From: a virus | Virus record (IMG/VR): IMGVR_UViG_3300045988_121005 | Reading direction: 5' to 3' (one strand) | DNA: 64,000 bases | Shown: one piece after another, positions 1 through 64,000 of the stretch | How the letters are laid out: every line of letters begins with the position of its first letter | Position numbering within the stretch: position 1 is the first letter of the stretch | Position numbers and translations under genes: made by a program | The notes under the pieces: generated by a model | Told to the model about the DNA's origin: nothing | Seen by the model: the letters and a program-made list of their open reading frames with translations, nothing else | Databases searched by the model: none

Positions 1-93
1 CGTTTTTCCCGTTTGGAAAAAAAGAATAAAAATGTTATACCGGTCGGCGGGCAATAGAATACCCGTGGCCGGTTTGTTTCACATAACTTTTTT

Positions 94-276
94 TTGGACA
101 TGAATATAGCACACGAATCTAAATCGAATAAAACCCCCTTGTATTTAATAGGAGAGTTGATTGGCGTACCGAATACGGTTATGGACTCAGCATTGCATGA
201 ACTGAAAGATAGAATAGACAAAGACCCTAAATATAAAGATGTTAAAAATTGGCTCGAATCTTTACCCAAGATCTGA
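94..276 (+). CDS. Hypothetical small protein (60 aa).
   Basis: Plus-strand ORF. A rho-independent terminator follows at 296-333. Confidence 0.3.
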   Translation: MDMNIAHESKSNKTPLYLIGELIGVPNTVMDSALHELKDRIDKDPKYKDVKNWLESLPKI

Positions 277-295
277 ACCTATTTTTTTCAATACC

Positions 296-333
296 AGGCC
301 CGATGCGATTTTAACGTATCGGGTTTTTATTTT
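296..333 (+). terminator. Rho-independent terminator.
   Basis: Hairpin CCCGATGCG-ATTTTAA-CGTATCGGG followed by TTTTTATTTT. Confidence 0.55.
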
Positions 334-403
334 AATTCATATTGTTTTATTTTAAATCTAATTAATTCATTGATGTCGTACATTTGTTGAAAAACTATTC
401 TAT

Positions 404-631
404 ATGGAAAATAAGGAAGATTACATTGGTTACGAAGACCAAGAGCTGTGTAACCAGTATTACAAAGAGGCTGAAGCCATGAGGCAAAAGCAGGACTGGC
501 CTCGGCTTAGGGCTGTCCCTGCTCCGGCTAAGGGAACGCCATCGCCCGGCTGGGGTCAGCTTGGACGTGGAAGTGATGTCCGTGTTAAGTACGTTAGCAT
601 CAATTCAGGATTGGGAGGGGATAGGTTATGA
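404..631 (+). CDS. Hypothetical protein (75 aa).
   Basis: ORF in a plus-strand operon; its stop overlaps the next start (ATGA). Confidence 0.4.
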   Translation: MENKEDYIGYEDQELCNQYYKEAEAMRQKQDWPRLRAVPAPAKGTPSPGWGQLGRGSDVRVKYVSINSGLGGDRL

Positions 632-843
632 CTGTAGAAGAATTGGCTAATAAAAGATACAGTGGCGAATTTGTTTTCATGCTTGGTCATTTGGAATGTG
701 TAACAAGATTTGTTTTTGAATGCTTTGATCCCAGACCTGATCACGAAGGTAAAAATACCTATATGGTTTCCTATTTTGATAAGCGCATCCGTAGAAGAGA
801 TGTGGTGGATGTACCGTGTTATATGAATATTTTGCTAAAATAA
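628..843 (+). CDS. Hypothetical protein (71 aa).
   Basis: ORF, translationally coupled to its neighbours. Confidence 0.4.
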   Translation: MTVEELANKRYSGEFVFMLGHLECVTRFVFECFDPRPDHEGKNTYMVSYFDKRIRRRDVVDVPCYMNILLK

Positions 844-1046
844 TGGAAACATTAATCTTAAATGTACCTGTATTTTCCGGTAAGATTATTTCTCCTACAT
901 GGATTAAGGCCGTAAGGGATTTCCAATCCAGATCGAAGGTAGAAAGAGACTTGTATTGTTCGGTTTGTGGATGTACAGGAGGGTGTAACTTATGCGATGA
1001 TGTAAGTAAATATAGGATTTCAGAACAACTAAAATATTATAGATAA
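816..1046 (+). CDS. Hypothetical Cys-rich small protein (76 aa).
   Basis: ORF with a CSVCGCTGGCNLCDD cluster; overlaps the upstream ORF. Confidence 0.4.
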   Translation: MLYEYFAKIMETLILNVPVFSGKIISPTWIKAVRDFQSRSKVERDLYCSVCGCTGGCNLCDDVSKYRISEQLKYYR

Positions 1047-1047
1047 C

Positions 1048-1683
1048 ATGGTTAGAATCGCATATTTCGGAACCGATGGCCACCCTGGTCATCACGTTAT
1101 TCCAATACGAGGTAAATTCACAGAAGAGGATATTAAGGTAATAGAATCTGTAGATTGTGATGATTTCTATAAGGTGTTTGACGTCATGCGTTTTAAGATA
1201 GCTGAGTTTAAAGGATGGACGATATTGGGAATCCCGGCAAGCTTAGACGATCATAGACCTGGAAGCAAAACCGTTATCTTCATAGAGGGTAAAGCTAACG
1301 AAGCTGATTTTATGGAAGTCATACAAGAGTACTCTTTTCTTAAAAATAAGGTAAAGAAACTTACCGAATTGTATCATGATGGAGAATGGCTTGCGACTGG
1401 TAAATTGAATCAAGATCCGCCTACTAACAAGGAGCGGTTTCAATTTACATTAGACAAGGATGATATTATTAACATGATTAGGGGAGTCATTTTAGATCCT
1501 TATTCTGATGTGGCGAATGAAATGGAGAAAATAGGATTGGGATTATCATCTGATTCTTCATATGAGGGTCCCACATGGTCTTGGTTTATTAACAAAGTAG
1601 AACTTTGGCAGAAGAATAATGTATGGGATAGTTTCTCCGCTGAGTTTTTGTGGGATTTGTATTGTAGGATAAAGAAAGTATAG
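1048..1683 (+). CDS. Hypothetical protein (211 aa).
   Basis: Long ORF; its start is 2 nt after the upstream stop. Confidence 0.6.
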   Translation: MVRIAYFGTDGHPGHHVIPIRGKFTEEDIKVIESVDCDDFYKVFDVMRFKIAEFKGWTILGIPASLDDHRPGSKTVIFIEGKANEADFMEVIQEYSFLKNKVKKLTELYHDGEWLATGKLNQDPPTNKERFQFTLDKDDIINMIRGVILDPYSDVANEMEKIGLGLSSDSSYEGPTWSWFINKVELWQKNNVWDSFSAEFLWDLYCRIKKV

Positions 1684-1694
1684 TAACAATTAAT

Positions 1695-2450
1695 TTGAAA
1701 CAAATCATGGGATTAGACGATTTTAAAAAAGATGTAATTAGAGTGATGACAAAAGAAGAGTTCGAATCAGCAATCAACGAAGATATTAAATTCGTTGAAG
1801 GAATTAAGCATTTTTTTAAACATGATGATGCTACGAGGGTAATGGAACACGTAAAGTCCGTGTTAGAAGCATCAGTGGACTACTGCTATCCGAATCATCC
1901 TGAACCTAAAGCAGAACCTGGAGACATGGGAGAGGTTTCTGATGGATACCATACTTTCAATGAATTGTATCGGTACCGCATGTTGTATAACGCTGCCTTC
2001 TTTAATCTATTAGCCAGAAATGGACAGGTTGAAGTTTGCAAATCAAGGAGACACAGCGACGGAGAAAAATGCTTCGGTTCTGATGATTGGTTTATTGTGA
2101 TGGCGATCCTACCTACCGGTCAGGTATCTAATCACTATGAAAGCAAATACTGGGATTTGTTTGATGTTCCTGAAAGAGAAACCGCTTTCGAATACGATGG
2201 CCATACACCAAATGAAGCTGCCGACAGACTTAAAAAGTATCTCAAACTGCCTCGTCGTGGCATGACATTCGAACAGGCTTTAGAACGGCTTAAATTAGGT
2301 CGTAAGATAAAAAGAATCGATTGGGGTAAAAAGTATATCTGTATGTTTGACGTAAATATATTGATGGTAGATACAGGTCAAAAAGTAGCATCAAATTGGA
2401 ATCCAACCGAACATGATATTATGTCTAATGACTGGGAGATTGCGGGATGA
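1695..2450 (+). CDS. Two-domain protein with an unknown N-terminal domain and a C-terminal DUF2829 (Tad2-like) domain.
   Basis: C-terminus reads MTFEQALERLKLGRKIKRIDWGKKYI...DIMSNDWEI. This matches the DUF2829 pattern MxFxEAL..LK.GKKI.R..W...DxxAxDWEi and is paralogous to ORF 61243..61587. Confidence 0.65.
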   Translation: MKQIMGLDDFKKDVIRVMTKEEFESAINEDIKFVEGIKHFFKHDDATRVMEHVKSVLEASVDYCYPNHPEPKAEPGDMGEVSDGYHTFNELYRYRMLYNAAFFNLLARNGQVEVCKSRRHSDGEKCFGSDDWFIVMAILPTGQVSNHYESKYWDLFDVPERETAFEYDGHTPNEAADRLKKYLKLPRRGMTFEQALERLKLGRKIKRIDWGKKYICMFDVNILMVDTGQKVASNWNPTEHDIMSNDWEIAG

Positions 2451-2722
2451 GTTTGTTTGTATGTTCAAAATGTGGCTGTATAGATAATACAGCCACATCA
2501 TATTACTGGGCTCTTATAAGACCTTGTAAGAATCGTATTTACGATAAGTCGCTAAAGGGATATGAAGGCAAGCATCTTTGTTCTGAATGTGCCGCTATTG
2601 AATATAGTAAGGAAGGCGAAGTGGTGGTAGTTCCTGGAACGTGGCACGGTAAGTTCAAGAAAGAATGGCCTACTGAAGAAGAAAAGAAACATATTGGTAA
2701 AAACGGAATATTAAATTTATAG
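2447..2722 (+). CDS. Hypothetical zinc-ribbon-like protein (91 aa).
   Basis: CSKCGC...CSEC cysteine pairs; 4-nt overlap with the upstream gene. Confidence 0.5.
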   Translation: MSLFVCSKCGCIDNTATSYYWALIRPCKNRIYDKSLKGYEGKHLCSECAAIEYSKEGEVVVVPGTWHGKFKKEWPTEEEKKHIGKNGILNL

Positions 2723-2724
2723 TC

Positions 2725-3030
2725 ATGTGCAATAAAGAAATCGTGATATGCGCTGCCATCTGGGTGCAGGACGGCAAGAAGCGTCCCTATCAGCCCACCA
2801 ATATACCATCCGGAACCGTGTTCTGTGGATTGAGACACCCCTCTATACTATCTCAACTTGCGGCATACGGTATAGCCCATAAAAACCGCAGTGTTCAAGG
2901 ATTTTTGACAAGCAAGAATCGGTTTTTAACAAGAGAGGAAGCGTCTGAACTTGTTAGAAACAATAATCAGGAGATGGTGGTAGATAGGAATGCCATTAGA
3001 GAACAGTTGTATTCAGAAGATTTGTATTAA
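2725..3030 (+). CDS. Hypothetical protein (101 aa).
   Basis: ORF in operon context. Confidence 0.5.
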   Translation: MCNKEIVICAAIWVQDGKKRPYQPTNIPSGTVFCGLRHPSILSQLAAYGIAHKNRSVQGFLTSKNRFLTREEASELVRNNNQEMVVDRNAIREQLYSEDLY

Positions 3031-3047
3031 CTAAAAAATAAAACAAT

Positions 3048-3398
3048 ATGGGATTTATAATCAGAAAGTCAATCATTTATAATATGATGGACGGCAATCA
3101 GTTAGAGTATGAATTTGACAACATAAATTTAGATCATATCACATTTAAAGGTAATGGTAAAGAACCTTTTTCATTTAACAGAGTCCTTGTTGAAAATTTA
3201 ATTGAGACATTTGAGACTATGCAAGATATATACTCTGATAATTACGGAATTAAGGTTTATACCGGTAATTGCATAATTCAACTGAATGTAAATCCAAAGA
3301 ACTTAAGTGAATCCTTTTTTGACGTATATGATAGAGATGGGATGAAATTGATATATAGCATACAAAATAGTATCTTGAAAGAAATGTTTGTCATATGA
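3048..3398 (+). CDS. Hypothetical protein (116 aa).
   Basis: ORF; 4-nt overlap with the next gene. Confidence 0.5.
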   Translation: MGFIIRKSIIYNMMDGNQLEYEFDNINLDHITFKGNGKEPFSFNRVLVENLIETFETMQDIYSDNYGIKVYTGNCIIQLNVNPKNLSESFFDVYDRDGMKLIYSIQNSILKEMFVI

Positions 3399-3712
3399 TT
3401 ACTAAACAAGATATACAAGCAGCAGCATCGTATATTTTCCGAAGCAGTTTTGTCTCGGAGGACCAGGCAAGGAAAGCAATGGTAAAAGCCGGCAATAACG
3501 CTACCAAGATCCTCGTCAAGACCTTTAGAGGCAAGTTGTTCAAGAAAGCTTTTGAAAGAGCCCGTAGAGGAAAGGATATCAGTTCTTTTGAAAGACAGGA
3601 AAAAGAAAGTGGTTTCAATTTTCTACATAATCCTAATAATGGTCGTATGCAAAGCGGTCATATTATAATAGATGGAATTGGTCTGTTTAAACAAATAATT
3701 CATGAAAGGTAA
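3395..3712 (+). CDS. Hypothetical basic protein (105 aa).
   Basis: ORF. Confidence 0.5.
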   Translation: MITKQDIQAAASYIFRSSFVSEDQARKAMVKAGNNATKILVKTFRGKLFKKAFERARRGKDISSFERQEKESGFNFLHNPNNGRMQSGHIIIDGIGLFKQIIHER

Positions 3713-3872
3713 AAAAGTTGATATTCGTTTAGGCAGAGGTCTGGCGAATCAGATTAAGATAAACAAAACCATTCCAGTGTCTCATAAACCAAAAGAAGAA
3801 CGTCGAATGATGTTTATTTGTGGTGATGATATTGCTTCTCTTATAAAGCGGTTTGAAAACGAATCAAAGTAA
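3702..3872 (+). CDS. Hypothetical small protein (about 56 aa; below the ORF-track cutoff).
   Basis: ATG at 3702. It ends just before a strong terminator. Confidence 0.3.
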   Translation: MKGKKVDIRLGRGLANQIKINKTIPVSHKPKEERRMMFICGDDIASLIKRFENESK

Positions 3873-3878
3873 TATAAA

Positions 3879-3908
3879 GTCGGACATGTGTCTTGTCCGA
3901 CTTTTTTT
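3879..3908 (+). terminator. Rho-independent terminator.
   Basis: Perfect 8-bp stem GTCGGACA/TGTCCGAC followed by T7. Confidence 0.7.
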
Positions 3909-3921
3909 ATATATTTGTGGC

Positions 3922-4245
3922 ATGGCAAGAGGTTATTATTGGATACCACAAACAGATGAAACGTTAAATGGCAGAAGCTATTACGTGGCTAAGATAGTAG
4001 GAGATATCACGTTTGATACTAAACGAAAAAGAATCGTATTTCAAGCTGATAGGTATTTCCCTGTAGGATCTGTTTTCCATTTTACGCACAATTGCTTCAA
4101 TTATATCATAACTTGCCGACTTCGTAAGCCGGGGCTTTGGTTTGAAGCCAGGAGAGAGGATTCGGGCCCTATTTGCCCTGAAGATATTGAGCGCTTTGAA
4201 TCGGGAAGGTTTATACACCGAGATGGGTACATGCATTACATATAA
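3922..4245 (+). CDS. Hypothetical protein; start trimmed.
   Basis: The ORF-track start at 3853 would be translated through the terminator hairpin. The ATG at 3922 follows a TATATTTG (TAnnTTTG) box. Confidence 0.45.
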   Translation: MARGYYWIPQTDETLNGRSYYVAKIVGDITFDTKRKRIVFQADRYFPVGSVFHFTHNCFNYIITCRLRKPGLWFEARREDSGPICPEDIERFESGRFIHRDGYMHYI

Positions 4246-4298
4246 GCCGAACTTGACGATTTTTCGTCAGATTATAATTTTTTTTCATATTATTTTTA

Positions 4299-4348
4299 AG
4301 CCATCAGACTGAGAAGTTAGGTGGCTTTATTTTTTATGATATGCTTTA
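4299..4348 (+). terminator. Rho-independent terminator.
   Basis: AAGCCAUC...GGUGGCUU stem (including one G-U pair) followed by a U-rich tract. Confidence 0.55.
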
Positions 4349-4362
4349 TTTTTAACTACCTT

Positions 4363-4370
4363 TGTCTCAT
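4363..4370 (+). promoter_or_regulatory. Candidate Bacteroidetes-type -7 promoter box (TACCTTTG).
   Basis: TAnnTTTG motif about 18 bp upstream of the giant-ORF ATG. Confidence 0.35.
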
Positions 4371-4387
4371 AACAAAAATGTTTTATC

Positions 4388-7300
4388 ATGGTATCAACGT
4401 GTATTATTAAAAGAGATAATAAAAAGAAAGTTGTTTCTGTCTCTACCAGATCAGGGGACAGGTCTATGTTGTTTGATAAGATAGCATCTATTCCTCTTAT
4501 GGAGAACAGGGAACGGGCTACTACTGTTTTTAAAACCGTATTTTCTAATAAGTTCTTAAAGGATTTTGGCGACTGGAGAAAGAGAGTGCCTATCAACAAA
4601 CCGGCTTATAATAAGGTTAAATCCAACATTGATCTTATTCCGGAAGCTTATAGAGAAAGGGTACTGGATAAGGCTTCTAAGATGAGTAATCCTGTTCTTG
4701 TATCAAAATCAGATGCAACTTATGGGATTCAAGAATCAGGCTTCGGATTCTATAGCCAAGATCTGGGTGATAATATTATGTTGGTGGATGCTATGATCCC
4801 ATCAAGTATTTCCGTACCGGAAGAACCAGGAATAGACGCCGGGCAGTATTTACAAGATGCTATATCTTCGGACTTCACTCCCGTATCTGTGGTACAGGAT
4901 AAGGGTGTTAATTATATGGTTATAAAAGACGGTCTTAAGATATTTAGCCCAGAAGAGCTACCAGAAACAGATTCTAATCCTGTGGGTGTAACGTATCAGA
5001 CTGGAGAGCCTCGTTTGTTTTTCATGAACGATCGTAGTCAATTATTTGAAGATTACGGAGAAGCTCTTCGCTCTGGCGGGAATGATATTAGAATAGGATT
5101 CTTATCAGGAACCGTTCAAGAATCTACCGTGGATGGCGTGGCAGACATTACTTACAAAGCTGGAAAGTATGTTCTTAATAATCCCAAGTCTTTTATACCG
5201 GTCATGACCGCTTCTGCTTCTACTTCTTTATCAACAAAAGGCGGGATAATTAACTACCTTATAAAGAAAGGTCTTTTGTCAGGATCTAAGATATTCGATT
5301 CTGAAACAAGAAGCTATTATCTTACAGGAGAAGGTTATACAGGACAAATTAGACTTTTCAATTCAGCCTTATCATACACCGAGCTCCGTAATCATTTTGG
5401 TTCCGATGTTTCCATGAACGACCAAGGTATGATAACCATAAGCTCGTTGGATAACAGTAAGGTAACTATGAGACTCGCCACCGGAGGAACGGAAAGGGTT
5501 AGTAGGGAACAGATAAAGAACGATCTTAAGTCAGGAAGATACAATGAATTGGACGCCAAGTACGATCATTTTGATGCGCTTGTAGTTTCATTCATATTAG
5601 AAGATAACGATCTTTATGCTGATACTAAAGCTAAGATCGTATCAGATTATAGCAGGCAGGAACGTGACCAACGAAATTCTATTGTCGAGATACTGAAAAC
5701 GCTTGGCGTTAGTGTCATAGGTATGACCGACTATATAGAGAAGTACCAAACCAAATACGGGCACGAACCTTCTGCTAAGGCATTGGCGGATATTGCTAAT
5801 AACGTAATAGCAGTTGGTGAAGATGCTACTTTATCTGATTTAGTAGAAGAAACAGCCCACTTCCTTGTAGAGGCATACAGAGATCAGAATGCTGTTGAGG
5901 CTGTTCTGCAAGATGTGGAAGGTACGGAAGAGTGGAACCAGTATGCAGGTCAGTATTATAATACATACGGTAAGGTATATGAAGGAGCTGAGCTTGATAA
6001 TGCTGTTAGGAGAGAAATTCTTGGAAAGATCCTCGCCAGGGAGATGCAGACCGGCACAGCACAGGCGCCGGTAGAGCCCACCTCCTTCCTGGGGCGCGTC
6101 CGGCGGCTTTTCTCTGGAATAGTAAGCTGGCTTAAATCAGCTTTATCAACCCAAAGACAAGATTTGAATAACGTTATTAAAAACATTCGTGATCTTGCCA
6201 TTACTGACATAGATAAAGGATTTGACACTTCTCTGTTAAAGGATAATGACTTTACATTATACTCCCTTTCTTCTATGAACAAGAACAAGTTTCTTGAGTC
6301 TAAGATCAGATCGCTAAGAAAAACATTAAGAGACTTACGTCAGATAAGCTCTGATAGGGCTGTAACTACGTCTATGACCCTTGCTCAGCTTAAGACCATA
6401 GAAGATAAGATAAATAAAGTAGAGACCGAGATAGACAAGAATGAGATGGCGGCTGCCATGAACAGCATGATCTCCACAGCCGAAGCTCAGGTCAGATACT
6501 TAAGCAATGTGGTGAACACCATCCTTCATGGTGATACCAAAGACGGTAAGCTTCACTTCAATACCAATGATCGAAAGAACGTAGATATTATCAACAATCA
6601 GGTTCTTCCGATCATGAACGATCTTCGAGGATATATCCGTAACAGAAGTACCGAATTTGATGAACGTGAAAAGCAGGATTATACAAATAGGATCAATACC
6701 GTCATTGCCGACATCAATGGTATTCAGTCTGATATTAAATCAGTACAAGACCTTGATGAAAGTACGTTGCTTGATAAGTTAATGAACGAACTTCATGTGC
6801 CGGCAGATAAGGTAAAGAGAGTAAAAGAATTTTTCGACAAGGTTCAACACGATGTTTCTTGGATAAGTAGGTGGTTTGGTATATTAGAGCATTCTTCCAG
6901 TCCGTTCAATAACGCTCTTGGAGCTATGATTGCCAAAGACAATTACAATGCGATGGTGAATGCCCAGCCCGCCATATCCGACTTCCTGGCATATGCTAAA
7001 AAGCATGGTTTTAACAAATCTGAATTTGAAAAACTGCTTCAGAAAGTAGACGGCAAAACTTCTAATTACCTTCGTAGTGCTCTTGATATGGCTAAATACG
7101 ATCGTAATAAGAAGCTGGCGCAGATGCGAGCGTTTGCGACTGCCATGAACATAGAGATATCAGAAGAAGAAATTGGTGATGTGGTTGACAATAACCGTAA
7201 TTACGTATTTAAAAGAGAAGTAGTTGACAAGGATGGAAATACGGTTACTGAAAACGCTAAATTCAAACCATCGTCTGATAGAGTTAATACCGATATTTTT

Positions 7301-10300
7301 ACCATCGAGCAGGAAAAGATTTATACAGAACAGATGGAAAAGTGGGATGCTGAAAATTCGGAACTGGAATTTAGTGAAAGTTATGCCACAAGAATGGAAT
7401 CCATATACAAAAAGGCCGAAGAAGAATTAGGGCATCCGGTTTCTCAAACAACTAAAGAATATCTTAATGCTCTTTCCCGGCAAAAACGGATATTGAGGCA
7501 GCCTTTTATTGATAGCGGTGGTAATTTTGATGAGGTTGCTTACTATAAGAGTAGTAACTACGAAGAAGAAGGACTGCTTCGTAAACAACGTAAGGAAGCA
7601 GCTTCGGAATACATATATGTTGGTACCAGACGTGTTGAAAAAACCGGAGACCAGCTTAAGATGGCTAAAGAAATACAAGCCATAAATGAAGTTTGGAGAA
7701 AAGAATCAAATAATGTCACTAATGCCGTATCAGAATCATTTTTGGAAAGATTGAGAACGATTCAGCGTGAGTCTGGAGGGGAAGCTGCGCTGAAGACGCT
7801 TATGTTGGGGGGTCACCTGTCATTCAACGATCGGTTTTGGAATGATGTAGAATCAGAACAGTCGGCGCGTACCGAATCAAATAACAAGGCTTCATATCTT
7901 AAAATGGCGCATGATATCATTAGTTCTACGACAAGTGATAGAGATGCAACTGACGTGGATTCGATTGTAAAAGATATAGAAAAAAATAAGGCCATTATCA
8001 AGGAAATAATCGGAAACAACCGAGATGTGGCTGATATCGGAGAAATTAATGAAGCGACATTTACCTCATCTGAAAGAGATGCTTTTAGGGCCGCATCTGA
8101 AACTATTGAAGCCGATTACGCTATTTTGATAGATTATGCTAAGATGGTGGGTCTTGAAGATATTGATAAATACCTTACTAAAAGCAGTAAGGCTGAAAAC
8201 GAAGTCAATCAGTCTTATTTAAATGCTCTTGCTGATTCCAAGGAAGTGGAATGGAAGTTTGTGCAACGTCATACTACGGCGAAGAAAGCAAAAAGGATTC
8301 AGGCTTTAAGGGATAAGCTATTTAAGGCTGCTGATAACCGATATCTGTTTACCGTATCTGAAACCAACTACCTGTCAGAAAAGCTTGGAATAAGCAAAGA
8401 ATTAGACGGTAGAGATTTTAAGAATGCTGTCAATGCTAAGATGGCCAGCTTATTTTTAAATAATACAAGGGAAGAGGGTATAGAAGAAGCCAATGCTATT
8501 GTTAATGAATTTGCCAGGAGCCAGGTCTTTTCGTACTATAAACGCATGGCGCCTACCGGATATGCGGCTATGATCGACAAAATAGGTCGAGGTGAGATAG
8601 ATGTGGCGCAGATGGTTAAGGACGTACAGAATGGGACTTCCACACAAGATTATGGTATGGACATATCATACCTGTCTTTCGACCCTGCAAGAGCGTGGGT
8701 GGCTGAATCTGAGGCCGAAAATAGCGGTCGTAACCCTGATTATGTAAAAGATCATGGGTATGGTCATCGTATGCCCAAGAAGAGCCTATATCGTGATGAA
8801 TCGTATTTCAACGACTTCGGCATTAAGTATGATGCTGATGGTAATGAGGTCGCTACTAAAAACGTAGAGCAATGGAATATGATTCAAAAACTCAAGGAAA
8901 TAAAAAGACAATCCCTTGATCTATATAAAGAGCAGAGCCCTAATCTGTATGCTATTCCACAGATATCCAAACAAGATATAGAACGTATAGAAGGGTTAGG
9001 TATCAGCCTTAAAAGTACGGTCAGGAACTTCGTATCCGACTTATGTCTTGACCGCGTAGATGACTCCCTGTATGGTAAAACACGCCAGGGTGAGGTATAT
9101 GATCCGGAAGATAGGGTTCGGTCCATACCTAAATACTACATATATGAATTAGAGAACCAAGATGACGTATCTCACGATTTTGGCTACTCTTATTCGATGC
9201 TTATGATGCAGTCATCGTTATACAACGAAAAGCAGAAGTCTATAGAGCTTGCCCAAGGACTAGAGCAGATGTTACTGAATAAACAATTTGAAGGCGGTAA
9301 GAAGGCTGAAGCAACCCAAGCATATCAGATGTTCAGGGACTTCTTCAACGATCATTATTATGGCATTAGGATGAACACCAAAAAACTGACGGTAAACATC
9401 GGTGGATACACAGTAGACCTTACCAGGATAATGATGGCCGTTGAAAGATTTATGTCGGTCATGAACCTGGCGCTGTCCCCGTTTGTGGCAGCTACCGGCG
9501 CCCTGACAGGTCATATCAACCTCATCATGGAATCTGCCGTAGGACAGTATATAAGCAAAGACTCCCTTAAATACGCATCGGCTGAATTTTCACGCCTTGC
9601 TCCATCTTGTATAGCAGAAACCGGAGACATAGATAGGAAAAGCAAATTATATGTCATAGGTGAGAGAATGGGGATATTCAATATCCGAAATCGTATGTAT
9701 GGTGCCGGATACAATAGAGTGGCCAGGACCTTAATGCGTTCACCTATGTATGCTTTTATGGAAATCCTGAACTACCCTCTTGATCCGCAGGTTATGATTG
9801 CTACTATGGACAATGTTCGTTATTACAAAGGCCGGTTCTACACGTTCCAAGATTTCAAGATGGAAAAAGAACGCAATAAAGAACAGAGTACCATAAAAAG
9901 AGAATGGAATGCATTAAAAGATCGTACTTTATGGAGTATGGTAGATGTCGTGGATGGGAAGGTGGTTGTAAAGCCCGGATCAGGTGTTACTGTTGAGGAA
10001 GTTGAAACCCAGATGGCTATAACCAGGAATCAAGTCCGTAGCTTGTCGCAGATATGTAACGGATCTTTGAATGAAGAAAATCGAACTGCCGCATCGCGCA
10101 ACTGGATAGCCAGGTTCATGACCGCCCACCGAGGATGGTTGGTGCTGGCGGCTCAACGCCTGTGGAAAAGACGTGGCTTCAATTTCCAAACAATGCAAGA
10201 AGAGGAAGGGTTGTCAATTACGTTAAAGAATATGATAGCCAAAACATTTAGCTTAGCTTCCGAGTCTGGTATGAAAAACATCATAGATGCCTGGAACGAA

Positions 10301-10810
10301 AATAAAGATAATATGAATGAGGTAGAGAAAACCAATATAAAACGTCTCAGTGTCTATGCCGGCACGTTCCTTATCATGCAAGCCGTATCCATGCTTCTTG
10401 CCGGATGGCGTGATGATGATGAAAACGAAGAAAGTTGGCTTACTCAATTTGGATCCTATGTCGGATTCAGAACCATAAACGAAATAGCTTCACAGATGCC
10501 GTTTATTATGGAGCTTAACGTGGTAGATATCATTAACGATCCGTTTGTTATGGGGCGAAAACTGAAGGATCTTACCGATCTTAGGAATTATTCACTTGAT
10601 AAAGTAACATCCGGTACATACAAGGGAGAGTCTAAGTTATTTAGGCAACTCGCCAAACAGACGTTTATCAAACAATGGTATAACATCAAGACGCCGGAAG
10701 ACATAGCGCGCGCCTATAATTGGTGGCAGCAGACAAACAACAAGTCAATGATGTTCTTCATCGGCGCCACTCCTGATTCGGAAGGAGACGATGATGTTAG
10801 TTACAAATAG
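4388..10810 (+). CDS. Giant multidomain protein (2140 aa); function unknown.
   Basis: Uninterrupted 6.4-kb ORF with its own promoter-like box and a downstream terminator. It contains long coiled-coil and acidic segments. No catalytic motif was recognised with confidence. Confidence 0.85.
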   Translation: MVSTCIIKRDNKKKVVSVSTRSGDRSMLFDKIASIPLMENRERATTVFKTVFSNKFLKDFGDWRKRVPINKPAYNKVKSNIDLIPEAYRERVLDKASKMSNPVLVSKSDATYGIQESGFGFYSQDLGDNIMLVDAMIPSSISVPEEPGIDAGQYLQDAISSDFTPVSVVQDKGVNYMVIKDGLKIFSPEELPETDSNPVGVTYQTGEPRLFFMNDRSQLFEDYGEALRSGGNDIRIGFLSGTVQESTVDGVADITYKAGKYVLNNPKSFIPVMTASASTSLSTKGGIINYLIKKGLLSGSKIFDSETRSYYLTGEGYTGQIRLFNSALSYTELRNHFGSDVSMNDQGMITISSLDNSKVTMRLATGGTERVSREQIKNDLKSGRYNELDAKYDHFDALVVSFILEDNDLYADTKAKIVSDYSRQERDQRNSIVEILKTLGVSVIGMTDYIEKYQTKYGHEPSAKALADIANNVIAVGEDATLSDLVEETAHFLVEAYRDQNAVEAVLQDVEGTEEWNQYAGQYYNTYGKVYEGAELDNAVRREILGKILAREMQTGTAQAPVEPTSFLGRVRRLFSGIVSWLKSALSTQRQDLNNVIKNIRDLAITDIDKGFDTSLLKDNDFTLYSLSSMNKNKFLESKIRSLRKTLRDLRQISSDRAVTTSMTLAQLKTIEDKINKVETEIDKNEMAAAMNSMISTAEAQVRYLSNVVNTILHGDTKDGKLHFNTNDRKNVDIINNQVLPIMNDLRGYIRNRSTEFDEREKQDYTNRINTVIADINGIQSDIKSVQDLDESTLLDKLMNELHVPADKVKRVKEFFDKVQHDVSWISRWFGILEHSSSPFNNALGAMIAKDNYNAMVNAQPAISDFLAYAKKHGFNKSEFEKLLQKVDGKTSNYLRSALDMAKYDRNKKLAQMRAFATAMNIEISEEEIGDVVDNNRNYVFKREVVDKDGNTVTENAKFKPSSDRVNTDIFTIEQEKIYTEQMEKWDAENSELEFSESYATRMESIYKKAEEELGHPVSQTTKEYLNALSRQKRILRQPFIDSGGNFDEVAYYKSSNYEEEGLLRKQRKEAASEYIYVGTRRVEKTGDQLKMAKEIQAINEVWRKESNNVTNAVSESFLERLRTIQRESGGEAALKTLMLGGHLSFNDRFWNDVESEQSARTESNNKASYLKMAHDIISSTTSDRDATDVDSIVKDIEKNKAIIKEIIGNNRDVADIGEINEATFTSSERDAFRAASETIEADYAILIDYAKMVGLEDIDKYLTKSSKAENEVNQSYLNALADSKEVEWKFVQRHTTAKKAKRIQALRDKLFKAADNRYLFTVSETNYLSEKLGISKELDGRDFKNAVNAKMASLFLNNTREEGIEEANAIVNEFARSQVFSYYKRMAPTGYAAMIDKIGRGEIDVAQMVKDVQNGTSTQDYGMDISYLSFDPARAWVAESEAENSGRNPDYVKDHGYGHRMPKKSLYRDESYFNDFGIKYDADGNEVATKNVEQWNMIQKLKEIKRQSLDLYKEQSPNLYAIPQISKQDIERIEGLGISLKSTVRNFVSDLCLDRVDDSLYGKTRQGEVYDPEDRVRSIPKYYIYELENQDDVSHDFGYSYSMLMMQSSLYNEKQKSIELAQGLEQMLLNKQFEGGKKAEATQAYQMFRDFFNDHYYGIRMNTKKLTVNIGGYTVDLTRIMMAVERFMSVMNLALSPFVAATGALTGHINLIMESAVGQYISKDSLKYASAEFSRLAPSCIAETGDIDRKSKLYVIGERMGIFNIRNRMYGAGYNRVARTLMRSPMYAFMEILNYPLDPQVMIATMDNVRYYKGRFYTFQDFKMEKERNKEQSTIKREWNALKDRTLWSMVDVVDGKVVVKPGSGVTVEEVETQMAITRNQVRSLSQICNGSLNEENRTAASRNWIARFMTAHRGWLVLAAQRLWKRRGFNFQTMQEEEGLSITLKNMIAKTFSLASESGMKNIIDAWNENKDNMNEVEKTNIKRLSVYAGTFLIMQAVSMLLAGWRDDDENEESWLTQFGSYVGFRTINEIASQMPFIMELNVVDIINDPFVMGRKLKDLTDLRNYSLDKVTSGTYKGESKLFRQLAKQTFIKQWYNIKTPEDIARAYNWWQQTNNKSMMFFIGATPDSEGDDDVSYK

Positions 10811-10936
10811 ACGAAGAATATCGGACTTGCATTGTTTTTGTATGATTCCAATATGTTATATTAGCATCGTCAAAGAGTAGATTGTACGTTTTTTGTTCTT
10901 ACTTGAAAGATTATGTAGGTTAAATTTTTTCTGAAA

Positions 10937-11323
10937 TTGTTTTCTTACCGGTTCTCAGTCAGAGATGATAGGGAACCGGTTTTTTTTATGTTGTCAATTA
11001 TTGCTATCTTGCAAACAAAAATCATGAGACGAAGATTTCAAATAGGGATGGGGGTAAATCCCTCGCTTATAATCAATAAAGGCATATACATCCAACATGT
11101 AGATGGAGGATTATATACAAAAGAAAATTGGTCTAATAAAGGATATTCCAATGATCTATGCAATGGAATAGCTCTTGTAGATAAAGTGTGTTTTGTTATA
11201 GCCACCGAATATATTGGCACATTTAGTTGGGGTAAGGATGGAAGAGTAGACAATGTATTTGCACAAACAAGTACAAGGAGTAATCCACGTTATGTCCGCC
11301 CCTTTACCGAATTAATTTTATGA
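10937..11323 (+). CDS. Hypothetical protein; the true start is probably the internal ATG at 11024 (MRRRFQ...).
   Basis: The N-terminal part of the ORF overlaps the terminator. The start context ATGAGACGAAGATTT is nearly identical to that of the next gene. Confidence 0.5.
   Translation: MFSYRFSVRDDREPVFFMLSIIAILQTKIMRRRFQIGMGVNPSLIINKGIYIQHVDGGLYTKENWSNKGYSNDLCNGIALVDKVCFVIATEYIGTFSWGKDGRVDNVFAQTSTRSNPRYVRPFTELIL
10953..10989 (+). terminator. Rho-independent terminator.
   Basis: CCGGUUCUC...GGGAACCGG stem followed by T8. Confidence 0.6.
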
Positions 11324-11327
11324 AATT

Positions 11328-12065
11328 ATGAGAAGAAGATTTGAAAATAATGCTAAACTATATGAGTATAAGATAGTTAGCAATTGTATAGGGGGGGGGG
11401 TAATCGTAGAAAGAAAGAAAGTAGGCACCATTCCACAGGGCGGGCAATTTATCTTTCTGTCTAAAAAAGAACGGCTGGATTCCATAAGTGTCCAAGGCGG
11501 TGTTCCAATGGAAGATAGGCAAGAGATCGATAGTCAGGTTGATACGACAGAGGAATTGCTTGAGCAGGATTCGGTGGTTCTTGCTATTGCTTTAACAACC
11601 TCTCCTTATTATGGATTTAGAGTAAGTGTGATAGCACCTGATGAGTTTACGCTAAGAACAACCAATAGGATTAATAGAACCTTTTTAATAACAAGCTTTA
11701 CTCCACCTGCTGCTATATACGGTGTAAACTTTGGTGATCCTATTGTCCTTAATTATGATAGTTACCAATATAAGATGCCAGATCTTGTAATTGATGGACC
11801 TCATGATAGAATAGTTAGGGCAGATCCTAATCTTACTTGGGGTGTAGGATGTACAGACGCCGACTTTAAACCTTTGCCATATCCAGAATCATGGTATGGC
11901 CAAGGTTTAAATTCTGTGTTCTTATCAGATATGAAACATCTTGCTCCTGGTGATCATCATGTATCATATACAGCTTATATTCATTTGGACTTGATAAATG
12001 ATGGCGGAAGTAAAGTTCATACTGAATATCTGATATTAGAAAAAACACTTAATTTTACGATATGA
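11328..12065 (+). CDS. Hypothetical protein (245 aa) containing a G10 homopolymer.
   Basis: ORF starting MRRRFENN. GGGGGGGGGG at 11391-11400 is in frame (encoding IGGGVIV). Confidence 0.6.
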   Translation: MRRRFENNAKLYEYKIVSNCIGGGVIVERKKVGTIPQGGQFIFLSKKERLDSISVQGGVPMEDRQEIDSQVDTTEELLEQDSVVLAIALTTSPYYGFRVSVIAPDEFTLRTTNRINRTFLITSFTPPAAIYGVNFGDPIVLNYDSYQYKMPDLVIDGPHDRIVRADPNLTWGVGCTDADFKPLPYPESWYGQGLNSVFLSDMKHLAPGDHHVSYTAYIHLDLINDGGSKVHTEYLILEKTLNFTI

Positions 12066-12154
12066 CAACAATCCCCAACCGTACGCCTATTGTATGGTTG
12101 GGGATTGTTGTAGTTACCATCTTTTCTTGTATAAGCAGAACATGAAATAAGTTT

Positions 12155-12643
12155 CTAAGCATTAACTTCATGACCTCCCCTATCTGTGAAAACTAAACCA
12201 ATACCTTCTATGATATGTCCTACTACAGGAGCTTTGTCAAATTCCTCCTTCGTAGCCCAAGTAGCATTATCAGGCATAAGATCCTTGAATGCGTCCGAAA
12301 CATCACCTTGACACCAGCAGTTATTTGATGTAACAATGCCTTTCCCTTCGATATTGATATACATTTTTCTTCCACCACATCCAAGGCTGTTCCATCCGCT
12401 CGGTACGTTTTCCACCATAGGCTTAAGCACCCAGCTTACACCGTCTATCCTAACCCATCCAGGATCGTCTTTGTGCTTGTCGTACAAGTTTTGCCAAAAA
12501 GAGCATTCGTAGCACCATCCCCTGTCTTCCATGACAGTTCTTATCTCACTCCTTTCAAATCCATCTGCATCCATCGTGTGCGGAGAATGAGGCTGGTGAG
12601 GGGTGCCACATTTTGGACATATGAGTTTTAAATTCTTTTCCAT
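12155..12643 (-). CDS. Hypothetical protein with an N-terminal zinc ribbon.
   Basis: CPKCGTPHQPH...CYEC. Confidence 0.55.
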   Translation of the reverse strand: MEKNLKLICPKCGTPHQPHSPHTMDADGFERSEIRTVMEDRGWCYECSFWQNLYDKHKDDPGWVRIDGVSWVLKPMVENVPSGWNSLGCGGRKMYINIEGKGIVTSNNCWCQGDVSDAFKDLMPDNATWATKEEFDKAPVVGHIIEGIGLVFTDRGGHEVNA

Positions 12644-12644
12644 A

Positions 12645-12881
12645 TTATTTAACTTTTACGATCTTAATAGAATCTCCGATATTGTATTCCCCTTGGTATC
12701 CAACGAATTTTATAAGCCTATTATTATAAAGTATTGAAATTCTTTCGTCTTTACCATAATACATTATACATCCATCTTCTAAAGGACGTAGATCATATAT
12801 AACCCATCCGTTATTAACCTGACTATCATCATGCGAACATGATGATAACACAAGTGCCATCAATAAAATAAAATACCTCAT
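12645..12881 (-). CDS. Small lipoprotein.
   Basis: Signal peptide with an LSSC lipobox (MRYFILLMALVLSSCSHDD). Confidence 0.55.
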   Translation of the reverse strand: MRYFILLMALVLSSCSHDDSQVNNGWVIYDLRPLEDGCIMYYGKDERISILYNNRLIKFVGYQGEYNIGDSIKIVKVK

Positions 12882-12888
12882 ATTATTT

Positions 12889-13080
12889 TCAACATAAAAA
12901 TTTATAACCTGTTTTTACAGCTTCCGCTTCTTCTCTCGTATCAAACATTAAGGTAGTGACAGCTCCTATGCCACAACAAACGTAAGATACTTTCACCCAC
13001 CACCTAAAAATCCCAGAGCCATAATCATCATAGTACGGCTCGGAAAGAATCTCTTCTACATACCCATCCAAATAATTCAC
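12889..13080 (-). CDS. Hypothetical small membrane protein.
   Basis: Hydrophobic stretch VCCGIGAVTTLMF. Confidence 0.4.
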   Translation of the reverse strand: MNYLDGYVEEILSEPYYDDYGSGIFRWWVKVSYVCCGIGAVTTLMFDTREEAEAVKTGYKFLC

Positions 13081-13316
13081 GATCGCTCCTCCTTATTTTT
13101 ATATTCTGCCTCTTCGAGTATGCTGATCACCTTATCAACAATATCCGAATCAGACATTTTCTCAATAAAAACATCCATTGCCTTAGTTATGTCATTGGCT
13201 TCTTTTTCTTCAAGAGCAATCTCTCCACCGGTAATAGCATCAGATAATGATGTAGATAAGTGTCTTATCTTATCAATGCTCATAAACGTAAATGGATTAC
13301 CACCCCCAGCCTCCAC
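13077..13316 (-). CDS. Hypothetical acidic protein.
   Basis: ORF; 4-nt overlap. Confidence 0.45.
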   Translation of the reverse strand: MEAGGGNPFTFMSIDKIRHLSTSLSDAITGGEIALEEKEANDITKAMDVFIEKMSDSDIVDKVISILEEAEYKNKEERS

Positions 13317-13800
13317 CCATTTCTTTCATAATCTGATATCCACCTGAAATAAGTCTGCCTGATGTCGTGGCCAAGGAGGATACGATTAGGGACAGTACCG
13401 CCACCTCCGTCCGCTCCTCGGACACGCCCTTCGACCACACGGCTGCCCTTATAGCGCCGGCCAGGTCGTCTATGTATGGCATGAGGCAATCTTCCATCGC
13501 TTGTGTTATATCAGCTATAACCTCACTACGCTCTTTATTTATGTAGTAGATAGAAGCATTGTACCTCTTTATCTCTTTGTCCATGTCATTTAAAAGACGC
13601 TTGATATTGTGCTTATACATAGGACTGGTTTTAATTACCTCCTTTAGCTTAAGAATGTAATTATAAGCCTGGTCGTTTACGAACAATGTCATGGTCTCAA
13701 CCGTTGAATGAAGCGTGTTAAGACTGTTAAGAATCTTATCGAAATTATTTATCAAATAAGCTTTTCTGGCTTTTGCTGCGTAATTAATCATCGCATTCAA
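13297..13800 (-). CDS. Hypothetical protein (167 aa).
   Basis: ORF. Confidence 0.5.
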   Translation of the reverse strand: MNAMINYAAKARKAYLINNFDKILNSLNTLHSTVETMTLFVNDQAYNYILKLKEVIKTSPMYKHNIKRLLNDMDKEIKRYNASIYYINKERSEVIADITQAMEDCLMPYIDDLAGAIRAAVWSKGVSEERTEVAVLSLIVSSLATTSGRLISGGYQIMKEMGGGWGW

Positions 13801-14314
13801 ATTTTAGATTTTCAAGTTCATTCAATTGTTTCTTAATAGATTCGATCAGGTGCGCTCTCCGTTCCTCTGCATGTTTTAAAGCTTCTTCTTTGCTCTCAAA
13901 AGCATCCCTTCCTATTTCATAAGGAGTGAACCTGTCAGGAATGTCAGCTAACAAAAGACCACCATACTCTTCTATTTTAGCTTTTACTTTTCTTATTATA
14001 CCGTCTCTCAGGCACGCATCCGTAACCCATATAAATCTATCGCATTCTTCTAATTCCCTTTCGTACAATTCATACCATTCCGGCTTAGGAAATCTTAATG
14101 TGAATCTAATTTCGGTATCTTTCTCTAAGACATTAATATCATATGCTTTCGGCCACAGTTCTTTTATGCTGTCTTCATCTTCAGCATACGCCACCAATAC
14201 AAATGAATTACTGGATTCTGCACTACACCAATACGGATATTTTATGGGCCATTTGACTGGACGGTAATCATTGTCACAGTCGTCTTTTCTAATATAAAAT
14301 CTTGCTCTGATCAT
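13784..14314 (-). CDS. Hypothetical protein (176 aa).
   Basis: ORF. Confidence 0.55.
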   Translation of the reverse strand: MIRARFYIRKDDCDNDYRPVKWPIKYPYWCSAESSNSFVLVAYAEDEDSIKELWPKAYDINVLEKDTEIRFTLRFPKPEWYELYERELEECDRFIWVTDACLRDGIIRKVKAKIEEYGGLLLADIPDRFTPYEIGRDAFESKEEALKHAEERRAHLIESIKKQLNELENLKFECDD

Positions 14315-14315
14315 G

Positions 14316-14624
14316 TTATTCTACTTTTTTGATTTCACTCAAATCGCCTTCATACACCAAATAAGATCCTCTTCCAGGTCTTCCTTCTTTATTAACTTCC
14401 TGGATTGTAAATATAACTGTTCCAGTACTCATGATTTGAACGCTCTTGAAGAAACCAACAAGAGGTACTTTCGAACGTTTGTAAAGAACGTTCACTTTAT
14501 CTCCCTTCTTGAATCCATAAACAGAATCGAAATATTCCTTTTTAATTCTTTCAATATTACTTCTATGTTTGTTCATTGCATCAAGCTCTGTGTCTAACAG
14601 TTGAATCATTTGTTCTTTTGTCAT
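14316..14624 (-). CDS. Hypothetical protein (102 aa).
   Basis: ORF; coupled to its neighbours. Confidence 0.5.
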   Translation of the reverse strand: MTKEQMIQLLDTELDAMNKHRSNIERIKKEYFDSVYGFKKGDKVNVLYKRSKVPLVGFFKSVQIMSTGTVIFTIQEVNKEGRPGRGSYLVYEGDLSEIKKVE

Positions 14625-15178
14625 TTCTTTTCCTCCTTATTTAATGGTATTAATCCTTTCCCGTGCTTATCATACCACAGCATAGCTATACAATTCCATG
14701 CACATTGTGCAAGATGAAAAGCTCCTGTATCTGAGTCTATTCTTTCCCCTTTCATGTATTCCATTAGGTGTCTGGCAGCCGCAGCACGATACCGTTCAAA
14801 CCCATTGTCAAGGTTCTGCCATTTATTGGGTCCGTACTTCTTGGCGCCAGCATGATAGACTCTTACAATGTCTTCAATCTCCTCCATTGGAAGCAAGTCC
14901 CATCGTAGTTTGTCGTCTATGATGTCATTCTTCACCGATTTATTTTCTACGGGGTCTTTGGAAAGAATAATATCCATAATATCCGTTTCTATGACGAACG
15001 TCTCCCCATTACAACAAACCTCAGCATATTTATCATTTACTTCTATGTCTGATACTGCCTCCGCTATAGCTCCTTTGGCTATTTTAAATTCTGCACTGAT
15101 TATATCATCTTTCAATATGCGAAAAATAGATCCTTTTGGATAAAGGATATTTTTAGTGTTATCATCCATCTTTTCCAT
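14621..15178 (-). CDS. Hypothetical protein; possibly nucleotide-binding.
   Basis: Conserved-looking C-terminal block VYHAGAKKYGPNKWQN...DSDTGAFHLAQCAWN. No confident family assignment. Confidence 0.55.
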   Translation of the reverse strand: MEKMDDNTKNILYPKGSIFRILKDDIISAEFKIAKGAIAEAVSDIEVNDKYAEVCCNGETFVIETDIMDIILSKDPVENKSVKNDIIDDKLRWDLLPMEEIEDIVRVYHAGAKKYGPNKWQNLDNGFERYRAAAARHLMEYMKGERIDSDTGAFHLAQCAWNCIAMLWYDKHGKGLIPLNKEEKK

Positions 15179-15230
15179 TGTTTTATCGTTGTTTTACCTC
15201 ATTTCTATAGTAATATAATCCATCTTCGTC

Positions 15231-15518
15231 TTACACTCTATCATTCCTGTTATTCTCAAAATATTGTCTTACGGCTTCAATCGCCTTATCGTCATCAAAA
15301 ACCTCTACAAATTCCTCATAGAATCTATTTCGTTCCATAGAGAACGTGTTGCTTCCTTCCGGAATGGTCCTGAATACAACTACCTTCTCTCCATCTACGT
15401 TCGTTCCTATGATGTTATTGTGAAGAATAATAGAATACCGCCCAGAGTTTTTGTTCTGGACGACACTATGTTCGAGATTGTAGAGTCTAAGTAGTTCTCT
15501 TATTTCTTTTACTCCCAT
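15231..15518 (-). CDS. Hypothetical protein (95 aa).
   Basis: ORF. Confidence 0.5.
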   Translation of the reverse strand: MGVKEIRELLRLYNLEHSVVQNKNSGRYSIILHNNIIGTNVDGEKVVVFRTIPEGSNTFSMERNRFYEEFVEVFDDDKAIEAVRQYFENNRNDRV

Positions 15519-15519
15519 A

Positions 15520-16287
15520 TTATTTTACGTTTTTAGAAGTTACAGCCTCTTCTCCCCATTTCTTTACATATATAGATCTCATCATGTTCATTAAATTAGA
15601 GAAAGAAGAGATGGTTCCCATCTCTATGCAGAATGCAAGATTAGACTGTAGGGTTTCAAGTTCTTTCAACTGCTCCTGTGTAGCCCTATTTCTTATCATG
15701 CTTTCATGCTCATTAAATACAATCCAATTTAAGCCTTTAGCCATCTTGGAGTAATCGGCATCCGGAAATCTTGATATAGCTCTTGACAAGACATTGTATT
15801 TATCACCTGCCTCTATTCGGTTTAAGATAAGCTTATCTGTTAACCACGTAACAACCTCAGCATACAACATAGGGTTTAGTTCCATAGCTACAAGCACCCA
15901 TATATATGGATTACACATAGTTCTCCTATTCTCTCCTCTACCCATTGTCTTATAAGCTCCCATTTTTTTCATCACTTTTATAAGTGACTCTTTTTCAACA
16001 GATTGTATAAAACCAGGAAATCCTGATTCTATCTTATATCCTTGTTTTTCAAGGATATAGTAAACACGTTCCGCACTCTCCTTATTAGATAGGATATTCT
16101 CTATTCTCTTTTCATTCCACCCCATCTCAACCCTCTTCTTCGTATAGGCTTCCTGAAGGTCTGTTAAGGACATAAACGAAGTTTTAGTGTCCTGCTTAAT
16201 TATTACGCCAAATAATTCTCGGTCTTTTGATACCATTGTAACATTTGTTTTCATAAAATATAACACATAAAAAATAATACGATACAA
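15520..16287 (-). CDS. KilA-N-like DNA-binding domain protein (tentative).
   Basis: The central segment NPYIWVLVAMELNPMLYAEVVTWL resembles the KilA-N C-terminal motif. The true start is probably downstream, at MVSKDRE. Confidence 0.4.
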   Translation of the reverse strand: MYRIIFYVLYFMKTNVTMVSKDRELFGVIIKQDTKTSFMSLTDLQEAYTKKRVEMGWNEKRIENILSNKESAERVYYILEKQGYKIESGFPGFIQSVEKESLIKVMKKMGAYKTMGRGENRRTMCNPYIWVLVAMELNPMLYAEVVTWLTDKLILNRIEAGDKYNVLSRAISRFPDADYSKMAKGLNWIVFNEHESMIRNRATQEQLKELETLQSNLAFCIEMGTISSFSNLMNMMRSIYVKKWGEEAVTSKNVK

Positions 16288-16351
16288 AAATATGTATCGT
16301 ATTATATCTATACAAATATATTGTGTTAAATTTTATGGTTGTATTTTTATA

Positions 16352-16714
16352 TTATGCGCCTATGGCTGCCTCTAAATTTCCTATAATATCAGTTTCTATC
16401 TCATCGATTTTATCATCAATGGTTGAAACCGCATTCTCTAAATCCCCTACAATACTTTCCATATCATCAACAACCGCCTCCATATTAGCTACAGCCTCAT
16501 CTGATTGATAATATCTTTCTGTATCTTGTAACGACTCCGGCATATTGTCTCTTGATTCTGTCTCTTCATCTAAAATCATATCAACATCATCCTTGGCTGA
16601 ATCCAAATTATGCCTAACCTCTGACAGCTTTGATTTGATAAACTCAAGATCTGTTTTATGCTTTTCCAAATTGGAAATAATATCCTCTATTTTCTTACGT
16701 CTTTTGCTGTTCAT
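16352..16714 (-). CDS. Hypothetical acidic coiled-coil protein.
   Basis: ORF. Confidence 0.5.
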   Translation of the reverse strand: MNSKRRKKIEDIISNLEKHKTDLEFIKSKLSEVRHNLDSAKDDVDMILDEETESRDNMPESLQDTERYYQSDEAVANMEAVVDDMESIVGDLENAVSTIDDKIDEIETDIIGNLEAAIGA

Positions 16715-18132
16715 GCTTTTATCCTATTATAATATTCGATAATCTTTTCTTTCCTATCTCCCGGTTTTACCGCCATATTCTCAGCCAGGAACCTAAAATA
16801 TGAAACCGGTATGTCTTTAAATCTAATTCCTTCATATTTTCCAAACCACATTATTATACTGTCAAGATCGTCTTCTCTCCTACCATCTCCATTCACAGAT
16901 TTAAGCGAGGCTGCCCTACGAAGGATCTCGTCTTTGGTAATAATATCCCCCATCCTTATATTGGACAGAAGCTGATTGCCGGCAAACATACACCAACCCT
17001 TAGAAGGGAATTGCTCGATTGTCAGGTCTTCTATCCGACCGAAACGCCTCATGTTGTCGCAGCAGTCAACAATCAGCGCCTCTTTCTTATCAGGATGAAT
17101 ACGAACGCACCTGCCGAGCACCTGGTAATATGTTGAATATGAGAATGTTGGTCTTCCAAACATCACACAATCAAGTTCGGGAAAATCAAATCCGGTAGCA
17201 AGCGTTGAATAATTAAACACGACCTTTAACTTACCTTCTTTGAAATCGGATATAATTTGCTCTCTTTTCTTTTTGGTTGTTAGCGATGTTACGACACCTG
17301 TTATGGCTCCCATCCTGGCATTCATAAACTCGGATATCCTATTACATGATTCTATAGAATCCATGCATACTAAAATGGCCTTACGCTCGTTCATAAGCTG
17401 AAGAAGACGCTTATAGATAGAGTTGTTTAAGCCGTTTCGTACAATACTTTCTTTAATAGATTCGTTGGTGTATTCGGCTCCGGTACTGTTTAACATCAGA
17501 GCCGATTCATCAAAAGACCATCGTTCGTACTTAAGTGGACACCAAAACCCTTGAGAAGTTAGTTCTTGTATTTGAGTCACATGAACTATTTTCTTGAAGA
17601 AGTTATGTTCGTCTTTCGTCAGCATATTGAGCTTGCTATAGTTCCCTTCCAGCATGGAGCTGTAGGTCCGGAGGCGGCAGGGAGTGGCGGTGAAGCCCAG
17701 CACCTTCGCCTCTGGAAACCCGTTCATAAACTCCATAAATTCAGAACCTTCCTCCGGGGAATACCCCGAGTGGCATTCGTCCACCAATAAGGTGTCTATC
17801 CCTATATCTTTCAACCTTGCTACGTCTTTCTTTATGCTTTTAAGTGTAGCATAAGTCATAGCCGACAGTTCCTTTATACCACATGAAGCAGAATATATAG
17901 TAGGTTTAGAACCGAATGATACGGCCTTTGCATAATTCTGCTCCAGAATCTCTTTTGAGGGCTGTAATACTAATGTCGGTCTATTTATTTCATGTGCTAT
18001 CTTGGATATCAGAAGGCTCTTTCCACATCCGCATGGAGCTACGATTATGCCAGGCTTCTTAGATCTTCCTGTAAGAAACTTAAGCCCGGCATCTACTGCC
18101 TCTTTTTGGTAAGGTCTAAGTTCAAAGCCCAT
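16711..18132 (-). CDS. SF2 DNA helicase of the UvsW/Rad25 type with a C-terminal UvsW.1-like (DUF3820-like) extension.
   Basis: LRPYQ, Walker A APCGCGKS, DEAH-type VDECH. C-terminal block MWFGKYEGIRFKDIPVSYFRFL. Confidence 0.75.
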   Translation of the reverse strand: MGFELRPYQKEAVDAGLKFLTGRSKKPGIIVAPCGCGKSLLISKIAHEINRPTLVLQPSKEILEQNYAKAVSFGSKPTIYSASCGIKELSAMTYATLKSIKKDVARLKDIGIDTLLVDECHSGYSPEEGSEFMEFMNGFPEAKVLGFTATPCRLRTYSSMLEGNYSKLNMLTKDEHNFFKKIVHVTQIQELTSQGFWCPLKYERWSFDESALMLNSTGAEYTNESIKESIVRNGLNNSIYKRLLQLMNERKAILVCMDSIESCNRISEFMNARMGAITGVVTSLTTKKKREQIISDFKEGKLKVVFNYSTLATGFDFPELDCVMFGRPTFSYSTYYQVLGRCVRIHPDKKEALIVDCCDNMRRFGRIEDLTIEQFPSKGWCMFAGNQLLSNIRMGDIITKDEILRRAASLKSVNGDGRREDDLDSIIMWFGKYEGIRFKDIPVSYFRFLAENMAVKPGDRKEKIIEYYNRIKA

Positions 18133-18499
18133 CGCAATCTATTTTACTGTTTTTTGAAAGTTCTATTATCGCCTCTTTCAACATTTCCCTTGCTTTATTC
18201 TCATTATCTTCGAGCAAGCATACACTGCACGATATGCCCATACGATCTCCATAAGCCTCGGCATTACCTAATGTGAATGCGCAGCAGTAATCATAATCCA
18301 TGTTTTTTGCTACGGCAATAAACTGATTATCTTCTATCAGTACAGCATATTCAGCATCAGTTTCACACATGATAATGGCTTTATCTTTTTTTATAGACAA
18401 TACCTTGTTTCTGAAAAGTCCGTTATAAATCCATAGTTCCTTTCCTGCATTTTTATAAAACGCAACCATATCTTCCTTGATTGTAACTTCTTTTTTCAT
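18122..18499 (-). CDS. Hypothetical protein (125 aa).
   Basis: ORF. Confidence 0.5.
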   Translation of the reverse strand: MKKEVTIKEDMVAFYKNAGKELWIYNGLFRNKVLSIKKDKAIIMCETDAEYAVLIEDNQFIAVAKNMDYDYCCAFTLGNAEAYGDRMGISCSVCLLEDNENKAREMLKEAIIELSKNSKIDCDGL

Positions 18500-18502
18500 G
18501 AC

Positions 18503-28667: not shown

Positions 28668-29983
28668 ATTATGAATCTTTTAGACATTTCCTCTGCAATA
28701 TCATACACGACCGTATGATCCTCTTCATTGTACGGCTTATTGATATTCAGCACTCCTTTTCTCACTTTGAACTTCTTATCTTTTCTAAGGTGATTCAACA
28801 TACCTTGTTGGAACACGCAGTCCGCCTTTTCAAGTGCTATACTGTCTTCTGTCCATTCTTTCAGCGTATATCCTTTGCTGCTCGTGCTTTTTGGAGAAAA
28901 GTTCATAATACGTGCATCAATCCCATACCATGCTTTAACCATTCTTCTTTCAGCTTCTAATTGAAATGCGTATGATTCCCATATTCCCCCTGATTTAAAG
29001 TCGAGAATAACCACTTCTTCCTTCTCCACTTCTCTTACCTCCTTCTTCGGATCACCTTTTTTAAACTGCCCTGTAGCCCTTTGATACACGGCTCCAAAAT
29101 AACCTTCTTCTTTGTACTTGAATGTCATTTTAACCATCGCATCTATCGGCGTAGCTACCAAATAGTCTTCTAATGACAATATTCTTTCAATCATCATCGG
29201 CTTAACCTTATACTCCGAACAAAACTTAGCAAACTTCATAACTCTGACAATCATATCGTCAAGATCATCTATGCTACCAAAGAATTTGTCAAGATTCTTT
29301 TTCGATATCTTCAGCTTGCCTTCTTGCACTGTCTTAACTATAAAACTTCGATTTAAGACCATATCTCTACCTGTTAGGTACAATCCGTATAAGTAGTGCA
29401 TGATCGTTCCCTTATCAGCTTCATACTGCGCCACCTCTTCCGGATTGCGACCAAGCATCTTCATCTCTTGCTTCCATTCCTGAAGTGCGGTCTTATCATC
29501 TACATACCCATCTTTGATTAAAGTTGTTACCGAAGCATATATCTTGGCCGTTCCATCATCCATCTTCCTTACATAAAAACGATTATCGTCTAATGTCAAT
29601 CTTACGAATTTGGGAGTCTCAATCTTCTTCAACTCATCGCAGATATAAAACGGCTCTAACGTTTCCTGATTTTCTGTAAACGGATTCGAATCTTCTTCTC
29701 CAGGGTTAGGAGCGGCTTCCTCCGCCAGAGCTTCCGGTTCCTCCTCCTTCTGGGCCTGCTCTGGCTCAGGCGCCGGCTCTTTAACTACTGGAACCTGTCC
29801 GCCTCTTTCTGCTATGTCTTTATTCTTTATCAAAGCCATAACTTCCTTTTTTAACTGCTCCGGTGTTTGATCAGGATCTGATACCGACATCACAACATCG
29901 TTCATTCTAAACAACGTATTTCCTTCTCCTTCTACCATAGGCGCAAACCCTAAATCTGTCAATATTTTTATTTTCTCTTTCAT
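28664..29983 (-). CDS. RecB-family PD-(D/E)XK nuclease (exonuclease-like) with an acidic N-terminal linker.
   Basis: ILDFKSG (motif III) and FQLEAERRMV (Q..Y-type motif). Pro/Glu-rich linker in the N-terminal region. Confidence 0.55.
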   Translation of the reverse strand: MKEKIKILTDLGFAPMVEGEGNTLFRMNDVVMSVSDPDQTPEQLKKEVMALIKNKDIAERGGQVPVVKEPAPEPEQAQKEEEPEALAEEAAPNPGEEDSNPFTENQETLEPFYICDELKKIETPKFVRLTLDDNRFYVRKMDDGTAKIYASVTTLIKDGYVDDKTALQEWKQEMKMLGRNPEEVAQYEADKGTIMHYLYGLYLTGRDMVLNRSFIVKTVQEGKLKISKKNLDKFFGSIDDLDDMIVRVMKFAKFCSEYKVKPMMIERILSLEDYLVATPIDAMVKMTFKYKEEGYFGAVYQRATGQFKKGDPKKEVREVEKEEVVILDFKSGGIWESYAFQLEAERRMVKAWYGIDARIMNFSPKSTSSKGYTLKEWTEDSIALEKADCVFQQGMLNHLRKDKKFKVRKGVLNINKPYNEEDHTVVYDIAEEMSKRFII

Positions 29984-30139
29984 GATCTTCCTCTAATCAA
30001 TTCTTCTTTAATACAATGTAACACTGTTTCCACTTCATCTTTATCTCTATCTTTCACTGCGATAGCTATATCCTTGCCATAATTCTCTCTTTGTATGTGA
30101 GCATAAAAGATAGTTTCATCGTCAGCTTATATTCTTATT

Positions 30140-30664
30140 TTATAAAGTTTTCTCATATCTGTCAATTATTTCAATAATTAATCTACCTCTTTCTTTGATC
30201 ATTCCCCTGCTTTCCATATCCAGCACCTTCTTTACCGCATATTTCCACACAAAAGGAAATTCTGTTTCAAGTTTATCAAATTCCATCCGGTCAAGATACA
30301 TGTCGAATACCGTATGCTCCGATTCATGTAGAAAAACTATATTATCTCTGCAAGTGGCAACCGACTTATATATCCTTTTTGGAAGTATGTGACATACGTT
30401 ACATACTGTAGGAAAATGAATAGCCCTACCGGTCATAGACATCCGAATACTATTCAGCTCTTCCAGCATAAGACGAAAAAACCCGGATAAATCCGGGCTC
30501 TCTAACTTTTTCTTCTTGCTGCTGTTTTTAATGGATGTAATTCTGTCTTTTTTTTTCGGAGTCAACTCTTTGCTCCTGCAAGCCTGGCATAAGCCATGAC
30601 TTCTTATCATCACTTTTCGTCCGCATCGTTCGCAGACGTATAGCTTCTTTTCCTTGCTTTCCAT
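30140..30664 (-). CDS. Zinc-finger protein, possibly NinG/Rap-like (tentative).
   Basis: CERCGRKV...CQACR and CNVCHILPKR motifs. Confidence 0.35.
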   Translation of the reverse strand: MESKEKKLYVCERCGRKVMIRSHGLCQACRSKELTPKKKDRITSIKNSSKKKKLESPDLSGFFRLMLEELNSIRMSMTGRAIHFPTVCNVCHILPKRIYKSVATCRDNIVFLHESEHTVFDMYLDRMEFDKLETEFPFVWKYAVKKVLDMESRGMIKERGRLIIEIIDRYEKTL

Positions 30665-30849
30665 TCGAATAATAATGATATTATTGAAAAGAACAATCCC
30701 GCTGAAGCCAGTAGATAAGGTACGTTCATTAACAATTTAGATACCTCCTCTGTCTTGATCACTATCAGAAGGAAAGCGCCTGCTGAAAGCAATGATATTA
30801 TCGCCACAACAAGCGCTATGTTGGAAACTACATCAGCCTTACTCTTCAC
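30610..30849 (-). CDS. Small membrane protein.
   Basis: Two TM-like segments. Confidence 0.35.
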   Translation of the reverse strand: MKSKADVVSNIALVVAIISLLSAGAFLLIVIKTEEVSKLLMNVPYLLASAGLFFSIISLLFEWKARKRSYTSANDADEK

Positions 30850-31309
30850 TCTTCTTCTCGCCTAATTTTTCAGCTCCCTTCTGAAGATCGTATTTGAATA
30901 CGTCAATGATCTTCGTTTCAGCAATAGCTTCGCAATTCCAGTCGCCCAACGTACCCTGCATGCCTTTAGTCAACACAGCTTCGGCATCCTTGGGATTGCC
31001 GGCCTGGACATACATATAGCATGGTGTTTTCTTTTCTTTACCTTTCTTTTCATCCAGTGTAATGTAATTCACCTTACACTTATACCAGTACTCAGCCTCT
31101 CCGTTGAAGAAGATTTCCGACACTTTAATAGGATTAATTTTTACAACCTCGAAAGAATTGTACAAATCCTTGAAGATCTCCAACGATCTTGATTCTGCCT
31201 CTGTGTAAGACAAGGCATCCACTAAATACTTTTCAGTTACCTTCTTTTTTTTGCCGTTCTCGATATTATCAATCTCGGCTTTTACCGTAATTTCAAACCA
31301 GCGATTCAT
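30839..31309 (-). CDS. Hypothetical protein (156 aa).
   Basis: ORF. Confidence 0.5.
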   Translation of the reverse strand: MNRWFEITVKAEIDNIENGKKKKVTEKYLVDALSYTEAESRSLEIFKDLYNSFEVVKINPIKVSEIFFNGEAEYWYKCKVNYITLDEKKGKEKKTPCYMYVQAGNPKDAEAVLTKGMQGTLGDWNCEAIAETKIIDVFKYDLQKGAEKLGEKKSEE

Positions 31310-31320
31310 TGTATTAATAT

Positions 31321-31626
31321 TTAACTAGTTGATTTCTTTCCTTTCTCTATACTGTTTTTAAATCTTTCAGAACACCACTGCAAAACATCCATCATCATCA
31401 TCTCATTATTAGATAAGATGCCTTTTATAATTAATGCCAATTGATGTTGTGACATTCTTAGGCTCATATCAAATCTTCTTTCCTCTTCATTTACTATCGT
31501 AGCTACGAAATACTTACACCCCTCTAAGTGCGTTAGGGCTTCAATCATAGCTTCTTTTATCTCTTTTTCTTCCATTCTGTTTTTTTTCGGACAAAGATAT
31601 GTCTTTTGTTGCTTAATAAGAAACAA
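31321..31626 (-). CDS. Hypothetical protein (101 aa).
   Basis: ORF. Confidence 0.45.
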   Translation of the reverse strand: MFLIKQQKTYLCPKKNRMEEKEIKEAMIEALTHLEGCKYFVATIVNEEERRFDMSLRMSQHQLALIIKGILSNNEMMMMDVLQWCSERFKNSIEKGKKSTS

Positions 31627-31642
31627 AATGATTTAATATAAA

Positions 31643-32311
31643 TTAATTTTCTTCCGGGTCAACATCGATAGACATATTGTATCTTTTCCTGATAAAGACT
31701 TCTGTTTCTTCATTAAACGGGTAGGCTTCTTTCAAGAAAGCCATAGCCCGCTCCGCATCTTTATCTGCTATCTCAATATATCTTTCGAAAGTCATGCAAA
31801 GGTCGATGTTGTACGCACGCTCCTGTTTTATCTTGTCCACGTATTTCAATACCCTGTCTTTGATTTCATTGGCTTTTTTCACAGTATCATTGAAAGAATT
31901 TATACTTTCCAATTCTGGATCTTTGTTTTCCTTGTTTACCTTATCAAACTCTTCCTTGCTATATCCCGCTTCTCCTGTAATGGCTGGGCAAACACTTCCA
32001 TTTATGATCCAAAACTGCTCATACGATCCTATCAGAAACTTTGATTCCATTTTAAATGCATTATATTTAATAAGCAAATTAGCCACCTCAGTTGCACCTT
32101 CTATGGTTCTAAAACCGATGCCGATATCTTTTAACATAAATACTGGAACTCCCGTTCTTGGATACACGACTTCTTTTTCGTTCTTTATATTCCAATTTTT
32201 AGCTTCAATTGGAATACCCTTACCAACAAGCTCTTTGTCTATATACAGACTTATCTCTTCGTCTGTCAATGCCACAATCTCATCTCTGCTTAAATCAAAA
32301 ACTGTTTTCAT
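31643..32311 (-). CDS. Hypothetical protein (222 aa).
   Basis: ORF. Confidence 0.55.
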   Translation of the reverse strand: MKTVFDLSRDEIVALTDEEISLYIDKELVGKGIPIEAKNWNIKNEKEVVYPRTGVPVFMLKDIGIGFRTIEGATEVANLLIKYNAFKMESKFLIGSYEQFWIINGSVCPAITGEAGYSKEEFDKVNKENKDPELESINSFNDTVKKANEIKDRVLKYVDKIKQERAYNIDLCMTFERYIEIADKDAERAMAFLKEAYPFNEETEVFIRKRYNMSIDVDPEEN

Positions 32312-32511
32312 TTTTTTTTATTCATTAGATTAAACAACTTACTTCTTTGTTCAGGCTCCGTATATTCCACCCATATATCGGCTGCCACATTCCTCAGAAA
32401 TTCCATAAAGTCTTGATGATCCCTGTATTCAGTAGAATCAACTTTCCTTACAAAATTTATAATTTCTTTTAGTATTTTATTGTTTTCTTCAAGAAGCTCT
32501 CTATCGGTCAT
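32308..32511 (-). CDS. Hypothetical small protein.
   Basis: ORF; 4-nt overlap. Confidence 0.4.
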   Translation of the reverse strand: MTDRELLEENNKILKEIINFVRKVDSTEYRDHQDFMEFLRNVAADIWVEYTEPEQRSKLFNLMNKKK

Positions 32512-32532
32512 GATCTCGTGAAAATATATTAT

Positions 32533-32880
32533 TCAACATGTAATAGGCAGTAAATTTTCGATGTATGCCCATCTTACGATATGGAAAATTCTAACAGCTA
32601 TTTTCCAATTAGAGTTATTTGGCCCACAGACAATAGGAGTTCCATCTTGTTTAATAGCAATCAACATTCCACTGTGTTGTGGTGTTTCGCTTGCATCATA
32701 CCACGCGCTGTTGATGCTCCATTCTGCACCCGCCATGAAGTCTTCACGGCAATTATCCTTGCGTAGAACATAATCGTCTGCATCCACTTCTTTAAGACCT
32801 ATGGAATAATCTTTTGCTGCTTTTTCAATATCTTCTCTTTTCATAATTTTATACTTTAATCTAACCTCCAATAAAATCAT
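32533..32880 (-). CDS. Hypothetical protein, paralogue A (AGAEW family).
   Basis: Shares AGAEW.INS.W.DA and RWAYIE.LLP blocks with ORF 33112..33363. Confidence 0.5.
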   Translation of the reverse strand: MILLEVRLKYKIMKREDIEKAAKDYSIGLKEVDADDYVLRKDNCREDFMAGAEWSINSAWYDASETPQHSGMLIAIKQDGTPIVCGPNNSNWKIAVRIFHIVRWAYIENLLPITC

Positions 32881-33196
32881 CGGGAGTTATATATCCTACT
32901 GATTCCATACGGTCTATAATCTCATTCGCATTCATTTCTGAACCGTTCCATTCAAGTATGATTTCATTTCCTGAAGCCATGCTCAAATTAGGCTCATTAT
33001 CTCTAAATCCTGAGAAAGCAAGATGTTCCCAAATGGATTGCAGTGCAAGGTCCGCTTCGTTTTGTTTGTTTTCTGCTTTCTTTATGGCATTTCTTAATTT
33101 TTTATTCATTATCACCCCCTTTCTTCTTCGCATGGGAGCAAGTCCTCGATGTATGCCCAGCGCATATAATGATCCTTTTCTGAAAGTTCTTCCCAT
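32861..33196 (-). CDS. Hypothetical protein (111 aa).
   Basis: ORF; overlaps a neighbour, so its start is uncertain. Confidence 0.4.
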   Translation of the reverse strand: MGRTFRKGSLYALGIHRGLAPMRRRKGVIMNKKLRNAIKKAENKQNEADLALQSIWEHLAFSGFRDNEPNLSMASGNEIILEWNGSEMNANEIIDRMESVGYITPDDFIGG

Positions 33197-33363
33197 GGCT
33201 TGCTCTTGGTTAAATAGACCAAATCATAAGCACCGTCAATATCCTCCACAATGAGCAGCTTCCCTTTGTCTGGCTTTTCTCTTGCATCGTGCCACACGCT
33301 GTTAATGCGCCATTCTGCACCAGCTTTAAAAAGAGGAACAGCATATTCTATATCTTGTTTCAT
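33112..33363 (-). CDS. Hypothetical protein, paralogue B (AGAEW family).
   Basis: Motif blocks shared with ORF 32533..32880. Confidence 0.5.
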   Translation of the reverse strand: MKQDIEYAVPLFKAGAEWRINSVWHDAREKPDKGKLLIVEDIDGAYDLVYLTKSKPWEELSEKDHYMRWAYIEDLLPCEEERG

Positions 33364-33407
33364 GTCTTATTATTGTTTAATTAATTTAAATATTTTTAGT
33401 TTTGAAA

Positions 33408-33653
33408 TTATTTAATATGCTTATCGGCTGGATTGATTATCAATCCATCGTCACATGAAGGGAATGATATGTTAGATTCTCCATTATCAAGATTAGTCAG
33501 TTTAACCGTTCCAGCATATTCATCATCCACAAAAAACAATTGACCCGAAAAAACCACAAACCTGCATTGATATGCATTCATCATTGCTCCAAGTTGTCTA
33601 ATCTTAGTTTTAATCTCTAAAAGTTGAGCGTTGTTGATTATATTCTTATTCAT
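33408..33653 (-). CDS. Hypothetical protein (81 aa).
   Basis: ORF. Confidence 0.4.
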   Translation of the reverse strand: MNKNIINNAQLLEIKTKIRQLGAMMNAYQCRFVVFSGQLFFVDDEYAGTVKLTNLDNGESNISFPSCDDGLIINPADKHIK

Positions 33654-33806
33654 ATTTTATTAAAGTTTATCTATTATTTTGTTACCCATTTCCTGCCATT
33701 CATCACTCACGCTTATAACCAATCCTATGACAGTGAATGATAATAACAACGTAAAAATAAGCCATAACAGAAAGCAGATAAAAACACATACATACCTCAT
33801 GATTTT

Positions 33807-34553
33807 TTAGTTGTTAGATAAAAGCAAAATCGGTTCATTTGACTCCGCAATTGCTTTTATTTGTTCTGGATTGATAAAACTCTTGACTTGTTCACTTATC
33901 TCACAAATAGATTTGATCATATCAACGAATAATTTTGAGGTGCATTCGTTGCATTCCACTTCCATTACCGGCTTATATCGATTGTATGATATGCATGTTA
34001 CATAATTCAGCCAGTGCGCATAAGTTCCTTTTTCTGTATTTAACCTGCCGTATTCTACTTTTGTCTCTCCATTACCATATTCAATTACTCTTTTTAGAAA
34101 TGGTTTTGCATAAACACTAAAACCGAAAGGTTGGGTGTTTAAGGCATCTAAACGGGAAGTTCCATCCCTCCATTTTCCATTCTCATCATTTCCTGTCCAT
34201 TCCTTAGAGGGGTTAGGGACAATATTTCCGTTTTTGTCATAGGAAAACATGCAATTCGTTTCCAGTTGATACTTAATAACAGGCACTTCTTCTACTATTT
34301 TATAACTTAAACATCTCTTCAGAACTTCCCTGATTTGACTTTCCAAATCAGAAAGTGCTATACTATTGAAATATCCTTCGTTGCCTAATCTGTTTGTAGG
34401 TAATTTGATCCCATAAGAATGAATCTTATCCACATCTTCTTTTGACAAGGTAGTGGTAAACACTCCTTCTTTGGTGACATTCACTTTAACAGTTACGGAC
34501 AAACTGTTATTAGCGTTCTTTTCCGTTATATTTAGTGTTGTTAATGCTGCCAT
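33807..34553 (-). CDS. Hypothetical protein (248 aa).
   Basis: ORF. Confidence 0.55.
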   Translation of the reverse strand: MAALTTLNITEKNANNSLSVTVKVNVTKEGVFTTTLSKEDVDKIHSYGIKLPTNRLGNEGYFNSIALSDLESQIREVLKRCLSYKIVEEVPVIKYQLETNCMFSYDKNGNIVPNPSKEWTGNDENGKWRDGTSRLDALNTQPFGFSVYAKPFLKRVIEYGNGETKVEYGRLNTEKGTYAHWLNYVTCISYNRYKPVMEVECNECTSKLFVDMIKSICEISEQVKSFINPEQIKAIAESNEPILLLSNN

Positions 34554-34571
34554 AATCAGATCTTTTTAAAA

Positions 34572-34823
34572 TCAATTCGAATAAATATAATACATTCCTG
34601 CTTCATATACCCTATGTACATCAGGGTCATTCTTGTCTTCCGGTTCCAATTCACTCTCTTCAAGAGTATAATCCCATTCAGAGTTGTAGTACATATTCTC
34701 ATTTGTTTTCTCCAAGGAGCAATCTTTCATCAAATTCAGATATTCTCCCCAAACTGCAACTTCCTGCTGTTGCTCTTCTTCTGTCATAAGAGATATTTTG
34801 TCTTTCAATTCTTTCCAGGTCAT
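34572..34823 (-). CDS. Hypothetical acidic protein.
   Basis: ORF. Confidence 0.4.
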   Translation of the reverse strand: MTWKELKDKISLMTEEEQQQEVAVWGEYLNLMKDCSLEKTNENMYYNSEWDYTLEESELEPEDKNDPDVHRVYEAGMYYIYSN

Positions 34824-34852
34824 AGCTTGATTTATAAAAGGTGATTACTAAT

Positions 34853-35236
34853 TTATTCCACATCAAAAAGTTGATCCAATATCAATAATTCTGCATTCAT
34901 ATCTTCATCTTTTTGGAAACGAACTTTTATGTTCCCGAACTTAGATGTCTTAAACAAGATGTAGGGGTTCATATCCTCGGCAGTTACCGGCTTATATTCC
35001 TTAACCTCCGACATCTTGAGATACCAGTCACCTATTTTCACAAATCCGGAGAAGACAGAACATAGATGCGCTTTCACGGACAGTATTTCCCTTTTATCTT
35101 TAAATGGTATAATTTCCTCCTTCCCTCTTATCCTGATTGATAGGAAAGGACGAATGTTATCTGTTTCATTTTGAAACTTAAAGCCTGTTATAGCTTGCTT
35201 GGGAATCCTTCTCCCCATTAATATAAAATAGCTCAT
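34853..35236 (-). CDS. Hypothetical protein (127 aa).
   Basis: ORF. Confidence 0.5.
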   Translation of the reverse strand: MSYFILMGRRIPKQAITGFKFQNETDNIRPFLSIRIRGKEEIIPFKDKREILSVKAHLCSVFSGFVKIGDWYLKMSEVKEYKPVTAEDMNPYILFKTSKFGNIKVRFQKDEDMNAELLILDQLFDVE

Positions 35237-35238
35237 TG

Positions 35239-35547
35239 TTATAAGTGATTTTGTTTTATATCAGGTAAGTAATTTGTAATAACATCAAGTGATATCCATA
35301 ACTCTGGCTCTATGCTGTTTTTTATTCTATCACTGAAAAGAGAATTATCATCACAATCACAATGAGAGATTGTGATATAACAATCTTGATAATCCCACCA
35401 ATAAGCCGATTTAAAATCGTCTCCTCCATTCCAAAACCCTATTCTTATACCTCTTGGGTTGAAATCTTCATCTATCCAACTTGGGTGATAAGCCAACACT
35501 TCTTCTCCCTCTGAAGGTTTTTCCTCTTTGAATTTCTTCCAGTTCAT
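35239..35547 (-). CDS. Hypothetical protein (102 aa).
   Basis: ORF. Confidence 0.5.
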   Translation of the reverse strand: MNWKKFKEEKPSEGEEVLAYHPSWIDEDFNPRGIRIGFWNGGDDFKSAYWWDYQDCYITISHCDCDDNSLFSDRIKNSIEPELWISLDVITNYLPDIKQNHL

Positions 35548-35647
35548 CTCACCTTTAATTAATTAGACACAAATATACAAGTTTTACTAAGATGCCCTTC
35601 TGTCATCTCTTTGACATACTCCCACACCTAAAGTTCGCGGTAGTATG

Positions 35648-36001
35648 TCAATCTATTGATTTCTTCCCAATCTTTTTAATCTTTGTTGGTCTTGACAATC
35701 GATAATCCTTTTCTATCGGCCTATCGAATACGTCATTCCTATATCCTTTATATCCTTTCTCGTAAATACTAACCCTTGCACAAAACTCAACCACATCGCC
35801 TGGTAATAAATCGGCGCTTTCGAATCCTTTTGTCAAATCAAACCACAAATGATCTGTTACTATTTTGCCATCGAGTAACACGTCTTGTAAAAGTATTGTC
35901 TTTACAGGTCCTTTATACCCATCCCTGAATCCAAAACGAATGAATGTCGCTGTAAATACGTGCCGATCTCTTGATCCTATTATTTTCAGTTCTTTTCTCA
36001 T
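35648..36001 (-). CDS. Hypothetical protein (117 aa).
   Basis: ORF. Confidence 0.5.
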   Translation of the reverse strand: MRKELKIIGSRDRHVFTATFIRFGFRDGYKGPVKTILLQDVLLDGKIVTDHLWFDLTKGFESADLLPGDVVEFCARVSIYEKGYKGYRNDVFDRPIEKDYRLSRPTKIKKIGKKSID

Positions 36002-36007
36002 TCTCTT

Positions 36008-36820
36008 TCATTTATTTGTTTCACTTATGAAATTGACAACATCCTTTAGATATCCTTCTGTCATCTCTATGAAATTCACACAATCTAATTTGCTTAACTT
36101 GTAAATCAATGCCGGATTGTGTACTATGGCTATAATTTGCGTTTGTAGTTTATGGAATGACAATACATTATAAATTTGCATTATATTGTCAATGTCAAGA
36201 TTCCTGTCTGGCTCATCCATGAGAACCGTGTATTCAAAACTGCTTTCTGCTAATGTTATGCGGTTTCTTTTATAATACTTCAACAGACTATCAATCCTTT
36301 TAATCCAAAACGCATTTGATTTTTTCTTGTATTCTACAAGATCTTGTATTGGAAACGTATAATCCTTTTGACCGAACATTAAATTGAAAAGTGATTCCAA
36401 TGATAACACCACTTTCTCTCCATAAGATCTTCGAATATTATTCACATACAAATCTAAGTTGCTGATGTTTTTCAATACGCTATCTCGATTTATCTCCGCC
36501 GATGGCAATAAACGGAATACTTTCCCTGCATAATCGGATGATATGTCAATCCCATCAAGAACCTTGTCATCATCATCATCATCAAATATAGGTGGAAAAT
36601 CCAGTGCCTCGATCGGTATTTCAGAGCACATGGATTTCTCACATAACGCATACATTGATATGATGTTAAGCAAGGTTGATTTTCCACTACCGTTTTTACC
36701 TACAATCACATTCACTCCTGGCTTGAAAATAAATTCTCTGCCATTTTCAAACGCTTCTATGTCAGAAACATATTCAAATGGAGTTTTCGTATTGTCTTTT
36801 ATTTTTACTGATGTTATCAT
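36008..36820 (-). CDS. ABC-type (AAA_21-like) ATPase.
   Basis: Walker A GKNGSGKST, Walker B VLMDEPDRNLD and a D-loop. Confidence 0.7.
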   Translation of the reverse strand: MITSVKIKDNTKTPFEYVSDIEAFENGREFIFKPGVNVIVGKNGSGKSTLLNIISMYALCEKSMCSEIPIEALDFPPIFDDDDDDKVLDGIDISSDYAGKVFRLLPSAEINRDSVLKNISNLDLYVNNIRRSYGEKVVLSLESLFNLMFGQKDYTFPIQDLVEYKKKSNAFWIKRIDSLLKYYKRNRITLAESSFEYTVLMDEPDRNLDIDNIMQIYNVLSFHKLQTQIIAIVHNPALIYKLSKLDCVNFIEMTEGYLKDVVNFISETNK

Positions 36821-36831
36821 TGTAATCCTTT

Positions 36832-37137
36832 TTAAAAATCAATTACCGTCCGAACCATGTCTCCGATGTGCTTGTTGCCAGTGCCCGTGAGGCCACTGGA
36901 GAAGACCACGTACCACGCGACGGCCTGGCTGCTCTCAGTACTGGACCAATACCACGTCGAGGAGAGGGGAGATGCCGAAACATAAGTGAATGCTTTGTTT
37001 AGTTCGTCCATATTATGGGCCATTAAATTTAATTGACCAAGAGATGGTATATACTCGCCATCTTCCAGCAGATTTCTCAATTTTGGATTTCTGGCTACAA
37101 GGCGTTCCGTATTGCGGCGTCCGTCACTATCAGCCAT
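36832..37137 (-). CDS. DUF1566 (Lcl C-terminal-like) domain protein.
   Basis: YWSSTE...AWYVVFSSG...VRTV motif. Confidence 0.5.
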   Translation of the reverse strand: MADSDGRRNTERLVARNPKLRNLLEDGEYIPSLGQLNLMAHNMDELNKAFTYVSASPLSSTWYWSSTESSQAVAWYVVFSSGLTGTGNKHIGDMVRTVIDF

Positions 37138-37143
37138 TACAAC

Positions 37144-37953
37144 CTATTCTTCTAAGCCATTCTCTATCATGACTTCCTTTATCAATTCATCTGTCTCCTC
37201 GTAACATCCCCAGCAAGAATCAACCTCTTCCCATTCTTCGCAATCTTCATCCTCTCTTGATTCGTCTTTGTATTTCTTGGTAAATGCTACCTTCTTTTCA
37301 AGAACGTACCCTTTTACATCTCCCCACATCCACATACCTATGGACTTTACTTCATTATCTATAATTTTGGCACAATCTTCCTTCCAGTCTCCTTCTTTGT
37401 TGCAGACTTCATTATCATATTTTTCTTTTGTAACGTATGCTATCCCTTTTATATAATCACCTTGATTATAACCCCTTGTTGACCACTCTATAGCTACCAC
37501 ATCTTTTCCATATTTGGATATGATATCTAACAAATCTTCGTCATCCAGATCCTCTATTAATTCTCCTCTGTAATCAAAGTCCTTCAAATCACCTGGTAAA
37601 AACTCTTGACCTATATATGGACTTGTCTTATGCTTCAACTCCCATACATTGCCACCTCTGTTGTATGTGAATGAGATCCCATTCGCTTCCCCTTTCTTTA
37701 AATATTTTACAATGTCTTTCTGTTCTATATGCTTCATTACAATAGCATCAATAACATCTCTAAGATCATGCTTGTTATCGTAGAAGAAAGTTTTCCAATT
37801 GCATTCATCATGCAATCGATGCGTATCAGAGTATTCAAAAAAGAATGACCCAAACAAACCCCAATTAGTTATAGGGCATTCTGAATCACGGCAATAATAC
37901 ACTTTAATGCGATAATCACCTACTTCTTTTGTTGTAATAAGATCGTCTTCCAT
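37144..37953 (-). CDS. Hypothetical protein (269 aa).
   Basis: ORF. Confidence 0.55.
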   Translation of the reverse strand: MEDDLITTKEVGDYRIKVYYCRDSECPITNWGLFGSFFFEYSDTHRLHDECNWKTFFYDNKHDLRDVIDAIVMKHIEQKDIVKYLKKGEANGISFTYNRGGNVWELKHKTSPYIGQEFLPGDLKDFDYRGELIEDLDDEDLLDIISKYGKDVVAIEWSTRGYNQGDYIKGIAYVTKEKYDNEVCNKEGDWKEDCAKIIDNEVKSIGMWMWGDVKGYVLEKKVAFTKKYKDESREDEDCEEWEEVDSCWGCYEETDELIKEVMIENGLEE

Positions 37954-37964
37954 GTCTTTAGATT

Positions 37965-38423
37965 TTAAATAGTTCTTAATTTTTCTTCGATAAATGCATC
38001 TATTTCATCATAGTATGATCCATCAAAATCACAATTCCCATATTCCTTTGTAAACTCTTTAGCCCACTCTTGAATGATGTTAAATGCCTCTTCCCTTCTA
38101 CATTCTTTTAATCCCATTAGATCATCCACGGCTGTCACTGACATCTCTTGCAGATTTCGTAAATAATTCAAATCTATGCTATACGGTAGCTTACCTACTT
38201 CTATACATACATAATGACCCTGTTTAAAGGCATCCTGTAAATCTTCCAAACTTTCTATCAATGACTCGGACTCGTCATCTACTCTCACCTTGTATAACTC
38301 AAAATCTTCATTTTCTGCCGACACCCATATCTTGTAGGCTTTTTCGTTGGACAATCTTTTCCAAACAAATCCGTCACTGAATACAATTAGGCTGCCTGTT
38401 ACTATCGTATTTTTCATAATCAC
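37965..38423 (-). CDS. Hypothetical protein (152 aa).
   Basis: ORF. Confidence 0.5.
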   Translation of the reverse strand: MIMKNTIVTGSLIVFSDGFVWKRLSNEKAYKIWVSAENEDFELYKVRVDDESESLIESLEDLQDAFKQGHYVCIEVGKLPYSIDLNYLRNLQEMSVTAVDDLMGLKECRREEAFNIIQEWAKEFTKEYGNCDFDGSYYDEIDAFIEEKLRTI

Positions 38424-38426
38424 TTT

Positions 38427-38741
38427 CTAATCTGTTACTCTGTAATAATAATCAAGTTCTTCTCCCTTAAAGTTGTTCATGGCATACTCGTCAGCTTCTC
38501 GCCATAACCGGTCATACAGTGCAGCCAGTTCACGATTGCTTTCATAATGCTGCCATATTTTATGATTCAATACGAGCGTTAATTCCGTGAAGAACTTATA
38601 ATCGTCTTTCCATTCATTAAACGCACGTCTGTAGGTATCTTTGACACCTACTATACCATACTTGTCGGCTATACTAAAATCTTCCCAAAAGGTAGTCAGT
38701 AGGTTATAGCCCACTTCTTTCATAAATTCTTTGAATGTCAT
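38427..38741 (-). CDS. Hypothetical protein (104 aa).
   Basis: ORF. Confidence 0.5.
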   Translation of the reverse strand: MTFKEFMKEVGYNLLTTFWEDFSIADKYGIVGVKDTYRRAFNEWKDDYKFFTELTLVLNHKIWQHYESNRELAALYDRLWREADEYAMNNFKGEELDYYYRVTD

Positions 38742-38757
38742 AATCTAATTGTTATCC

Positions 38758-39516
38758 TTATTTCTTCCAACACCAAAAATTTATAGCATATTTATTACGA
38801 AGAGTAATGAAAATTTTTTCTCCACTTACCTGAGCAAGAACTTTCTCGCCAAGTATCCTTTCAAGAAGAGGTGCGTATTTTGCGTCAACAGGGAGATCTC
38901 TTGTCTCCGTTATTGGCTTGTACGGAAAAAATATCCTGTTCCCATATACCATTTTTAAATATAATCCATCCGGCGATTCAAATACGTCTTTCTTTGTTTG
39001 TCTCATCCCGGATTGTATTACCTTCTCTTTTAACGATCGGATATATGATTTCTCATTGACCTCATTTATCTTATCAATTACCTCTTTCTTAAATTCGTAA
39101 TACTCATATATACGACCTTTATAATCAGCCACCATTTCTTCAACCTTGCTTTTGGATGCCCATAGCCCGCAATACACATAGCAATCCAATAATCTATCTA
39201 CTGAAGAAATGCCAATAAGCATCATCTCAGAAAAAGAATTTCCTTCTTTTTCTAATTCTTCTCTGGCTCTATCTGTCACCGCATCCCACCATTGTCCTTC
39301 ACACTTCTCTACCTCTCCATTATCAAGTACGATATCGAACTTTCTGCCTCCGAAAGCTTCTCTTCTCTCATTTCTCTTTGCAAGGAAATCATAGAATATA
39401 CCTCCTATTCTTCCAATAATGGTATCATCTCCGTACTTTGTGCTAATTTTATCAGGCATTTCGTCGAAGACAAGAAACTTCGATTTTCCTGACTCTACTA
39501 AGTATAATAGCTTCAT
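38758..39516 (-). CDS. Hypothetical protein (252 aa).
   Basis: ORF. Confidence 0.55.
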   Translation of the reverse strand: MKLLYLVESGKSKFLVFDEMPDKISTKYGDDTIIGRIGGIFYDFLAKRNERREAFGGRKFDIVLDNGEVEKCEGQWWDAVTDRAREELEKEGNSFSEMMLIGISSVDRLLDCYVYCGLWASKSKVEEMVADYKGRIYEYYEFKKEVIDKINEVNEKSYIRSLKEKVIQSGMRQTKKDVFESPDGLYLKMVYGNRIFFPYKPITETRDLPVDAKYAPLLERILGEKVLAQVSGEKIFITLRNKYAINFWCWKK

Positions 39517-39527
39517 GATTTATCTCT

Positions 39528-40007
39528 TTAGATGTAAGTTATGCTGCCAACATTAATCTGCATTATATCGTTTTCCAGCGTAATGAAATTATTTTGTTTT
39601 ATGGGTCCAAACATCAATCCATATACACTTACTGTATTAAACAGCCTAACAGTGTGAAAATTTTCATTTAGCTCTACCCTGTTTTTATCCCAATATCCCA
39701 AATCGTTGATAGTCGCCGGGAATCCTCCTATATCGTTATGCCTGTAGTAATCGTTTTTATTGAAAACGATTCCCTTTATTAACAGGTTACCGATGCTTTT
39801 CATGTTGAATCCGGACAACGCGATCTGCTCTGAGATATAACTAATCAAACAGTTATGATACGTGTTTGGCCTATCTCCTCTCTCGTTAATAATTTTCTTC
39901 CATTTCTTCGTTAATGGAACCCTAATATCCATATATGTACCAAATACGACTATGTTAGGACATTCTCCTTCAAACTTCGTTAAATCTTCTACTTTCATAA
40001 TTAACAA
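39528..40007 (-). CDS. Hypothetical protein (159 aa).
   Basis: ORF. Confidence 0.5.
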   Translation of the reverse strand: MLIMKVEDLTKFEGECPNIVVFGTYMDIRVPLTKKWKKIINERGDRPNTYHNCLISYISEQIALSGFNMKSIGNLLIKGIVFNKNDYYRHNDIGGFPATINDLGYWDKNRVELNENFHTVRLFNTVSVYGLMFGPIKQNNFITLENDIMQINVGSITYI

Positions 40008-40100
40008 ACATTTGTATTGTTTTCGTTGTTCACTATCTGATTAATGTATGATCCTGGCCACGAACAGCCAGGCTGACCTCATAGCAGGACGGGCGCTGCC

Positions 40101-40289
40101 CTACTCTAGCTGTTCTACCCACTCTCTGTACCCTACGTTAAAACCAATAGGATCATACCTTTTGATCATAGTACCATAATTCTCTCTACCGCAATACCTG
40201 TTTTTTCCTCCAATAATCCATCTCTCATCGTCTCTATCTGGAGATATGGAGTTAAGATACTTTTCATAATCCTTTCTACTCTTTCCCAT
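40101..40289 (-). CDS. Hypothetical small protein.
   Basis: ORF. Confidence 0.35.
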   Translation of the reverse strand: MGKSRKDYEKYLNSISPDRDDERWIIGGKNRYCGRENYGTMIKRYDPIGFNVGYREWVEQLE

Positions 40290-40635
40290 CTTTGTCTTGA
40301 TTTAAACAATAGTTAATAAAATAAGCAACCTGTTCATTTTCCCCTGTATTATCAAAATCACCTAAAGTCATATCATCATAATCCAGCAGAACCATACGAA
40401 AACCGTTTTTTTTGACATACACCTCCGTTAAAAACATAGGAATCCCAGCAATTTCTATTATCACCGGAAACTGATCATCAAAGTCAAACGCATTATTATC
40501 TTCTCCCCATTTTTTAAATTTTAGCTTTATACTTCCACCGTTCTCCACTAATGCCTCTTTGATGTACTTTAATCTTTTTGCATTCAGATCAATCTCTGCT
40601 TTTTCTATTTCTTTGTACAATTCATTCAGATCCAT
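40276..40635 (-). CDS. Hypothetical protein (119 aa).
   Basis: ORF. Confidence 0.5.
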   Translation of the reverse strand: MDLNELYKEIEKAEIDLNAKRLKYIKEALVENGGSIKLKFKKWGEDNNAFDFDDQFPVIIEIAGIPMFLTEVYVKKNGFRMVLLDYDDMTLGDFDNTGENEQVAYFINYCLNQDKDGKE

Positions 40636-41137
40636 ATTCCACTATATTTATGTTGTCAAATTTTTCTTTTATAACATCCAAGGCTCCACACTCGTTTGTT
40701 ATCATAGCATGCATCCCTGGCTTCATTCTCCACAGATTAAAATACCTTGTCACATTCATAGTGGCATTAAATAATGATATTTCATATCTTGTGTTTCCAT
40801 TTTTATCACGCCCTATGTTTTTAATATAACATATGTCTGGCTTGTATTTGAAATAATTAAAAAGCCTATACCATCCCTTCCCGTTACATGTTTCACGATT
40901 CCATATTCCAGCAAGCTTCCTATATCCCCTTACTGGTATTTTCTTTATTTCTTTTGGTACGATCTTGACATACTTTCCTTCTCCGATTGGTATGGTCATA
41001 TTACCTGCCTCTTCAGTACAAAAGTATTCTATTTCAGATGCCATTCCTTTATACACATAGAACCGGTATAAGTTCCCGTCAGGGTCTACCCGATCCATGT
41101 AATATAATATCACTTTGTCTACTTTTATCTTTTTCAT
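40622..41137 (-). CDS. Hypothetical protein (171 aa).
   Basis: ORF. Confidence 0.5.
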   Translation of the reverse strand: MKKIKVDKVILYYMDRVDPDGNLYRFYVYKGMASEIEYFCTEEAGNMTIPIGEGKYVKIVPKEIKKIPVRGYRKLAGIWNRETCNGKGWYRLFNYFKYKPDICYIKNIGRDKNGNTRYEISLFNATMNVTRYFNLWRMKPGMHAMITNECGALDVIKEKFDNINIVEYGSE

Positions 41138-41385
41138 TCCTTTATTCTACTTATCTTTAAATTGTTATTCCCACAGTATTCCTTCAGCCAACTATCCGTT
41201 AGATAACGATTAACTCTATCGTATTTCTTTTTCGGACCCTTGCTCCAGAATTTCCATTCGTTTGTGATATTGTACCCATATTTATCAAACCAATAGATAT
41301 AATACACTACGTTACCATATAAATCCACTCTTTTTCTTTCCTGTATGACTACCTCGTAAGGTATCTTCTTGTCTCTTTTCTCCAT
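41134..41385 (-). CDS. Hypothetical protein (83 aa).
   Basis: ORF; 4-nt overlap. Confidence 0.45.
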   Translation of the reverse strand: MEKRDKKIPYEVVIQERKRVDLYGNVVYYIYWFDKYGYNITNEWKFWSKGPKKKYDRVNRYLTDSWLKEYCGNNNLKISRIKE

Positions 41386-41462
41386 CTTTGTCCTCCTTTA
41401 TTGAATAAAAAAACGGCACCTATCTTCGCAGACCAGTGCCGGCAACTAACTTACATGGAAAA

Positions 41463-41873
41463 CTACTTAACCTCAACTAATTCTACAGAGCCGTAGAATT
41501 TAGTGAAGCTACCAACAAATTCTCTTATATTTTTATATTCTTCTGGTCGTTTTCTGTTACCATCTTTTATATAATTCACCCACAGTCTATCCTCTATGTT
41601 CTTAATCGCATTCTCTATCGTAAATTCGTCGCTGACGCTCATTAAACACGAAGACCCGGTTTTCTTATGTGGTTTATATATCCTTGAAAAAGACCACATT
41701 TTTATTCTATCATATATATATCCGTTGTTGGGATAAACGAATCCTATCCGGCTGTCACCTTCTTTAGCGTAAAACACACCTGGCTCCTTCCCGCCCTTTC
41801 TATATACTACAAATCCTTTTTCTTTTAGGATATTAACCACTTTATCTAATTTATTTTCTACGTTCATTTTCAT
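41463..41873 (-). CDS. Hypothetical protein (136 aa).
   Basis: ORF. Confidence 0.5.
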   Translation of the reverse strand: MKMNVENKLDKVVNILKEKGFVVYRKGGKEPGVFYAKEGDSRIGFVYPNNGYIYDRIKMWSFSRIYKPHKKTGSSCLMSVSDEFTIENAIKNIEDRLWVNYIKDGNRKRPEEYKNIREFVGSFTKFYGSVELVEVK

Positions 41874-42324
41874 GCAAAAATTTAAAAACGACTCTCATTA
41901 TAGTTGCGAAGTTCTCTACCTTAATCCACTCATGAGCTACTGCTCTAAGTACAGACGTTTCATATGTTGGAATATTGTCTTCTTCAAGCACCTTACAAGA
42001 AGCCAGAACTCCTTCGGTCGGCTTTAGTCCACGGTCATGCAGCTCGCGGAGACCGTCTGGCCGGCGGAATGCGCACCACCCGTCTTTCTCTGTCGGCTGG
42101 ATCATCGCTATTGGTTTTTCCTTCACTGCAAGATACCCTACCATCCACATTGTTTCTTTTAACCTATCAGCGTATCCGGCATCTATGATAGCCTCTATGT
42201 CTTTTGGCGTACCAATACAAGGAACCTTACACATGTTCTTGCATTTATCACATGTACAAGGTTGCTCCCATCTATTATGATCTATGCCTACCAACTTCTT
42301 TATCCGTTCTACTTCCTCTTTCAT
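41851..42324 (-). CDS. Hypothetical Cys-containing protein (157 aa).
   Basis: CTCDKCKNMCKVPC cluster. Confidence 0.5.
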   Translation of the reverse strand: MKEEVERIKKLVGIDHNRWEQPCTCDKCKNMCKVPCIGTPKDIEAIIDAGYADRLKETMWMVGYLAVKEKPIAMIQPTEKDGWCAFRRPDGLRELHDRGLKPTEGVLASCKVLEEDNIPTYETSVLRAVAHEWIKVENFATIMRVVFKFLHENERRK

Positions 42325-42325
42325 G

Positions 42326-42607
42326 TCACACTTCTTTCGTTAGTTTATCATAATATGCTTTCAATTCCGGTGAAGCATATTCCATAAATGCCTCAAATAA
42401 ACATGGTACTTCTACTATCGCGTATATAGCGCACCCTTTCATCGTTGAAAGCTGTTCAAGATCATTACTGTACAGGCACGTAACATAAGCACCTACATTA
42501 AATACATGTAAATCTATCCTTACGTATTCCATACATAAAGATAATGACTTAAACAAATCCTTTACATCATTCTTATCAAAGAGTTCTACAAATTCTCTCA
42601 ATTTCAT
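42326..42607 (-). CDS. Hypothetical protein (93 aa).
   Basis: ORF. Confidence 0.45.
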   Translation of the reverse strand: MKLREFVELFDKNDVKDLFKSLSLCMEYVRIDLHVFNVGAYVTCLYSNDLEQLSTMKGCAIYAIVEVPCLFEAFMEYASPELKAYYDKLTKEV

Positions 42608-42987
42608 CTTACTACCCTTTCCACGTGTTTAATTAATACTACTGCCATCCCTTTGCCGGTTTTTATCGCACATTCCGATCCTTTTATCCATTCTACACAT
42701 CCTACATACTTTTCTGTAGAATGAAAACCTGGATTGTATTTCCCGGATGTACTAAACTCTACCGTATCCCCTACCTTCAGATCCTCAAAAGCAATAGCCC
42801 ATGTGGTCCAAATTCTATCATGTCTTCCAGGCTGAATGGCTCCGATTACGCCTTTCTTACGACCGTTTTTTATTGCCTTTAGTATTATCTTTCTATCACC
42901 TTCAATAAGGCTGCAAAAACGCCCATAAAAGGTCAAATCAACCTGTTTTCCTCCTATTTCTTCTCTTATTTTTGTTATTCTGTTCAT
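42604..42987 (-). CDS. Hypothetical protein (127 aa).
   Basis: ORF; 4-nt overlap. Confidence 0.5.
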   Translation of the reverse strand: MNRITKIREEIGGKQVDLTFYGRFCSLIEGDRKIILKAIKNGRKKGVIGAIQPGRHDRIWTTWAIAFEDLKVGDTVEFSTSGKYNPGFHSTEKYVGCVEWIKGSECAIKTGKGMAVVLIKHVERVVR

Positions 42988-43211
42988 TTTCTGATTTTGT
43001 TTTATTTTTTTTCTTGTTTTTTCTATCTTCTATAGAAGATGATAATAACATTATCTTTTCTATGTTACTTTTTGACTGTAAAAAAGAATCGCATTTCATT
43101 ACTACTACGATCTTCTTAAGTTCCCCATTATCATACAGCGATACACGCATCATGTTTTGCGCCTCGTCCACTATCAGACCTGGAGTAGTCTTAGCCATTT
43201 TGCGTAGCTTA

Positions 43212-43496
43212 TTATACTCCGGTCTTTCCATTTCCTCTGTTTATTACTCTATAGTATTTATCTTTATCTCCCTCTTCCAACTTCTCCAAATAGAAAATTC
43301 CATCATGCAAATGAGACAAACAAAACCTGTATCCGTATTTCTGCGTTCTTCTTACATGATCCCGCAATCTTATCTCTTCACTTTTGTCTTGTACTTTGAT
43401 TTTAATACTGTCTCCTTCTTTGATTGTGTATAAAATAGTTTGAATCTCTTCTTTTTTCATCTTATAAAATATTTTAACGGCAGCACCTATACTCAC
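43212..43496 (-). CDS. Hypothetical protein (94 aa).
   Basis: ORF. Confidence 0.45.
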   Translation of the reverse strand: MSIGAAVKIFYKMKKEEIQTILYTIKEGDSIKIKVQDKSEEIRLRDHVRRTQKYGYRFCLSHLHDGIFYLEKLEEGDKDKYYRVINRGNGKTGV

Positions 43497-43523
43497 GCAC
43501 CACTACTGCCTTATGTTTAACAA

Positions 43524-44333
43524 TTAAATACTTAACTCTTCAATGGTCAAGCCTTTTTCTTTTGCCCATTTTAACATCGAGCATAATTCTGTTTCTGATT
43601 TATATTTCGGATCACGCCACGCCCATCCGAATTTATCCAGGACATGATGATATAATTCGTCGGCCTTTGCCGTGTAAATGTCTTTGAATAAATGCTCCGA
43701 ACCTTCCGGTATAAGCATCTCTGTTGTTGCAAAATCGGAATACGATAAACATCCGTAAGCATATTCTGTTATTTCACTCCACGCTTCTCCGGCTTTAAAT
43801 CCAAATTCTTTTACAAAAGCCAAAGTTAGATACATATTTAATAATATTGTTACATCATATCCCGAATCTGACTTTCTTTCTATTATTTTCTTTTCAAATT
43901 CCTTTAAATCTTCAGGTCCTAAAAAGATGTATCCTGATACCGACCGATAATTAGCCTCCGCATACTTCTTGCATTTATCATCATTAACAATCTTACCAAT
44001 GTTAGATAACATCTTTTGCCTCCATTCATCACAAAACTCTACCTCTACGTTTATCCAATCGGTACCATAATTGTATTCTTTTGGATGTCCGACCGATATT
44101 ACCTTTATGTTATTCACACCATATTCATAAAGGCGTTCGCCCACCTTATTCGCCCATTCCTGTACAAAAGGAATAAACTTATTGCAATAAGAATCAAAAT
44201 CAAAATCTAATTCCTCCTCATATTCCGGCATCTCTTCATAATCTTGTTCAAAGAAATAGCGAGGATCTGCTATTGTTTCATAGAAACTTACGTTAATGAA
44301 ACAAAACTCGTTGGTTGTCGTTTTTAATATCAT
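43524..44333 (-). CDS. Hypothetical protein (269 aa).
   Basis: ORF. Confidence 0.55.
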   Translation of the reverse strand: MILKTTTNEFCFINVSFYETIADPRYFFEQDYEEMPEYEEELDFDFDSYCNKFIPFVQEWANKVGERLYEYGVNNIKVISVGHPKEYNYGTDWINVEVEFCDEWRQKMLSNIGKIVNDDKCKKYAEANYRSVSGYIFLGPEDLKEFEKKIIERKSDSGYDVTILLNMYLTLAFVKEFGFKAGEAWSEITEYAYGCLSYSDFATTEMLIPEGSEHLFKDIYTAKADELYHHVLDKFGWAWRDPKYKSETELCSMLKWAKEKGLTIEELSI

Positions 44334-44584
44334 AGCTTTTTGTATTTACGTACATTTTTCTTGCCATAGAATCTACACATGGCACGAATCTGACTATAAA
44401 ATACTTTTGTCCTCCTGGCCTCAAAGTATTTAAACATTTCTTCATTCTTTGTTTCCCACACGTAATCCGTTTGAGAACTCATGTGATTTTTGTCCTTGCG
44501 TGAATAATGGTAATATGATACCACAACACGTTTCGCACCATTCTTTACAGGTACGATATTCACATCTATATTATTATCTGTCAT
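44330..44584 (-). CDS. Hypothetical protein (84 aa).
   Basis: ORF; 4-nt overlap. Confidence 0.45.
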   Translation of the reverse strand: MTDNNIDVNIVPVKNGAKRVVVSYYHYSRKDKNHMSSQTDYVWETKNEEMFKYFEARRTKVFYSQIRAMCRFYGKKNVRKYKKL

Positions 44585-44703
44585 ATTATTATCGTTTTAT
44601 ATATTATACAAATACAAAGAGCGCATACCTTCACAGGCCGGCGCTCTTTTCAATAAAAATGAAAAAACTAACATTACATAAACATATTGTTTTCTGCTCT
44701 TTA

Positions 44704-44937
44704 TTACAATACTTTTGTCCCACAATTGTTATATCGTCCGTACTCTTTTTTCGTATCATTCAAGATTTCAAACACCATCTTCTTATGATCTTTGTTTGGT
44801 AACTTGTCTTTAACAGCCGATATCACGCTCGCTATAGACGTAAAGCCTGAATCTGTTATTGAACACAACAACAAACCTCTGTCGTCGTCTGTGCTTATCG
44901 CTGACGCCTTTATAATATCATTCCTATATATTCTCAT
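44704..44937 (-). CDS. Hypothetical protein (77 aa).
   Basis: ORF. Confidence 0.4.
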   Translation of the reverse strand: MRIYRNDIIKASAISTDDDRGLLLCSITDSGFTSIASVISAVKDKLPNKDHKKMVFEILNDTKKEYGRYNNCGTKVL

Positions 44938-45115
44938 AATCTTTCGTTTTATTGTCTACAAACTTATCTATATCGTCTCTTATTCTTTTTAGCACTCCGG
45001 CTATAATTTCCGGCATCTCTCCTTCGGTACGGTTCAGAGTTTCTATCACCCCATCAATCCTACCAATTTGACGCCATAAGAAATTGGCGTCTTTCGCATT
45101 AAATTCCCTCATCAT
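44924..45115 (-). CDS. Hypothetical protein (63 aa).
   Basis: ORF. Confidence 0.35.
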   Translation of the reverse strand: MMREFNAKDANFLWRQIGRIDGVIETLNRTEGEMPEIIAGVLKRIRDDIDKFVDNKTKDYENI

Positions 45116-45347
45116 GTCTTATTTTACAGTAAACAACTTGCTTTTTTAAGCACCAGTCTTGCGATTCTGAGAGTGAACACCGTTCGGAGTTGTTAAAAAA
45201 TATACAATCTTTGCAGAACATAAGAGGATCTTCGTCGTCACCAACTACTTTGACATCATACTCTATACCATACAATTTTAATCTAAATACATCTCCTGTT
45301 TTTTTAGAAGACAAATCCATGTTCGGACCGAATGTTATTACTTCCAT
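45099..45347 (-). CDS. Small Cys-rich protein (paralogue family).
   Basis: CKDCIF motif; the N-terminus resembles that of ORF 46530..46790. Confidence 0.5.
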   Translation of the reverse strand: MEVITFGPNMDLSSKKTGDVFRLKLYGIEYDVKVVGDDEDPLMFCKDCIFFNNSERCSLSESQDWCLKKQVVYCKIRHDEGI

Positions 45348-45365
45348 ATAATTATGTTTTATTGT

Positions 45366-45452
45366 TTGTGAGATGCCCAGAATCGAACCAGGACCGGCAC
45401 ATACATACCGGCACGCCGCGCCATCCCTCTATGATACACAAATAGACATGCC
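45366..45452 (-). ncRNA. tRNA-like element; a non-canonical or interrupted tRNA.
   Basis: Minus-strand T-arm CCUGG-UUCGAUU-CUGGG, which pairs only in the minus-strand transcript. It is followed by a CAUCUCA acceptor strand. GC-rich island in AT-rich DNA. No full cloverleaf could be folded by hand. Confidence 0.4.
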
Positions 45453-45520
45453 TATTCTCACGAACCGACATGCCAAAACCCAAAACTTAATTTGATGAAT
45501 AAAATAGATTAACAAAAATA

Positions 45521-45835
45521 CTATTCTAACTCTTTTATAATATCTTTCACAATATTCAGCCTTACCTCCTTCGTTTCTGGACTAATGCAACCAAACCACC
45601 CATAAAACGTTCTTGTTTCCTCTGGTTCTGTGGCCATACTTATCTTCTCCTCCAATTCCGGGAAATATATTCTCACCATTTCGTCTGAACGAAACCCATA
45701 GATATTTTTATGTTTTTTGAAATACATAAACACTACATTTCTTAACGCAACACATATGTATTCCCCATCCTCTTGCCTATCAATCATCTCATATACCTTT
45801 TTCCATATGAATAATCGCTCTTCTTTTGTAAACAT
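45521..45835 (-). CDS. Hypothetical protein (104 aa).
   Basis: ORF. Confidence 0.5.
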   Translation of the reverse strand: MFTKEERLFIWKKVYEMIDRQEDGEYICVALRNVVFMYFKKHKNIYGFRSDEMVRIYFPELEEKISMATEPEETRTFYGWFGCISPETKEVRLNIVKDIIKELE

Positions 45836-45850
45836 ATCTCTCTTCGTTTT

Positions 45851-46192
45851 TTATAGTATTATTAGACTGTATGCAGACTTTTCCATGTACACAATATTAT
45901 GCTCCTGTCCAAACATTTTCTTTGCTGCCTCTTTCTTTATCGCACAATATCTTCCTGTGCGATACGGATTCTTTTGATCTGAGCCATCTTCGACTTCGAT
46001 AATAAAACAACCTCCTTCGTCTATTATCTTTTTGCAATTGTCACATACTTCGCCCGTGCATATATGATGCGGCGCCTGCCCTTTAATCCCATTTCCTAAT
46101 AAAGCAATCCCCATCTCTTCACCGCATACTATACATATTTCTATGGATGGATTAACTCCATACTCTGGGTGTAATACAATTCCGTCTTTCAT
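45851..46192 (-). CDS. Hypothetical Cys-rich protein; start trimmed to MKDGIVL.
   Basis: Strong RBS (AAGGAGGAAAG) precedes the ATG at 46192. The N-terminal extension of the ORF-track entry overlaps the tRNA-like element. Confidence 0.5.
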   Translation of the reverse strand: MKDGIVLHPEYGVNPSIEICIVCGEEMGIALLGNGIKGQAPHHICTGEVCDNCKKIIDEGGCFIIEVEDGSDQKNPYRTGRYCAIKKEAAKKMFGQEHNIVYMEKSAYSLIIL

Positions 46193-46220
46193 TTTTCTTT
46201 CCTCCTTTATTTTTAATATT

Positions 46221-46292
46221 GTGTGAGATCGCCGGAATCGAACCAGCCTACTGCACCATGAATCCCATAAAGCAAATGCTCCGATCTTCGCA
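46221..46292 (-). ncRNA. tRNA-like element.
   Basis: T-arm GCUGG-UUCGAUU-CCGGC. It is compensatory only on the minus strand. It lacks a clean acceptor and D-arm. Confidence 0.4.
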
Positions 46293-46529
46293 GACGGGAG
46301 CACTCTGTCTAAAGCATAAGAAAATTAATGAAGAAAATTCTTCTCACGCCATAGCGTCTAAAATAGATATCAATACCATTTCAATAACGAGCATGATAGA
46401 AAATATCTTAAATGCCTTTTTCATATCGCTATCTCCTCCTTTTTATTTTCACGTTCCACAATAAACTATTCCGGCTCTGCTTTGACCTACGTTCCACCTA
46501 CAACCGCAGGCCTTAGCCCAAGGCGCCGC

Positions 46530-46790
46530 CTACTCCCCCTCTATGGCAGCCTGTTCGTACCTACAAATCCGGTCTCCATCTACACAACTAACACTACGCG
46601 ATAACAAACATTTATCCTTATAACAATCATAAAAAATACACCTCTCACAACCGTAATCCTTAACGTCTACACAGCTAACTACCTTAGCATATACTATACC
46701 ATCACTGCCTTCTATTCCTTTCACCCCAAAAATAGAACCTTCTCCCTCCTTACTCAAATCTAAGTCAGGCGCAAAGTCATATACGTTCAT
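46530..46790 (-). CDS. Small Cys-rich protein (paralogue family).
   Basis: CERCIF motif. Confidence 0.5.
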   Translation of the reverse strand: MNVYDFAPDLDLSKEGEGSIFGVKGIEGSDGIVYAKVVSCVDVKDYGCERCIFYDCYKDKCLLSRSVSCVDGDRICRYEQAAIEGE

Positions 46791-46861
46791 GTTGTTTATG
46801 TTTTAATTGTTATACATTCCGATTACTACTAATCTATAGAATATAGTTTTCAACTCTCAAC

Positions 46862-47029
46862 CTATTGAATTTTGTAGAATAAACTCACATTATGCCGTTT
46901 TAAAGCACTGTAAGTCTTAATTTTGTTGGAAAACCATACATAATGCTGTTTTAAAACGCTGATCTGTTGAATTTTGTTGGAAGGAAGTTGAATTTTGTTG
47001 GAAGGAAGTTGAATTTTGTTGGAAGGAAG
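46862..47029. repeat. Direct repeats: 3 perfect tandem copies of the 21-bp unit TTGAATTTTGTTGGAAGGAAG, plus degenerate upstream copies. Followed by a C-rich tract (47030-47060).
   Basis: Seen directly in the sequence. Lies in an ORF-free region of about 1 kb. Confidence 0.8.
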
Positions 47030-47721
47030 TGCCCTCCCTCCCCCCCTCTCCAACCCCGGCTAATCCTCCGACTTTCTGCATAGAACCTGCGCTCTCGGCC
47101 TCACTACAGGCATACGGAGAGCGCTACAAGCTTATACTATGGCATGGGATATGGGGTGTTTAGAGATAATATCATTCCATAGAGAGAATAGAGAGCCTTC
47201 AGCCCACGCCCTACCGTCTGCTCCTCCTATCAAGATAGATATTCAAACCTATAATCAAAGCCAAAAACAAAAAGCAAAAGACCATTACAACATTATACTG
47301 ATCCGCTCCGTACTCCAACATAGAACGAATACCAACCGACAGAAAATAAAGATCAGCGACTAATAAAAACCACCACATAAAACAAAAAATTTACAATAAG
47401 TATGTCCGAAAATACGGGTATTATAAAACATAACTAATTGATAATCAGACATACCTTATTTTTAAGAAAAATACAATAAGCCTAATTTTCAATCCATAGA
47501 GACGAAAAAGGCGGCATCCGGCACCATATTTTGGGTCAGAAAACCGCCTACAGTTTCGTTTTAGACCAATTTTAACGACAATATATAGACAAAATACCGG
47601 CATTATATCCAAACAGCCTTATTTTTGTTTCGATTTGAACCAATATACGCATTCCTACCTTGTTTGTCGTCGTGTTCACTCTCAGAATATCTTACCCTTA
47701 AATAGAAAGAGTAGGATACGA

Positions 47722-47756
47722 AAATAGGGCTGCTCCGATATTCGGAACAACCCTAT
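47722..47756 (-). terminator. Stem-loop or terminator downstream of the minus-strand ORF 47763..47969.
   Basis: AATAGGG...CCCTATT stem with an inner TCCGATATTCGGA palindrome. Confidence 0.4.
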
Positions 47757-47762
47757 TCCTGT

Positions 47763-47969
47763 TTAAATACTGTTTATGTTCTCCTTCACGTATGTTCGTG
47801 ATGTATGGACTTTACGTTTGCATTTGTCCTTTCCTGTATCGGCATGATACGCTTCTTTGAGATCACGATACAACATAAATTCACGATACGCTCTTTTCCG
47901 CTTTTCTTTAGCTTCTTTCCTGGACAGACCGCGGACGTCTACCATATGAGATTTAAATTTCCTTTCCAT
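47763..47969 (-). CDS. Highly basic small protein (68 aa).
   Basis: K/R-rich ORF. Confidence 0.4.
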   Translation of the reverse strand: MERKFKSHMVDVRGLSRKEAKEKRKRAYREFMLYRDLKEAYHADTGKDKCKRKVHTSRTYVKENINSI

Positions 47970-48186
47970 TTTCTTTATGCTTTAATTATGATTAACCCCA
48001 GCGGTTAAGTGCTTCAATATAGAAACCCTCCGCCTCTTTGTACTCACTTTCGCTTAATGTTTCCACCGTATCTATGTAGTTACGCAATGTTATTTTTACG
48101 CAACTGTTTTTAGATTTATTGAACGCTTCAGTTAAAGCGTTAATCATTGCTTTCTTTTCCATGCTATTATATTATTTATAATTTAG

Positions 48187-48250
48187 AGGTTGCTCTGGAA
48201 TCGAACCAGACACGCATTCCTATTCTATACGAATTTTATGCTACAACCAA
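48187..48250 (-). ncRNA. tRNA-like element.
   Basis: Perfect T-arm UCUGG-UUCGAUU-CCAGA followed by an AGCAACC acceptor strand that pairs with an upstream GGUUGUA. At about 62 nt it is too short for a canonical tRNA. Confidence 0.4.
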
Positions 48251-48746
48251 CAGCCCGTAATTAGTACGTAGTTCTTGTGTACAGGCCCGTACTATGTTGT
48301 TATTATATTTTCCGTCTGCTACACAATTTAGCCACAAATAAAGGCGATTGTGTCCTTGCGTTTTGATACGGCACGTCCCTACATGGTAGGCTACATGCTT
48401 GTACCCTGTAATTTAATCTACAGCCTTGTTCTATTTTTCGTGTAAGCAAGTAAGACACGTTTCGATCTGGAGATAAACCTCATACAACGGCATGTTTTCC
48501 AAACTGTAATCACATACCTAACATAAATCACGCCTATTCGGGTGATTCATGCAGTAATACCAGCCCTTTAATTGCCAACGGCAAGGGCAACGGTATATCT
48601 ATCTCCAATATGTAAAATAACTCTCTGCTTGTCAGCTTCAGTCTAAAGCATACGCGGGACGTGCACCCACTGACAATGGCGTACAGGCGCGTTTTAAGGC
48701 ACGCGTAAAACCTTTGGAGAGCTTAACGGCGCTCTCCATGCCTTTG

Positions 48747-49349
48747 TTACTGCTGGTTGCTTTCATGTGCGAGGTATTCACTTACACACTTTGCCACAGT
48801 GCGAATAGAATAAGATTTGATCTTAACAGCCACATAAGTAGATTTGTACTCGTCGGTTTCTTTTATCAACCATTTAGTACTTTTTTTGGTCTCCAATGAT
48901 TCGGCAGTAGTAAAACCAAATGCTTTATATTCGCTACCGTAAACCACATTCTCGGCGCACCAATCAGCCGTTTTGGCTTCAATTCCTTTTTCTTTGTCTG
49001 CATTGGTATCTTTATACACTTTAGAGTATAAAGTAAACTTAACAAAAGTATTATCCACTTTAGGTAACATCTGACTACATACTGCCACCAGATTTTTTTT
49101 ATCTTTGGCGATGGCTGCTACCTTTACGGCGTATTCTGCCGGTATTTCCAAAGCCTTGCAAATAGCCTTAAGATCAGCTCCATTAGCAAATAGAGCGTTG
49201 TACAGTTTAACAGCACCTACCAAATTTGCAGCATTTTCTTTAATAACAGCATTCTGTAGTTTGTTTACATTTTTTTTCGTAATCATATCCAATATATTTT
49301 TAATTGTTAAACAAATGATATTCAATTTAATGACCCACAACGCAGGCAA
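48747..49349 (-). CDS. Hypothetical Lys/Ala-rich protein; the start is probably the internal MITKKN.
   Basis: ORF with a hairpin (GGAGAGC...GCTCTCC) just downstream of its stop. Confidence 0.5.
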   Translation of the reverse strand: MPALWVIKLNIICLTIKNILDMITKKNVNKLQNAVIKENAANLVGAVKLYNALFANGADLKAICKALEIPAEYAVKVAAIAKDKKNLVAVCSQMLPKVDNTFVKFTLYSKVYKDTNADKEKGIEAKTADWCAENVVYGSEYKAFGFTTAESLETKKSTKWLIKETDEYKSTYVAVKIKSYSIRTVAKCVSEYLAHESNQQ

Positions 49350-49683
49350 TTACAGATACATATATAATTCACCCAACGGGTACACTATATAGATTCACTA
49401 TGTTAACTCGTAATCTCTCTCGATCACGACGCAAATATACGACATTTGTCAATACTACAAATATATATGCTATCTTTTTTTTGTTAATTTGTATTAATTT
49501 CGATTCTATTATCTGATTATCAACAAGTTGTAGAACACACGAGAGCAGTATTATACGCGTACATTAATATGTAGGATATATGCTTATTTAAGTGGCTTAT
49601 AATCAATAGGTTATAATAATACATTGATTATCAATAATTTAAATAAGTGATTGATAATCAGACAGTTTGTAGGTTTAAGGTAA

Positions 49684-49735
49684 AAACGCGTTTACGGTTT
49701 TCAAGCGAAGGGGGTGTGGGGGAGAAAACGCGTTT
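49684..49735. promoter_or_regulatory. Two copies of the 10-bp perfect palindrome AAACGCGTTT, 42 bp apart.
   Basis: Copies at 49684-49693 and 49726-49735. Candidate dimeric regulator-binding sites. Confidence 0.4.
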
Positions 49736-49773
49736 CGGGGGCGGGAGGTTCGTGATAGGTACCCCCTCTCTCC

Positions 49774-49956
49774 CATCACATAAACATCTTTCATATCCCT
49801 CATCACATAAACATCTTTCATATCCCTCATCACATAAACATCTTTCATATCCCTCATCACATAAACATCTTTCTCATATCCCTCATCACATAAACATCTT
49901 TCTCATATCTCTCCCATCACATAAACATCTTTCATATCCCTCATCACATAAAAGTA
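49774..49956. repeat. Tandem direct repeat of about 27 bp (CATCACATAAACATCTTTCATATCCCT), roughly 6.5 copies. Iteron-like.
   Basis: Seen directly. Units are near-identical; some carry a 1-nt insertion. Confidence 0.85.
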
Positions 49957-50001
49957 TGGGGAACCTATCCAAAGTTCCCCATACTTATTTTACGACGGTA
50001 A

Positions 50002-50394
50002 TTATTTACTTTCCCATATTAGTTTATCTTCGGCTATTCCGATCTTTACTTCCTCGCACTTTCTTCCTATCCATCCATTGAGATACGAGAATGGTTCTGA
50101 GTTTTTTACTTCTTCTCCTAAGAAATTAAAAGCTTCAGTAGAAACATGGGATGCTTCATGGCGAACTGTTTCAAAATCAATTATTTTCTTATTAATAAAC
50201 CATATCAAAAATCCCGTATTAGGATTTAATTTACACCCTCCGTATGGAACGGATACAGTTACAGCCTTGCTATTATCTACGTAACTAAAATCGTTATTGA
50301 AACATTCTACCATGCCAGATACGTCTTTTCCTACGTATATCCACAGATTAAAAGGATAGACTTCCGGATAGAACTGATATAATTCACGCTTCAT
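50002..50394 (-). CDS. Small protein with an HExxH motif; putative zinc metallopeptidase-like.
   Basis: VRHEASHV. Last gene of a four-gene coupled operon. Confidence 0.4.
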   Translation of the reverse strand: MKRELYQFYPEVYPFNLWIYVGKDVSGMVECFNNDFSYVDNSKAVTVSVPYGGCKLNPNTGFLIWFINKKIIDFETVRHEASHVSTEAFNFLGEEVKNSEPFSYLNGWIGRKCEEVKIGIAEDKLIWESK

Positions 50395-51347
50395 TTCGAT
50401 AAAAGTTTTTTACTTTCAAGGAAGTCCTTAAACTGATCACTTGATACGTCTATAACGAATCCAGCAGCACCAGCATGTCCTCCACCACCGAATCTTTTAC
50501 TTACCTCACAGCAATCTACGCTGTCTTCTACGCATTCATAAAGAGAGAACCGTACTTTACCACCTGGCATGATACAAAATGGCATAAGGGCTTTAATTTT
50601 TCTACCGTCTAACCAGTCTCGTGTAAGAGAATCAAATACCTTAGAACTAAATTCGGTGGTATTCATCGCCACGACCTTCACCTCATCAACGTACGCTTCG
50701 AACGAATACGCACTTACCTCTTGTTCGTTTTTACCAGCCATGTAGTTAATTATAGCACGTCCTTCTTTAGCGAGATCATAAAAAATAAGATCAATTTCAT
50801 TGTCCTTCATATCTTCTTTAAAGTGATCATACAAATACGACAATGCTATTAATACATTGAGTCTTATTTTTGATCTCAAGGCATACTGGATAGCTACTAC
50901 CGTATCCCAGCCTAAACCGGATTCTTTATTCCACACATCGTAGTCTGACAGACACCGGACGATCGCCGGCACCTTCCCCATCAGCAGGTCCGAAGCCAGA
51001 GCGCACGCACCGACGCCGACTCTCCTAAGCCCTGGAACAGTGAATCCCCATGTCTTACTATCTTCGATAATTCCCTTATGATGATCTATCCACATCAGGC
51101 TCTTTCCTTCATCAAGCCACTTTTTGAAAACCGTTTTAGAATCGGCACCGAAAGACACATCAAGAACGTAAACAACATCTAAGTCACTCACCTTGCTGGT
51201 AACTTTCTTAACATCATCTTCATACGAATACGGGATATAAATAACATCCTTGTTTTTACTGTTTTCGTACATGGTTGCGATGGCTGCCGACACAACGCCA
51301 TCTAAATCTGATTTATGATAAACTATCGCCGTTTTTTTTACTTTCAT
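50391..51347 (-). CDS. DHH-DHHA1 family phosphoesterase (NrnA/RecJ-like).
   Basis: N-terminal HKSDLDGVVSA (DHH) and C-terminal GGGGHAGAAGF (DHHA1 GGGH). Confidence 0.65.
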   Translation of the reverse strand: MKVKKTAIVYHKSDLDGVVSAAIATMYENSKNKDVIYIPYSYEDDVKKVTSKVSDLDVVYVLDVSFGADSKTVFKKWLDEGKSLMWIDHHKGIIEDSKTWGFTVPGLRRVGVGACALASDLLMGKVPAIVRCLSDYDVWNKESGLGWDTVVAIQYALRSKIRLNVLIALSYLYDHFKEDMKDNEIDLIFYDLAKEGRAIINYMAGKNEQEVSAYSFEAYVDEVKVVAMNTTEFSSKVFDSLTRDWLDGRKIKALMPFCIMPGGKVRFSLYECVEDSVDCCEVSKRFGGGGHAGAAGFVIDVSSDQFKDFLESKKLLSK

Positions 51348-52188
51348 AATATAAGCTTGTGAATGTAATATTATTGTCTCCTTTATCTATTCTTATAATA
51401 TCGCTGTATCCTCTATAATCCTGATCTTTTTTAATACGAACCTTCAAAGTAGCTAAAGGAGGTTTACAGACAGGAGGAGTGTCAAACTCATCACTATAAA
51501 TATCTTGCAATTCAATTTTTATATTAAGATCAACTCCATATGGATTTTCAAGGATATATATATGATCGTTGTTTAGAATAACTATTCCTTCACTTGTATG
51601 TTCTTTGGACAATACATAATTTAAATCAAGATCTTTACCAACAAACTGAATAACATCCATATAGTCAATGCCGGCATTCTCAGCACATACCTTATCCGAA
51701 TCAGAGAACTGCCCTGGCAGACCACTGGCGCTTCCTACCATCAGCGTCATTGTCTCAATATCTTTATATGTTATACCATCCATCATCAACCTACAAGCAC
51801 CAAGTGCCTTATATACCATACCGGGATTAGGCTTCATCATCGGATCATATTCATCAATTGAAAAACACTCATAATGACCATACACTACTCCTCTTATACC
51901 TCTTTTCACTGCAAGATCATGAACGCATCTAAGGACATAATTTATCTTCGCATCAATATCTTCATCGGAAACAAACCCGACACCCACATCACATTGGTTG
52001 CTTATTATACCAAAGTATTTAACGCCATTTTGCTCCATAAGATCAAGTGCCCTATTCACGACATCTTGCTTAATCTTCATATCAGTAAGATCTTTTGCAT
52101 AAAGACCTCCAGATATGGTTTCAACCAACGTCCCGTCAAAATCAAATAGTAGTATTCTTTTGTTTTTAATATACAAATCTTTCATCAT
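51313..52188 (-). CDS. HAD-superfamily phosphatase (PNKP/HisB-like) with an extra C-terminal domain.
   Basis: Motif I LFDFDGTL, motif II IISNQ, motif III KPNPGM. Confidence 0.65.
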   Translation of the reverse strand: MMKDLYIKNKRILLFDFDGTLVETISGGLYAKDLTDMKIKQDVVNRALDLMEQNGVKYFGIISNQCDVGVGFVSDEDIDAKINYVLRCVHDLAVKRGIRGVVYGHYECFSIDEYDPMMKPNPGMVYKALGACRLMMDGITYKDIETMTLMVGSASGLPGQFSDSDKVCAENAGIDYMDVIQFVGKDLDLNYVLSKEHTSEGIVILNNDHIYILENPYGVDLNIKIELQDIYSDEFDTPPVCKPPLATLKVRIKKDQDYRGYSDIIRIDKGDNNITFTSLYYESKKNGDSLS

Positions 52189-52595
52189 TTTTCACTCCTA
52201 CTCTTTTTTATTACCCTAAACTGAAGACGGAATAGATTACTGTCTTCTTTTATAATATCATACACAGCATAAGAATTTTCTCCTATATCCCATCCAAGAT
52301 AATCGAGCAGGTCTTTTAAGTAAATCCTCTTGTATTTTACACCAAGGTTATTTACCTTAAACGATCTCTCGTCTTCAACATCAGAAGCAGCCAGATAAAA
52401 GACCGTATTTTCAACTCCTTCAAATATCTTCCCTTCTTCTAAGCCGATAACAACCGCATCCGTTACCCCCATCCAATTCAAATTATCGACAGAGATAGTC
52501 ATTATCTTACTTTTGCTGATTGACAACTTCCGGATCTTGCTTTCTTTAGTTTTAGATCCTAAAAAATCCGTACTGTTAAAAAAATCTACTTTCAT
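52185..52595 (-). CDS. Hypothetical protein (136 aa), first gene of the HAD/DHH operon.
   Basis: ORF; 4-nt overlap. Confidence 0.5.
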   Translation of the reverse strand: MKVDFFNSTDFLGSKTKESKIRKLSISKSKIMTISVDNLNWMGVTDAVVIGLEEGKIFEGVENTVFYLAASDVEDERSFKVNNLGVKYKRIYLKDLLDYLGWDIGENSYAVYDIIKEDSNLFRLQFRVIKKSRSEK

Positions 52596-52740
52596 GGTTA
52601 TAATATTTTATATTTATGTTGCAAACATACATAATAAATAATCATCAAAGAAATAAATAGGATTAAAATATGATAAAAAACACATAGCACTACGTATTTA
52701 ATAAAAATAAATCAATGACACAAGATAATAAAAATAATCA

Positions 52741-52748
52741 TATATTTG
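52741..52748 (+). promoter_or_regulatory. Candidate -7 promoter box TATATTTG.
   Basis: TAnnTTTG motif about 30 bp upstream of the ATG at 52780, in a divergent AT-rich intergenic region. Confidence 0.3.
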
Positions 52749-52779
52749 TCGGTATCTTAATCAATTAAAAATAAATGTC

Positions 52780-53436
52780 ATGGCAGAATCGAAAATAGTT
52801 TTTGTAACCTTCAATCCGGGATCAGGTGACGGTGCTCAGGCAGTCACCGTATCAGGTGAAAAATACGAAGGTCGTGTACAGCGCACGCAACAAGTAGAAT
52901 TTGGTGCCGAATCAGGCGGTGTTAAGAAAACTGCTACCATCAACCAAGCTGCGGCAGCTGAGTTTGTAAAAATAGATCCTACTGCATCCGTAGGGAAAGG
53001 AGGTGGTACTGTAACGATCAACGGTACAAGTAACTCAACTAAATTAACGTTCTCTCTAACTCCGGACGAGACTCATCCTCTGACGTTGGAAATACCTGCC
53101 AGTTATCAGGCGGCAGGCAAGGCTACCAGCAACGGCGCTGTTATTGCCGACGACCCTGGTGCAACAGGGGGCTTTGCTTTCAGTATCGTATTCTCCGGTA
53201 TTGCAGCGAACACTAATATAAACGATCTGGTAAATACTCTTAAGGTTACGGCCGCTGGTGGTCAGACAGCTAATACGGTTATTACCCAGACAGCAGGTGA
53301 TCCGTTCTTGGAAATAGACAAGGAGGTAATCAACTTGGATGCAAACGGTACTCCTCAGACTATCAATGTTAATGCTAACATCAGGTGGACTATCACACAA
53401 GCTGTTTCTAAGTTGGTAAGGACAGTAATGAAGTGA
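52780..53436 (+). CDS. Gly/Thr/Ala-rich protein (218 aa); possibly virion-associated.
   Basis: Isolated plus-strand ORF with a strong downstream terminator. Confidence 0.6.
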   Translation: MAESKIVFVTFNPGSGDGAQAVTVSGEKYEGRVQRTQQVEFGAESGGVKKTATINQAAAAEFVKIDPTASVGKGGGTVTINGTSNSTKLTFSLTPDETHPLTLEIPASYQAAGKATSNGAVIADDPGATGGFAFSIVFSGIAANTNINDLVNTLKVTAAGGQTANTVITQTAGDPFLEIDKEVINLDANGTPQTINVNANIRWTITQAVSKLVRTVMK

Positions 53437-53471
53437 TGTGATTATTCACGTCTGTATTGCTTATAAAAAAC

Positions 53472-53504
53472 AAAAAGGGACGTCTATTTGGCGTCCCTTT
53501 TTTC
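53472..53504. terminator. Bidirectional rho-independent terminator.
   Basis: AAAAA-GGGACG-loop-CGTCCC-TTTTTT between convergent genes. Confidence 0.75.
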
Positions 53505-53753
53505 TATGCATTGTATATAGTATTTATCTTTTTGCCTACTGACAAAAATCTTTTTGAAAATCATCTGTTTCCTGATATGGACTCTTTTCCCGTCATCTAA
53601 TTCTCTCCAAATTTCATTAAAAATCGAATCTATTAACTCCATAACCTTCTTATCGGAAACGAGATTCTTTCTACCGGGGCTAACCCATCCATCATCAGTC
53701 ATCTTACCGGCTATCCTATTAGCTATTCTACTTAATTCACGTGGGGTGCTCAT
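53484..53753 (-). CDS. Hypothetical protein (89 aa).
   Basis: ORF. Confidence 0.45.
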   Translation of the reverse strand: MSTPRELSRIANRIAGKMTDDGWVSPGRKNLVSDKKVMELIDSIFNEIWRELDDGKRVHIRKQMIFKKIFVSRQKDKYYIQCIEKRDAK

Positions 53754-54442
53754 TTCAATCTGTTTTTAAATATTCTACCTTTTTCACACTGAAGTATGCA
53801 GTCTCTCATGGGATGATCTTGTTCGTGATCGTCACACATCGGAAATTCTTTTCCATAGGGGAAAGCAATGTGCGGGCACTGCGCCCTGAACGCATCCCAG
53901 GCCGACTTCCTCACAGCCTCAGCTCCGGCACGCACGCCTTTCTCTCTTTCCTTGGCCGGGTCAGCATACACGTTTGAAATAGCTCTTTTCTTCCAAGTAA
54001 GCATATTGTAGTAAAACTTATCCACCAGTTTCCTACCCACTACATCAAACTTCTGTCTATGAATTAAAGGTGCGACCTTAACGACGTTCTTCCTATTTTT
54101 ACTGACATCGACATAAATCAGCCCGGCATAAGACGGAACTTCACTTACGTCAATCATATTAGGCGGACAGGCGTAGTAGAAATAGTTTGGAGGATAGCTT
54201 ATGACACCACCTACTTTAATAATGCCGTCTTTAAGAACCTTATGTTTTTTATCCTTTTTGAAGTCGTTAAAGAAATCTTGTTTAGACATCTTGACCTCTA
54301 CTTCATAAGCGTACAATGATCTTGTTATGGCCAGGAAGTCAGATTCCCAATCATATATATGAAGATTGTTAATAACATACATCGGATTACTTAACAGATC
54401 CCTATTAAGGATCTTAAGAATTTGTTGCTCTGGGTAGTTCAT
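53750..54442 (-). CDS. Hypothetical protein (230 aa).
   Basis: ORF; 4-nt overlap. Confidence 0.55.
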   Translation of the reverse strand: MNYPEQQILKILNRDLLSNPMYVINNLHIYDWESDFLAITRSLYAYEVEVKMSKQDFFNDFKKDKKHKVLKDGIIKVGGVISYPPNYFYYACPPNMIDVSEVPSYAGLIYVDVSKNRKNVVKVAPLIHRQKFDVVGRKLVDKFYYNMLTWKKRAISNVYADPAKEREKGVRAGAEAVRKSAWDAFRAQCPHIAFPYGKEFPMCDDHEQDHPMRDCILQCEKGRIFKNRLK

Positions 54443-54458
54443 TGTCTTACTTTTTTTA

Positions 54459-54530
54459 GAGGCTTGTGGCGGAATCGAACCGCCCTACGAGGTTTTGCGG
54501 ACCCCTGACTAAACCACTCATCCAACAAGC
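54459..54530 (-). tRNA. tRNA-Cys(GCA): tRNA-Cys (GCA).
   Basis: 72 nt. Acceptor GGCUUGU/ACAAGCC, T-arm GGCGG-UUCGAUU-CCGCC, anticodon loop CCGCAAA. Confidence 0.7.
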
Positions 54531-54533
54531 CAT

Positions 54534-54607
54534 GTAGCCCAACCGGGAGTCGAACCCGGAACTAAAGTTTAGGAAACTTTTGTTATATCCGTTTAACTAC
54601 CAGGCTA
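54534..54607 (-). tRNA. tRNA-Arg(CCT): tRNA-Arg (CCT).
   Basis: T-arm CCGGG-UUCGACU-CCCGG. Anticodon stem AAAGU/ACUUU with loop UUCCUAA. The acceptor stem contains several G-U pairs. Confidence 0.6.
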
Positions 54608-54674
54608 TTTAATGTTTGCTATGTTCACACACCGCAAACACTGAGATAATTAACATTTCCACAAAAACTTATCG

Positions 54675-54745
54675 TTATCCAAGGAGGATTCGAACCTCCG
54701 ATAACAGAACCAAAATCTGTTGTGTTACCACTACACCATTGGACA
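54675..54745 (-). tRNA. tRNA-Gln(TTG): tRNA-Gln (TTG).
   Basis: D-arm GUGU/ACAC, anticodon stem ACAGA/UCUGU with loop UUUUGGU, T-arm GGAGG-UUCGAAU-CCUCC. Confidence 0.75.
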
Positions 54746-54746
54746 G

Positions 54747-54820
54747 TGGTCCCGGAGGGATTTGAACCCACGATCTTGCGGTTATGAGCCGCCTGCTTTC
54801 ACCACTAAGCTACAGGACCT
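54747..54820 (-). tRNA. tRNA-Met(CAT): tRNA-Met (CAT).
   Basis: Acceptor GGUCCUG/CGGGACC, D-arm GCUU/AAGC, anticodon loop CUCAUAA, T-loop UUCAAAU. Confidence 0.75.
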
Positions 54821-54959
54821 TAAAAATATGCAGGAGTCTTCACAGACGCCTGCATATAACAGCTAAATATTAACTAATAATTATCCTAAAAACTCTCTCA
54901 ACGCAAAGTTAAGTACTAACATACAATATGGCAAACATTAAAGAATAAAAAGGATTAAA

Positions 54960-55697
54960 TTATTTCTTTTTCTTCTTCTTTTTAGCGTCTTTTACTCGTT
55001 CAGCTTCGTTTTCGGGCTCCACAATATCACCGGCTTCTTCCTGAATCACATCCGTCTCAGGAACAACATCAGACTTCTCCGACTCAGCCACATCCTTATC
55101 TGACTCCTCATCTTTATCCAATTCCGGCTCAGCGGAATCGTTTTTGTCTTTACCGATTATACCTATCTGGTAGCCTCTTAATTCTACTTGCATTAATTTC
55201 AGCTTCGATTCTAACTCTTGTATTGTTTTGGACCCAACCGAAACCTCGTTTTCCAAATCTCCGATTCTGATCCTGGCTTCAATCAATGCATTTGATTTCT
55301 TTTTTAATTCAAATGATATACTGTTTTTCTTTTCTTCCAAGTTACTGATTTTGTAATTAGCCTCATCAAGATCAGACTTAGCTTTGTCAAGATCAGCCTT
55401 GACCGCATCAAGTTCTTCCGTTTTCTTCTTGACGCTTTTTATCAGCTTTTTCTGATTTTCCTTCAAGGCGTCAATCTTTTCCTTAGACTCAGAAAGATCT
55501 TTGCCAATAGATAAAATCTCTTTATCCTTTGAAGCTATATCTGACTTAAGCTCTGAAAGCCTTTCCTTATAAGAATCAGCCTTATCCTGCATTTCCTCAA
55601 TTTCTTTTGCAAGATTTTCGGATTTAATAGCTTTCTCCCTGTACATTGACAGCTTGCTGTCTGTGATGAATGTAAAACCTAACATGCTCATTTTCAA
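54960..55697 (-). CDS. Coiled-coil protein with a poly-Lys C-terminus.
   Basis: Heptad-rich sequence ending KKKKKKK. Confidence 0.5.
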   Translation of the reverse strand: MKMSMLGFTFITDSKLSMYREKAIKSENLAKEIEEMQDKADSYKERLSELKSDIASKDKEILSIGKDLSESKEKIDALKENQKKLIKSVKKKTEELDAVKADLDKAKSDLDEANYKISNLEEKKNSISFELKKKSNALIEARIRIGDLENEVSVGSKTIQELESKLKLMQVELRGYQIGIIGKDKNDSAEPELDKDEESDKDVAESEKSDVVPETDVIQEEAGDIVEPENEAERVKDAKKKKKKK

Positions 55698-55709
55698 AAT
55701 ATTTAAACA

Positions 55710-56381
55710 TTACTTAACTCCAGAACTACCAAGACCTTTTTCTCCACGTTCATTTCCGTCTTCTACCTCAATATCTGTCACCTCTTCCAATACCATTTTG
55801 TATTGTGGAACGATTTCCATCTGAGCTATTCGATCGTTTTTATGGATTACGGTCGGTTTTTTATTGATTTTAGTAAGATTAACCATATACTCTCCTTTGT
55901 AAGTAAATTCGCATTTACCGGGCGCGTTAGTAACTACCACTCCCTCGTCAAAAGAGAATCCTGATCTTCCTTCTACATTCACGCACCATCCTTCTGGGAT
56001 ATTCAATTTGAATCCTGTTCCGATTCTAACAGAATAACCTTGATATAAGGTGATTGATTCAAAATCGGAAGGAACATCTATTTCCACTCCCATGTCATTC
56101 ATCATCTTCACCACTCTATATGCACGAATATCACAACATGCATCACCATCATGTTTGTATTCAGGTGCAACGACATCGGGATACATCTTCTTAATACCTA
56201 CCTGAACAGTCTTCTGATACCCTGGAGTCAAATACGATTCAGGTATTTTATTAACGACCTTATCTTCTTTTTTATGTTTGTTGTTCTTTTCAGAAACAGT
56301 ATCCTTCTTGCTATCTTCTTTTTCAGAAAGAAGTCTTTCAATATCTTCTAACTTATCCATGATCATATTTTTATAGTACAA
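55710..56381 (-). CDS. dut: dUTPase (trimeric dUTP diphosphatase) with an N-terminal extension.
   Basis: Motifs GDACCDIRA, GRSGFS and RIAQMEIVP. Confidence 0.7.
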   Translation of the reverse strand: MYYKNMIMDKLEDIERLLSEKEDSKKDTVSEKNNKHKKEDKVVNKIPESYLTPGYQKTVQVGIKKMYPDVVAPEYKHDGDACCDIRAYRVVKMMNDMGVEIDVPSDFESITLYQGYSVRIGTGFKLNIPEGWCVNVEGRSGFSFDEGVVVTNAPGKCEFTYKGEYMVNLTKINKKPTVIHKNDRIAQMEIVPQYKMVLEEVTDIEVEDGNERGEKGLGSSGVK

Positions 56382-56611
56382 TAAACAATACCTTCTTTTT
56401 TTATGTCCTTCGTTGATTCATAACACTCACGAAAAGTACTTATGTCTGCATCATTAGGATCATCGACCCACTCATCTCCTTGCTTATATTTTTCTCTGGT
56501 TTCTGAGTAGATCATACATAATTTATCCCCATGCTTCGCCATAATCCTTTCTTCTGTCACTTTCCTACGAAGTTTAATAAGGGGAAATCTTGTAACTATT
56601 TCTACCATCAT
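56363..56611 (-). CDS. Hypothetical protein (82 aa).
   Basis: ORF. Confidence 0.4.
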   Translation of the reverse strand: MMVEIVTRFPLIKLRRKVTEERIMAKHGDKLCMIYSETREKYKQGDEWVDDPNDADISTFRECYESTKDIKKEGIVYCTIKI

Positions 56612-56666
56612 TCTACACTATCTTTAAAAGCCCAAGAGATGTTATTCTCCTGGGCTGATGTTTATA

Positions 56667-57614
56667 TTAAAATGGAAGGTCATCTTCTTCCATGGGAGGG
56701 AAGTTCGGCATCTGTGCTTGCGGCTGTGGCTGCGTCTGATGCTGAGGCTTGGTGCTCCTTGTGGTAGGTGCCGGGGCCGGGGCAGCAGGCTGAGCCGGTG
56801 CCTGATACTGTGCTGGCTGTTGAGCAGGCTGTTGGTAATTCTGATACGGAATAGCACTCGGAACAGACTGAGGTTGTTGAACCTGTTGTGTTGCAGCCGG
56901 ATGCTGGGTATAAGTCTGAGGAGTTGCCGGCTCTTGCTGAGTATTTCCCCCTAACCCTAATTTAGCCATTATACCATCTCTGATATCTTTAATAGAAGCA
57001 TTGAACCTGTTTGAATATTCAGTAATCTTCTGATAAGTAAAGTTGTTTTGAGCTGAATAATCGAGGCTTTTCTTGCCATCAAATCCTGTAACTTCAACAG
57101 GGTCAGGCCAACCATTTACGCCTTTTTTATAAAAACGTTCAACAAGCTGATCTTCTTCTCCGTCTACTCCGGCATATGCGATAATAAGCTCCGAAGATCC
57201 AAACTCGTCATCTTTCTTCTTCTTAAAGACATTGAAATAAATTTCACGACTGAAATCGATATTTTCGTAGTATTTTACGAAGCTCTTAACAAAGCCCTTG
57301 ATATTTCCTTTTTGATTTACGAGAGGTATGGAAATACAATAGTTTTCATTAAGCTCGTAATCTTTCAACACGATAAGGAAATTAGTAGCAGTATTTCCAT
57401 TAGAGAAAGTACTTGTCTTTAACCCGATGTAGTTGATGTACCCAACTATTCCATTATAATACTCTTTCCAGTATCCTGCTGGCTGACCATTATTAGGATT
57501 TATGTGCTGAACGAAACCTTCTTTCGGTTCGTTACTTTTTTCATACAAGTTACCATCCGAATTAATATACAGATAATAAGTTGTACCAAAACTTCTGTTT
57601 TCTCTAAAAGCCAT
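56667..57614 (-). CDS. ssb: Single-stranded DNA-binding protein.
   Basis: Long Gln/Pro-rich linker with the acidic C-terminal tail MEEDDLPF (SSB DDDIPF-type). Confidence 0.5.
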   Translation of the reverse strand: MAFRENRSFGTTYYLYINSDGNLYEKSNEPKEGFVQHINPNNGQPAGYWKEYYNGIVGYINYIGLKTSTFSNGNTATNFLIVLKDYELNENYCISIPLVNQKGNIKGFVKSFVKYYENIDFSREIYFNVFKKKKDDEFGSSELIIAYAGVDGEEDQLVERFYKKGVNGWPDPVEVTGFDGKKSLDYSAQNNFTYQKITEYSNRFNASIKDIRDGIMAKLGLGGNTQQEPATPQTYTQHPAATQQVQQPQSVPSAIPYQNYQQPAQQPAQYQAPAQPAAPAPAPTTRSTKPQHQTQPQPQAQMPNFPPMEEDDLPF

Positions 57615-57627
57615 ATTTTTATTTTTT

Positions 57628-58737
57628 TTATAGATTATACAATGTTTGATTTAAGACGTATGTTGATTCGTATTTAGGATTGAACATCTTTATCATCTTA
57701 TACTGATCAGACCAATCCATAACAGTATCTCCTTTTATAAGAGATTTTACGGATGAAAGTATATTTTCCTTACTGATAGAAAAATTAAAACACGGACCTT
57801 CAAGCGCATTTAAAGGCATTGATTCCATTATCCTTTTTCTATTTCCAAAATCCTCAGACATTACCGTTATACCGTTTTCTTCATCTACCTTGACATTAAC
57901 AACATTATCCACTAAAGTCATAGAATTAAGAACAGACATAAACAAATCCCTGTCAAACTTAACCCTCGACGATTTCTCGAATTTGTTACATACGTATTCG
58001 TAGTTAGGATACTGTTGTTCTACGTTCATATCCGATATAATCACATTATCAAAACATAAAAACGTCCTAATACCATCTGTGGAAATACTGATCTCCGTAT
58101 CTTTATCAGATAGAAAGCGGTATAAGATGGAAGCCGCGACCTCGCTTAGCATAATTGACCTTTCTGCTACCGCATTAGCATACTCTTTCCTGTTTATAAA
58201 CAGACGGAACATGTCAGTAGAAACAATGTCAATATAGTCCTTCTTCACATTAAGGAGAATCGAGCATATAGCCGGTCTAAACTCATCCGATCCAACAAAC
58301 GCAAAAGATCTTTTCATAGACTGAATGAAAGACGAGCTCATAACACGAATACCGTCACCTACAGGATAAAAGAAATCAGGGAAAGCCTTATCCTCAATCC
58401 AAGTAGAAGAAAAAGATCCTCTATCGTATTTAAAAACGATACTGTAATCGTTTTTAATCTCTATCTCTATATCCTGGTTATGATTTTTAAAAAACGAAAT
58501 AAGAGTCCCGGCATCTACTAAAAGAGAAAACTTATGGTCACAAGAAATATCAGTATTCACATCGAAAATATCATCCGTATATGTTATACGTTCGTTCATG
58601 GCTTGTATCCGGATATGATCAAAATATAAAGTAATTTTTATATTCGATGTGACACAATCCTTTAAAACCTTATCAAACATCTTTGAAATGTTTGAAAGTT
58701 TCTCATTCATTAGTATGCCAGGAACTCTTACTTTCAT
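57628..58737 (-). CDS. Hypothetical protein (369 aa). Its size and context would fit a sliding clamp, but there is no motif support.
   Basis: ORF between the SSB and the resolvase. Confidence 0.5.
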   Translation of the reverse strand: MKVRVPGILMNEKLSNISKMFDKVLKDCVTSNIKITLYFDHIRIQAMNERITYTDDIFDVNTDISCDHKFSLLVDAGTLISFFKNHNQDIEIEIKNDYSIVFKYDRGSFSSTWIEDKAFPDFFYPVGDGIRVMSSSFIQSMKRSFAFVGSDEFRPAICSILLNVKKDYIDIVSTDMFRLFINRKEYANAVAERSIMLSEVAASILYRFLSDKDTEISISTDGIRTFLCFDNVIISDMNVEQQYPNYEYVCNKFEKSSRVKFDRDLFMSVLNSMTLVDNVVNVKVDEENGITVMSEDFGNRKRIMESMPLNALEGPCFNFSISKENILSSVKSLIKGDTVMDWSDQYKMIKMFNPKYESTYVLNQTLYNL

Positions 58738-58833
58738 TTTTTAAAACTTACGATTATGACTATCTAACACTGCAAATGTATTATTTTAAAATCTAATTAC
58801 GAATTAATTGGATTTAAAATGATTTAAAATAGA

Positions 58834-59367
58834 TTAAATGGTTCTTCTTGCTGCTTCTGCTATAAGCATCGCATCGACTATACCGTCATGGGCTGTCTTA
58901 CATCTTTCGTTTTTAACGAACGTATCGTTTGGCCACAGCCTTTTAGCGCAAGCCAATGACGTTTTCTTAGTATTTACCTTACTGGCTTCCATAACCTTAT
59001 CAGAATGCGTCCAAACCAATTTCTGCCATGTTTTAGGGGCTATGAAATTAACGGAGCAACTTATGTCCGTAAATGCCATGCAGAGGGAGAGGAACAGCCC
59101 ATGCAGTTGGCCTTTGTTCTCCATGAGGGAGGCTGTAGAGGACGTGCTGACCCCGTACAGTGCGTGGACGTCCTCTATGACAAATACTACCCTATCAGGA
59201 TTGTTTTCTACGATCGTATCTCGGCAAAAAACATATTCTTTAGTCAAGTCTACTGGTCCTGAAACTGATATTCTTGGAGTGGAGATTCTTGATATTAGTT
59301 TACTGTCCTGATCGATGCAGGCTATGGCTCCATCTTTTCCTGGATCTGCTGCTATATATAATACCAT
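58834..59367 (-). CDS. RuvC-like Holliday-junction resolvase.
   Basis: LYIAADPGKDGAIACID (Asp motif), FVIEDVH (Glu) and C-terminal HDGIVDAMLIAEAARR. Confidence 0.6.
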   Translation of the reverse strand: MVLYIAADPGKDGAIACIDQDSKLISRISTPRISVSGPVDLTKEYVFCRDTIVENNPDRVVFVIEDVHALYGVSTSSTASLMENKGQLHGLFLSLCMAFTDISCSVNFIAPKTWQKLVWTHSDKVMEASKVNTKKTSLACAKRLWPNDTFVKNERCKTAHDGIVDAMLIAEAARRTI

Positions 59368-59373
59368 AATATA

Positions 59374-59808
59374 TCAATTTAGATTCATGTCAATTTTGAC
59401 AATGCCGTCATCATTGTCAAAACCGCCATTGTCTGTAAGTTCGTAATCAATAGCCACAGCACCGTTACCAAGAATGTAAAATCCTTTAAACATCTTTCCT
59501 ATCTCAATAGGATACACGACATTTACGTCCCTTCCAATATCCTCAAACGGCATAGAGATATCTTCTGTTTCAGCTTCTTTTTGTTTTGCTAATACACCAA
59601 CGGGTATATTTTTACCTTTTATAGATGCGTATGTAACCATATACAGAACATCGTTATTAACAAACGCCCTATCACTACTCACCTTATCCAAGCTGACATA
59701 TATAATGTGTTTTATAAAACTATCGATATCTCCACATATGTTAATAGCTTCTACTTCTTTAGGAATAACGACTTCCACTTCTTCTGGTTTTATATTTTTA
59801 TTTTTCAT
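59374..59808 (-). CDS. Hypothetical protein (144 aa).
   Basis: ORF. Confidence 0.5.
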   Translation of the reverse strand: MKNKNIKPEEVEVVIPKEVEAINICGDIDSFIKHIIYVSLDKVSSDRAFVNNDVLYMVTYASIKGKNIPVGVLAKQKEAETEDISMPFEDIGRDVNVVYPIEIGKMFKGFYILGNGAVAIDYELTDNGGFDNDDGIVKIDMNLN

Positions 59809-60053
59809 TGCATTAACCTTTTTGTATTTTGTTTTACTTCTTCAACAAGATCCTGATCTTTCATCATCTCTTGCTTAAGTTCCTCATTCTCCTTAATTCT
59901 TTTCACCCTATCGGCAAGAATCTTTTTGTATTTCTTATCCGATATTTTAATAAACCAAGGACAGTTCCTTGATGGAATCCTTTTACATGGATAGTCAGTG
60001 AGACCGTTCGGTCCAAACTGCTCGCATCGGTTACATTTCTCTTCGCCCGTCAT
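59805..60053 (-). CDS. Hypothetical zinc-finger small protein.
   Basis: CNRCEQ...C cysteines. Confidence 0.45.
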   Translation of the reverse strand: MTGEEKCNRCEQFGPNGLTDYPCKRIPSRNCPWFIKISDKKYKKILADRVKRIKENEELKQEMMKDQDLVEEVKQNTKRLMQ

Positions 60054-60058
60054 TGTAA

Positions 60059-60361
60059 TTATATTTTAGGGAAACATTCTTCCAGTTCTCTATAAGAGCA
60101 CTCTACTACAACAGAATCTCCTTTAGGGAGAAATACTAAAATAGAATCGATAGAAAAAACACTATCTACTTTTCTTACAAGTTGGCCATGCTTGTAAGAA
60201 GACATGACCAACCTAATTCCATACGTATCAGAATAAGAGCCTTTCCTACATGGAATTATGTTTTCAACAATATAATCAAAGCCTCCGATATTAACTTCAT
60301 CGCCGGCACTGATTTCCATAATAGGAATCATTTTGGCTCTTCTATCTATGCTTATTTTCAT
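60059..60361 (-). CDS. Hypothetical protein (100 aa).
   Basis: ORF. Confidence 0.45.
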   Translation of the reverse strand: MKISIDRRAKMIPIMEISAGDEVNIGGFDYIVENIIPCRKGSYSDTYGIRLVMSSYKHGQLVRKVDSVFSIDSILVFLPKGDSVVVECSYRELEECFPKI

Positions 60362-61230
60362 TTAGCTACTTCGAATTTTATTTGCTCCTTTGGTTCATAA
60401 TTCCATACCTCAAAATCATCAGCCACAAAATCATAAAATCCTTTCCCTTCCATACGAGACGAGATAGTAACCTGTGGAACCGGGCCGAATAGGGATCGAC
60501 GAAGGAGATCGTTTGCCTGCTCTTCGTGCCGGTCATATACGTGCATATCTTGAATGAAGTGCGTAAAAATAGCCGGCCTTAACCCGGCGTCGTGAGCGAA
60601 CATCATCATAAGTGCAGCGTACTGTGCTACATTCCATAGGCCGGCAACAATAGCATCCTGGCTGCGCTGGTAAAGAGTCATATATAACTCATCTCCTTTA
60701 ACAGATAAATTGACCTGAAACGCACATTCTTGAAGAGGTTTTAGTCCATTGGTTTCAGGATCGAACATAGATGCTACTATTCTTCTTGATGAACGATCAT
60801 TCTTGAGTGACCAAAGAATGAAGTCTGTTTGGTTAAGAAAACCGTAAAGACCATCATGGATGTCTATCATACCCTCTGGAGCTTTACCGGTACCCATATA
60901 AACATGTCTGTTCACCATATCTCCATAACATCCTTCTATCTTTCCATTATCATCAGCCCACTGATCCCATATATGAAGACCAAGATCTTTAATATCTACC
61001 GATCTTTTTTGAAAAATCCATAAAATTTCCTTTATGGCATTTTTTAGATTAGTGGGTCTAAGTGAACCAAGAGGAAATTCCCGACGAAGATCGTACTGGT
61101 TGCATACTTGCAGGATACGCTTCACCTTGACGCCTGTCCCATCACAGTAGACCGGTCGCTTTACCTCTTCCCATGGCTGGCTCATTATAAGAGCCAAATT
61201 GTCTTGAAATATTTTATCTACTCTTGACAT
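60358..61230 (-). CDS. thyA: Thymidylate synthase (ThyA-family) homologue. A dUMP hydroxymethylase cannot be excluded.
   Basis: ThyA-like blocks LWIFQ, DIWDQWADDNG and YQRS.D, catalytic-type Cys in ECAFQVNL, and Asn in GLWNVAQY. Confidence 0.8.
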   Translation of the reverse strand: MSRVDKIFQDNLALIMSQPWEEVKRPVYCDGTGVKVKRILQVCNQYDLRREFPLGSLRPTNLKNAIKEILWIFQKRSVDIKDLGLHIWDQWADDNGKIEGCYGDMVNRHVYMGTGKAPEGMIDIHDGLYGFLNQTDFILWSLKNDRSSRRIVASMFDPETNGLKPLQECAFQVNLSVKGDELYMTLYQRSQDAIVAGLWNVAQYAALMMMFAHDAGLRPAIFTHFIQDMHVYDRHEEQANDLLRRSLFGPVPQVTISSRMEGKGFYDFVADDFEVWNYEPKEQIKFEVAK

Positions 61231-61242
61231 GTTTATATTTTT

Positions 61243-61587
61243 TTAACCAACTACCATCCAGTCATCAGCCAACATATCTGATTGAGAAGCTAACCATCCA
61301 TTTACAATATTATCGTTAGCATCTTTCATGCACAGATAAGAACAGAATTTAATCATGTTGGTTTCTGTTATGTCATAATAGTCGTTTACGTATTTTTTAA
61401 ACGAATCAGGCAATGACTTTACTCTATTAACTATCATATCAGTAGACAACCAATCTTCCGGTCGCTGGAATACGAACATACCTTTACCATTCCATCCTGA
61501 ACGAGCAATTAACTTACCTTCTTTTACTGCCTCTAAAGCTTCTCCAAATTTCATAACTGTATTTTTTTTATAAATTAAACTCTTCAA
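61243..61587 (-). CDS. DUF2829 family protein (Tad2-like candidate anti-Thoeris signal sponge).
   Basis: MKFGEALEAVKEGKLIARSGWNGKGMFVF...DMLADDWMVV. Confidence 0.65.
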   Translation of the reverse strand: MKSLIYKKNTVMKFGEALEAVKEGKLIARSGWNGKGMFVFQRPEDWLSTDMIVNRVKSLPDSFKKYVNDYYDITETNMIKFCSYLCMKDANDNIVNGWLASQSDMLADDWMVVG

Positions 61588-62995
61588 AATCTATTTCAGA
61601 TCCGGTTGACAAATTGATCATTGACTTCTCAAGTTCTTCCATTGGAATAGGATCAACAATTCCATCGTTTGAAAGTGTTTTCTTGTAGAAGTCGTTTACC
61701 ACCGGATCGCTTGTTTTTATTGTCTTAGGAATAGGTTGACGAAGATACATTCCTTCAAGCGATTTTACTCTTGAAAGAGCTGTATATAACTGACCTGTTT
61801 CGAAAGAGTTGGATACGTCCATCATCGCTGCATCTAAAGTTAGGCCCTGGCATTTATGGATAGTTATGGAGTAACCGATTTTTATCGGATACTGAGTAAT
61901 AGATCCAATTACCTCAGACTCCACTTTATACCCGTTTCTGACGTATTTTACTTTATCGAACGAACACGGTGTAATAATAACCTTAGTATGTTCTTCATCT
62001 TTAGGACGATCAAGAACGACTTCGATCTCTCCATTCTTAATAGAAGACACAACGCCAAGAGAACCATTGACATACTCTCCTCCGTTTCTAGTGATCATAA
62101 CCCTGGAACCTTCTTTTATAAGAAGCGTCTTTTCAACAGGAGCTTCTTTAGGATAATCACCTTTTATAATAGCTTCGAATTTTCTTAATGATCCAGGAAC
62201 AGAATTTATTCTCATTTCATTAATGGCCGTAGCCTTAGCGTTGGTTGTAACGATCTCAACATACCCGGCACTATTTTCAGGCTGAATACATCTACTGTTT
62301 AACGTACTAAACACATCATCGTCCATCTGACCATCACGAACCTTATTAAGGATGCTGATAAATTTCTCATCTTTCTGACGATATATTTTTTCAAAAGACA
62401 CCATTTCCATACCAGAAGCCATAAGAGACTTCGAACTAAAGAAATAAGATGTATCGTATATTTCTCTAAAGAAATCTTCTTTGATTACAGGTGGTAACTG
62501 AAATAAGTCTCCTACCATAATAAGTTTCACGCCGCCAAACGGATCCTTGTCGCCTCTTGCACGACGAAGAATGTCCGCAACATTATCAAGAAGATCAGGT
62601 CGAACCATAGAAATCTCGTCTATGATAAGATATTTTATATTCTGTAAAATCTTTTCGGATTCTCCTCTGAACTTGTTTTCACAATTGTCCATAAACTTGC
62701 CATTCCTTATCTCTGGAATGTAAGGTTGCATACCGATTCTGAAAAAAGAATGAATGGTTTGGCCGCCTGCATTAACAGCAGCAATACCGGTAGGAGCGAC
62801 AACAACCGCATTTTTTAATACCGGTATAACACGTTTAAGGAAGTACGTTTTTCCTGTACCTCCTTTTCCCGTAATAAACAGCGGTTTAGGTGACTTACAA
62901 ATAGACTTAATAGCCTTTCCCTGGGCGACATTACCTTCGGACATAACTGAACGAAGAACGCATTCCATTAGTTTTTTGTTGTAACTTATAGCCAT
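61568..62995 (-). CDS. SF1 DNA helicase of the Dda/Pif1/RecD type.
   Basis: Walker A ITGKGGTGKTY, Walker B IIDEISMV and the GDLFQLPPV motif. Confidence 0.85.
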   Translation of the reverse strand: MAISYNKKLMECVLRSVMSEGNVAQGKAIKSICKSPKPLFITGKGGTGKTYFLKRVIPVLKNAVVVAPTGIAAVNAGGQTIHSFFRIGMQPYIPEIRNGKFMDNCENKFRGESEKILQNIKYLIIDEISMVRPDLLDNVADILRRARGDKDPFGGVKLIMVGDLFQLPPVIKEDFFREIYDTSYFFSSKSLMASGMEMVSFEKIYRQKDEKFISILNKVRDGQMDDDVFSTLNSRCIQPENSAGYVEIVTTNAKATAINEMRINSVPGSLRKFEAIIKGDYPKEAPVEKTLLIKEGSRVMITRNGGEYVNGSLGVVSSIKNGEIEVVLDRPKDEEHTKVIITPCSFDKVKYVRNGYKVESEVIGSITQYPIKIGYSITIHKCQGLTLDAAMMDVSNSFETGQLYTALSRVKSLEGMYLRQPIPKTIKTSDPVVNDFYKKTLSNDGIVDPIPMEELEKSMINLSTGSEIDFEEFNL

Positions 62996-63251
62996 ATTTT
63001 TCTGATTTTGTTCTACAAAACAAAAGTATGAAAATAAGATAAAACATAAAACATAAAATGAATTAATTAGAATTAAAAAGAAATAATAAATTAGATAAGT
63101 GGCTTTGTGGCAGACAGTAATGTAGTTTCGTATTGATACAGTTATGGCATAGTAGTGGCTAACGGGTGTTTCCGTCGGTGTTCTACGAGATTATCGTTTT
63201 TCGGCTCTGTCGGCGACTACTAAGAACAGACCCTCTCTCAAGTACCAATCA

Positions 63252-63944
63252 TTATAATGATGAATACTGAGATATAGGATAAATATAGGTATCATTATAG
63301 AGTGATAGTTCTTCAAATGGTATATCCTTGAATACAGATTCACCATCTAATTCTTTATCATTATCTACTGTTATACTAATATTAGGTAATGATTGGACAG
63401 ATATATCCATATTCCCTATCTTTTCCTTAAACTGTTCTGCCTTAACATACGTATAGATGTCTTCGCTTACCGATCCCACCGCTTTAGCCATCTCGCCGGC
63501 GAACTCAGCATACATATCCCGTACCTCATTAAAACCTGCCTTTTTGTCAGGAGCGGTATTGTTATAGGTTTTCATTCTCCTACTTACTCTACCGCAGACA
63601 CCGGCAACGGACGTCCCTACCTCAGCACAGCAGGCTTCCGCATCAGCCAGTCCTGCCTTTACTGTGGCTACCTTCTCCTTGCTCCATCCACTAACCTTGT
63701 CGTATGATTGTTTAAGACGGTTTAAGAACATGTCCATTCTGCGCTTCTTATCTTCTGCTATGATAGCGCGATAGTACTTTCTTACAATCTGGTTTTGTGT
63801 ACTTCGCTCATATCCGTCCCAGAAGTCTTTGTGCGCTTCTTTAGCCATAACAGAAGCCAATGATCTTGCTTCTTCTTCTTTTGTCTTTTTACGATCTATG
63901 CCAAGGATTTCCCCATCTTCGGAAACAACTTCTTCTGCATTCAA
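63252..63944 (-). CDS. Hypothetical protein (230 aa).
   Basis: ORF. Confidence 0.5.
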   Translation of the reverse strand: MNAEEVVSEDGEILGIDRKKTKEEEARSLASVMAKEAHKDFWDGYERSTQNQIVRKYYRAIIAEDKKRRMDMFLNRLKQSYDKVSGWSKEKVATVKAGLADAEACCAEVGTSVAGVCGRVSRRMKTYNNTAPDKKAGFNEVRDMYAEFAGEMAKAVGSVSEDIYTYVKAEQFKEKIGNMDISVQSLPNISITVDNDKELDGESVFKDIPFEELSLYNDTYIYPISQYSSL

Positions 63945-64000
63945 GAAACGTAGGATATGAGTGTTGTCTTTTAAGAAGAAATTGAAATCGTCTTTCTTAC

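Follow-up and report, generated by a model that had tools for sequence, protein, structure and literature searches.

A WDGH domain fused to a miniaturised Tad2-like domain in a csAssE-Sib-like human-gut phage

The window, i.e., the whole stretch of 64,000 nucleotides that was analysed (IMG/VR virus record IMGVR_UViG_3300045988_121005), carries near one end an uninterrupted open reading frame on the plus strand (1695..2450), which encodes 251 residues when counted from TTG in the ORF list. An ATG four codons into the frame, at position 1707, is the more likely start and would give a protein of 247 residues, since both the ortholog WOZ57315.1 of phage csAssE-Sib and the closest metagenomic homologs begin at the equivalent ATG. 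csAssE-Sib, a 151-kb human-gut phage, is ~95% identical to the window across the window's first 8 kb, and its ortholog is annotated in GenBank as 'DUF2829' only. The fusion gene is a single, intact gene and belongs to a human-gut phage of the csAssE-Sib type. It is part of a co-directional run (404..3872) of about ten small, closely packed genes, and its stop codon (2448-2450) and the start codon of the following ORF overlap as ATGA. Terminator-like hairpins, which are consensus matches only, flank the run at 296-326 and 3876-3904, and downstream of it follows a 2,140-aa ORF, the equivalent of which in csAssE-Sib carries a structural-protein annotation. The coordinates of the features are collected in Table 1.

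The two genes on the 3' side of the fusion gene are conserved partners in all relatives examined. Directly upstream, at 1048..1683 (plus strand), stands a 211-aa ORF (MVRIAYFGTDGHPGHH...) without a match in Pfam, PHROG, NCBIfam or PADLOC. This ORF is absent from the equivalent position of csAssE-Sib; in the metagenomic protein P0004 it is fused in frame to the WDGH gene, and in P0104, P0105 and P0391 it is joined via deletions to the 3' end of that gene. The window further contains a cluster of four tRNA genes on the minus strand (54459..54819; Cys-GCA, Arg-CCT, Gln-TTG and Met-CAT).

Table 1. Features of the WDGH-Tad2 locus, of the second Tad2 gene in the window and of related contigs
Feature	Position	Strand	Evidence
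Complete WDGH + Tad2-like fusion gene	1707..2450	+	ORF list, start/junction sequence, ortholog start, 1,187 homologs
Variable N-terminal region, aa 1-70, two predicted helices	1707..1916	+	AF2 model, alignment A1, dN/dS
WDGH domain PF25311, aa 71-183 (247-aa numbering)	1917..2255	+	Pfam match, alignment
Miniaturised Tad2-like domain PF11195, aa 185-247	2259..2447	+	Profile, fold
91-aa protein, two CxxC pairs	2447..2722	+	phrog_11861
101-aa protein	2725..3030	+	phrog_839; counterparts in related contigs: precomputed Pfam PF26092 (T4_Y16D)
Standalone canonical Tad2 gene, 114 aa from TTG; family match starts near M12	61243..61587	-	Pfam E=2.9e-24
TnpB-type insertions/chimeras	L009 5351..6208; L014 3394..4533; proteins P0046, P0120		

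Three parts make up the encoded protein: the N-terminus is helical and variable, the WDGH domain that follows is strongly constrained, and the C-terminal domain has a minimal Tad2 fold. The full-length AlphaFold2 monomer model has a pLDDT of 77, with values of 85-92 across the C-terminal domain and moderate to low values for the two N-terminal helices (residues 16-36 and 40-60). No Pfam family is matched by residues 1-78 in the whole-protein scan, and the NCBIfam and PADLOC scans of the fusion protein were likewise without a match. Homologs swap the N-terminal region for other modules, namely Bro-N, a small beta domain or longer helical inserts (alignment A1). The single 190-aa N-terminal domain described in the initial annotation resolves into this variable segment plus a WDGH domain of ~105 residues. 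Its conserved part is still without an assignable function, as had been stated, but it is not uncatalogued: it belongs to the Pfam family PF25311, 'WDGH', which comprises 3,755 representative clusters at 50% identity in an exhaustive HMMER scan.

The Pfam WDGH match covers residues 79-181 in the 251-aa numbering, with E=1.1e-36 and 125.4 bits against a cutoff of 27. The 44-sequence WDGH alignment has 19 invariant columns, with four His, three Asp, a Lys, two Arg, a Ser and a Thr among them, and all 19 columns of alignment A3 are present in the window protein by construction, this alignment having been built on its sequence. In the 247-aa numbering they are S78, D79, H82, T83, L87, Y88, R91, F99, K112, H116, F129, I130, G138, H143, W149, D164, G165, H166 and R174. 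These invariant residues span phages of Firmicutes, Actinobacteria, Proteobacteria and Bacteroidota. The motif HTFNELYRYR, singled out beforehand as conserved-looking, proved to be real: it opens the WDGH domain, and the 44 sequences show no variation at its H, T, L, Y and R. The family-name motif 'WDGH' reads YDGH in the window protein, and the same W to Y replacement is found in close relatives.

Members of the family (PHROGs 3392, 3769 and 21846) are encoded by phages of Listeria, Bacillus, Staphylococcus, Streptococcus, Lactococcus, Salmonella (P22-like), Klebsiella, Arthrobacter and others, and are uncharacterised phage or prophage proteins, such as gp128 of Listeria phage P100 and BTP1_006 of a Salmonella phage. 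Standalone relatives show 35-52% identity, and the HMM match is strong. In contrast to most members, which stand alone or carry other end modules, the window protein has a Tad2-like C-terminal partner. Modelled on its own, the WDGH domain reaches a pLDDT of 94.6 and a pTM of 0.84, and in the predicted topology a long helix leads into three strands, which are followed by a short helix, a loop and a final helix. No relative was found in the PDB, whether by sequence or by fold, and a search of the BFVD predicted structures returned nothing but other WDGH proteins. Standalone WDGH gave no match in the NCBIfam and PADLOC scans, six diverse WDGH domains showed no secondary Pfam family at E<=10, and the literature searched contained nothing on WDGH, PF25311 or a WDGH-Tad2 fusion.

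Several known enzyme classes suggested solely by motifs were considered for WDGH and rejected, namely 2H phosphoesterases (HxT motifs), calcineurin-like metallophosphatases (motifs), PD-(D/E)xK enzymes and proteins with the KxDG nucleotidyl-transferase motif; in each case the spacing, fold size or secondary structure does not fit, and no tool supports the assignment. An hhalign match between the WDGH and mini-Tad2 alignments was discounted as a sign of homology between the two domains, as it arises only from the Tad2 tail of a few of the WDGH rows.

The initial annotation placed the C-terminal domain in the DUF2829/Tad2 family, and this is supported both by the profile search and by the fold. 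The Pfam Tad2-like match covers residues 190-249 (251-aa numbering) and profile positions 1-72 of 73, with E=5.3e-11 and 43.3 bits against a cutoff of 25. The AlphaFold2 model superposes on two solved Tad2 proteins, and the core fold, consisting of an N-terminal helix, an antiparallel sheet and a short C-terminal helix, is present. This mini-Tad2 is composed of helix alpha1, five strands and helix alpha3, without the beta2-beta3 insertion, and it keeps W206, W231, D237 and D242-W243.

In the published Tad2 structures, gcADPR is clamped by two tryptophans, with the GWNG loop (in HgmTad2, W21/N22/G23) and the residues W87, L88, S90, T92 and D93 providing further contacts; binding is markedly reduced in the W21A/N22A mutant of HgmTad2. 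The V-shaped dimer is built by helix alpha2 in the beta2-beta3 insertion, and cyclic dinucleotides bind to the same insertion. In mini-Tad2, DWGKK stands in place of GWNGK: the tryptophan is kept, and N22 and G23 are lost through the changes N to G and G to K, with G, D or S found at the loop position among close relatives. The C-terminal contact motif W87-L88-x-S90-x-T92-D93 reads W-N-P-T-E-H-D, in which W and D are kept, the S to T change is conservative and T92 is replaced by H. Altogether, mini-Tad2 is identical at four of the twelve gcADPR contacts (W21, M76, W87 and D93 in HgmTad2 numbering); the changes comprise the conservative S90T and V84A, as well as T92H, T82K and A78D. The clamp tryptophans are 25 residues apart, compared to 48 in SPO1 Tad2 and 66 in HgmTad2. 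Furthermore, the window domain is without four residues (IVES) between beta2 and beta3 (2340..2350 region), which csAssE-Sib and several relatives possess; the length variants with spacings of 25 and 29 are both common in the homolog clusters.

With SPO1 Tad2 (gp34.65, PDB 8sme; PF11195, formerly DUF2829), mini-Tad2 shares the family and the core fold (alpha1, antiparallel sheet and alpha3), as well as both tryptophans of the clamp and, at the C-terminus, the motif W-x-P-[ST]-x-x-D...DW. SPO1 Tad2 is a free protein of ~90 residues with a GWNGK loop and an insertion that contains helix alpha2, whereas mini-Tad2 is the C-terminal domain of a 247-aa protein, has DWGKK and possesses neither the insertion nor helix alpha2. 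The pocket of SPO1 Tad2 is formed by loop b1-b2, b3-b4, b4 and a3 and, going by this structure description, the pocket-forming elements would fall outside the insertion that mini-Tad2 is missing. HgmTad2/AcrIIA7 (8kbi-8kbm, 9kzr) and SptTad2 (8wjd) are dual sponges for gcADPR and c-di-GMP/cGAMP; compared to them, mini-Tad2 is without the entire 41-residue insertion that forms the cyclic-dinucleotide pocket. ModTad2 (PDB 9eib), a His-ADPR sponge directed against type II Thoeris, has GWNG, W-T-P-S-V-S-D and the insertion, all of which are missing from mini-Tad2. A Tad2 domain with neither insertion nor GWNG is without a studied counterpart among the solved structures retrieved. The label 'sponge', given earlier to the fused copy, is unproven, as the domain lacks both the GWNG loop of all solved Tad2 proteins and the whole beta2-beta3 insertion. 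A functional Tad2 sponge would be expected to assemble as a homotetramer with pockets between its protomers, to bind its ligand in the nanomolar range and to protect phages from Thoeris. The ligands of the Tad2 family are gcADPR, His-ADPR or cyclic dinucleotides, with specificity shifting from clade to clade.

A second, standalone Tad2 gene is found in the window, and the two Tad2-like copies do sit at opposite ends of it and on opposite strands, as first described. Against PDB sequences, the standalone protein gives E=9e-43 for 8kbi, E=1.6e-43 for 9kzr and E=1.5e-31 for SptTad2, and it is identical to HgmTad2 at 66 of 102 positions (65%). It keeps nine of the twelve gcADPR contacts and eight of the nine cyclic-dinucleotide contacts, with the changes A78D, T82N, T92S and T71C. 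Judged by its sequence, it is a close relative of HgmTad2/AcrIIA7 of the canonical dual-sponge type, and this identity, together with the contacts kept, suggests that the phage already has a canonical dual sponge of known type. In a direct comparison, BLASTP gives 26% identity across the last 38 residues (E=4e-5). The paralogy proposed at the outset holds insofar as both are Tad2-like; the direct similarity is weak, and the two copies are distantly related within the family and no recent duplicates.

The fusion recurs widely. Most of the top 120 among 1,187 homologs of the fusion protein carry both Pfam domains, and several fusion clusters count from hundreds to thousands of members (up to 2,378), the contigs being 90-165 kb long. 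At 90% identity, ~100 clusters that combine WDGH with a Tad2-like domain are found in related gut phages. The architecture, which had been thought unusual, is thus common in this phage group, although it represents a minority among WDGH proteins overall, a Tad2-like domain being found in five of the 150 nearest WDGH representatives. In ~15 of the ~100 fusion clusters the Tad2 domain is fully canonical, with GWNG, WxPSxSD, a 60-residue spacing and the long insertion, which links WDGH to a bona fide sponge-type domain. The other ~85 carry reduced forms (DWGKK, GWKNE, KWNDK, etc.) with spacings of 25-40 residues, and the clamp tryptophans and D93 are invariant across all of them.

Selection acts differently on the three parts of the protein. 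In comparisons with three orthologs, dN/dS amounts to 0.05-0.08 for WDGH, 0.24-0.58 for the N-terminal leader and 0.21-0.71 for mini-Tad2, with the csAssE-Sib comparison uninformative for the Tad2 part, which has zero synonymous changes there. WDGH is under strong constraint, and mini-Tad2 evolves fast.

On some related contigs, mini-Tad2 is called as a separate gene of 62-66 residues, and a mini-Tad2 profile search retrieved 25 short proteins, all from the same phage group, including split and deleted variants. As demonstrated by DNA alignment, the contigs L015 and L017 carry, towards the 3' end of the WDGH part, different 1-nt deletions in short homopolymers (AAA to AA; CC to C), which shift the frame into a TGA overlapping the ATG of 'MTFE...'. 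In L014 and L016, deletions remove the WDGH part entirely, and relatives without WDGH retain an open mini-Tad2 frame. In the window, an alternative plus-strand frame within the WDGH gene (2137..2265) holds a 42-aa ORF (…MKLPTDLKSISNCLVVA) that is not an independent gene here; it corresponds to the frame read by the frameshifted L015, L017 and L014 before the TGA that overlaps the mini-Tad2 ATG.

Since two different homopolymer deletions are involved, the split forms are derived and may be assembly errors. Taken with the 4-aa deletion of the window Tad2 domain relative to csAssE-Sib, the frameshifts and deletions could be regarded as signs of a decaying gene, or of an ORF that is an artefactual join of two genes. 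This is highly improbable and largely refuted: the window ORF is uninterrupted, the fused form is by far the majority (clusters of up to 2,378 members versus 3-77 for the split products), the splits map to two separate deletions, and the dN/dS of 0.05 indicates that WDGH is maintained by selection. The window's fused ORF represents the intact majority form, and the split forms are rare derivatives or possibly assembly errors. The reading of the ORF as a genuine fusion is borne out by the recurrence of the fused form in the alignment of homologs and by the DNA comparison; a pair of genes mis-joined through a frameshift at the domain boundary, put forward initially as what could overturn it, was not found, as the frameshifted splits that do exist derive from the fused form.

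The 150 nearest WDGH representatives share 60-96% identity with the query in the WDGH core, while their flanks are shuffled and form 49 N-terminal and 43 C-terminal extension clusters. Bro-N, crAss001_48, a GNAT acetyltransferase protein, sigma-70 region 4, Myb, YccV and FaeA occur once each as partners, and Bro-N, sigma-70 region 4, Myb, YccV and FaeA are of DNA-binding type. Many WDGH proteins (P0244-P0303) are flanked on both sides by repeated helical linkers ('WSEEDE...', 'WLEKQGEQK', 'QPEVDLEKE'), modules that appear to be shuffled cassettes. The genomic settings are similarly diverse. The WDGH gene lies among small genes annotated without function in Listeria P100 and an Arthrobacter phage, and in a run of small genes flanked by primase genes in a Staphylococcus phage. 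In the P22-like phage BTP1 (L002 2854..3414, BTP1_006) it lies between coat and tail-hub genes, and in the pneumococcal phage phiARI0285-2 (L007 2399..2794) between portal and minor-capsid genes; such a moron-like position inside head-morphogenesis modules is unusual for an early anti-defence gene.

This promiscuity of partners, the loss of GWNG and of the insertion, and the relaxed constraint on mini-Tad2 all support a reading in which WDGH is a functional core unrelated to immune signals, perhaps one that targets nucleic acids or serves nucleotide metabolism or host takeover, with mini-Tad2 being a degenerate dimerisation or adaptor domain, one of many interchangeable end modules. This explanation is a realistic possibility and the main rival to the counter-defence reading given below. 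The ~15 fusion clusters that retain a canonical Tad2 with every motif intact are hard to explain in this way, and the invariance of the clamp tryptophans and D93 in all reduced forms argues against it, as does the survival of the mini-Tad2 frame alone where WDGH has been deleted.

In some relatives, IS605-type OrfB/TnpB genes (PF01385, Cas12f1-like TNB) are found a few genes downstream of the WDGH-Tad2 gene. Chimeric proteins in which TnpB fragments are joined to WDGH also occur, and P0070 combines WDGH with an RRXRR domain. The WDGH-Tad2 locus looks like a hotspot for mobile insertions.

A different kind of neighbour is present in two Bacillus phages: in Nate (L006 2348..3548, gp134-gp135) a standalone WDGH gene is followed by a directly overlapping NADAR gene, and in Tsamsa (L018 1702..3432, gp135-gp137) the NADAR gene follows with an HNH endonuclease gene in between. 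The NADAR genes match PF08719 with E~1e-39. This adjacency is a weak second link of WDGH to ADP-ribose-related functions and, as Nate and Tsamsa are related, the association counts as one lineage.

Taking into account these observations, it is tentatively proposed, with a probability of roughly 0.4, that the fusion protein is a two-module counter-defence protein. Mini-Tad2 would pair through helix alpha1, in the manner of the non-dimeric protomers in Tad2 tetramers, and the paired protomers would enclose a Trp-clamped pocket that accommodates a nucleotide immune signal, ADP-ribose-derived or otherwise. The putative pocket may have been retained or retuned, and its ligand is probably neither gcADPR nor c-di-GMP, which would already be covered by the standalone Tad2 of the phage. 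WDGH would add a second activity on a nucleotide-type molecule, its invariant His/Asp/Lys/Arg set pointing to catalysis or tight ligand binding, and the fusion would thus place capture and this second activity on one polypeptide. The best arguments for such a counter-defence role are the fusions of WDGH to canonical Tad2, the invariant clamp residues in the reduced forms and the fact that Tad2 clades change their ligand. It is also consistent with the NADAR neighbour in Nate and Tsamsa (weakly), with a division of labour with the canonical HgmTad2-like gene, with the constraint on WDGH and its invariant residues, with the clamp tryptophans, D93 and an S/T at position 90 being kept in the fused copy, with pocket-forming elements that would fall outside the missing insertion, and with a mini-Tad2 frame that stays open without WDGH. 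The degradation of mini-Tad2 counts against it, given that GWNG and alpha2 are lost, four of twelve contacts are identical, the loop varies and dN/dS lies at 0.2-0.7. So does the behaviour of WDGH, which occurs mostly without Tad2, is located in head-gene modules and is deleted or frameshifted in some relatives.

The more specific proposal that WDGH is itself an unrecognised counter-defence module, a small enzyme or sponge whose fold is without a solved relative and which destroys or traps an ADP-ribose-derived or cyclic-nucleotide signal, is rather unlikely. Were it true, the repeated fusion to Tad2 domains, canonical in some phages and miniaturised in this one, would give a first hint at what a family of more than 3,700 clusters, found in phages of at least four bacterial phyla, does. 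As a further alternative, the Tad2-like domain could be a sensor through which a host immune signal switches a WDGH effector on or off for the benefit of the phage, i.e., it would regulate and not sequester. That one polypeptide carries both a ligand-binding fold and a domain of high conservation and probable catalytic function fits this idea, and so does the separate canonical sponge in the same genome; with no precedent in the Tad2 literature searched, and with most WDGH proteins lacking any such domain, it is considered very unlikely.

Part of the locus is already known: both domains are catalogued, the standalone copy is of HgmTad2 type, and fusions of the two domains are common among these phages. 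The WDGH-Tad2 architecture and WDGH itself are uncharacterised so far. Tad2 sponges are an established means by which phages silence Thoeris and CBASS signalling, and the recurrent WDGH-Tad2 fusion leads to the testable hypothesis that WDGH acts on nucleotide immune signals. The 63-aa mini-Tad2, in turn, probes the minimal size of the fold, and whether a domain stripped of the GWNG loop and of the dimerising insertion can keep or change its ligand binding. Should both ideas fail, the locus would be another mosaic accessory gene of a gut phage. Collectively, the fusion is a useful starting point for working out what a very large orphan family of phage proteins does, and not a surprising new system.

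Follow-up and report, generated by a model that had tools for sequence, protein, structure and literature searches.

A homopolymer of 10 guanines (G10) near the 5' end of ORF B, an accessory gene of a crAss-like phage, probably constitutes a slipped-strand, hypermutable contingency switch, a reading to which we assign a probability of roughly 0.78. The tract, its length polymorphism, the consequences for the reading frame, the conservation of the tract and the intactness of OFF alleles are direct observations made in the 64-kb stretch of DNA analysed here (hereafter the window) and in related phage sequences.

The tract (GGGGGGGGGG) lies in frame early in the 245-aa ORF B and exactly where the original prediction, made from the sequence alone, had placed it (Table 1), with ATA GGG GGG GGG GTA encoding I-G-G-G-V at codons 21-25 counted from the ATG start. 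It is the sole G or C run of more than 7 nt in the window, which has a GC content of 37.7% with G contributing 15.9% of the + strand, and in which other G runs reach at most G6 and C runs at most C7. Depending on the model, 0.0006 (iid) to 0.0025 (first-order Markov) G runs of at least 10 nt are expected per window, i.e., about 0.001, in line with the earlier description of the run as extreme. Furthermore, the tract is intragenic and long enough to meet the criterion of at least 7-8 G/C residues for an SSR contingency locus. A slip of one nucleotide in either direction had been predicted to truncate the protein after roughly 25 aa, which holds for the -1 slip (G9), where GGG GGG GGG is followed directly by TAA and a 24-aa peptide results, whereas the +1 slip (G11), like the -2 slip (G8), leads to a 44-aa product. 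An alternative-frame product, for which a test had been recommended, does not exist; stop codons end the other frames after 0 or ~20 codons. The G(n)-TAA order recurs in ORF A and in the tandem paralogues of another crAss-like lineage (L083).

Table 1. Features of the ORF A/ORF B locus, with positions numbered along the window.
Feature	Position	Strand	Remarks
Intrinsic-terminator-like hairpin followed by T8	10947-10987	+	Terminates the 2140-aa virion structural gene upstream and sets the ORF A/B unit apart
TATCTTGC, possible Bacteroides-type -7 promoter element (inferred only)	11005-11012	+	Matches 7/8 consensus positions; ~12 nt before the ORF A start
ORF A, 99 aa (MRRRFQIGMGV...YVRPFTELIL)	11024-11323	+	Allele of a 205-aa gene with an in-frame internal deletion of 318 bp
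Start of ORF A encoding MRRRF, ATGAGACGAAGATTT	11024-11038	+	
Interrupted tract motif of ORF A, ATA GGGATGGGGG TAA	11042-11057	+	Overlooked in the original prediction
Junction of the 318-bp in-frame deletion in ORF A	11262-11275 (approximate)	+	ACAA microhomology; relative to L089 and L001, in which ORF A is full-length
ORF B, 245 aa, orphan all-beta protein	11328-12065	+	Starts 4 nt past the ORF A stop codon
Start of ORF B encoding MRRRF, ATGAGAAGAAGATTT	11328-11342	+	
G10 homopolymer, putative hypermutable switch	11391-11400	+	Within ORF B, codons 22-25; alleles of this type are ON at G10
TAA	11401-11403	+	Abuts the G10 tract; in frame at codon 25 after a -1 slip (G9)
21-bp perfect-stem hairpin	12065-12111		Between ORF B and a convergent minus-strand replication-gene block

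Across ~100 contigs of related gut phages, tracts of G6, G8, G9, G10 and G12 occur alongside interrupted ones. Relatives in IMG/VR carry G6 (one contig), G8 (8), G9 (23) and G10 (23) in addition to GGGGGTGGGG, GGGGGGAGGG, G7AGG and G8AGG, contigs from ENA metaSPAdes assemblies contain G8 (4), G9 (7), G10 (4), G12 (1), G7AGG (2) and G9AGG (1), and a Logan contig contains G12. The length heterogeneity that the original prediction had proposed to look for in other isolates was hence found in three collections. Each metagenome contig derives from a different assembly, and both tract states are present among ENA contigs at 36-150x coverage. The 62 comparable alleles comprise 36 OFF and 26 ON alleles (~42% ON), without enrichment of ON lengths, and the interrupted versions of the 10-nt tract are all in frame ('locked ON'). 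Tract length is scattered over the phylogeny, with nearest-neighbour genomes differing in 43 of 74 cases; two loci with only 0.28% divergence over 5.1 kb encode G10 (L005) and G9 (L037). The repeat-number polymorphism exceeds that of control repeats, none of which is a long poly-G run: the A6 tracts of these loci do not vary (73/73, 67/67 and 72/72), nor does a short G6 run at position 7807 in the upstream structural gene (25/25). A T9 run at 30548 was discarded as a homopolymer control because 89 of 91 relatives have T6CTT at this site, and no relatives were found for a T8 run at 49093. Slipped-strand phase variation, as initially proposed, is strongly supported by this comparison with relatives, the best type of evidence short of reads, i.e., by the length polymorphism, the proportion of OFF alleles, the unlike nearest neighbours and the intactness of the OFF alleles. 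In protein databases, entries of 221-227 aa starting with 'MYRGG...' represent gene-caller rescues of out-of-frame alleles.

The observed length changes toggle the frame and leave the rest of the gene intact. Downstream of the tract, 77/77 loci retain an uninterrupted frame of 219 codons or more, and no nonsense change occurs among at least 226 substitutions, compared with 9.7 expected (P about 6e-5). Of the glycine codons, GGG is used least (13.8%), which gives a chance of 0.0027 for three GGG codons in a row. The sequence TGTATA-G10 is conserved in orthologues with 55% (L086, L087) and 40% (L085) amino-acid identity, and a 20%-identical relative (L084) contains G9. Judging from this retention despite the rarity of GGG, and from the presence of the tract on paralogues, the tract itself appears to be maintained by selection. 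The dN/dS of ORF B is 0.64, with OFF-OFF pairs no higher than ON-ON pairs; this value is high and was counted against a selected switch.

ORF A and ORF B share a short modular leader (M-RRF ... I-G-G-G-V), which includes the tract. The near-identical MRRRF starts of the two adjoining genes that had been pointed out originally are indeed present, with 14 of 15 bases identical between ATGAGACGAAGATTT and ATGAGAAGAAGATTT. Statistically, the 15-mer pair does not stand out when only the window is considered (12 of 100 shuffles give at least two matches at no more than two mismatches), and the shared start is taken as real because of its start-codon position in both adjacent genes and its conservation among relatives. 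Of the two explanations offered earlier, duplication or a shared targeting signal, the sharing stands in the form of the modular leader with its tract, for which a targeting or docking role is merely conceivable, whereas whole-gene duplication was rejected, as the two proteins show no homology beyond MRRRF (BLASTP E = 0.12). On sequence comparison, the relationship is one of leader sharing among unrelated genes. At least four further, unrelated protein bodies carry the leader as well. Elsewhere in the genome, outside the window, leader and tract (G9-G11) occur in the MRRRFFNKIGGG 371-aa MRRRFFNK gene, the product of which matches phrog_5302 'tail protein' (E = 2.8e-32). Four genes of L083 likewise carry leader and tract (G9, G9, G10 and G11), and four of the five copies in this lineage are OFF. 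Two chimeras (L041 and L047) and a deletion allele (P0216) may point to a role of the leader as a recombination handle. A Sec, Tat or lipobox signal peptide was discarded as the meaning of MRRRF: inspection without a predictor identified no hydrophobic core in residues 6-20 of ORF B (ENNAKLYEYKIVSNC), residues 12-17 form the first beta-strand of a folded domain in the AlphaFold2 model, and the N-terminal motif recurs internally in P0211.

The tract motif of ORF A is pure G10 in one relative (L081) and otherwise GGGAT followed by a second run of G4 (2), G5 (60), G6 (9), G8 (3) or G9 (2). Many further independent deletion and frameshift alleles of ORF A are present in other assemblies. ORF A thus clearly decays, and the ORF A/B locus as a whole is therefore under weak constraint, which counts against a selected switch. 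A resemblance of ORF A to Lcl_C/DUF1566 (E = 0.81 only) is a lead and not a claim.

The AlphaFold2 model of ORF B has a pLDDT of 91.9, with residues 1-6 disordered. The ORF B family comprises only 32 cluster representatives among 1.84 billion proteins, and all representatives with examined genomic context are located in crAss-like gut-phage contigs; csAssE-Sib is the sole relative in phage databases. Searches of Pfam and PHROG with ORF B and 21 aligned relatives yielded no matches, and a profile search of ORF B against PDB sequences returned nothing below E = 0.1. The suggested comparison with tail-fibre or receptor-binding proteins did not confirm such a function, as fold comparison gave generic beta-sandwich matches only. 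A role of ORF B in host interaction or adhesion, as a protein associated with the virion, is inferred and has not been shown. The N-terminal domain gives the impression of a PEGA domain, which we regard as a lead only. A diversity-generating retroelement (DGR) acting on the variable residues after the tract was dismissed, as a template repeat is lacking and the variable positions are dispersed.

The source phage is crAss-like (Crassvirales, 'epsilon'-type, about 147 kb) and from the human gut. The closest deposited genome, csAssE-Sib, shares 97% identity with the flanks of the locus and contains an annotated muzzle protein. It is the only deposited relative and lacks any tract at this locus, which counts against the switch reading. 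L083 has matches to Pfam CrAss_Ring_1 (weak) and CrAss_Ring_2. Membership in the Crassvirales is supported, at the level of sequence, by such hallmark virion genes; none was found inside the 64-kb window, since a replication module makes up the remainder. Upstream of ORF A, the 2140-aa gene (4388-10810) matches phrog_37651 'virion structural protein' (E = 5e-79) and is followed by a hairpin of -19.6 kcal/mol (z = -4.3, with none of 200 shuffles as stable) that is conserved in csAssE-Sib and in IMG/VR relatives. The hairpin downstream of ORF B (-35.1 kcal/mol, z = -8.5), which is conserved in csAssE-Sib, is probably a bidirectional terminator. Both structures were detected by explicit RNA folding, and a simple terminator scan identified neither. 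The consensus of the Bacteroides -7 promoter element is TAnnTTTG, and a putative element of this type (TATCTTGC) precedes ORF A. The same sequence precedes ORF B in L027, where ORF A is absent, and a perfect TATCTTTG is present at equal distance before each L083 paralogue.

It is unlikely that the tract represents a non-adaptive mutational hotspot, with ORF B being dispensable, the G run kept for a Gly-Gly-Gly turn and the frameshifts being neutral or slightly deleterious alleles in transit. The predominance of OFF over ON alleles (~42% ON) would also fit a dispensable gene, the decay in the adjacent ORF A is real, the dN/dS of 0.64 points in the same direction, and distant relatives conserve Gly-Gly through other codons (GGT GGT GAT in L086, GGTGGGGGT in L083). 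However, a need for glycine does not demand GGG, the rarest of its codons, and yet pure G9-G10 runs persist at 20-55% identity. The third glycine is moreover freely exchanged for E, R or D in locked-ON alleles and is thus not structurally required. A dispensable gene is also difficult to reconcile with OFF alleles that lack a second lesion, with the deficit of nonsense changes and with the absence of other frameshifts from all 77 loci, and the tract is found again on unrelated paralogues.

Polymerase stuttering can arise at long homopolymers, and the frame could be restored at the RNA level by transcriptional slippage or ribosomal frameshifting, making the tract an expression dial instead of a DNA switch. 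G9 is as common as G10, which would be tolerable if G9 alleles still yielded product. We nevertheless consider this very unlikely as the explanation of the tract, because DNA length variation alone suffices to account for ON and OFF states, TAA follows straight after the tract in G9 alleles, and RNA folding revealed no structure near the tract that could stimulate frameshifting (z = +0.35), so that a programmed-frameshift stimulator was rejected. RNA-level recoding cannot be excluded and would be compatible with DNA-level switching as an addition to it. A fixed tract, with its apparent variation introduced by Illumina or assembler errors at poly-G, is most improbable. Errors are frequent in homopolymers of 9-12 nt, coverage is low (1-3x) in some contigs, and no matched long poly-G control exists in essential genes of these phages, so that a platform or assembler miscall is not formally excluded for individual contigs. 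Consensus lengths differ at high coverage (G10 at 36x, G9 at 39x and G9AGG at 150x), however, and differences of two nucleotides and substitution-interrupted variants are present. The polymorphism is common to MEGAHIT, metaSPAdes and Logan assemblies, the exact allele of the window (G10) was recovered on seven contigs, with contig k115_46247 of ENA assembly ERZ27229446 being identical to the window, and the short G5/G6 run of ORF A varies as well, although short runs are not error-prone.

In the contingency switch that we favour, polymerase would add or drop G residues while the phage DNA replicates. At G10 the 245-aa ORF would be in frame (ON); at G9 the TAA abutting the tract would come into frame and only the 24-aa peptide would be made (OFF), and G8 or G11 would give the 44-aa product (OFF). 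Reversible slips, combined with an intact remainder of the gene, would result in phage populations in which ON and OFF genomes are mixed. As the leader is joined to several bodies (ORF A, ORF B, the 371-aa gene and the L083 paralogues), several genes could switch independently. Fast reversible switching within one population is inferred, as only consensus assemblies and no reads were available, and variable ORF B expression is inferred to hedge against phase-variable Bacteroidales surfaces. More speculatively, Crassvirales might possess multigene sets of phase-variable, modular host-interaction proteins, in which the RRF...GGG leader is placed on interchangeable binding domains and serves as a recombination handle; this remains a tentative proposal. 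If true, virion populations would display shifting combinations of accessory tail or adhesion proteins, an opa-like counter-strategy on the phage side to capsule phase variation in Bacteroidales, which could be one reason why crAss-like phages and their hosts coexist over long periods.

crAss-like phages persist for years beside hosts with phase-variable capsules, and the host side of this interaction has been shown for crAss001 (PMC8375218). A contingency switch encoded by the phage would supply the missing phage half of this capsule arms race. The switch is OFF in roughly half of the natural genomes, and its leader and tract are reused, with one of the genes being tail-protein-like; this variation suggests that very abundant gut phages keep mixed populations as phase-variable bacteria do. 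For annotation, it should be considered that OFF alleles are called as truncated 221-227-aa 'MYRGG...' proteins or missed altogether. ORF B and the 371-aa MRRRFFNK gene are specific candidates for virion proteomics and for host-range studies, and the switch is directly testable in existing metagenomic reads.

Bacterial contingency families include Neisseria opa, with CTCTT repeats in the signal-peptide region, and the poly-G genes of Campylobacter. Like these, the genes described here are paralogues with a common repeat-holding 5' leader that would switch independently and of which most copies, four of five in L083, are OFF. In contrast, they are viral, the leader is not a signal peptide, as it lacks a hydrophobic core, and the bodies are unrelated folds and not members of one family. 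Phage tropism switching is known from DGRs (BPP-1, Hankyphage) and from invertible tail-fibre segments (Mu Gin, P1 Cin), which similarly create heterogeneous host-interaction proteins within a phage population. Unlike in those systems, no template/variable repeat partner or A-biased hypervariable block was found for ORF B in the 64-kb window, and no inverted repeats were found flanking ORF B.

It is established for the Fletchervirus phages of Campylobacter that receptor-binding proteins undergo phase variation through poly-G tracts (Sorensen et al. 2021, Cell Rep 35:109214; cited in PMC12633550 and PMC10877375). Fletchervirus phages resemble the present case in having intragenic poly-G tracts (G7-G11, in a lytic phage) in several genes per genome, in frame shifts caused by length changes, in mixed populations and in host surface receptors that are phase variable themselves. 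They differ in being myoviruses of Campylobacter instead of Crassvirales with inferred Bacteroidota hosts; furthermore, the ORF B tract is located in a conserved short N-terminal leader on unrelated bodies, receptor binding by ORF B has not been shown, and switching at this locus is without experimental data. ORF B has no sequence homology to Fletchervirus proteins, its family being confined to the 32 representatives. Poly-G switching is hence known in Campylobacter phages, and no earlier report of poly-G or contingency switching was found for Crassvirales or crAss-like phages, including csAssE-Sib, in a literature search mostly without subscription papers. Phage contingency loci have further been described in T2/T4 and other phages (Gomez, Barrick & Waters 2025 preprint, PMC12633550). 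The available portion of that preprint covers coliphages, ICP1/ICP2 and the BASEL collection, and a term search of it returned no mention of crAss or Bacteroides. Its loci are likewise repeats within phage ORFs with reversible slippage frameshifts, read as bet-hedging, whereas ORF B contains a long poly-G tract in AT-rich DNA, with a natural OFF frequency of ~50% across metagenomes.

ORF B, the downstream member of two adjacent genes, carries an in-frame run of ten G's (the tract) within codons 21-25, ATA GGG GGG GGG GTA (I-G-G-G-V), counted from its ATG start. With a GC content of 37.7% and G accounting for 15.9% of the plus strand, the window is expected to contain only 0.0006 (iid) to 0.0025 (first-order Markov) runs of at least ten G's per 64 kb, which bears out the original prediction that this run is extreme. 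The runner-up G run measures 6 nt. Among C runs the maximum is a C7 that seems to lie outside coding sequence, and apart from it and the tract no G/C homopolymer in the window reaches 7 nt. The demonstrated anatomy of the tract, ATA-GGGGGGGGGG-TAA, includes an immediately adjoining TAA. G10 is the length keeping ORF B in frame (ON), G9 brings this TAA into frame and leaves 24 aa, and G8 or G11 stop after 44 codons; truncation after roughly 25 aa, predicted for slips in either direction, therefore holds for -1 but not for +1. In a second allele type, with TGT after the tract, G9 is the ON length.

Tract-length heterogeneity among other genomes, which the original prediction had proposed to look for, is demonstrated natural polymorphism, with G6, G8, G9, G10 and G12 recovered from IMG/VR, ENA and Logan. 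ORF B homologues in protein databases are mostly 245 aa long, while some of 221-227 aa begin 'MYRGG(G)V...'; these are gene-caller rescues starting at a TTG of another frame, and the tract is therefore out of frame (OFF) in those genomes. In the DNA of 80 viral contigs from IMG/VR, alleles with the window's flanks carry G10 (23), G9 (23), G8 (8) or G6 (1), and substitution-interrupted tracts (GGGGGTGGGG, GGGGGGAGGG, G7AGG, G8AGG) also occur. An independent scan of ENA metagenome contigs yielded G8 (4), G9 (7), G10 (4), G12 (1), G7AGG (2) and G9AGG (1), and G12 is present in one Logan contig whose allele type matches the window. When only alleles sharing the common body length are counted (n = 62), OFF states outnumber ON states by 36 to 26. 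In 43 of 74 comparisons, a genome and its nearest neighbour have tracts of unequal length, including a G10/G9 pair (L005 and L037) diverging by 0.28% over 5136 aligned columns, and this scatter implies many independent events.

A sequencing artefact as the source of these length differences appears very improbable. No long poly-G control exists with which the variation could be compared; ENA contigs of 36x, 39x and 150x coverage differ in tract state, and A6 control tracts at the same loci (73/73, 67/67 and 72/72) as well as a G6 in the upstream structural gene (25/25) are invariant. A T9 inside a 174-aa minus-strand ORF was ruled out as a homopolymer control; the same nine bases read TTTTTTCTT (T6CTT) in 89 of 91 related contigs, and this long coding-region homopolymer was therefore newly created in the window genome. 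Length variation might also reflect a neutral hotspot within a dispensable gene, the least implausible of the alternatives yet still an unlikely one, and the condition of the ORF B frame bears on it. The overall dN/dS is 0.64 and not higher in OFF alleles, a reading frame of at least 219 codons past the tract is intact in 77/77 loci, and no nonsense changes occur among at least 226 substitutions, with 9.7 expected (P about 6e-5). Judged from these substitution patterns, OFF alleles of ORF B are demonstrably intact and are not decaying.

ORF A provides an internal contrast and shows decay. The window's 99-aa ORF A is an in-frame 318-bp deletion allele of a 205-aa gene, and at least 10 different internal deletions with differing breakpoints, including this one, were identified in public assemblies; deletion alleles elsewhere encode 93-163 aa, and all retain the N- and C-termini. 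Furthermore, ORF A contains frameshift alleles at a short G run (G4 in 2, G5 in 60, G6 in 9, G8 in 3 and G9 in 2) and at a T8 tract (T7 in 9, T8 in 56 and T9 in 8). RNA-level recoding, by which OFF alleles could be expressed without any change in the DNA, is likewise improbable, ranking between the neutral hotspot and the artefact. Interrupted tracts totalling 10 nt are all in frame and represent locked-ON forms. Of the glycine codons, GGG is used least (13.8%; P of three consecutive = 0.0027), yet TGTATA-G10 is retained in orthologues of 55% (L086, L087) and 40% (L085) identity, and a relative of 20% identity (L084) has G9. The third glycine is freely exchanged for E, R or D and is thus not required for folding. 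Taken from these comparisons, conservation of the tract as DNA is demonstrated.

The gap between the ORF A stop and the ORF B start is 4 nt, so that the pair makes up a compact, self-contained unit closing off the structural module. The hairpin after ORF B faces a convergent replication block encoding helicases, a PD-(D/E)XK nuclease, DnaB, a primase-like protein, a sliding clamp and PIF1, within which a 566-aa SPFH/Flotillin protein represents unusual phage cargo. The window also contains four clustered tRNA genes and a tandem repeat array, which could be iteron- or origin-like.

Coordinates of features in the window and in related loci
Feature	Location	Strand	Description
ORF A	11024-11323	+	99 aa
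Interrupted tract-motif copy in ORF A	11042-11057		ATA-GGGATGGGGG-TAA; overlooked in the original prediction
ORF A deletion junction	about 11262-11275		
ORF B	11328-12065	+	245 aa
Tract in ORF B	11391-11400		G10
Upstream gene	precedes ORF A and ORF B		2140 aa; virion structural, phrog_37651, E = 5e-79
Strong terminator hairpin + T8	between 2140-aa gene and ORF A/ORF B		-19.6 kcal/mol, z = -4.3
21-bp perfect hairpin	3' of ORF B		-35.1 kcal/mol, z = -8.5
SPFH/Flotillin protein gene	20532-22229	-	SPFH/Band_7 (E = 2.5e-25), Flotillin (E = 1.4e-9)
T9	30548-30556		in 174-aa ORF
C7	47040-47046		
Tandem repeats	49769-49960		about seven copies, 27-31-nt unit (TCCCTCATCACATAAACATCTTTCATA)
tRNA cluster	54459-54819	-	Cys-GCA, Arg-CCT, Gln-TTG, Met-CAT
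MRRRY-start gene	csAssE-Sib (L082) 22030-22608		192 aa
371-aa MRRRFFNKIGGG gene	L206-L250, e.g. L217 329-1444 after reverse complement	-	third leader-bearing gene
L083 leader-gene regions	3235-3975; 6500-8333; 4001-4750	-; -; +	
L083 TnpB gene	5244-6383		IS605 OrfB/Cas12f-like
Chimera	L041 about 3001-3693		ORF A leader, ORF B body

The near-identical MRRRF starts of ORF A and ORF B were confirmed by direct comparison (ATGAGACGAAGATTT vs ATGAGAAGAAGATTT), although this 15-mer pair alone is not significant within the window, being equalled in 12 of 100 shuffles. Of the proposed duplication or shared signal, a short leader common to both genes (the N-terminal MRRRF...GGG segment) stood, whereas the proteins are unrelated past MRRRF (BLASTP E = 0.12). 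Genes of the array 3' of the 2140-aa gene all begin with MRRR[FY] and belong to at least four unrelated families. In distant relatives the leader peptide is retained through other codons or one to two extra residues (MRRS, MIRRF, MAVRRF), and the conserved element is thus the peptide 'RRF' rather than DNA.

The window is identical across 4738 bp to contig k115_46247 (146,618 bp) of ENA assembly ERZ27229446. Its only phage-database relative, csAssE-Sib (OR575929, 151 kb, human gut), has 97% identical flanks, an annotated crAss-type muzzle protein and a 205-aa ORF A. At the ORF B site it encodes a conserved MRRRFEN followed by a body of 149 aa that is unrelated and has no tract, a swap that identifies the locus as a cassette site. 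No G/C run of at least 7 nt was found within its 42-kb stretch, and this isolate therefore lacks the tracts. Directly 3' of another giant structural gene, it also encodes a MRRRY-start protein with an N-domain motif resembling that of ORF B.

Pure G10 also occurs in ORF A of L081. A 371-aa gene with leader and G9-G11 tract, located elsewhere in the same phage genomes and absent from the window by tblastn, is OFF in 21 of 25 loci found, a ratio biased because the scan accepted only tracts of nine or more G's. For the body of this gene, matches were obtained to phrog_5302 'tail protein' (E = 2.8e-32) and to PDB 5vf4 (E = 6.5e-5). L083, a different crAss-like lineage with CrAss_Ring genes, encodes three tandem paralogues, M(I/A)(I/V)RRFYN...CN-GGG, with G9, G9 and G10 and bodies ending in ...SEVxxVGD, each preceded by a promoter-like TATCTTTG motif, and a divergently oriented MRRRFYNS gene with G11. 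These four are all OFF; the one ON copy is that whose tract is interrupted. A TnpB gene is also present in L083. Furthermore, in the natural chimeras L041 and L047 the ORF A leader continues into the ORF B body, with the junction located precisely at the tract. In P0216 the two MRRRF starts are fused and ORF A is lost, L027 lacks ORF A and has ORF B directly behind the terminator, and P0171, P0191 and P0186 are ORF A/ORF B fusions. As chimera and deletion junctions fall at the tract motif or MRRRF start, the repeated leader also constitutes a recombination site.

The ORF B family is very small, with 32 members (E <= 0.001) in a search of 1.84 billion cluster representatives, and ORF B has no Pfam or PHROG match. 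AlphaFold2 (21-sequence alignment) yielded a confident all-beta model (pLDDT 91.9, pTM 0.63) with disordered residues 1-6 (MRRRFE), a small N-terminal sandwich (12-56) and long strands thereafter, in which the GGG tract encodes the turn joining strands 1 and 2. Surface positions are diversifying. Its place at the structural-module end, this non-enzymatic beta-sandwich, the diversifying surface and the existence of a tail-protein-like sister gene that shares the leader lead us to infer, tentatively, that ORF B is associated with the virion and has a role in binding or adhesion.

We hypothesize that the phage replicase slips on the G run, which would cause reversible +/-1 changes and hence mixed populations. 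Several leader-bearing genes could switch independently, and in-tract substitutions would lock a lineage ON. The phase-variation reading of the original prediction is thus supported by natural length polymorphism, tract conservation and intact OFF alleles, without single-sample read-level data; the switching rate and reversibility within one population, and any benefit, are inferred. Phase variation on the host side is known for crAss001 (PMC8375218), and the literature searched, which was incomplete, yielded no description of poly-G tracts or contingency loci for Crassvirales. A 2025 preprint (PMC12633550), which mentions neither crAss nor Bacteroides, reports contingency loci from several phages, T2/T4 among them, and describes tracts of 7-11 G's that generate phenotypic diversity in receptor-binding-protein genes of Campylobacter Fletchervirus (Sorensen et al. 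2021, also listed in PMC10877375). The ORF B system resembles the Fletchervirus poly-G system in its working but is not homologous to it, and its architecture of a leader module combined with a paralogue array is possibly new relative to known poly-G systems.

What the first reader, a model, noticed from the sequence alone, without database searches (positions are those of the whole stretch)
45366..48250. Three non-canonical tRNA-like elements sharing a GGAATCGAACCAG core.
Three minus-strand elements at 45366, 46221 and 48187 are embedded in GC-rich islands. Each has a textbook T-arm (stem-UUCGAUU-stem). Compensatory pairing works only in the minus-strand transcript (G-U pairs that would be C-A on the other strand). 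Each is followed by an acceptor 3' strand with a partially complementary upstream partner. None folds into a full cloverleaf: the deduced lengths are 62, 67 and about 90 nt. They may be intron-containing or split tRNAs, degenerate tRNAs, or tRNA-derived regulatory RNAs. Their T-arm cores are more similar to one another than to the four canonical tRNAs at 54.5 kb.
Basis: seen in the sequence. Interest (0 to 1): 0.55.

Follow-up and report, generated by a model that had tools for sequence, protein, structure and literature searches.

The report
Conserved tRNA top-half mimics in phage
Three short conserved RNA elements in the early-gene region of a large human-gut (crAss-like) phage copy only the acceptor/T-arm half of a tRNA, so they cannot decode and most likely act as handles for the host's tRNA-processing enzymes, which has not been tested.

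Summary
Three minus-strand elements (core 45370-45427, 46225-46266, 48188-48248) each have a 5-bp T stem with a UUCGAUU loop, directly abutted by a 6-bp acceptor-like stem. The window holds six such T-arm motifs against 0.3 expected by chance.

They are not tRNAs. ARAGORN (with or without introns) and Rfam call nothing. The best tRNA-clan score is 12-14 bits against a threshold of 47, with the D and anticodon arms skipped. A cloverleaf for element 3 fits relatives worse than the minihelix fold (86.9% against 100% paired).

All three recur in about 200 related gut-phage contigs. Substitutions keep pairing, mostly through G-U wobble that works only on the minus strand, plus several double compensatory changes.

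Each element follows a stable hairpin and ends 22-32 nt before an ORF start. In elements 1 and 2 the hairpin is 8 bp, a 1x1 loop, 4 bp and a GNRA tetraloop. Element 3 closes a roughly 490-nt ORF-free region full of covarying hairpins with no Rfam match.

Best reading: tRNA "top-half" mimics cut by RNase P and RNase Z, like plant mitochondrial t-elements or mascRNA. This is inferred, not shown. Main rival: trans-acting tRNA-mimic RNAs, since a close relative encodes Ro60. I class it as a new variant of a known kind.

The parts
45445..45474 (-). Element 1 upstream hairpin P1: GGCAUGUC-G-GUUC-GUGA-GAAU-A-GGCAUGUC (8 bp, 1x1 internal loop, 4 bp, GNRA tetraloop).
   Evidence: Recovered by single-sequence folding. 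In 40 distinct homologues 99.8% of cells are paired, and 5 pairs vary only by wobble-compatible changes. In the divergent clade L332 U.G becomes C-G and the loop changes GUGA to GCGA, so GNRA is kept.
45370..45427 (-). Element 1 tRNA-like core (58 nt). Acceptor-like stem GGGAUG (45422-45427) with CAUCUC (45370-45375). Connector GCGCGGCGU with an invariant GG. Variable hairpin GCCGGU-AUGUAUGU-GCCGGU (45393-45412). T arm CCUGG-UUCGAUU-CUGGG (45376-45392). It is followed by A-CAAAC, then the ATG at 45347 (22-nt gap).
   Evidence: The acceptor keeps pairing through G.U to A-U, G-C to G.U and one G-C to A-U double change (L015). The variable hairpin is cleanly deleted in L039 and L072 while the rest is kept. 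cmscan aligns it to the tRNA-Sec model at 13.8 bits (threshold 47), with the D and anticodon arms skipped.
46275..46304 (-). Element 2 upstream hairpin P1: AGUGCUCC-C-GUCU-GCGA-AGAU-C-GGAGCAUU. It has the same geometry as P1 of element 1 (8 bp, 1x1 loop, 4 bp, GNRA) with an unrelated stem sequence.
   Evidence: 12 pairs, 98.7% paired, 3 pairs with changes on both sides (G-C/A-U, U-A/C-G, C-G/A-U); 0 of 500 shuffles reach the observed value. L332 adds a G-C to A-U change and a GCGA to GUGA loop change.
46225..46266 (-). Element 2 tRNA-like core (42 nt). Acceptor-like stem GGGAUU (46261-46266) with GAUCUC (46225-46230). A 13-nt single-stranded connector CAUGGUGCAGUAG whose CAUGGUG is invariant. 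T arm GCUGG-UUCGAUU-CCGGC (46231-46247). There is no D arm and no anticodon arm. It is followed by A-CACAA, then the ATG at 46192 (32-nt gap).
   Evidence: Variant L061 changes the 3' strand from GAUCUC to AAUUCC and still pairs 6/6 with GGGAUU, while it breaks the alternative long-range GUGAGA pairing.
48188..48248 (-). Element 3 tRNA-like core (61 nt). Acceptor-like stem GGUUGU (48243-48248) with GCAACC (48188-48193). Internal two-tier hairpin GCAU-AAA-AUUC-GUAUA-GAAU-AGGA-AUGC (48214-48241), with an invariant GG in AGGA. T arm UCUGG-UUCGAUU-CCAGA (48194-48210). It is followed by U-CUAAA, then the ATG at 48162 (25-nt gap).
   Evidence: The single-sequence fold equals this model (z = -2.4). 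In 12 distinct homologues 100% of cells are paired, with double changes in the inner hairpin and the T stem. The ARAGORN low-threshold cloverleaf gives 86.9% paired, with its anticodon stem at 66.7%. The partner of GCAACC is not settled by covariation: RNAalifold on the whole region prefers a distal AGGUU.
48250..48290 (-). Stable hairpin that ends 1 nt before the acceptor strand of element 3. It sequesters the GGGCUGU that the low-threshold cloverleaf needs as its acceptor strand.
   Evidence: Alignment A5, columns 459-499: 10+4 pairs, 100% paired, with G.U to A-U in 7 of 18 sequences. L033 adds a U-A to C-G change.
48250..48737 (-). ORF-free, highly structured region directly 5' of element 3 in the minus-strand sense. 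It may be one large RNA or leader whose 3' end is element 3.
   Evidence: The counts cover the whole A5 alignment (window 48180-48745), which includes element 3 itself: 18 homologues, 166 predicted pairs, 98.7% paired, 14 pairs with changes on both sides against 6.0 +/- 1.6 in shuffles (0 of 500) and 1-6 in slid controls. L033 and L332 add further compensatory changes. No Rfam family matches at gathering score or at E<=10. There are only fragmented 33-51 aa ORFs without an ATG start.
45099..45347 (-). 82-aa ORF that starts 22 nt after element 1 (context).
   Evidence: No Pfam or PHROG family matches.
45851..46192 (-). 113-aa ORF (phrog_11852, unknown function) that starts 32 nt after element 2 and has a GGAGG ribosome-binding site (context).
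47992..48162 (-). 56-aa ORF that starts 25 nt after element 3 (context).

Best explanation
What it is (well supported). The three elements are conserved structured RNA modules, transcribed from the minus strand together with small early-type genes of a roughly 150-kb crAss-like human-gut phage. Each consists of a stable hairpin, a 1-18 nt linker, and a mimic of the 'top half' of a tRNA. The mimic is a 6-bp acceptor-like stem stacked directly on a 5-bp T stem with the canonical UUCGAUU loop. It also carries an invariant unpaired GG that could play the role of D-loop G18-G19 at the elbow. The position of the D and anticodon arms holds a 13-nt strand, a dispensable hairpin, or a non-anticodon hairpin, so the elements cannot decode.

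How it most likely works (inferred). The acceptor/T minihelix plus elbow is the part of a tRNA that RNase P, RNase Z and the CCA-adding enzyme recognise. I propose that host RNase P cuts at the 5' side of the acceptor stem. The upstream RNA is then left ending in the protective hairpin. For element 3, the upstream RNA is the ~490-nt structured RNA. RNase Z would cut after the discriminator (A, A, U). No CCA is encoded here, as in the phage's own tRNAs. That cut releases the downstream mRNA 22-32 nt ahead of its start codon, plus a small tRNA-like RNA of 43-62 nt. This would be tRNA-style punctuation of early transcripts, as with plant mitochondrial t-elements and MALAT1/mascRNA.
For: Shown:
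- T arm plus abutting acceptor stem at all three sites, far above chance.
- No tRNA call by ARAGORN or Rfam. The only weak tRNA-clan alignments skip the D and anticodon arms.
- Pairing retained in relatives: 99.3%, 99.0% and 100% of cells. There are double compensatory changes, and many G-C/G.U/A-U switches that fit only the minus strand.
- The elements are present in every locus that reaches far enough in a set anchored on a neighbouring protein rather than on the elements. The T loop is nearly invariant there.
- The bottom half is free to vary or be deleted while the top half is kept.
- The elements are co-oriented with the genes, intergenic, and 22-32 nt from the next ATG.
- Every element is preceded by a stable hairpin.
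- The phage's canonical tRNAs also lack an encoded CCA and share the trailer UCUAAA with element 3.

From the literature:
- tRNA-like t-elements are described as contributing to mRNA 5' and 3' end formation in plant mitochondria (title of PMC1920247, seen in the listing; the paper was not read; that RNase P and RNase Z carry out the cuts is from my own knowledge).
- A bacterial tRNA-like Y RNA is cut by RNase P and receives CCA in vivo (PMC4201824).
Against: - There are no RNA-end or expression data, so every enzymatic step is inferred.
- The acceptor-like stems are 6 bp. The stack is therefore 11 bp, not the 12 of a tRNA; only element 2 can add a U-A pair to reach 7 bp. [quoted passage not shown]
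- Only three such elements exist in the roughly 151-kb genome of the close relative outside its Ro60 locus, so this is not a genome-wide punctuation system.
- The fixed geometry and GNRA loop of P1 are conserved between paralogues. The unpaired connectors are invariant (CAUGGUG, CGCGGC, AGGA). Both suggest more than a cleavage signal.
- In clade L332 the T stem of element 1 carries a C.A mismatch.
- Single-sequence folding z-scores for elements 1 and 2 are unremarkable (-1.0 and -1.3).
Confidence: 0.42

Rival explanations
1. The elements are trans-acting tRNA-mimic small RNAs. The hairpin plus minihelix would be a stable early RNA that binds a tRNA-binding protein. Candidates are the phage's own Ro60 (as a Y-RNA-like partner), a tRNA-modifying or CCA-adding enzyme, or a host defence toxin that targets tRNA acceptor ends. 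The RNA would tether, regulate or decoy that protein.
For: - The P1 geometry (8 bp, 1x1 loop, 4 bp, GNRA) is conserved between paralogues with unrelated stem sequences. The tetraloop stays GNRA while switching between GUGA and GCGA.
- The unpaired connectors are invariant.
- The 92%-identical GenBank relative encodes a TROVE/Ro60 protein (E = 2.6e-14). Beside it lie three tandem Y-RNA-like units that have tRNA-like modules.
- Bacterial and phage Y RNAs mimic tRNA (PMC4201824).
- The window encodes a polynucleotide kinase-phosphatase-like protein and a DHH phosphoesterase.
- The elements lie in the early region next to the putative genome end.
Against: - The elements lack the long 5'/3' closing stem of Y RNAs, the GNCGAA(N)G motif, and the GUGGUGAUGG motif of the Ro60-adjacent units.
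- They lie roughly 75 kb from the Ro60 gene, whereas YrlA genes lie within 4 kb of it.
- No anticodon arm is present, so they cannot be decoys for anticodon nucleases.
- No promoter or terminator of their own could be identified.
Confidence: 0.25
2. The elements are cis-acting 5'-leader structures for the downstream ORFs that work without any tRNA enzyme. They could be a 5' stabiliser, a translational control element, or a processive antitermination RNA. P1 could be a leaky terminator.
For: - Each element ends 22-32 nt before an ATG.
- P1 of element 1 weakly resembles the terminator hairpin of a Bacteroides sRNA (E = 0.69).
- P1 is followed by moderately U-rich sequence.
Against: - This does not explain why a canonical T loop and an abutting acceptor stem are conserved.
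- The terminator scan does not call P1.
- Among other non-canonical tRNA-like sequences in phage contigs, an ORF start within 60 nt is not enriched: 12 of 33 against 27% of control positions.
Confidence: 0.13
3. The elements are decaying tRNA gene duplicates (pseudogenes) with no present function. They would persist only because the relatives are closely related.
For: - Element 3 shares its 5' GGCU(U)GUUGG, its T loop and its 3' trailer CCUCUAAA with the phage tRNA-Cys (best pairwise z = 4.1).
- The relatives are 81-97% identical, so conservation alone is weak evidence.
- One T-stem C.A mismatch is seen in L332.
Against: - Substitutions in the stems are strongly biased towards pair-preserving changes, including double changes.
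- High-frequency variants all keep pairing, and breaking variants are mostly singletons.
- The 5' part of element 3 is not significantly similar to tRNA-Cys on its own (p = 0.26).
- The new internal hairpin of element 3 covaries.
- The elements are retained in all relatives examined.
Confidence: 0.07
4. The elements are intron-containing or split tRNA genes. For example, element 3 could be the 3' half of a tRNA interrupted by the structured region of about 490 nt acting as a group-I-like intron.
For: - RNAalifold pairs a distal AGGUU (about 48709-48713) with the AACCU next to the T arm of element 3. A 4-bp D-stem-like hairpin follows that distal site.
- From my own knowledge, crAss-like phages of this size class are rich in self-splicing introns.
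Against: - No group I or group II intron match appears even at E<=10 with permissive filters.
- The distal helix is invariant, so it has no covariation support, and its terminal pair breaks in L033.
- No anticodon stem-loop can be assembled.
- Element 3 has its own perfect local acceptor partner and a covarying internal hairpin.
- ARAGORN intron mode gives only a spurious call that joins element 2 to element 1.
Confidence: 0.05
5. The elements work at the DNA level, as recombination linkers or attachment-site-like tRNA fragments at module boundaries.
For: - The interval between element 2 and element 1 is a variable cassette of 504 to 2209 nt.
- Sequence similarity between relatives breaks within about 8-12 nt after both elements.
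- L097 and L046 carry deletions that join element 2 to element 1.
Against: - G.U-dependent, strand-specific pairing and compensatory changes indicate selection on an RNA fold.
- Attachment sites would have to match a host tRNA and would not covary.
- Recombination at conserved intergenic elements is an expected side effect of conservation, not evidence of function.
Confidence: 0.05

Closest known systems
Plant mitochondrial t-elements (tRNA-like elements that mark mRNA ends; PMC1920247)
   Same: - Acceptor-stem plus T-arm mimics without decoding capacity.
- They sit between or next to protein-coding genes on the same strand.
- They are proposed or shown to be cut by RNase P and RNase Z to form mRNA 5' and 3' ends.
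   Different: - They occur in organelles, not in a phage.
- There is no sequence relationship.
- Processing is not demonstrated here.
- The elements here have a fixed upstream GNRA hairpin and a 6-bp acceptor stem.
MALAT1/MEN-beta mascRNA-type 3'-end formation (from my own knowledge)
   Same: A tRNA-like module lies at the 3' end of a long structured non-coding RNA. RNase P cleavage there would define the 3' end of the long RNA and release a small tRNA-like RNA. This is analogous to element 3 after the ~490-nt structured region.
   Different: - The known system is eukaryotic and nuclear.
- mascRNA is a near-complete cloverleaf.
- The upstream RNA is protected by a triple helix rather than by a hairpin.
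- Nothing has been tested here.
Bacterial and phage Y RNAs (YrlA) that partner with Ro60/Rsr (PMC4201824)
   Same: - Non-coding RNAs with a tRNA-like module, including a canonical T arm.
- At least one is cut by RNase P and CCA-tailed.
- They occur in phages.
- The close relative of this phage encodes Ro60.
   Different: - YrlA has a long 5'/3' closing stem with a GNCGAA(N)G motif, a D arm, and a permuted order.
- It lies within 4 kb of the Ro60 gene on the same strand.
- None of these features holds for the three elements.
Canonical and class II tRNAs, including tRNA-Sec
   Same: - The T arm and T-loop sequence match, with GGUUCGAUUC identical to the phage tRNA-Cys.
- The acceptor stem abuts the T stem.
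- There is a discriminator base and no encoded CCA, as in the phage's own tRNAs.
- The dispensable hairpin of element 1 sits where a long variable arm would be.
   Different: - There is no anticodon arm and no D arm.
- The acceptor stem is 6 bp.
- Scores are far below the family thresholds.
tmRNA tRNA-like domain
   Same: Both have an acceptor plus T-arm module without an anticodon arm. For element 3, one predicted alternative closes the module with the distant 5' end of a long RNA.
   Different: - There is no G3.U70 pair.
- There is no tag reading frame or resume codon.
- No Rfam tmRNA match is found.
- ARAGORN tmRNA calls appear only at lowered thresholds.
Large phage-associated ornate RNAs found next to tRNA genes (GOLLD, ROOL; from my own knowledge)
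   Same: Both are large, heavily structured non-coding regions in a phage, physically joined to a tRNA-like element.
   Different: No match to either Rfam model is found. The region is shorter (about 490 nt), and it is not established that it is a single RNA.

Membership tests
tRNA (Rfam RF00005 / ARAGORN) | Cloverleaf with D arm, anticodon arm (5-bp stem, 7-nt loop), T arm and 7-bp acceptor stem; score at or above the curated threshold of 29 bits. | tested here: not met
   - ARAGORN default and intron mode make no call.
- Rfam gives no tRNA hit at gathering score or at E<=10 over 3.7 kb.
- Short-range scans give only tRNA-Sec hits of 12.2 and 13.8 bits (threshold 47), with the D and anticodon arms skipped.
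- The element 3 cloverleaf has its anticodon stem paired in 66.7% of cells.
tRNA (Rfam RF00005 / ARAGORN) | T arm (5 bp plus a UUCRANY loop with G53-C61) coaxial with the acceptor stem. | tested here: met
   covariation.
Intron-containing or split tRNA | Two exon halves that assemble into a cloverleaf; a recognisable group I intron or bulge-helix-bulge motif. | tested here: not met
   - ARAGORN -i finds none at default stringency, and the lowered-threshold call is an artefact spanning two ORFs.
- No intron family matches at E<=10.
tmRNA | tRNA-like domain formed by the 5' and 3' ends, with G3.U70, and an internal tag ORF with pseudoknots. | tested here: not met
   - No Rfam tmRNA match.
- ARAGORN -m calls appear only at -ps80 and are implausible.
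- The acceptor stems have G2.U71 (elements 1 and 2) or no G.U at positions 2-3 (element 3).
YrlA / bacterial Y RNA | Long stem formed by the 5' and 3' ends, carrying the Ro60-binding GNCGAA(N)G motif. | tested here: not met
   The motif is absent: element 2 has UGCGAAG in a hairpin loop and element 1 has UUCGUGAG. No closing stem encloses the tRNA-like module.
YrlA / bacterial Y RNA | Encoded within about 4 kb of a TROVE/Ro60 gene on the same strand. | tested here: not met
   In OR575929 the Ro60 gene is at 73.1-74.7 kb on the plus strand. The elements are at about 0.5 kb and about 148.6-149.8 kb on the minus strand.
YrlA / bacterial Y RNA | Binds Ro60 in vivo. | not testable with these tools
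   This needs co-immunoprecipitation.
t-element / mascRNA-type processing signal (functional class) | Acceptor plus T-arm mimic without decoding capacity, co-transcribed with flanking RNA. | tested here: met
   The structure is shown. The elements have the same orientation as the genes and lie between them. Co-transcription itself is inferred.
t-element / mascRNA-type processing signal (functional class) | Cleaved by RNase P at the 5' side and by RNase Z at the 3' side, defining the ends of the flanking RNAs. | not testable with these tools
   No RNA-end data are available. The 6-bp acceptor stem is a caveat (PMC4201824).
GOLLD / ROOL large RNAs (for the region 5' of element 3) | Match to the Rfam covariance model. 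| tested here: not met

The most novel reading that the evidence does not exclude
The elements could be founding members of an undescribed class of early phage RNAs. Each would be a GNRA-capped hairpin joined to a tRNA top-half mimic, and one would form the 3' domain of a structured RNA of about 490 nt. They would act in trans on tRNA-recognising machinery. Possible targets are the phage-encoded Ro60 ribonucleoprotein, CCA-adding or repair enzymes, and host toxins that attack tRNA acceptor ends. In that reading they would not be mere cleavage signals. The many other non-canonical GGGA...UCCC-ACA tRNA-like sequences seen in unrelated phage contigs would then belong to the same wider phenomenon.
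Probability: 0.22. Interest if true: 0.8.

Novelty: new variant of a known kind. Interest (0 to 1): 0.6.

Why it matters
crAss-like phages are among the most abundant viruses of the human gut, and their early regions are almost entirely unannotated. In the GenBank relative these elements are unannotated, and two of the RNA regions carry probably spurious "hypothetical protein" calls.

The work shows that three intergenic stretches encode conserved tRNA-mimicking RNAs. One sits at the end of a large structured RNA. This gives concrete and cheap experimental targets: RNase P and RNase Z cleavage assays, end-mapping in metatranscriptomes, and Ro60 pull-downs.

If the processing model holds, it would be a bacterial-virus counterpart of organellar t-elements and of mascRNA-type 3'-end formation.

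If the trans-acting model holds, it would link phage tRNA mimicry to Ro60 and RNA-repair biology or to anti-defence.

The result also warns that tRNA finders miss a sizeable population of tRNA-like genes in phage metagenomes. ARAGORN left uncalled 62 of the 119 sampled matches (in 120 stretches) to one acceptor/T-arm pattern.

Tried and rejected
1. Long-range acceptor pairing GUGAGA...UCUCAC for elements 1 and 2. Rejected: GUGA is the tetraloop of P1 in element 1; variant L061 breaks the pairing in element 2 while keeping the local stem; and one relative has GUAAUA there.
2. Cloverleaf for element 3. It fits worse than the minihelix.
3. The ARAGORN 'tRNA-Ala with an 809-nt intron' that joins element 2 to element 1. 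This is an artefact.
4. tmRNA, Y RNA, group I intron, GOLLD and ROOL. No Rfam support.
5. Derivation of element 3 from tRNA-Cys. Suggestive only, because the 5' part is not significant on its own.
6. Generalising 'an ORF start follows within 60 nt' to other non-canonical phage tRNA-like sequences. Not enriched.
7. Nucleotide-diversity comparison of the elements against codon positions. Uninformative, because the interval between element 2 and element 1 exists in non-homologous cassette versions that spoil the alignment.
8. The sigma-70 promoter and intrinsic-terminator scan. Nothing usable.
9. The search for distant relatives:
   - The GenBank phage collection holds only one related record.
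   - IMG/VR relatives are all 81-97% identical.
   - A 148-kb relative with a 37%-identical DHH protein has no such element within 10 kb.
   - The bacterial genome scan found only a 3.9-kb fragment of the same phage, binned into a Veillonella MAG.
10. The GenBank annotation 'polyA polymerase / CCA-adding enzyme' for window ORF 33807-34553. It could not be confirmed with Pfam or PHROGs.
11. A paper search for csAssE-Sib. No hits.

Full report
CHECK OF THE OBSERVATION

The motif GGAATCGAACCAG lies on the plus strand at 45379-45391 (one mismatch), 46234-46246 and 48197-48209. On the minus strand each site reads as a 5-bp stem, a UUCGAUU loop and a 5-bp stem.

I wrote a scanner for a T arm (G53, TTCRANN, C61, 5/5 pairs). 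It finds six sites in the 64-kb window, all on the minus strand. Three are canonical tRNAs at 54.5 kb and three are these elements. Randomised sequences give a mean of 0.3 and a maximum of 3.

In all three elements the six bases directly after the T stem have a perfect 6/6 complement 13, 29 or 32 nt upstream of the T stem. A relaxed scan adds nothing convincing elsewhere in the window.

Local GC content is 0.42-0.46 against about 0.3-0.38 in the flanks.

NOT tRNAs

- ARAGORN finds only the four tRNAs at 54459-54819.
- With introns allowed it finds nothing at default stringency. With lowered thresholds it gives poor 62-nt and 71-nt calls, and an artefactual 'tRNA-Ala' whose 809-nt 'intron' is the two ORFs between elements 2 and 1.
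- Rfam 15 gives no hit in 45000-48700 at gathering score or at E<=10.
- When only 91-131 nt are searched, the best tRNA-clan alignments are to the tRNA-Sec model at 12.2 and 13.8 bits (threshold 47). The D-arm and anticodon-arm positions of the model are skipped, and the extra hairpin of element 1 is aligned to the long variable arm.

RELATIVES

The only related GenBank phage is OR575929, 'phage csAssE-Sib'. It is 151 kb, from human gut, about 92% identical, and has crAss-like structural annotation. There the elements are unannotated.

A pattern scan of IMG/VR returned 118 loci from gut-phage contigs of about 80-150 kb.

To avoid circularity I also collected 80 loci anchored on the neighbouring DHH protein. 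Elements 3, 2 and 1 were recovered in 58, 40 and 35 of the 79 scanned loci. I attribute the shortfall to contigs ending before the elements, although this was not checked locus by locus. The T loop is almost invariant there.

A more divergent clade (DHH protein 85% identical, DNA 81-86% identical; L332/L333) keeps all three elements. A distant 148-kb relative (DHH 37% identical) has none within 10 kb.

ANATOMY AND COVARIATION

Element 2 (alignment A2, 32 distinct sequences):
- Hairpin P1 is AGUGCUCC-C-GUCU-GCGA-AGAU-C-GGAGCAUU.
- A 9-nt linker follows.
- The acceptor-like stem is GGGAUU with GAUCUC.
- The connector is the 13-nt strand CAUGGUGCAGUAG.
- The T arm is GCUGG-UUCGAUU-CCGGC.
- Of all cells, 99.3% are paired.
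- Three P1 pairs change on both sides, and 0 of 500 shuffles reach the observed value.
- Slid controls give 35-50% paired.
- Variant L061 changes GAUCUC to AAUUCC and keeps 6/6 pairs with GGGAUU.

Element 1 (alignment A3, 40 distinct sequences):
- Hairpin P1 is GGCAUGUC-G-GUUC-GUGA-GAAU-A-GGCAUGUC.
- The acceptor-like stem is GGGAUG with CAUCUC.
- The connector is GCGCGGCGU.
- The T arm is CCUGG-UUCGAUU-CUGGG.
- Of all cells, 99.0% are paired. There are 20 additional pair types, almost all wobble-compatible single-side transitions.
- One change (G-C to A-U) is a double change in the acceptor stem.
- All high-frequency variants keep pairing.
- A hairpin GCCGGU-AUGUAUGU-GCCGGU sits where a long variable arm would be. 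It is deleted in L039 and L072 without loss of the rest.

Element 3 (alignment A4, 12 distinct sequences):
- The acceptor-like stem is GGUUGU with GCAACC.
- An internal two-tier hairpin follows.
- The T arm is UCUGG-UUCGAUU-CCAGA.
- All cells (100%) are paired, with double changes in the inner hairpin and the T stem.
- The cloverleaf alternative gives 86.9% paired, with its anticodon stem at 66.7%.

In clade L332 the tetraloops of both P1 hairpins swap between GUGA and GCGA, so GNRA is preserved. P1 of element 2 gains a G-C to A-U double change. P1 of element 1 turns a U.G pair into C-G. The T stem of element 1, however, carries a C.A mismatch there.

Folding energies are far better on the minus strand for elements 1 and 2 (-37.5 against -16.7 and -29.0 against -18.4 kcal/mol). 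This reflects the G.U pairs, so the structure belongs to the minus-strand transcript.

Each element keeps an invariant unpaired GG: CAUGGUG, CGCGGC and AGGA. I infer that this could replace D-loop G18-G19 at the elbow.

COMMON ARCHITECTURE AND CONTEXT

All three elements have the same layout: a stable hairpin, a 1-18 nt linker, the acceptor/T minihelix, a discriminator (A, A, U) with no CCA, then 22, 32 or 25 nt before the ATG of a small ORF on the same strand. The flanking ORFs have no informative family matches.

For element 3 the preceding hairpin (48250-48290) uses the GGGCUGU that the cloverleaf would need.

Upstream of it, about 490 nt (to about 48737) are free of ORFs with an ATG start and full of hairpins.

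On the full alignment (window 48180-48745, which includes element 3), 18 homologues give:
- 166 predicted pairs;
- 98.7% of cells paired;
- 14 pairs with changes on both sides, against 6.0 +/- 1.6 in shuffles (0 of 500) and 1-6 in slid controls.

L033 (84% identical) and L332 (81% identical) add more compensatory changes. Many pairs switch between G.U and A-U or G-C at high frequency, which again fits only the minus strand. No Rfam family matches.

The long-range helices of this fold have little or no covariation support. These include a distal AGGUU that could pair with the AACCU next to the T arm of element 3. Whether this is one RNA, and which partner GCAACC uses, therefore remains open.

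MOSAIC JUNCTIONS

The distance between element 2 and element 1 takes discrete values from 504 to 2209 nt, mainly about 854 and about 1249. Similarity between relatives breaks a few bases after each element.
- L097 is a hybrid of element 2 and element 1 recombined inside the T loop.
- L046 joins the tail of element 2 to the downstream flank of element 1.
- L012 lacks P1 of element 1.

I regard this as a consequence of conserved intergenic sequence, not as the function.

WIDER CONTEXT

The window encodes a polynucleotide kinase 3'-phosphatase-like protein (51313-52188) and a DHH phosphoesterase (50391-51347), both next to the tRNA cluster.

In the complete genome of the relative there are six canonical tRNAs, the three elements, and one further non-tRNA T arm at 72.6 kb. 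That T arm lies beside a TROVE/Ro60 gene (E = 2.6e-14). There, three tandem units share a 5' motif (GUGGUGAUGG in two of them, GAUGGUGAGG in the third) followed by ACUUCG; the first has a clear long 5'/3' closing stem around a tRNA-like module, the third a weaker one and the second none in its minimum-free-energy fold. That is Y-RNA-like architecture (definition from PMC4201824).

The three elements under study lack that architecture and motif.

The annotated 'CCA-adding enzyme / polyA polymerase' (window ORF 33807-34553) was not confirmed by Pfam or PHROGs.

A second IMG/VR pattern scan (GGTTCGATTC-N7-TCCCACA) gave 119 matches in the 120 stretches returned. ARAGORN does not of them as tRNA.

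These uncalled hits include a family in L037/L216 that also has a GUGA-capped hairpin before a UGGGACG...CGUCCCA-CAAA minihelix. They also include a family (L205) with a hairpin before GGGAUG...CAUCCC-ACAAA. Non-canonical tRNA-like genes of this style are therefore common in phage metagenomes.

INTERPRETATION

The following are shown:
- the sequence features;
- their excess over chance;
- the failure of tRNA models;
- conservation;
- strand-specific, pair-preserving substitution;
- the common architecture and position.

The function is inferred. Selection acts on the acceptor/T top half and the elbow, while the bottom half is free or even deletable. That top half is the part of a tRNA read by RNase P, RNase Z and the CCA-adding enzyme. 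The modules are co-oriented with the genes, preceded by a hairpin and followed closely by a start codon. The most economical mechanism is therefore tRNA-style punctuation:
- RNase P defines the 3' end of the upstream RNA, which is protected by the hairpin.
- RNase Z frees the downstream mRNA.
- A small tRNA-like RNA is released.

The analogues are plant mitochondrial t-elements (PMC1920247) and mascRNA.

Four points weigh against this:
- the 6-bp acceptor stem (PMC4201824 reports that shorter-stemmed Y RNAs were not cut by RNase P);
- the small number of elements per genome;
- the conserved geometry and GNRA loop of P1;
- the invariant connectors.

These points favour a trans-acting tRNA-mimic RNA, possibly tied to the phage's Ro60 or RNA-repair genes. 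I put the processing model at about 0.42 and the trans-acting model at about 0.25. Other cis roles get about 0.13, and pseudogene, intron and DNA-level readings get 0.05-0.07 each.

NOVELTY AND SCORE

tRNA-like processing signals and tRNA-mimicking non-coding RNAs are known kinds. I could find no described family, in Rfam or in the searched literature, for three things: this particular architecture (GNRA hairpin plus a 6/5 minihelix with no D or anticodon arm), its occurrence in a crAss-like phage early region, and its fusion to a ~490-nt structured RNA.

I class it as a new variant of a known kind, with interest 0.6.

Noticed in passing
window 48250-48737 (minus strand): An ORF-free region of about 490 nt directly 5' of element 3 is densely structured. 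Many hairpins show double compensatory changes among relatives, and there is no Rfam match. It may be a new large phage RNA or a structured leader. The GenBank relative annotates a 95-aa 'hypothetical protein' over it (record 556-843), and that ORF is not conserved in this window.
   Followed up: partly
window 45380-46245; loci L012, L046, L097 and others: The interval between elements 2 and 1 is a swappable gene cassette (504, about 854, about 1249 or 2209 nt). Similarity between relatives breaks a few bases after each element. L097, L046 and L012 carry deletions with junctions in or next to the elements, so these are mosaic boundaries.
   Followed up: partly
window 46860-47130: Three to four tandem copies of about 21 nt (GTTGAATTTTGTTGGAAGGAA) lie next to a GC-rich stretch that contains a covarying hairpin (GCGCUCUC...GAGAGCGC, about 47080-47125, minus strand). 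Many IMG/VR contigs and the GenBank record end within about 46.9-47.7 kb of window coordinates. This could be an origin or a genome terminus.
   Followed up: partly
window 49750-49950: Sliding windows show a GC skew of -0.8 to -1.0, meaning essentially no G on the plus strand over about 150-200 nt. A second cluster of contig ends lies roughly 150-600 nt downstream of the DHH gene (about 49.8-50.2 kb).
   Followed up: no
L337:22560-23020 and 23091-24725 (OR575929 72.5-74.7 kb; outside the window): The close relative encodes a TROVE/Ro60 protein. It is preceded by three tandem units that share a related 5' motif (GUGGUGAUGG in two, GAUGGUGAGG in the third) followed by ACUUCG; a long 5'/3' closing stem around a tRNA-like module is clear in the first, weaker in the third and absent from the second's minimum-free-energy fold. 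Two of the units are annotated as tRNA-Tyr and tRNA-Lys, with C1.A72-type acceptor ends. They look like Y-RNA-like RNAs.
   Followed up: partly
loci L199-L317 (IMG/VR, unrelated phage contigs): Of 119 matches to GGTTCGATTC-N7-TCCCACA (in the 120 stretches returned), ARAGORN does not as tRNA. Many have GGGAxx...xxUCCC-ACA acceptor ends with aberrant or missing D and anticodon arms. Several are preceded by a hairpin, for example the L037/L216 and L205 families.
   Followed up: partly
window 50391-52188 and 33807-34553: RNA-end-healing-type genes lie beside the tRNA cluster: a PNK3P-like protein and a DHH/DHHA1 phosphoesterase. GenBank labels the homologue of ORF 33807-34553 'polyA polymerase / CCA-adding enzyme', but Pfam and PHROGs gave no support for that.
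   Followed up: partly
window 1695-2450 (plus strand): This ORF has a WDGH domain fused to a Tad2-like (Thoeris anti-defence 2) domain. ORF 14621-15178 has a dATP/dGTP diphosphohydrolase N-terminal domain.
   Followed up: no
L001:9356-9514 (OR575929 148558-148716): A 52-aa 'hypothetical protein' CDS in the GenBank relative overlaps element 1. It is probably a spurious call over an RNA element.
   Followed up: no
L320 (NZ_DXLG01000138.1, 3.9 kb): A fragment of the same phage (90.5% identical to window 45788-49798) is binned into a human-gut Veillonella MAG. This is only a weak host hint, and it conflicts with the Bacteroides-flavoured annotations in OR575929.
   Followed up: no
window 54459-54531: The phage tRNA-Cys is called by ARAGORN but does not reach the Rfam tRNA gathering score in the whole-window scan. 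Its homologue in OR575929 scores 47.6 bits.
   Followed up: no

Follow-up and report, generated by a model that had tools for sequence, protein, structure and literature searches.

Iteron origins such as lambda ori, the origins of lactococcal and streptococcal phages, and P1 oriR/incA consist of single-copy, non-coding direct repeats of 17–22 bp with internal dyads, helical phasing, and bent DNA, accompanied by an adjacent or overlapping initiator gene and a clear AT-rich unwinding element; their repeat number differs among related elements. In phages T7 and T3, two different arrays of short repeats, SRL and SRR, bracket the concatemer junction within a co-directionally transcribed region, far from any obvious coding role. 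As Dunn and Studier reportedly described in 1983, the T7 arrays are imperfect 7-bp repeats lying directly beside the 160-bp DTR. VNTR and contingency loci, by comparison, change copy number in almost every strain, lie upstream of genes, and break short-read assemblies. Among crAss-like phages of Bacteroidales, two origins were predicted with OriFinder in prototypic crAssphage, ~2.6 kb apart, beside repL, a TA system, and DTR-type ends (PMC10983915, preprint).

Here, we analyzed an array in a 64,000-nucleotide stretch of viral DNA (IMG/VR record IMGVR_UViG_3300045988_121005), hereafter the window. Like iteron origins, this array is a single-copy, non-coding row of direct repeats (three 51-bp units and two extra 21-bp copies) with internal dyads, whose conserved core recurs in phase with the helix on DNA that is probably bent and whose number differs among relatives. 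Unlike them, it has units of 50/51 bp, far greater copy-number variation, and a C-rich homopyrimidine cap, and it shows neither an adjacent or overlapping initiator gene nor a clear AT-rich unwinding element at the array; origin activity is putative. It resembles SRL and SRR in being one of two different arrays around a mapped genome start, within a co-directionally transcribed region and away from obvious coding roles, but the phage units measure 27–51 bp and lie 0.65 and 2.1 kb from that start, and a DTR is only hypothetical here. Copy-number change in almost every strain, a position upstream of genes, and broken assemblies recall contingency loci, from which the array differs in its long units with conserved blocks, located outside reading frames and not between −35 and −10; a phase-variable phenotype is only hypothetical for the phage. 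With prototypic crAssphage it shares two candidate sites ~2.6–2.7 kb apart near the ends and a reduced GC skew between them (PMC10983915, preprint). The two phages belong to different families, and no RepL homologue or sequence similarity was found; this comparison is a lead only.

Results

By its sequence, the window comes from an epsilon crAss-like phage; its closest published relative is crAssE-Sib (OR575929; record length 151256, ~151 kb), to which it is ~89% identical. The interval 46791–47762 is the least coding-dense stretch of the window. It is bounded on one side by the terminator of a leftward operon, which ends with a 68-aa gene (47763–47969), and on the other by the gene that opens a long series of small, leftward, early-type genes. 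The features of the locus are as follows, with the strand given where one was assigned.

46530–46790, minus strand: 86-aa gene, first of a leftward run of small early-type ORFs (ORF list)
46834–46986: three 51-bp minisatellite units, the oldest and most degenerate leftmost
46967–47029: perfect 21-bp repeat in three copies, comprising the last 21 bp of the final unit and two extra copies
47032–47059: homopyrimidine C-tract, presenting its G-rich strand in minus-sense RNA or DNA
47060–47210, minus strand: conserved 150-nt spacer with minus-strand hairpins (conservation 82–100%)
47211–47378, minus strand: 55-aa gene, a conserved ORF with two hydrophobic segments (two-TM) and a DRRSRR tail
47379–47509, minus strand: AT-rich leader upstream of the 55-aa gene (conservation 0.84–0.98)
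47510–47548, minus strand: hairpin GGCGG...CCGCC followed by a T-run, resembling a second terminator (sequence and alifold minus-strand structure)
47552–47645: two AGTTTCGTTTTAGACCAAT copies, 74 bp apart, 35–130 bp from the mapped terminus
47674–47688: conserved 15-mer, GTTCACT continued across the cut by CTCAGAAT, at the PhageTerm-assigned packaging start (PMC11054128)
47723–47757, minus strand: strong hairpin, then TTTTCG; intrinsic terminator closing the upstream leftward operon (alifold and sequence)
49706–49952: sister module, a G-rich block (49706–49750) followed by a hypervariable array (49774–49952)

An earlier note, made from the letters alone, had described this interval as an ORF-free region of about 1 kb carrying three copies of a 21-bp repeat, degenerate upstream copies, and a C-rich tract. 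The repeat elements are confirmed. TTGAATTTTGTTGGAAGGAAG occurs without mismatch at 46967–46987, 46988–47008, and 47009–47029 (TRF: 46966–47030, period 21, 3.1 copies, 100% match, score 130), and only one further array in the 64-kb window scores >100. Degenerate copies are present at 46867–46882 and 46920–46936, and the C-rich tract reads CCCTCCCTCCCCCCCTCTCCAACCCCGG at 47032–47059. A degenerate unit pattern gave two matches against 0.00 expected from shuffles.

The true period is 50/51 bp, and the 21-mer is a sub-unit amplified at one end. A position weight matrix of the unit consensus, CTACAGAATGCTGTTTTAAAACGCTG-N6-TTRAATTTTGTTGGAAGRRA, found two sites, 46885 (46.7 bits) and 46936 (69.7 bits). 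Nothing else in the window or the 151-kb relative scored above 12 bits; no other intergenic region carries the motif, and the repeat unit forms a single locus per 151-kb genome. Each unit keeps the dyad GTTTTAAAAC and a TTRAATTTTG box. The blocks shared by old and young units are CTACA, TGCTGTTTTAAA (which contains the 10-bp dyad), CTG, TTRAATTTTG, and GGAA, and the sequence between them drifts. AATTTT tracts recur at spacings of 21 bp or ~51 bp, equal to 2 or ~5 helical turns; the array is ~31% GC, and the plus strand of the 21-mer contains no C. The 21-bp triplet is the youngest end of the array, adjoining the C-tract.

The array locus was found in every relative examined, including those with only 75–80% identity in the neighbouring protein. 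Across 42 spanning loci, we counted 34 distinct alleles, and nearly every genome carries its own; the suggestion of a recombination hotspot, or slippage, is thus supported descriptively. Unit structure was read across 33 alleles; relatives have ~1–10 units and never fewer than one or two. Relatives have undergone independent amplifications in other registers (21, 22, 39, and 50/51 bp), some of which duplicate the 21-bp part alone, without the dyad, and one subgroup has 50-bp units. The newest, identical copies are always at the tract-proximal end. Farther afield, a search through the NrnA-like neighbour found no equivalent locus in the other genus, its homologues having 37–41% identity and a different gene context, and the starts of the phi14:2 and crAss001 records held trivial tandem repeats only and no equivalent array.

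The C-tract always abuts the last repeat unit and is itself length-polymorphic (27–88 nt including flanks). It is the only stretch of the window with ≥66% C in 24 nt, as is its homologue in the 151-kb relative. On the minus strand it forms the only canonical four-run G4 motif in 64 kb (four G-runs of ≥3 nt, loops ≤7 nt), a motif found in half of the alleles (17 of 34). In the second array, ~2.7 kb off, 3–7 copies of a 27–32-bp unit combine the core CATCACATAAA with a CT-rich spacer. The two are the top two TRF tandem repeats of the whole relative genome, whose largest ORF-poor stretch lies between them. Both modules are sharp G-block/C-block junctions, and together they form the compositional extremes of the minus-strand gene block.

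The interval, which the earlier note had called ORF-free, deserves that name only in part: of 77 distinct relatives, 76 have an intact 55-aa ORF at 47211–47378 on the minus strand and one has ATA for the start ATG, and the ORF's variability by codon position (2.27/0.29/6.23) is concentrated in third positions, with conservative substitutions. Because it is intact and varies in this way, we regard it as a real gene. It is annotated as a CDS in OR575929 and unlisted in the contig-collection calls for three relatives (L166, L168, and L169), so that the seemingly non-coding stretch hides a conserved small membrane-protein gene missed in those calls. Recoding of a stop codon is not needed to account for the ORF gap; code 11 gives normal readings of the 55-aa gene and of the genes on either side.

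Downstream of this gene, the spacer contains a stem directly adjoining it (47140–47210), a terminator-like site at 47205–47193 on the minus strand, and a hairpin formed by GCGCTCTC and GAGAGCGC (47090–47125). RNAalifold gave −22.1 for its minus strand and −7.2 for the plus strand, with two compensatory pairs. The terminator hairpin at 47723–47757 scored −20.0 on the minus strand, also with two compensatory pairs; outside it, spacer hairpins show at most one or two, and the relatives are too similar for a true covariation test. Within the leader, the near-palindrome TTGATAATCA (47438–47447) is probably an operator: it occurs six times in the window against 0.37 expected, four of the six at 47.4–49.7 kb. 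On the other side of the array, the start of the 86-aa gene is ~45 bp from the oldest repeat unit and ~70 bp from the first box that can be recognised. Its conservation extends to 178 IMG/VR stretches and 516 database proteins; the gene product has no Pfam or PHROG family, and its AF2 model (pLDDT 65) no Foldseek fold match. Likewise, the ten flanking proteins gave no informative Pfam or PHROG match.

Coding and tRNA identities were rejected. A protein-coding repeat disagrees with units of 50 bp, with allele lengths that fall into every class modulo 3, and with interrupted frames; the longest open frame spans 36–59% of the array in several alleles. The tRNA-like elements that the earlier note had placed on both flanks do carry the T-arm motif GGTTCGATTCC (46228–46246 and 48196–48212), but no tRNA or tmRNA was called by ARAGORN at default settings. 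At an 80% threshold, 48186–48256 appeared as a weak pseudo-tRNA and 46210–46300 remained uncalled, and in Rfam only sub-threshold chance matches appeared at 45.0–50.5 kb, with no tRNA match even at E ≤ 10. As to a CRISPR-like array or an RNA anti-CRISPR, the units are contiguous and lack spacers; a scan of bacterial genomes for the unit returned single chance matches in unrelated taxa only, the pattern being too loose to inform.

A pac/cos site or terminal-repeat boundary had also been proposed. Babkin et al. 2024 set position 1 of the crAssE-Sib record by PhageTerm (p = 1.5e-22) from a ligation-type library of DNase-treated virions, and describe the terminus as a “starting point” only (PMC11054128). 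The end (151256) and start (1) of that record map to window 47680|47681, inside the interval, which lends support to a packaging role. The cut lies, however, ~620–650 bp to the right of the C-tract and repeats and ~2.1 kb to the left of the second array, and other candidate elements are closer. The 15-mer spans the cut, and directly to its left is the region's only indel-rich patch (47648–47673); a perfect inverted copy at 45164–45180 is also found in the relative. Of the two AGTTTCGTTTTAGACCAAT copies, the second is degenerate in the window, and both are exact in crAssE-Sib (151143 and 151217). Since the repeats and C-tract are ~650 bp away, with a real gene between and nearer candidates at hand, they are not established as a cut or recognition site. 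No physical DNA end was thus located at the array itself, nor does the locus lie in or next to a small-terminase gene, as is typical of pac and cos: terS and terL, at 20.1–23.2 kb of the relative, are ~20 kb away.

Discussion

Epsilon crAss-like phages are common uncultured gut phages, and the array locus, which adjoins the only experimentally inferred genome end of the group, is a candidate cis-acting region (origin, terminus, or early control). We consider the array to be probably a selected protein-binding element rather than a coding sequence, a tRNA, or a physical terminus. As to its specific role, we tentatively favor a phased iteron-like site in a terminus-proximal control region, most likely of origin type. 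The array would then be intrinsically curved DNA whose phased iterons are bound by a protein with sequence specificity, probably a dimer. A phage-encoded initiator would oligomerise on the repeats, the structure-prone G/C tract (R-loop/G4-prone on the transcribed leftward strand) and AT-rich flanks would open, and the host replisome would be loaded at the opened site. The second array, 2.7 kb off, may be another such site, and array copy number would shift by slippage beside the tract, a change that would be tolerated.

An origin is suggested by the uniqueness of both the unit matrix and the C-tract in the window and the relative, the block-wise conservation that includes old distal units, the helical phasing of AATTTT, the presence of the locus in every relative examined, the rank of the two arrays as top tandem repeats around the largest ORF-poor stretch, and the G-block/C-block junction in each module. 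No other iteron-like array was found in the 64 kb, which hold the whole replication module. These phages have no DNA polymerase gene (PMC11054128); listed in the crAssE-Sib record are a sliding clamp, a DnaB-like helicase, a primase, and a “replication factor”. Codon-3 skews of co-oriented genes shift at 46.6–49 kb (AT3 from +0.04 to −0.11, GC3 from 0.22 to 0.13), a shift that is confounded with gene class and is weaker in the relative (p = 0.14) than in the window (permutation p = 0.0105). Against an origin, no initiator (Rep) gene stands beside the array, the flanking proteins being without family or fold match, the replication genes are at least 20 kb off, a scan detected no DnaA-box cluster or enrichment, and no marked AT-rich unwinding element directly flanks the repeats; AT-rich stretches sit 350 bp off (47379–47509) and at 49.45–49.68 kb. 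Iteron number in proven origins is usually stable among close relatives, whereas here nearly every genome has its own allele and some amplifications copy only the 21-bp part, without the dyad.

It is possible, if rather doubtful, that the array instead controls early transcription, its units being operator or promoter modules where the leftward early operon begins. A repressor, an activator, or a nucleoid protein could bind them, or they could act as tandem promoters, with copy number tuning expression. The position directly upstream of the 86-aa gene and ~40 small ORFs, after two terminator-like hairpins and the small TM gene, would suit such a role, as would the dyad for a dimeric HTH protein. 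Phased A-tracts are typical upstream of strong promoters. Moreover, Epsilonunoviruses encode repressor and antirepressor proteins (PMC11054128), and genuine host-type promoters occur elsewhere in the window (49432–61 and 54904–35, both on the minus strand). On the plus strand, the TTAATTTTG-type units also fit TAnnTTTG, the −7 box of Bacteroidota, and 20 nt upstream of it a TGCTG is conserved. These boxes face right, however, opposite to all genes; the TA is missing from the 21-mer variant (TTGAATTTTG), there is no TTTG −33 box, and the window shows no excess of TAnnTTTG (60 occurrences, 67 expected). Under our criterion of a −7 TAnnTTTG with a −33 TTTG 19–21 nt upstream, facing the gene, a sigma-A promoter was rejected: only a −7 box was found, in TTAATTTTG-type units only, on the wrong strand. 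There is no canonical host promoter facing the 86-aa gene, scans for sigma-70 promoters and terminators showed no enrichment, and the unit motif occurs in no other intergenic region. Early (virion-RNAP) transcripts of the crAss-like phage phi14:2 have no upstream motif in common (bioRxiv 10.1101/2020.03.07.982082), which likewise speaks against control by the array.

A role as an accessory to packaging or to the concatemer junction, in which the arrays flank the physical end as SRL and SRR do in T7 and take part in terminase/TerS assembly, junction processing, or control of DNA ejection, appears unlikely. TerS sites are typically curved, repeated DNA, as in SPP1 pac and lambda cosB, and the two arrays lie ~650 bp and ~2.1 kb from the crAssE-Sib start. 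That terminus is ~20 kb from terS and terL, as in phages with exact ends or DTRs, and both modes of packaging have precedents, crAss001 having short DTRs and crAss002 pac packaging (PMC8042965). Weighing against this role are the ~650-bp distance with an intervening gene, the better placed 15-mer and two 19-bp repeats within 130 bp of the cut, the absence of any of ~75 mapped contig ends at 47680, and a degree of copy-number variation unusual for a terminase recognition site; moreover, the paper offers a “starting point” only (PMC11054128).

We hold it equally improbable that the array is an essentially neutral, structure-driven minisatellite, its repeats having no function of their own and arising when the homopurine/homopyrimidine tract, prone to G4, i-motif, or triplex formation, stalls forks and slippage or template switching duplicates the neighbouring sequence. 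Such a process would fit the 34 alleles in 42 loci and their registers of 21, 22, 39, and 50/51 bp, the tract-proximal position of the newest identical copies, the length polymorphism of the tract, and the G-rich block that the second array likewise abuts. Nevertheless, diverged distal units keep their motif blocks while the intervening sequence drifts, the array persists in every relative with at least one or two units, and a canonical G4 occurs in only half of the alleles. The process accounts for instability and not for the origin or retention of the array, and is compatible with any functional reading.

Very unlikely, finally, is an RNA-level element in the leftward early transcript, in which a G-rich tract and the G-free, C-rich repeat (CUUCCUUCCAACAAAAUUCAA)n after it could load Rho, act as an attenuator, or belong to an abundant non-coding leader RNA, given that no Rfam family matched at threshold, tract and unit ends do not covary across alleles, and the RNA of relatives with 51-bp units only has ~12% G. 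It draws on the lack of G in the minus-strand 21-mer, on a count of 25 C and 3 G at 46952–47031 (the second most extreme minus-strand C-over-G stretch in the minus-gene block), on the better folding of the minus strand than the plus, and on possible G-U pairing between the G-tract and the CU-rich end of the unit. Also in its favor, some of the strongest transcription of the phi14:2 genome comes from long intergenic stretches close to the early genes (bioRxiv 10.1101/2020.03.07.982082).

Apart from the origin-type reading that we prefer, a more speculative and quite unlikely view is that both modules, each a G-block/C-block junction with a minisatellite, are copy-number-tunable control elements bracketing the genome end, whose rapid expansion and contraction gives co-circulating strains heritable differences in replication or early-gene strength; they may, for example, be R-loop/G4-primed origins or entry/packaging checkpoints. 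If true, an abundant gut phage would possess a contingency system based on VNTRs.

The arrays have practical consequences as well. Many IMG/VR contigs end in the first array and equally in the second, with 34–42-bp repeat overlaps at ends in the array, and none of the ~75 ends mapped falls at 47680. Because both arrays are equally affected, the overlaps are repeat-sized, and 47680 is spared, we rejected these ends as physical termini and attribute them to assembler breaks. The two arrays thus account for the two fixed breakpoints of many metagenomic assemblies of these phages, and contig ends or short “DTRs” located there should not be taken for termini. The first array is also a ready-made, highly discriminating VNTR marker for strain typing.

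A variable repeat array with conserved motifs abuts a C-rich tract

The region shares ~89% identity with phage crAssE-Sib (OR575929, 151,256 bp, human gut), its closest published relative. Among the epsilon crAss-like phages, crAssE-Sib belongs to the proposed genus Epsilonunovirus (PMC11054128). Well over 100 relatives are present in IMG/VR, and hundreds more in the protein database. The minus strand carries all genes from ~12 kb to 64 kb of the window, and the order 68-aa gene, ~1 kb, 86-aa gene is kept in all loci examined. The interval between them, 46791–47762, is bounded by the 86-aa gene start and the 68-aa gene stop, and has the following features:

46867–46882 and 46920–46936, degenerate repeat copies
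46967–47029, TTGAATTTTGTTGGAAGGAAG three times in perfect tandem
47032–47059, C-tract CCCTCCCTCCCCCCCTCTCCAACCCCGG, right after the 21-bp repeats
47211–47378, minus, 55-aa gene
47510–47548, minus, second terminator-like stem (hairpin)
47723–47757, minus, strong terminator hairpin directly after the 68-aa gene, with 2 compensatory pairs

The repeats and the C-tract are as the earlier note described them, and both recur in related genomes, where the tract is length-polymorphic and always directly follows the last unit. TRF gave the 21-bp repeat, with 3.1 copies of period 21 and 100% match, a score of 130; in the 64-kb window a single further array, at 49774–49952, exceeded 100. A larger-unit degenerate pattern matched twice, against 0.00 matches expected from shuffles. 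Nowhere in the window except at the C-tract does C reach at least 66% over 24 nt, and the 151-kb relative likewise has a single such stretch, the homologue of this tract. Of 34 alleles, 17 have a canonical G4 motif on the minus strand of the tract.

When the stretch from the 86-aa gene to the C-tract was aligned across relatives, the true unit proved to be 50/51 bp long, CTACAGAATGCTGTTTTAAAACGCTG-N6-TTRAATTTTGTTGGAAGRRA, and to be present in 1 to ~10 copies. The end part of the unit was re-amplified in several lineages in differing registers: 21 bp (up to ~14 copies), 22 bp, 39 bp or whole units. The 42 spanning loci carried 34 distinct alleles of 137–565 bp. Recent identical copies always lay at the C-tract end of the array, while the distal one or two units were old and common to different alleles. 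These old units retain the blocks CTACA, TGCTGTTTTAAA, CTG, TTRAATTTTG and GGAA amid drifting intervening sequence, a pattern that speaks for constraint on these motifs. Each unit also contains a perfect 10-bp dyad, GTTTTAAAAC, and AATTTT tracts spaced 21 bp or ~51 bp apart, that is, 2 or ~5 helical turns. Phased A-tracts curve DNA, and curved DNA is therefore implied here. Scanning the window and the whole crAssE-Sib genome with a PWM built from 55 distinct units gave no further site above 12 bits.

The array is non-coding, but the interval is not free of genes

The interval had been called ORF-free. This holds for the array: units are 50 bp long in one lineage, allele lengths modulo 3 take every value and several alleles have no frame open across it, which together rule out a translated repeat. 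It does not hold for the whole interval. Of 77 distinct sequences, 76 kept the reading frame at 47211–47378(−) intact, and the remaining one has ATA where the others start with ATG. With a variability of 2.27/0.29/6.23 at the three codon positions and conservative substitutions, this frame is a real gene. The product has two hydrophobic segments (two-TM) and a weak, sub-threshold match to DUF5455. The gene is missing from the contig-collection gene calls in three relatives (L166, L168 and L169) and is a CDS in OR575929. The remainder of the interval is conserved at 82–100%, the level of the flanking genes, except for an indel-rich patch at ~47648–47673.

Two arrays bracket an ORF-poor stretch

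The two best tandem arrays genome-wide in the complete relative are array 1, the minisatellite left of the C-tract, and a 27–32-bp array with core CATCACATAAA; they bracket its largest ORF-poor stretch, within which the record junction falls. In the window, this second array (within 49706–49952) is hypervariable, with 27–32-bp units of core plus CT-rich spacer and 3–7 copies across relatives. A conserved G-rich block holding two AAAACGCGTTT palindromes precedes it. Each module forms a sharp plus-strand junction of a G-rich/C-poor block against a C-rich/G-poor block, and nothing in the minus-strand gene block is more extreme in composition than these blocks. The near-palindrome TTGATAATCA occurs six times against 0.37 expected:

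47438–47447, upstream of the 55-aa gene
49514–49523, 49625–49634 and 49651–49660, upstream of the 200-aa gene
27128 and 33434, further copies

The first four lie in AT-rich stretches, and the motif probably serves as operator for a DNA-binding protein of the phage.

Candidate functions of the array

Array 1 is a single-copy, selected, non-coding element with dyad-containing phased units and a unique homopyrimidine tract, at the head of an early-type gene run and near the literature-mapped packaging start. The locus can be classed with the repeat or iteron arrays of phage control regions. We infer that it binds a sequence-specific protein.

We rank first, tentatively, an initiation site of the iteron-origin type. 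These phages have no DNA polymerase of their own (PMC11054128), and helicase, primase and clamp genes are annotated in the crAssE-Sib record. Within the 64 kb holding the replication module, nothing but the two arrays is iteron-like. Third-codon-position AT and GC skews of co-oriented minus-strand genes (12000–64000) shift at ~46.6–49 kb, AT3 going from +0.04 to −0.11 (permutation p = 0.0105 in the window, 0.14 in the relative). For crAssphage, a pair of origins has been predicted close to the genome ends, ~2.6 kb from each other (PMC10983915). However, no initiator gene adjoins array 1, no DnaA boxes were found, the array has no flanking unwinding element and its copy number is unusually unstable.

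Control of early transcription, a doubtful reading that comes next, would fit the position of the array, but the sole promoter-like box points away from the genes and the array motif has no other copy.

The earlier note had also proposed a packaging site or terminal boundary. The start of the pseudo-circular crAssE-Sib contig was set by PhageTerm (p = 1.5e-22), from a NEBNext ligation library of DNase-treated virions (PMC11054128). The end and start of that record are contiguous in the window (GTTCACT joined to CTCAGAAT), with record position 1 at 47681, so the interval holds the group's only mapped genome end. The tract and repeats lie ~620–650 bp from this cut, however, and these elements are nearer to it:

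a 15-mer that every relative retains
two copies of AGTTTCGTTTTAGACCAAT, 74 bp apart

Array 1 does contain the ends of many IMG/VR contigs, some of them circular and ~150 kb long, and one scaffold has a gap of Ns inside each array. Yet the two ends of such contigs share 34–42 bp of repeat, an equal cluster lies in the second array (49.79–49.99 kb) and, among ~75 mapped ends, only one (47482) falls elsewhere in the interval. These contig ends are not physical termini but assembler breaks at tandem repeats. As a packaging or junction accessory, like T7 SRL/SRR, the array has the nearby mapped start in its favour and those ~620–650 bp against it, and we consider this reading unlikely. The terminase genes are ~20 kb from the mapped start. 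The 17 nt across the terminus (47672–47688, GTGTTCACT followed by CTCAGAAT) have a perfect inverted copy at 45164–45180, inside the 82-aa gene and 2.5 kb away, and both copies are conserved in crAssE-Sib; the inverted copy could be a second recognition or nicking site, or coincidence.

A structure-driven neutral VNTR, which we also consider unlikely, is compatible with any functional reading. An RNA-level element is very unlikely.

The main text of the crAssE-Sib paper (PMC11054128) does not mention the repeats, and no description was found in the literature searched. The arrays explain fixed assembly break-points, array 1 offers a VNTR marker, and for a phage family that is uncultured the locus is a testable candidate region where an origin, a terminus or control of early genes may lie.

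Neighbouring elements and gene exchange

The flanking elements had been described as tRNA-like; neither ARAGORN nor Rfam supports them as tRNAs. Three lie on the minus strand:

~45352–45430, weak ARAGORN call (45368–45429) at relaxed threshold only
46210–46300, uncalled at relaxed threshold
48186–48256, weak ARAGORN call at relaxed threshold only

Each carries a GGTTCGATTCC T-arm plus a 3′ end resembling an acceptor, and is positioned ~25 nt before a start codon. They may serve as signals for mRNA processing of the RNase P/Z type. Genes for a Ro60-like protein and a CCA-adding enzyme are also present in the relative.

Most relatives carry ~395 bp extra (one more gene) exactly at the element at 46211, and in some, unrelated sequence replaces the 56-aa gene (47992–48162; exchange site 47984–48151). 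Both are local cassette-exchange points. Downstream of the array, the 86-aa gene, 46530–46790(−), has an 82-aa paralogue 1.2 kb further on, at 45099–45347(−), with 36% identity; both products are Cys-rich and predicted all-beta, with no known family or fold match. Upstream of the 200-aa gene, at 49432–49461(−), and of the tRNA cluster, at 54904–54935(−), there are canonical Bacteroidota promoters (TTTG-N18-20-TAnnTTTG), consistent with a Bacteroidales host.
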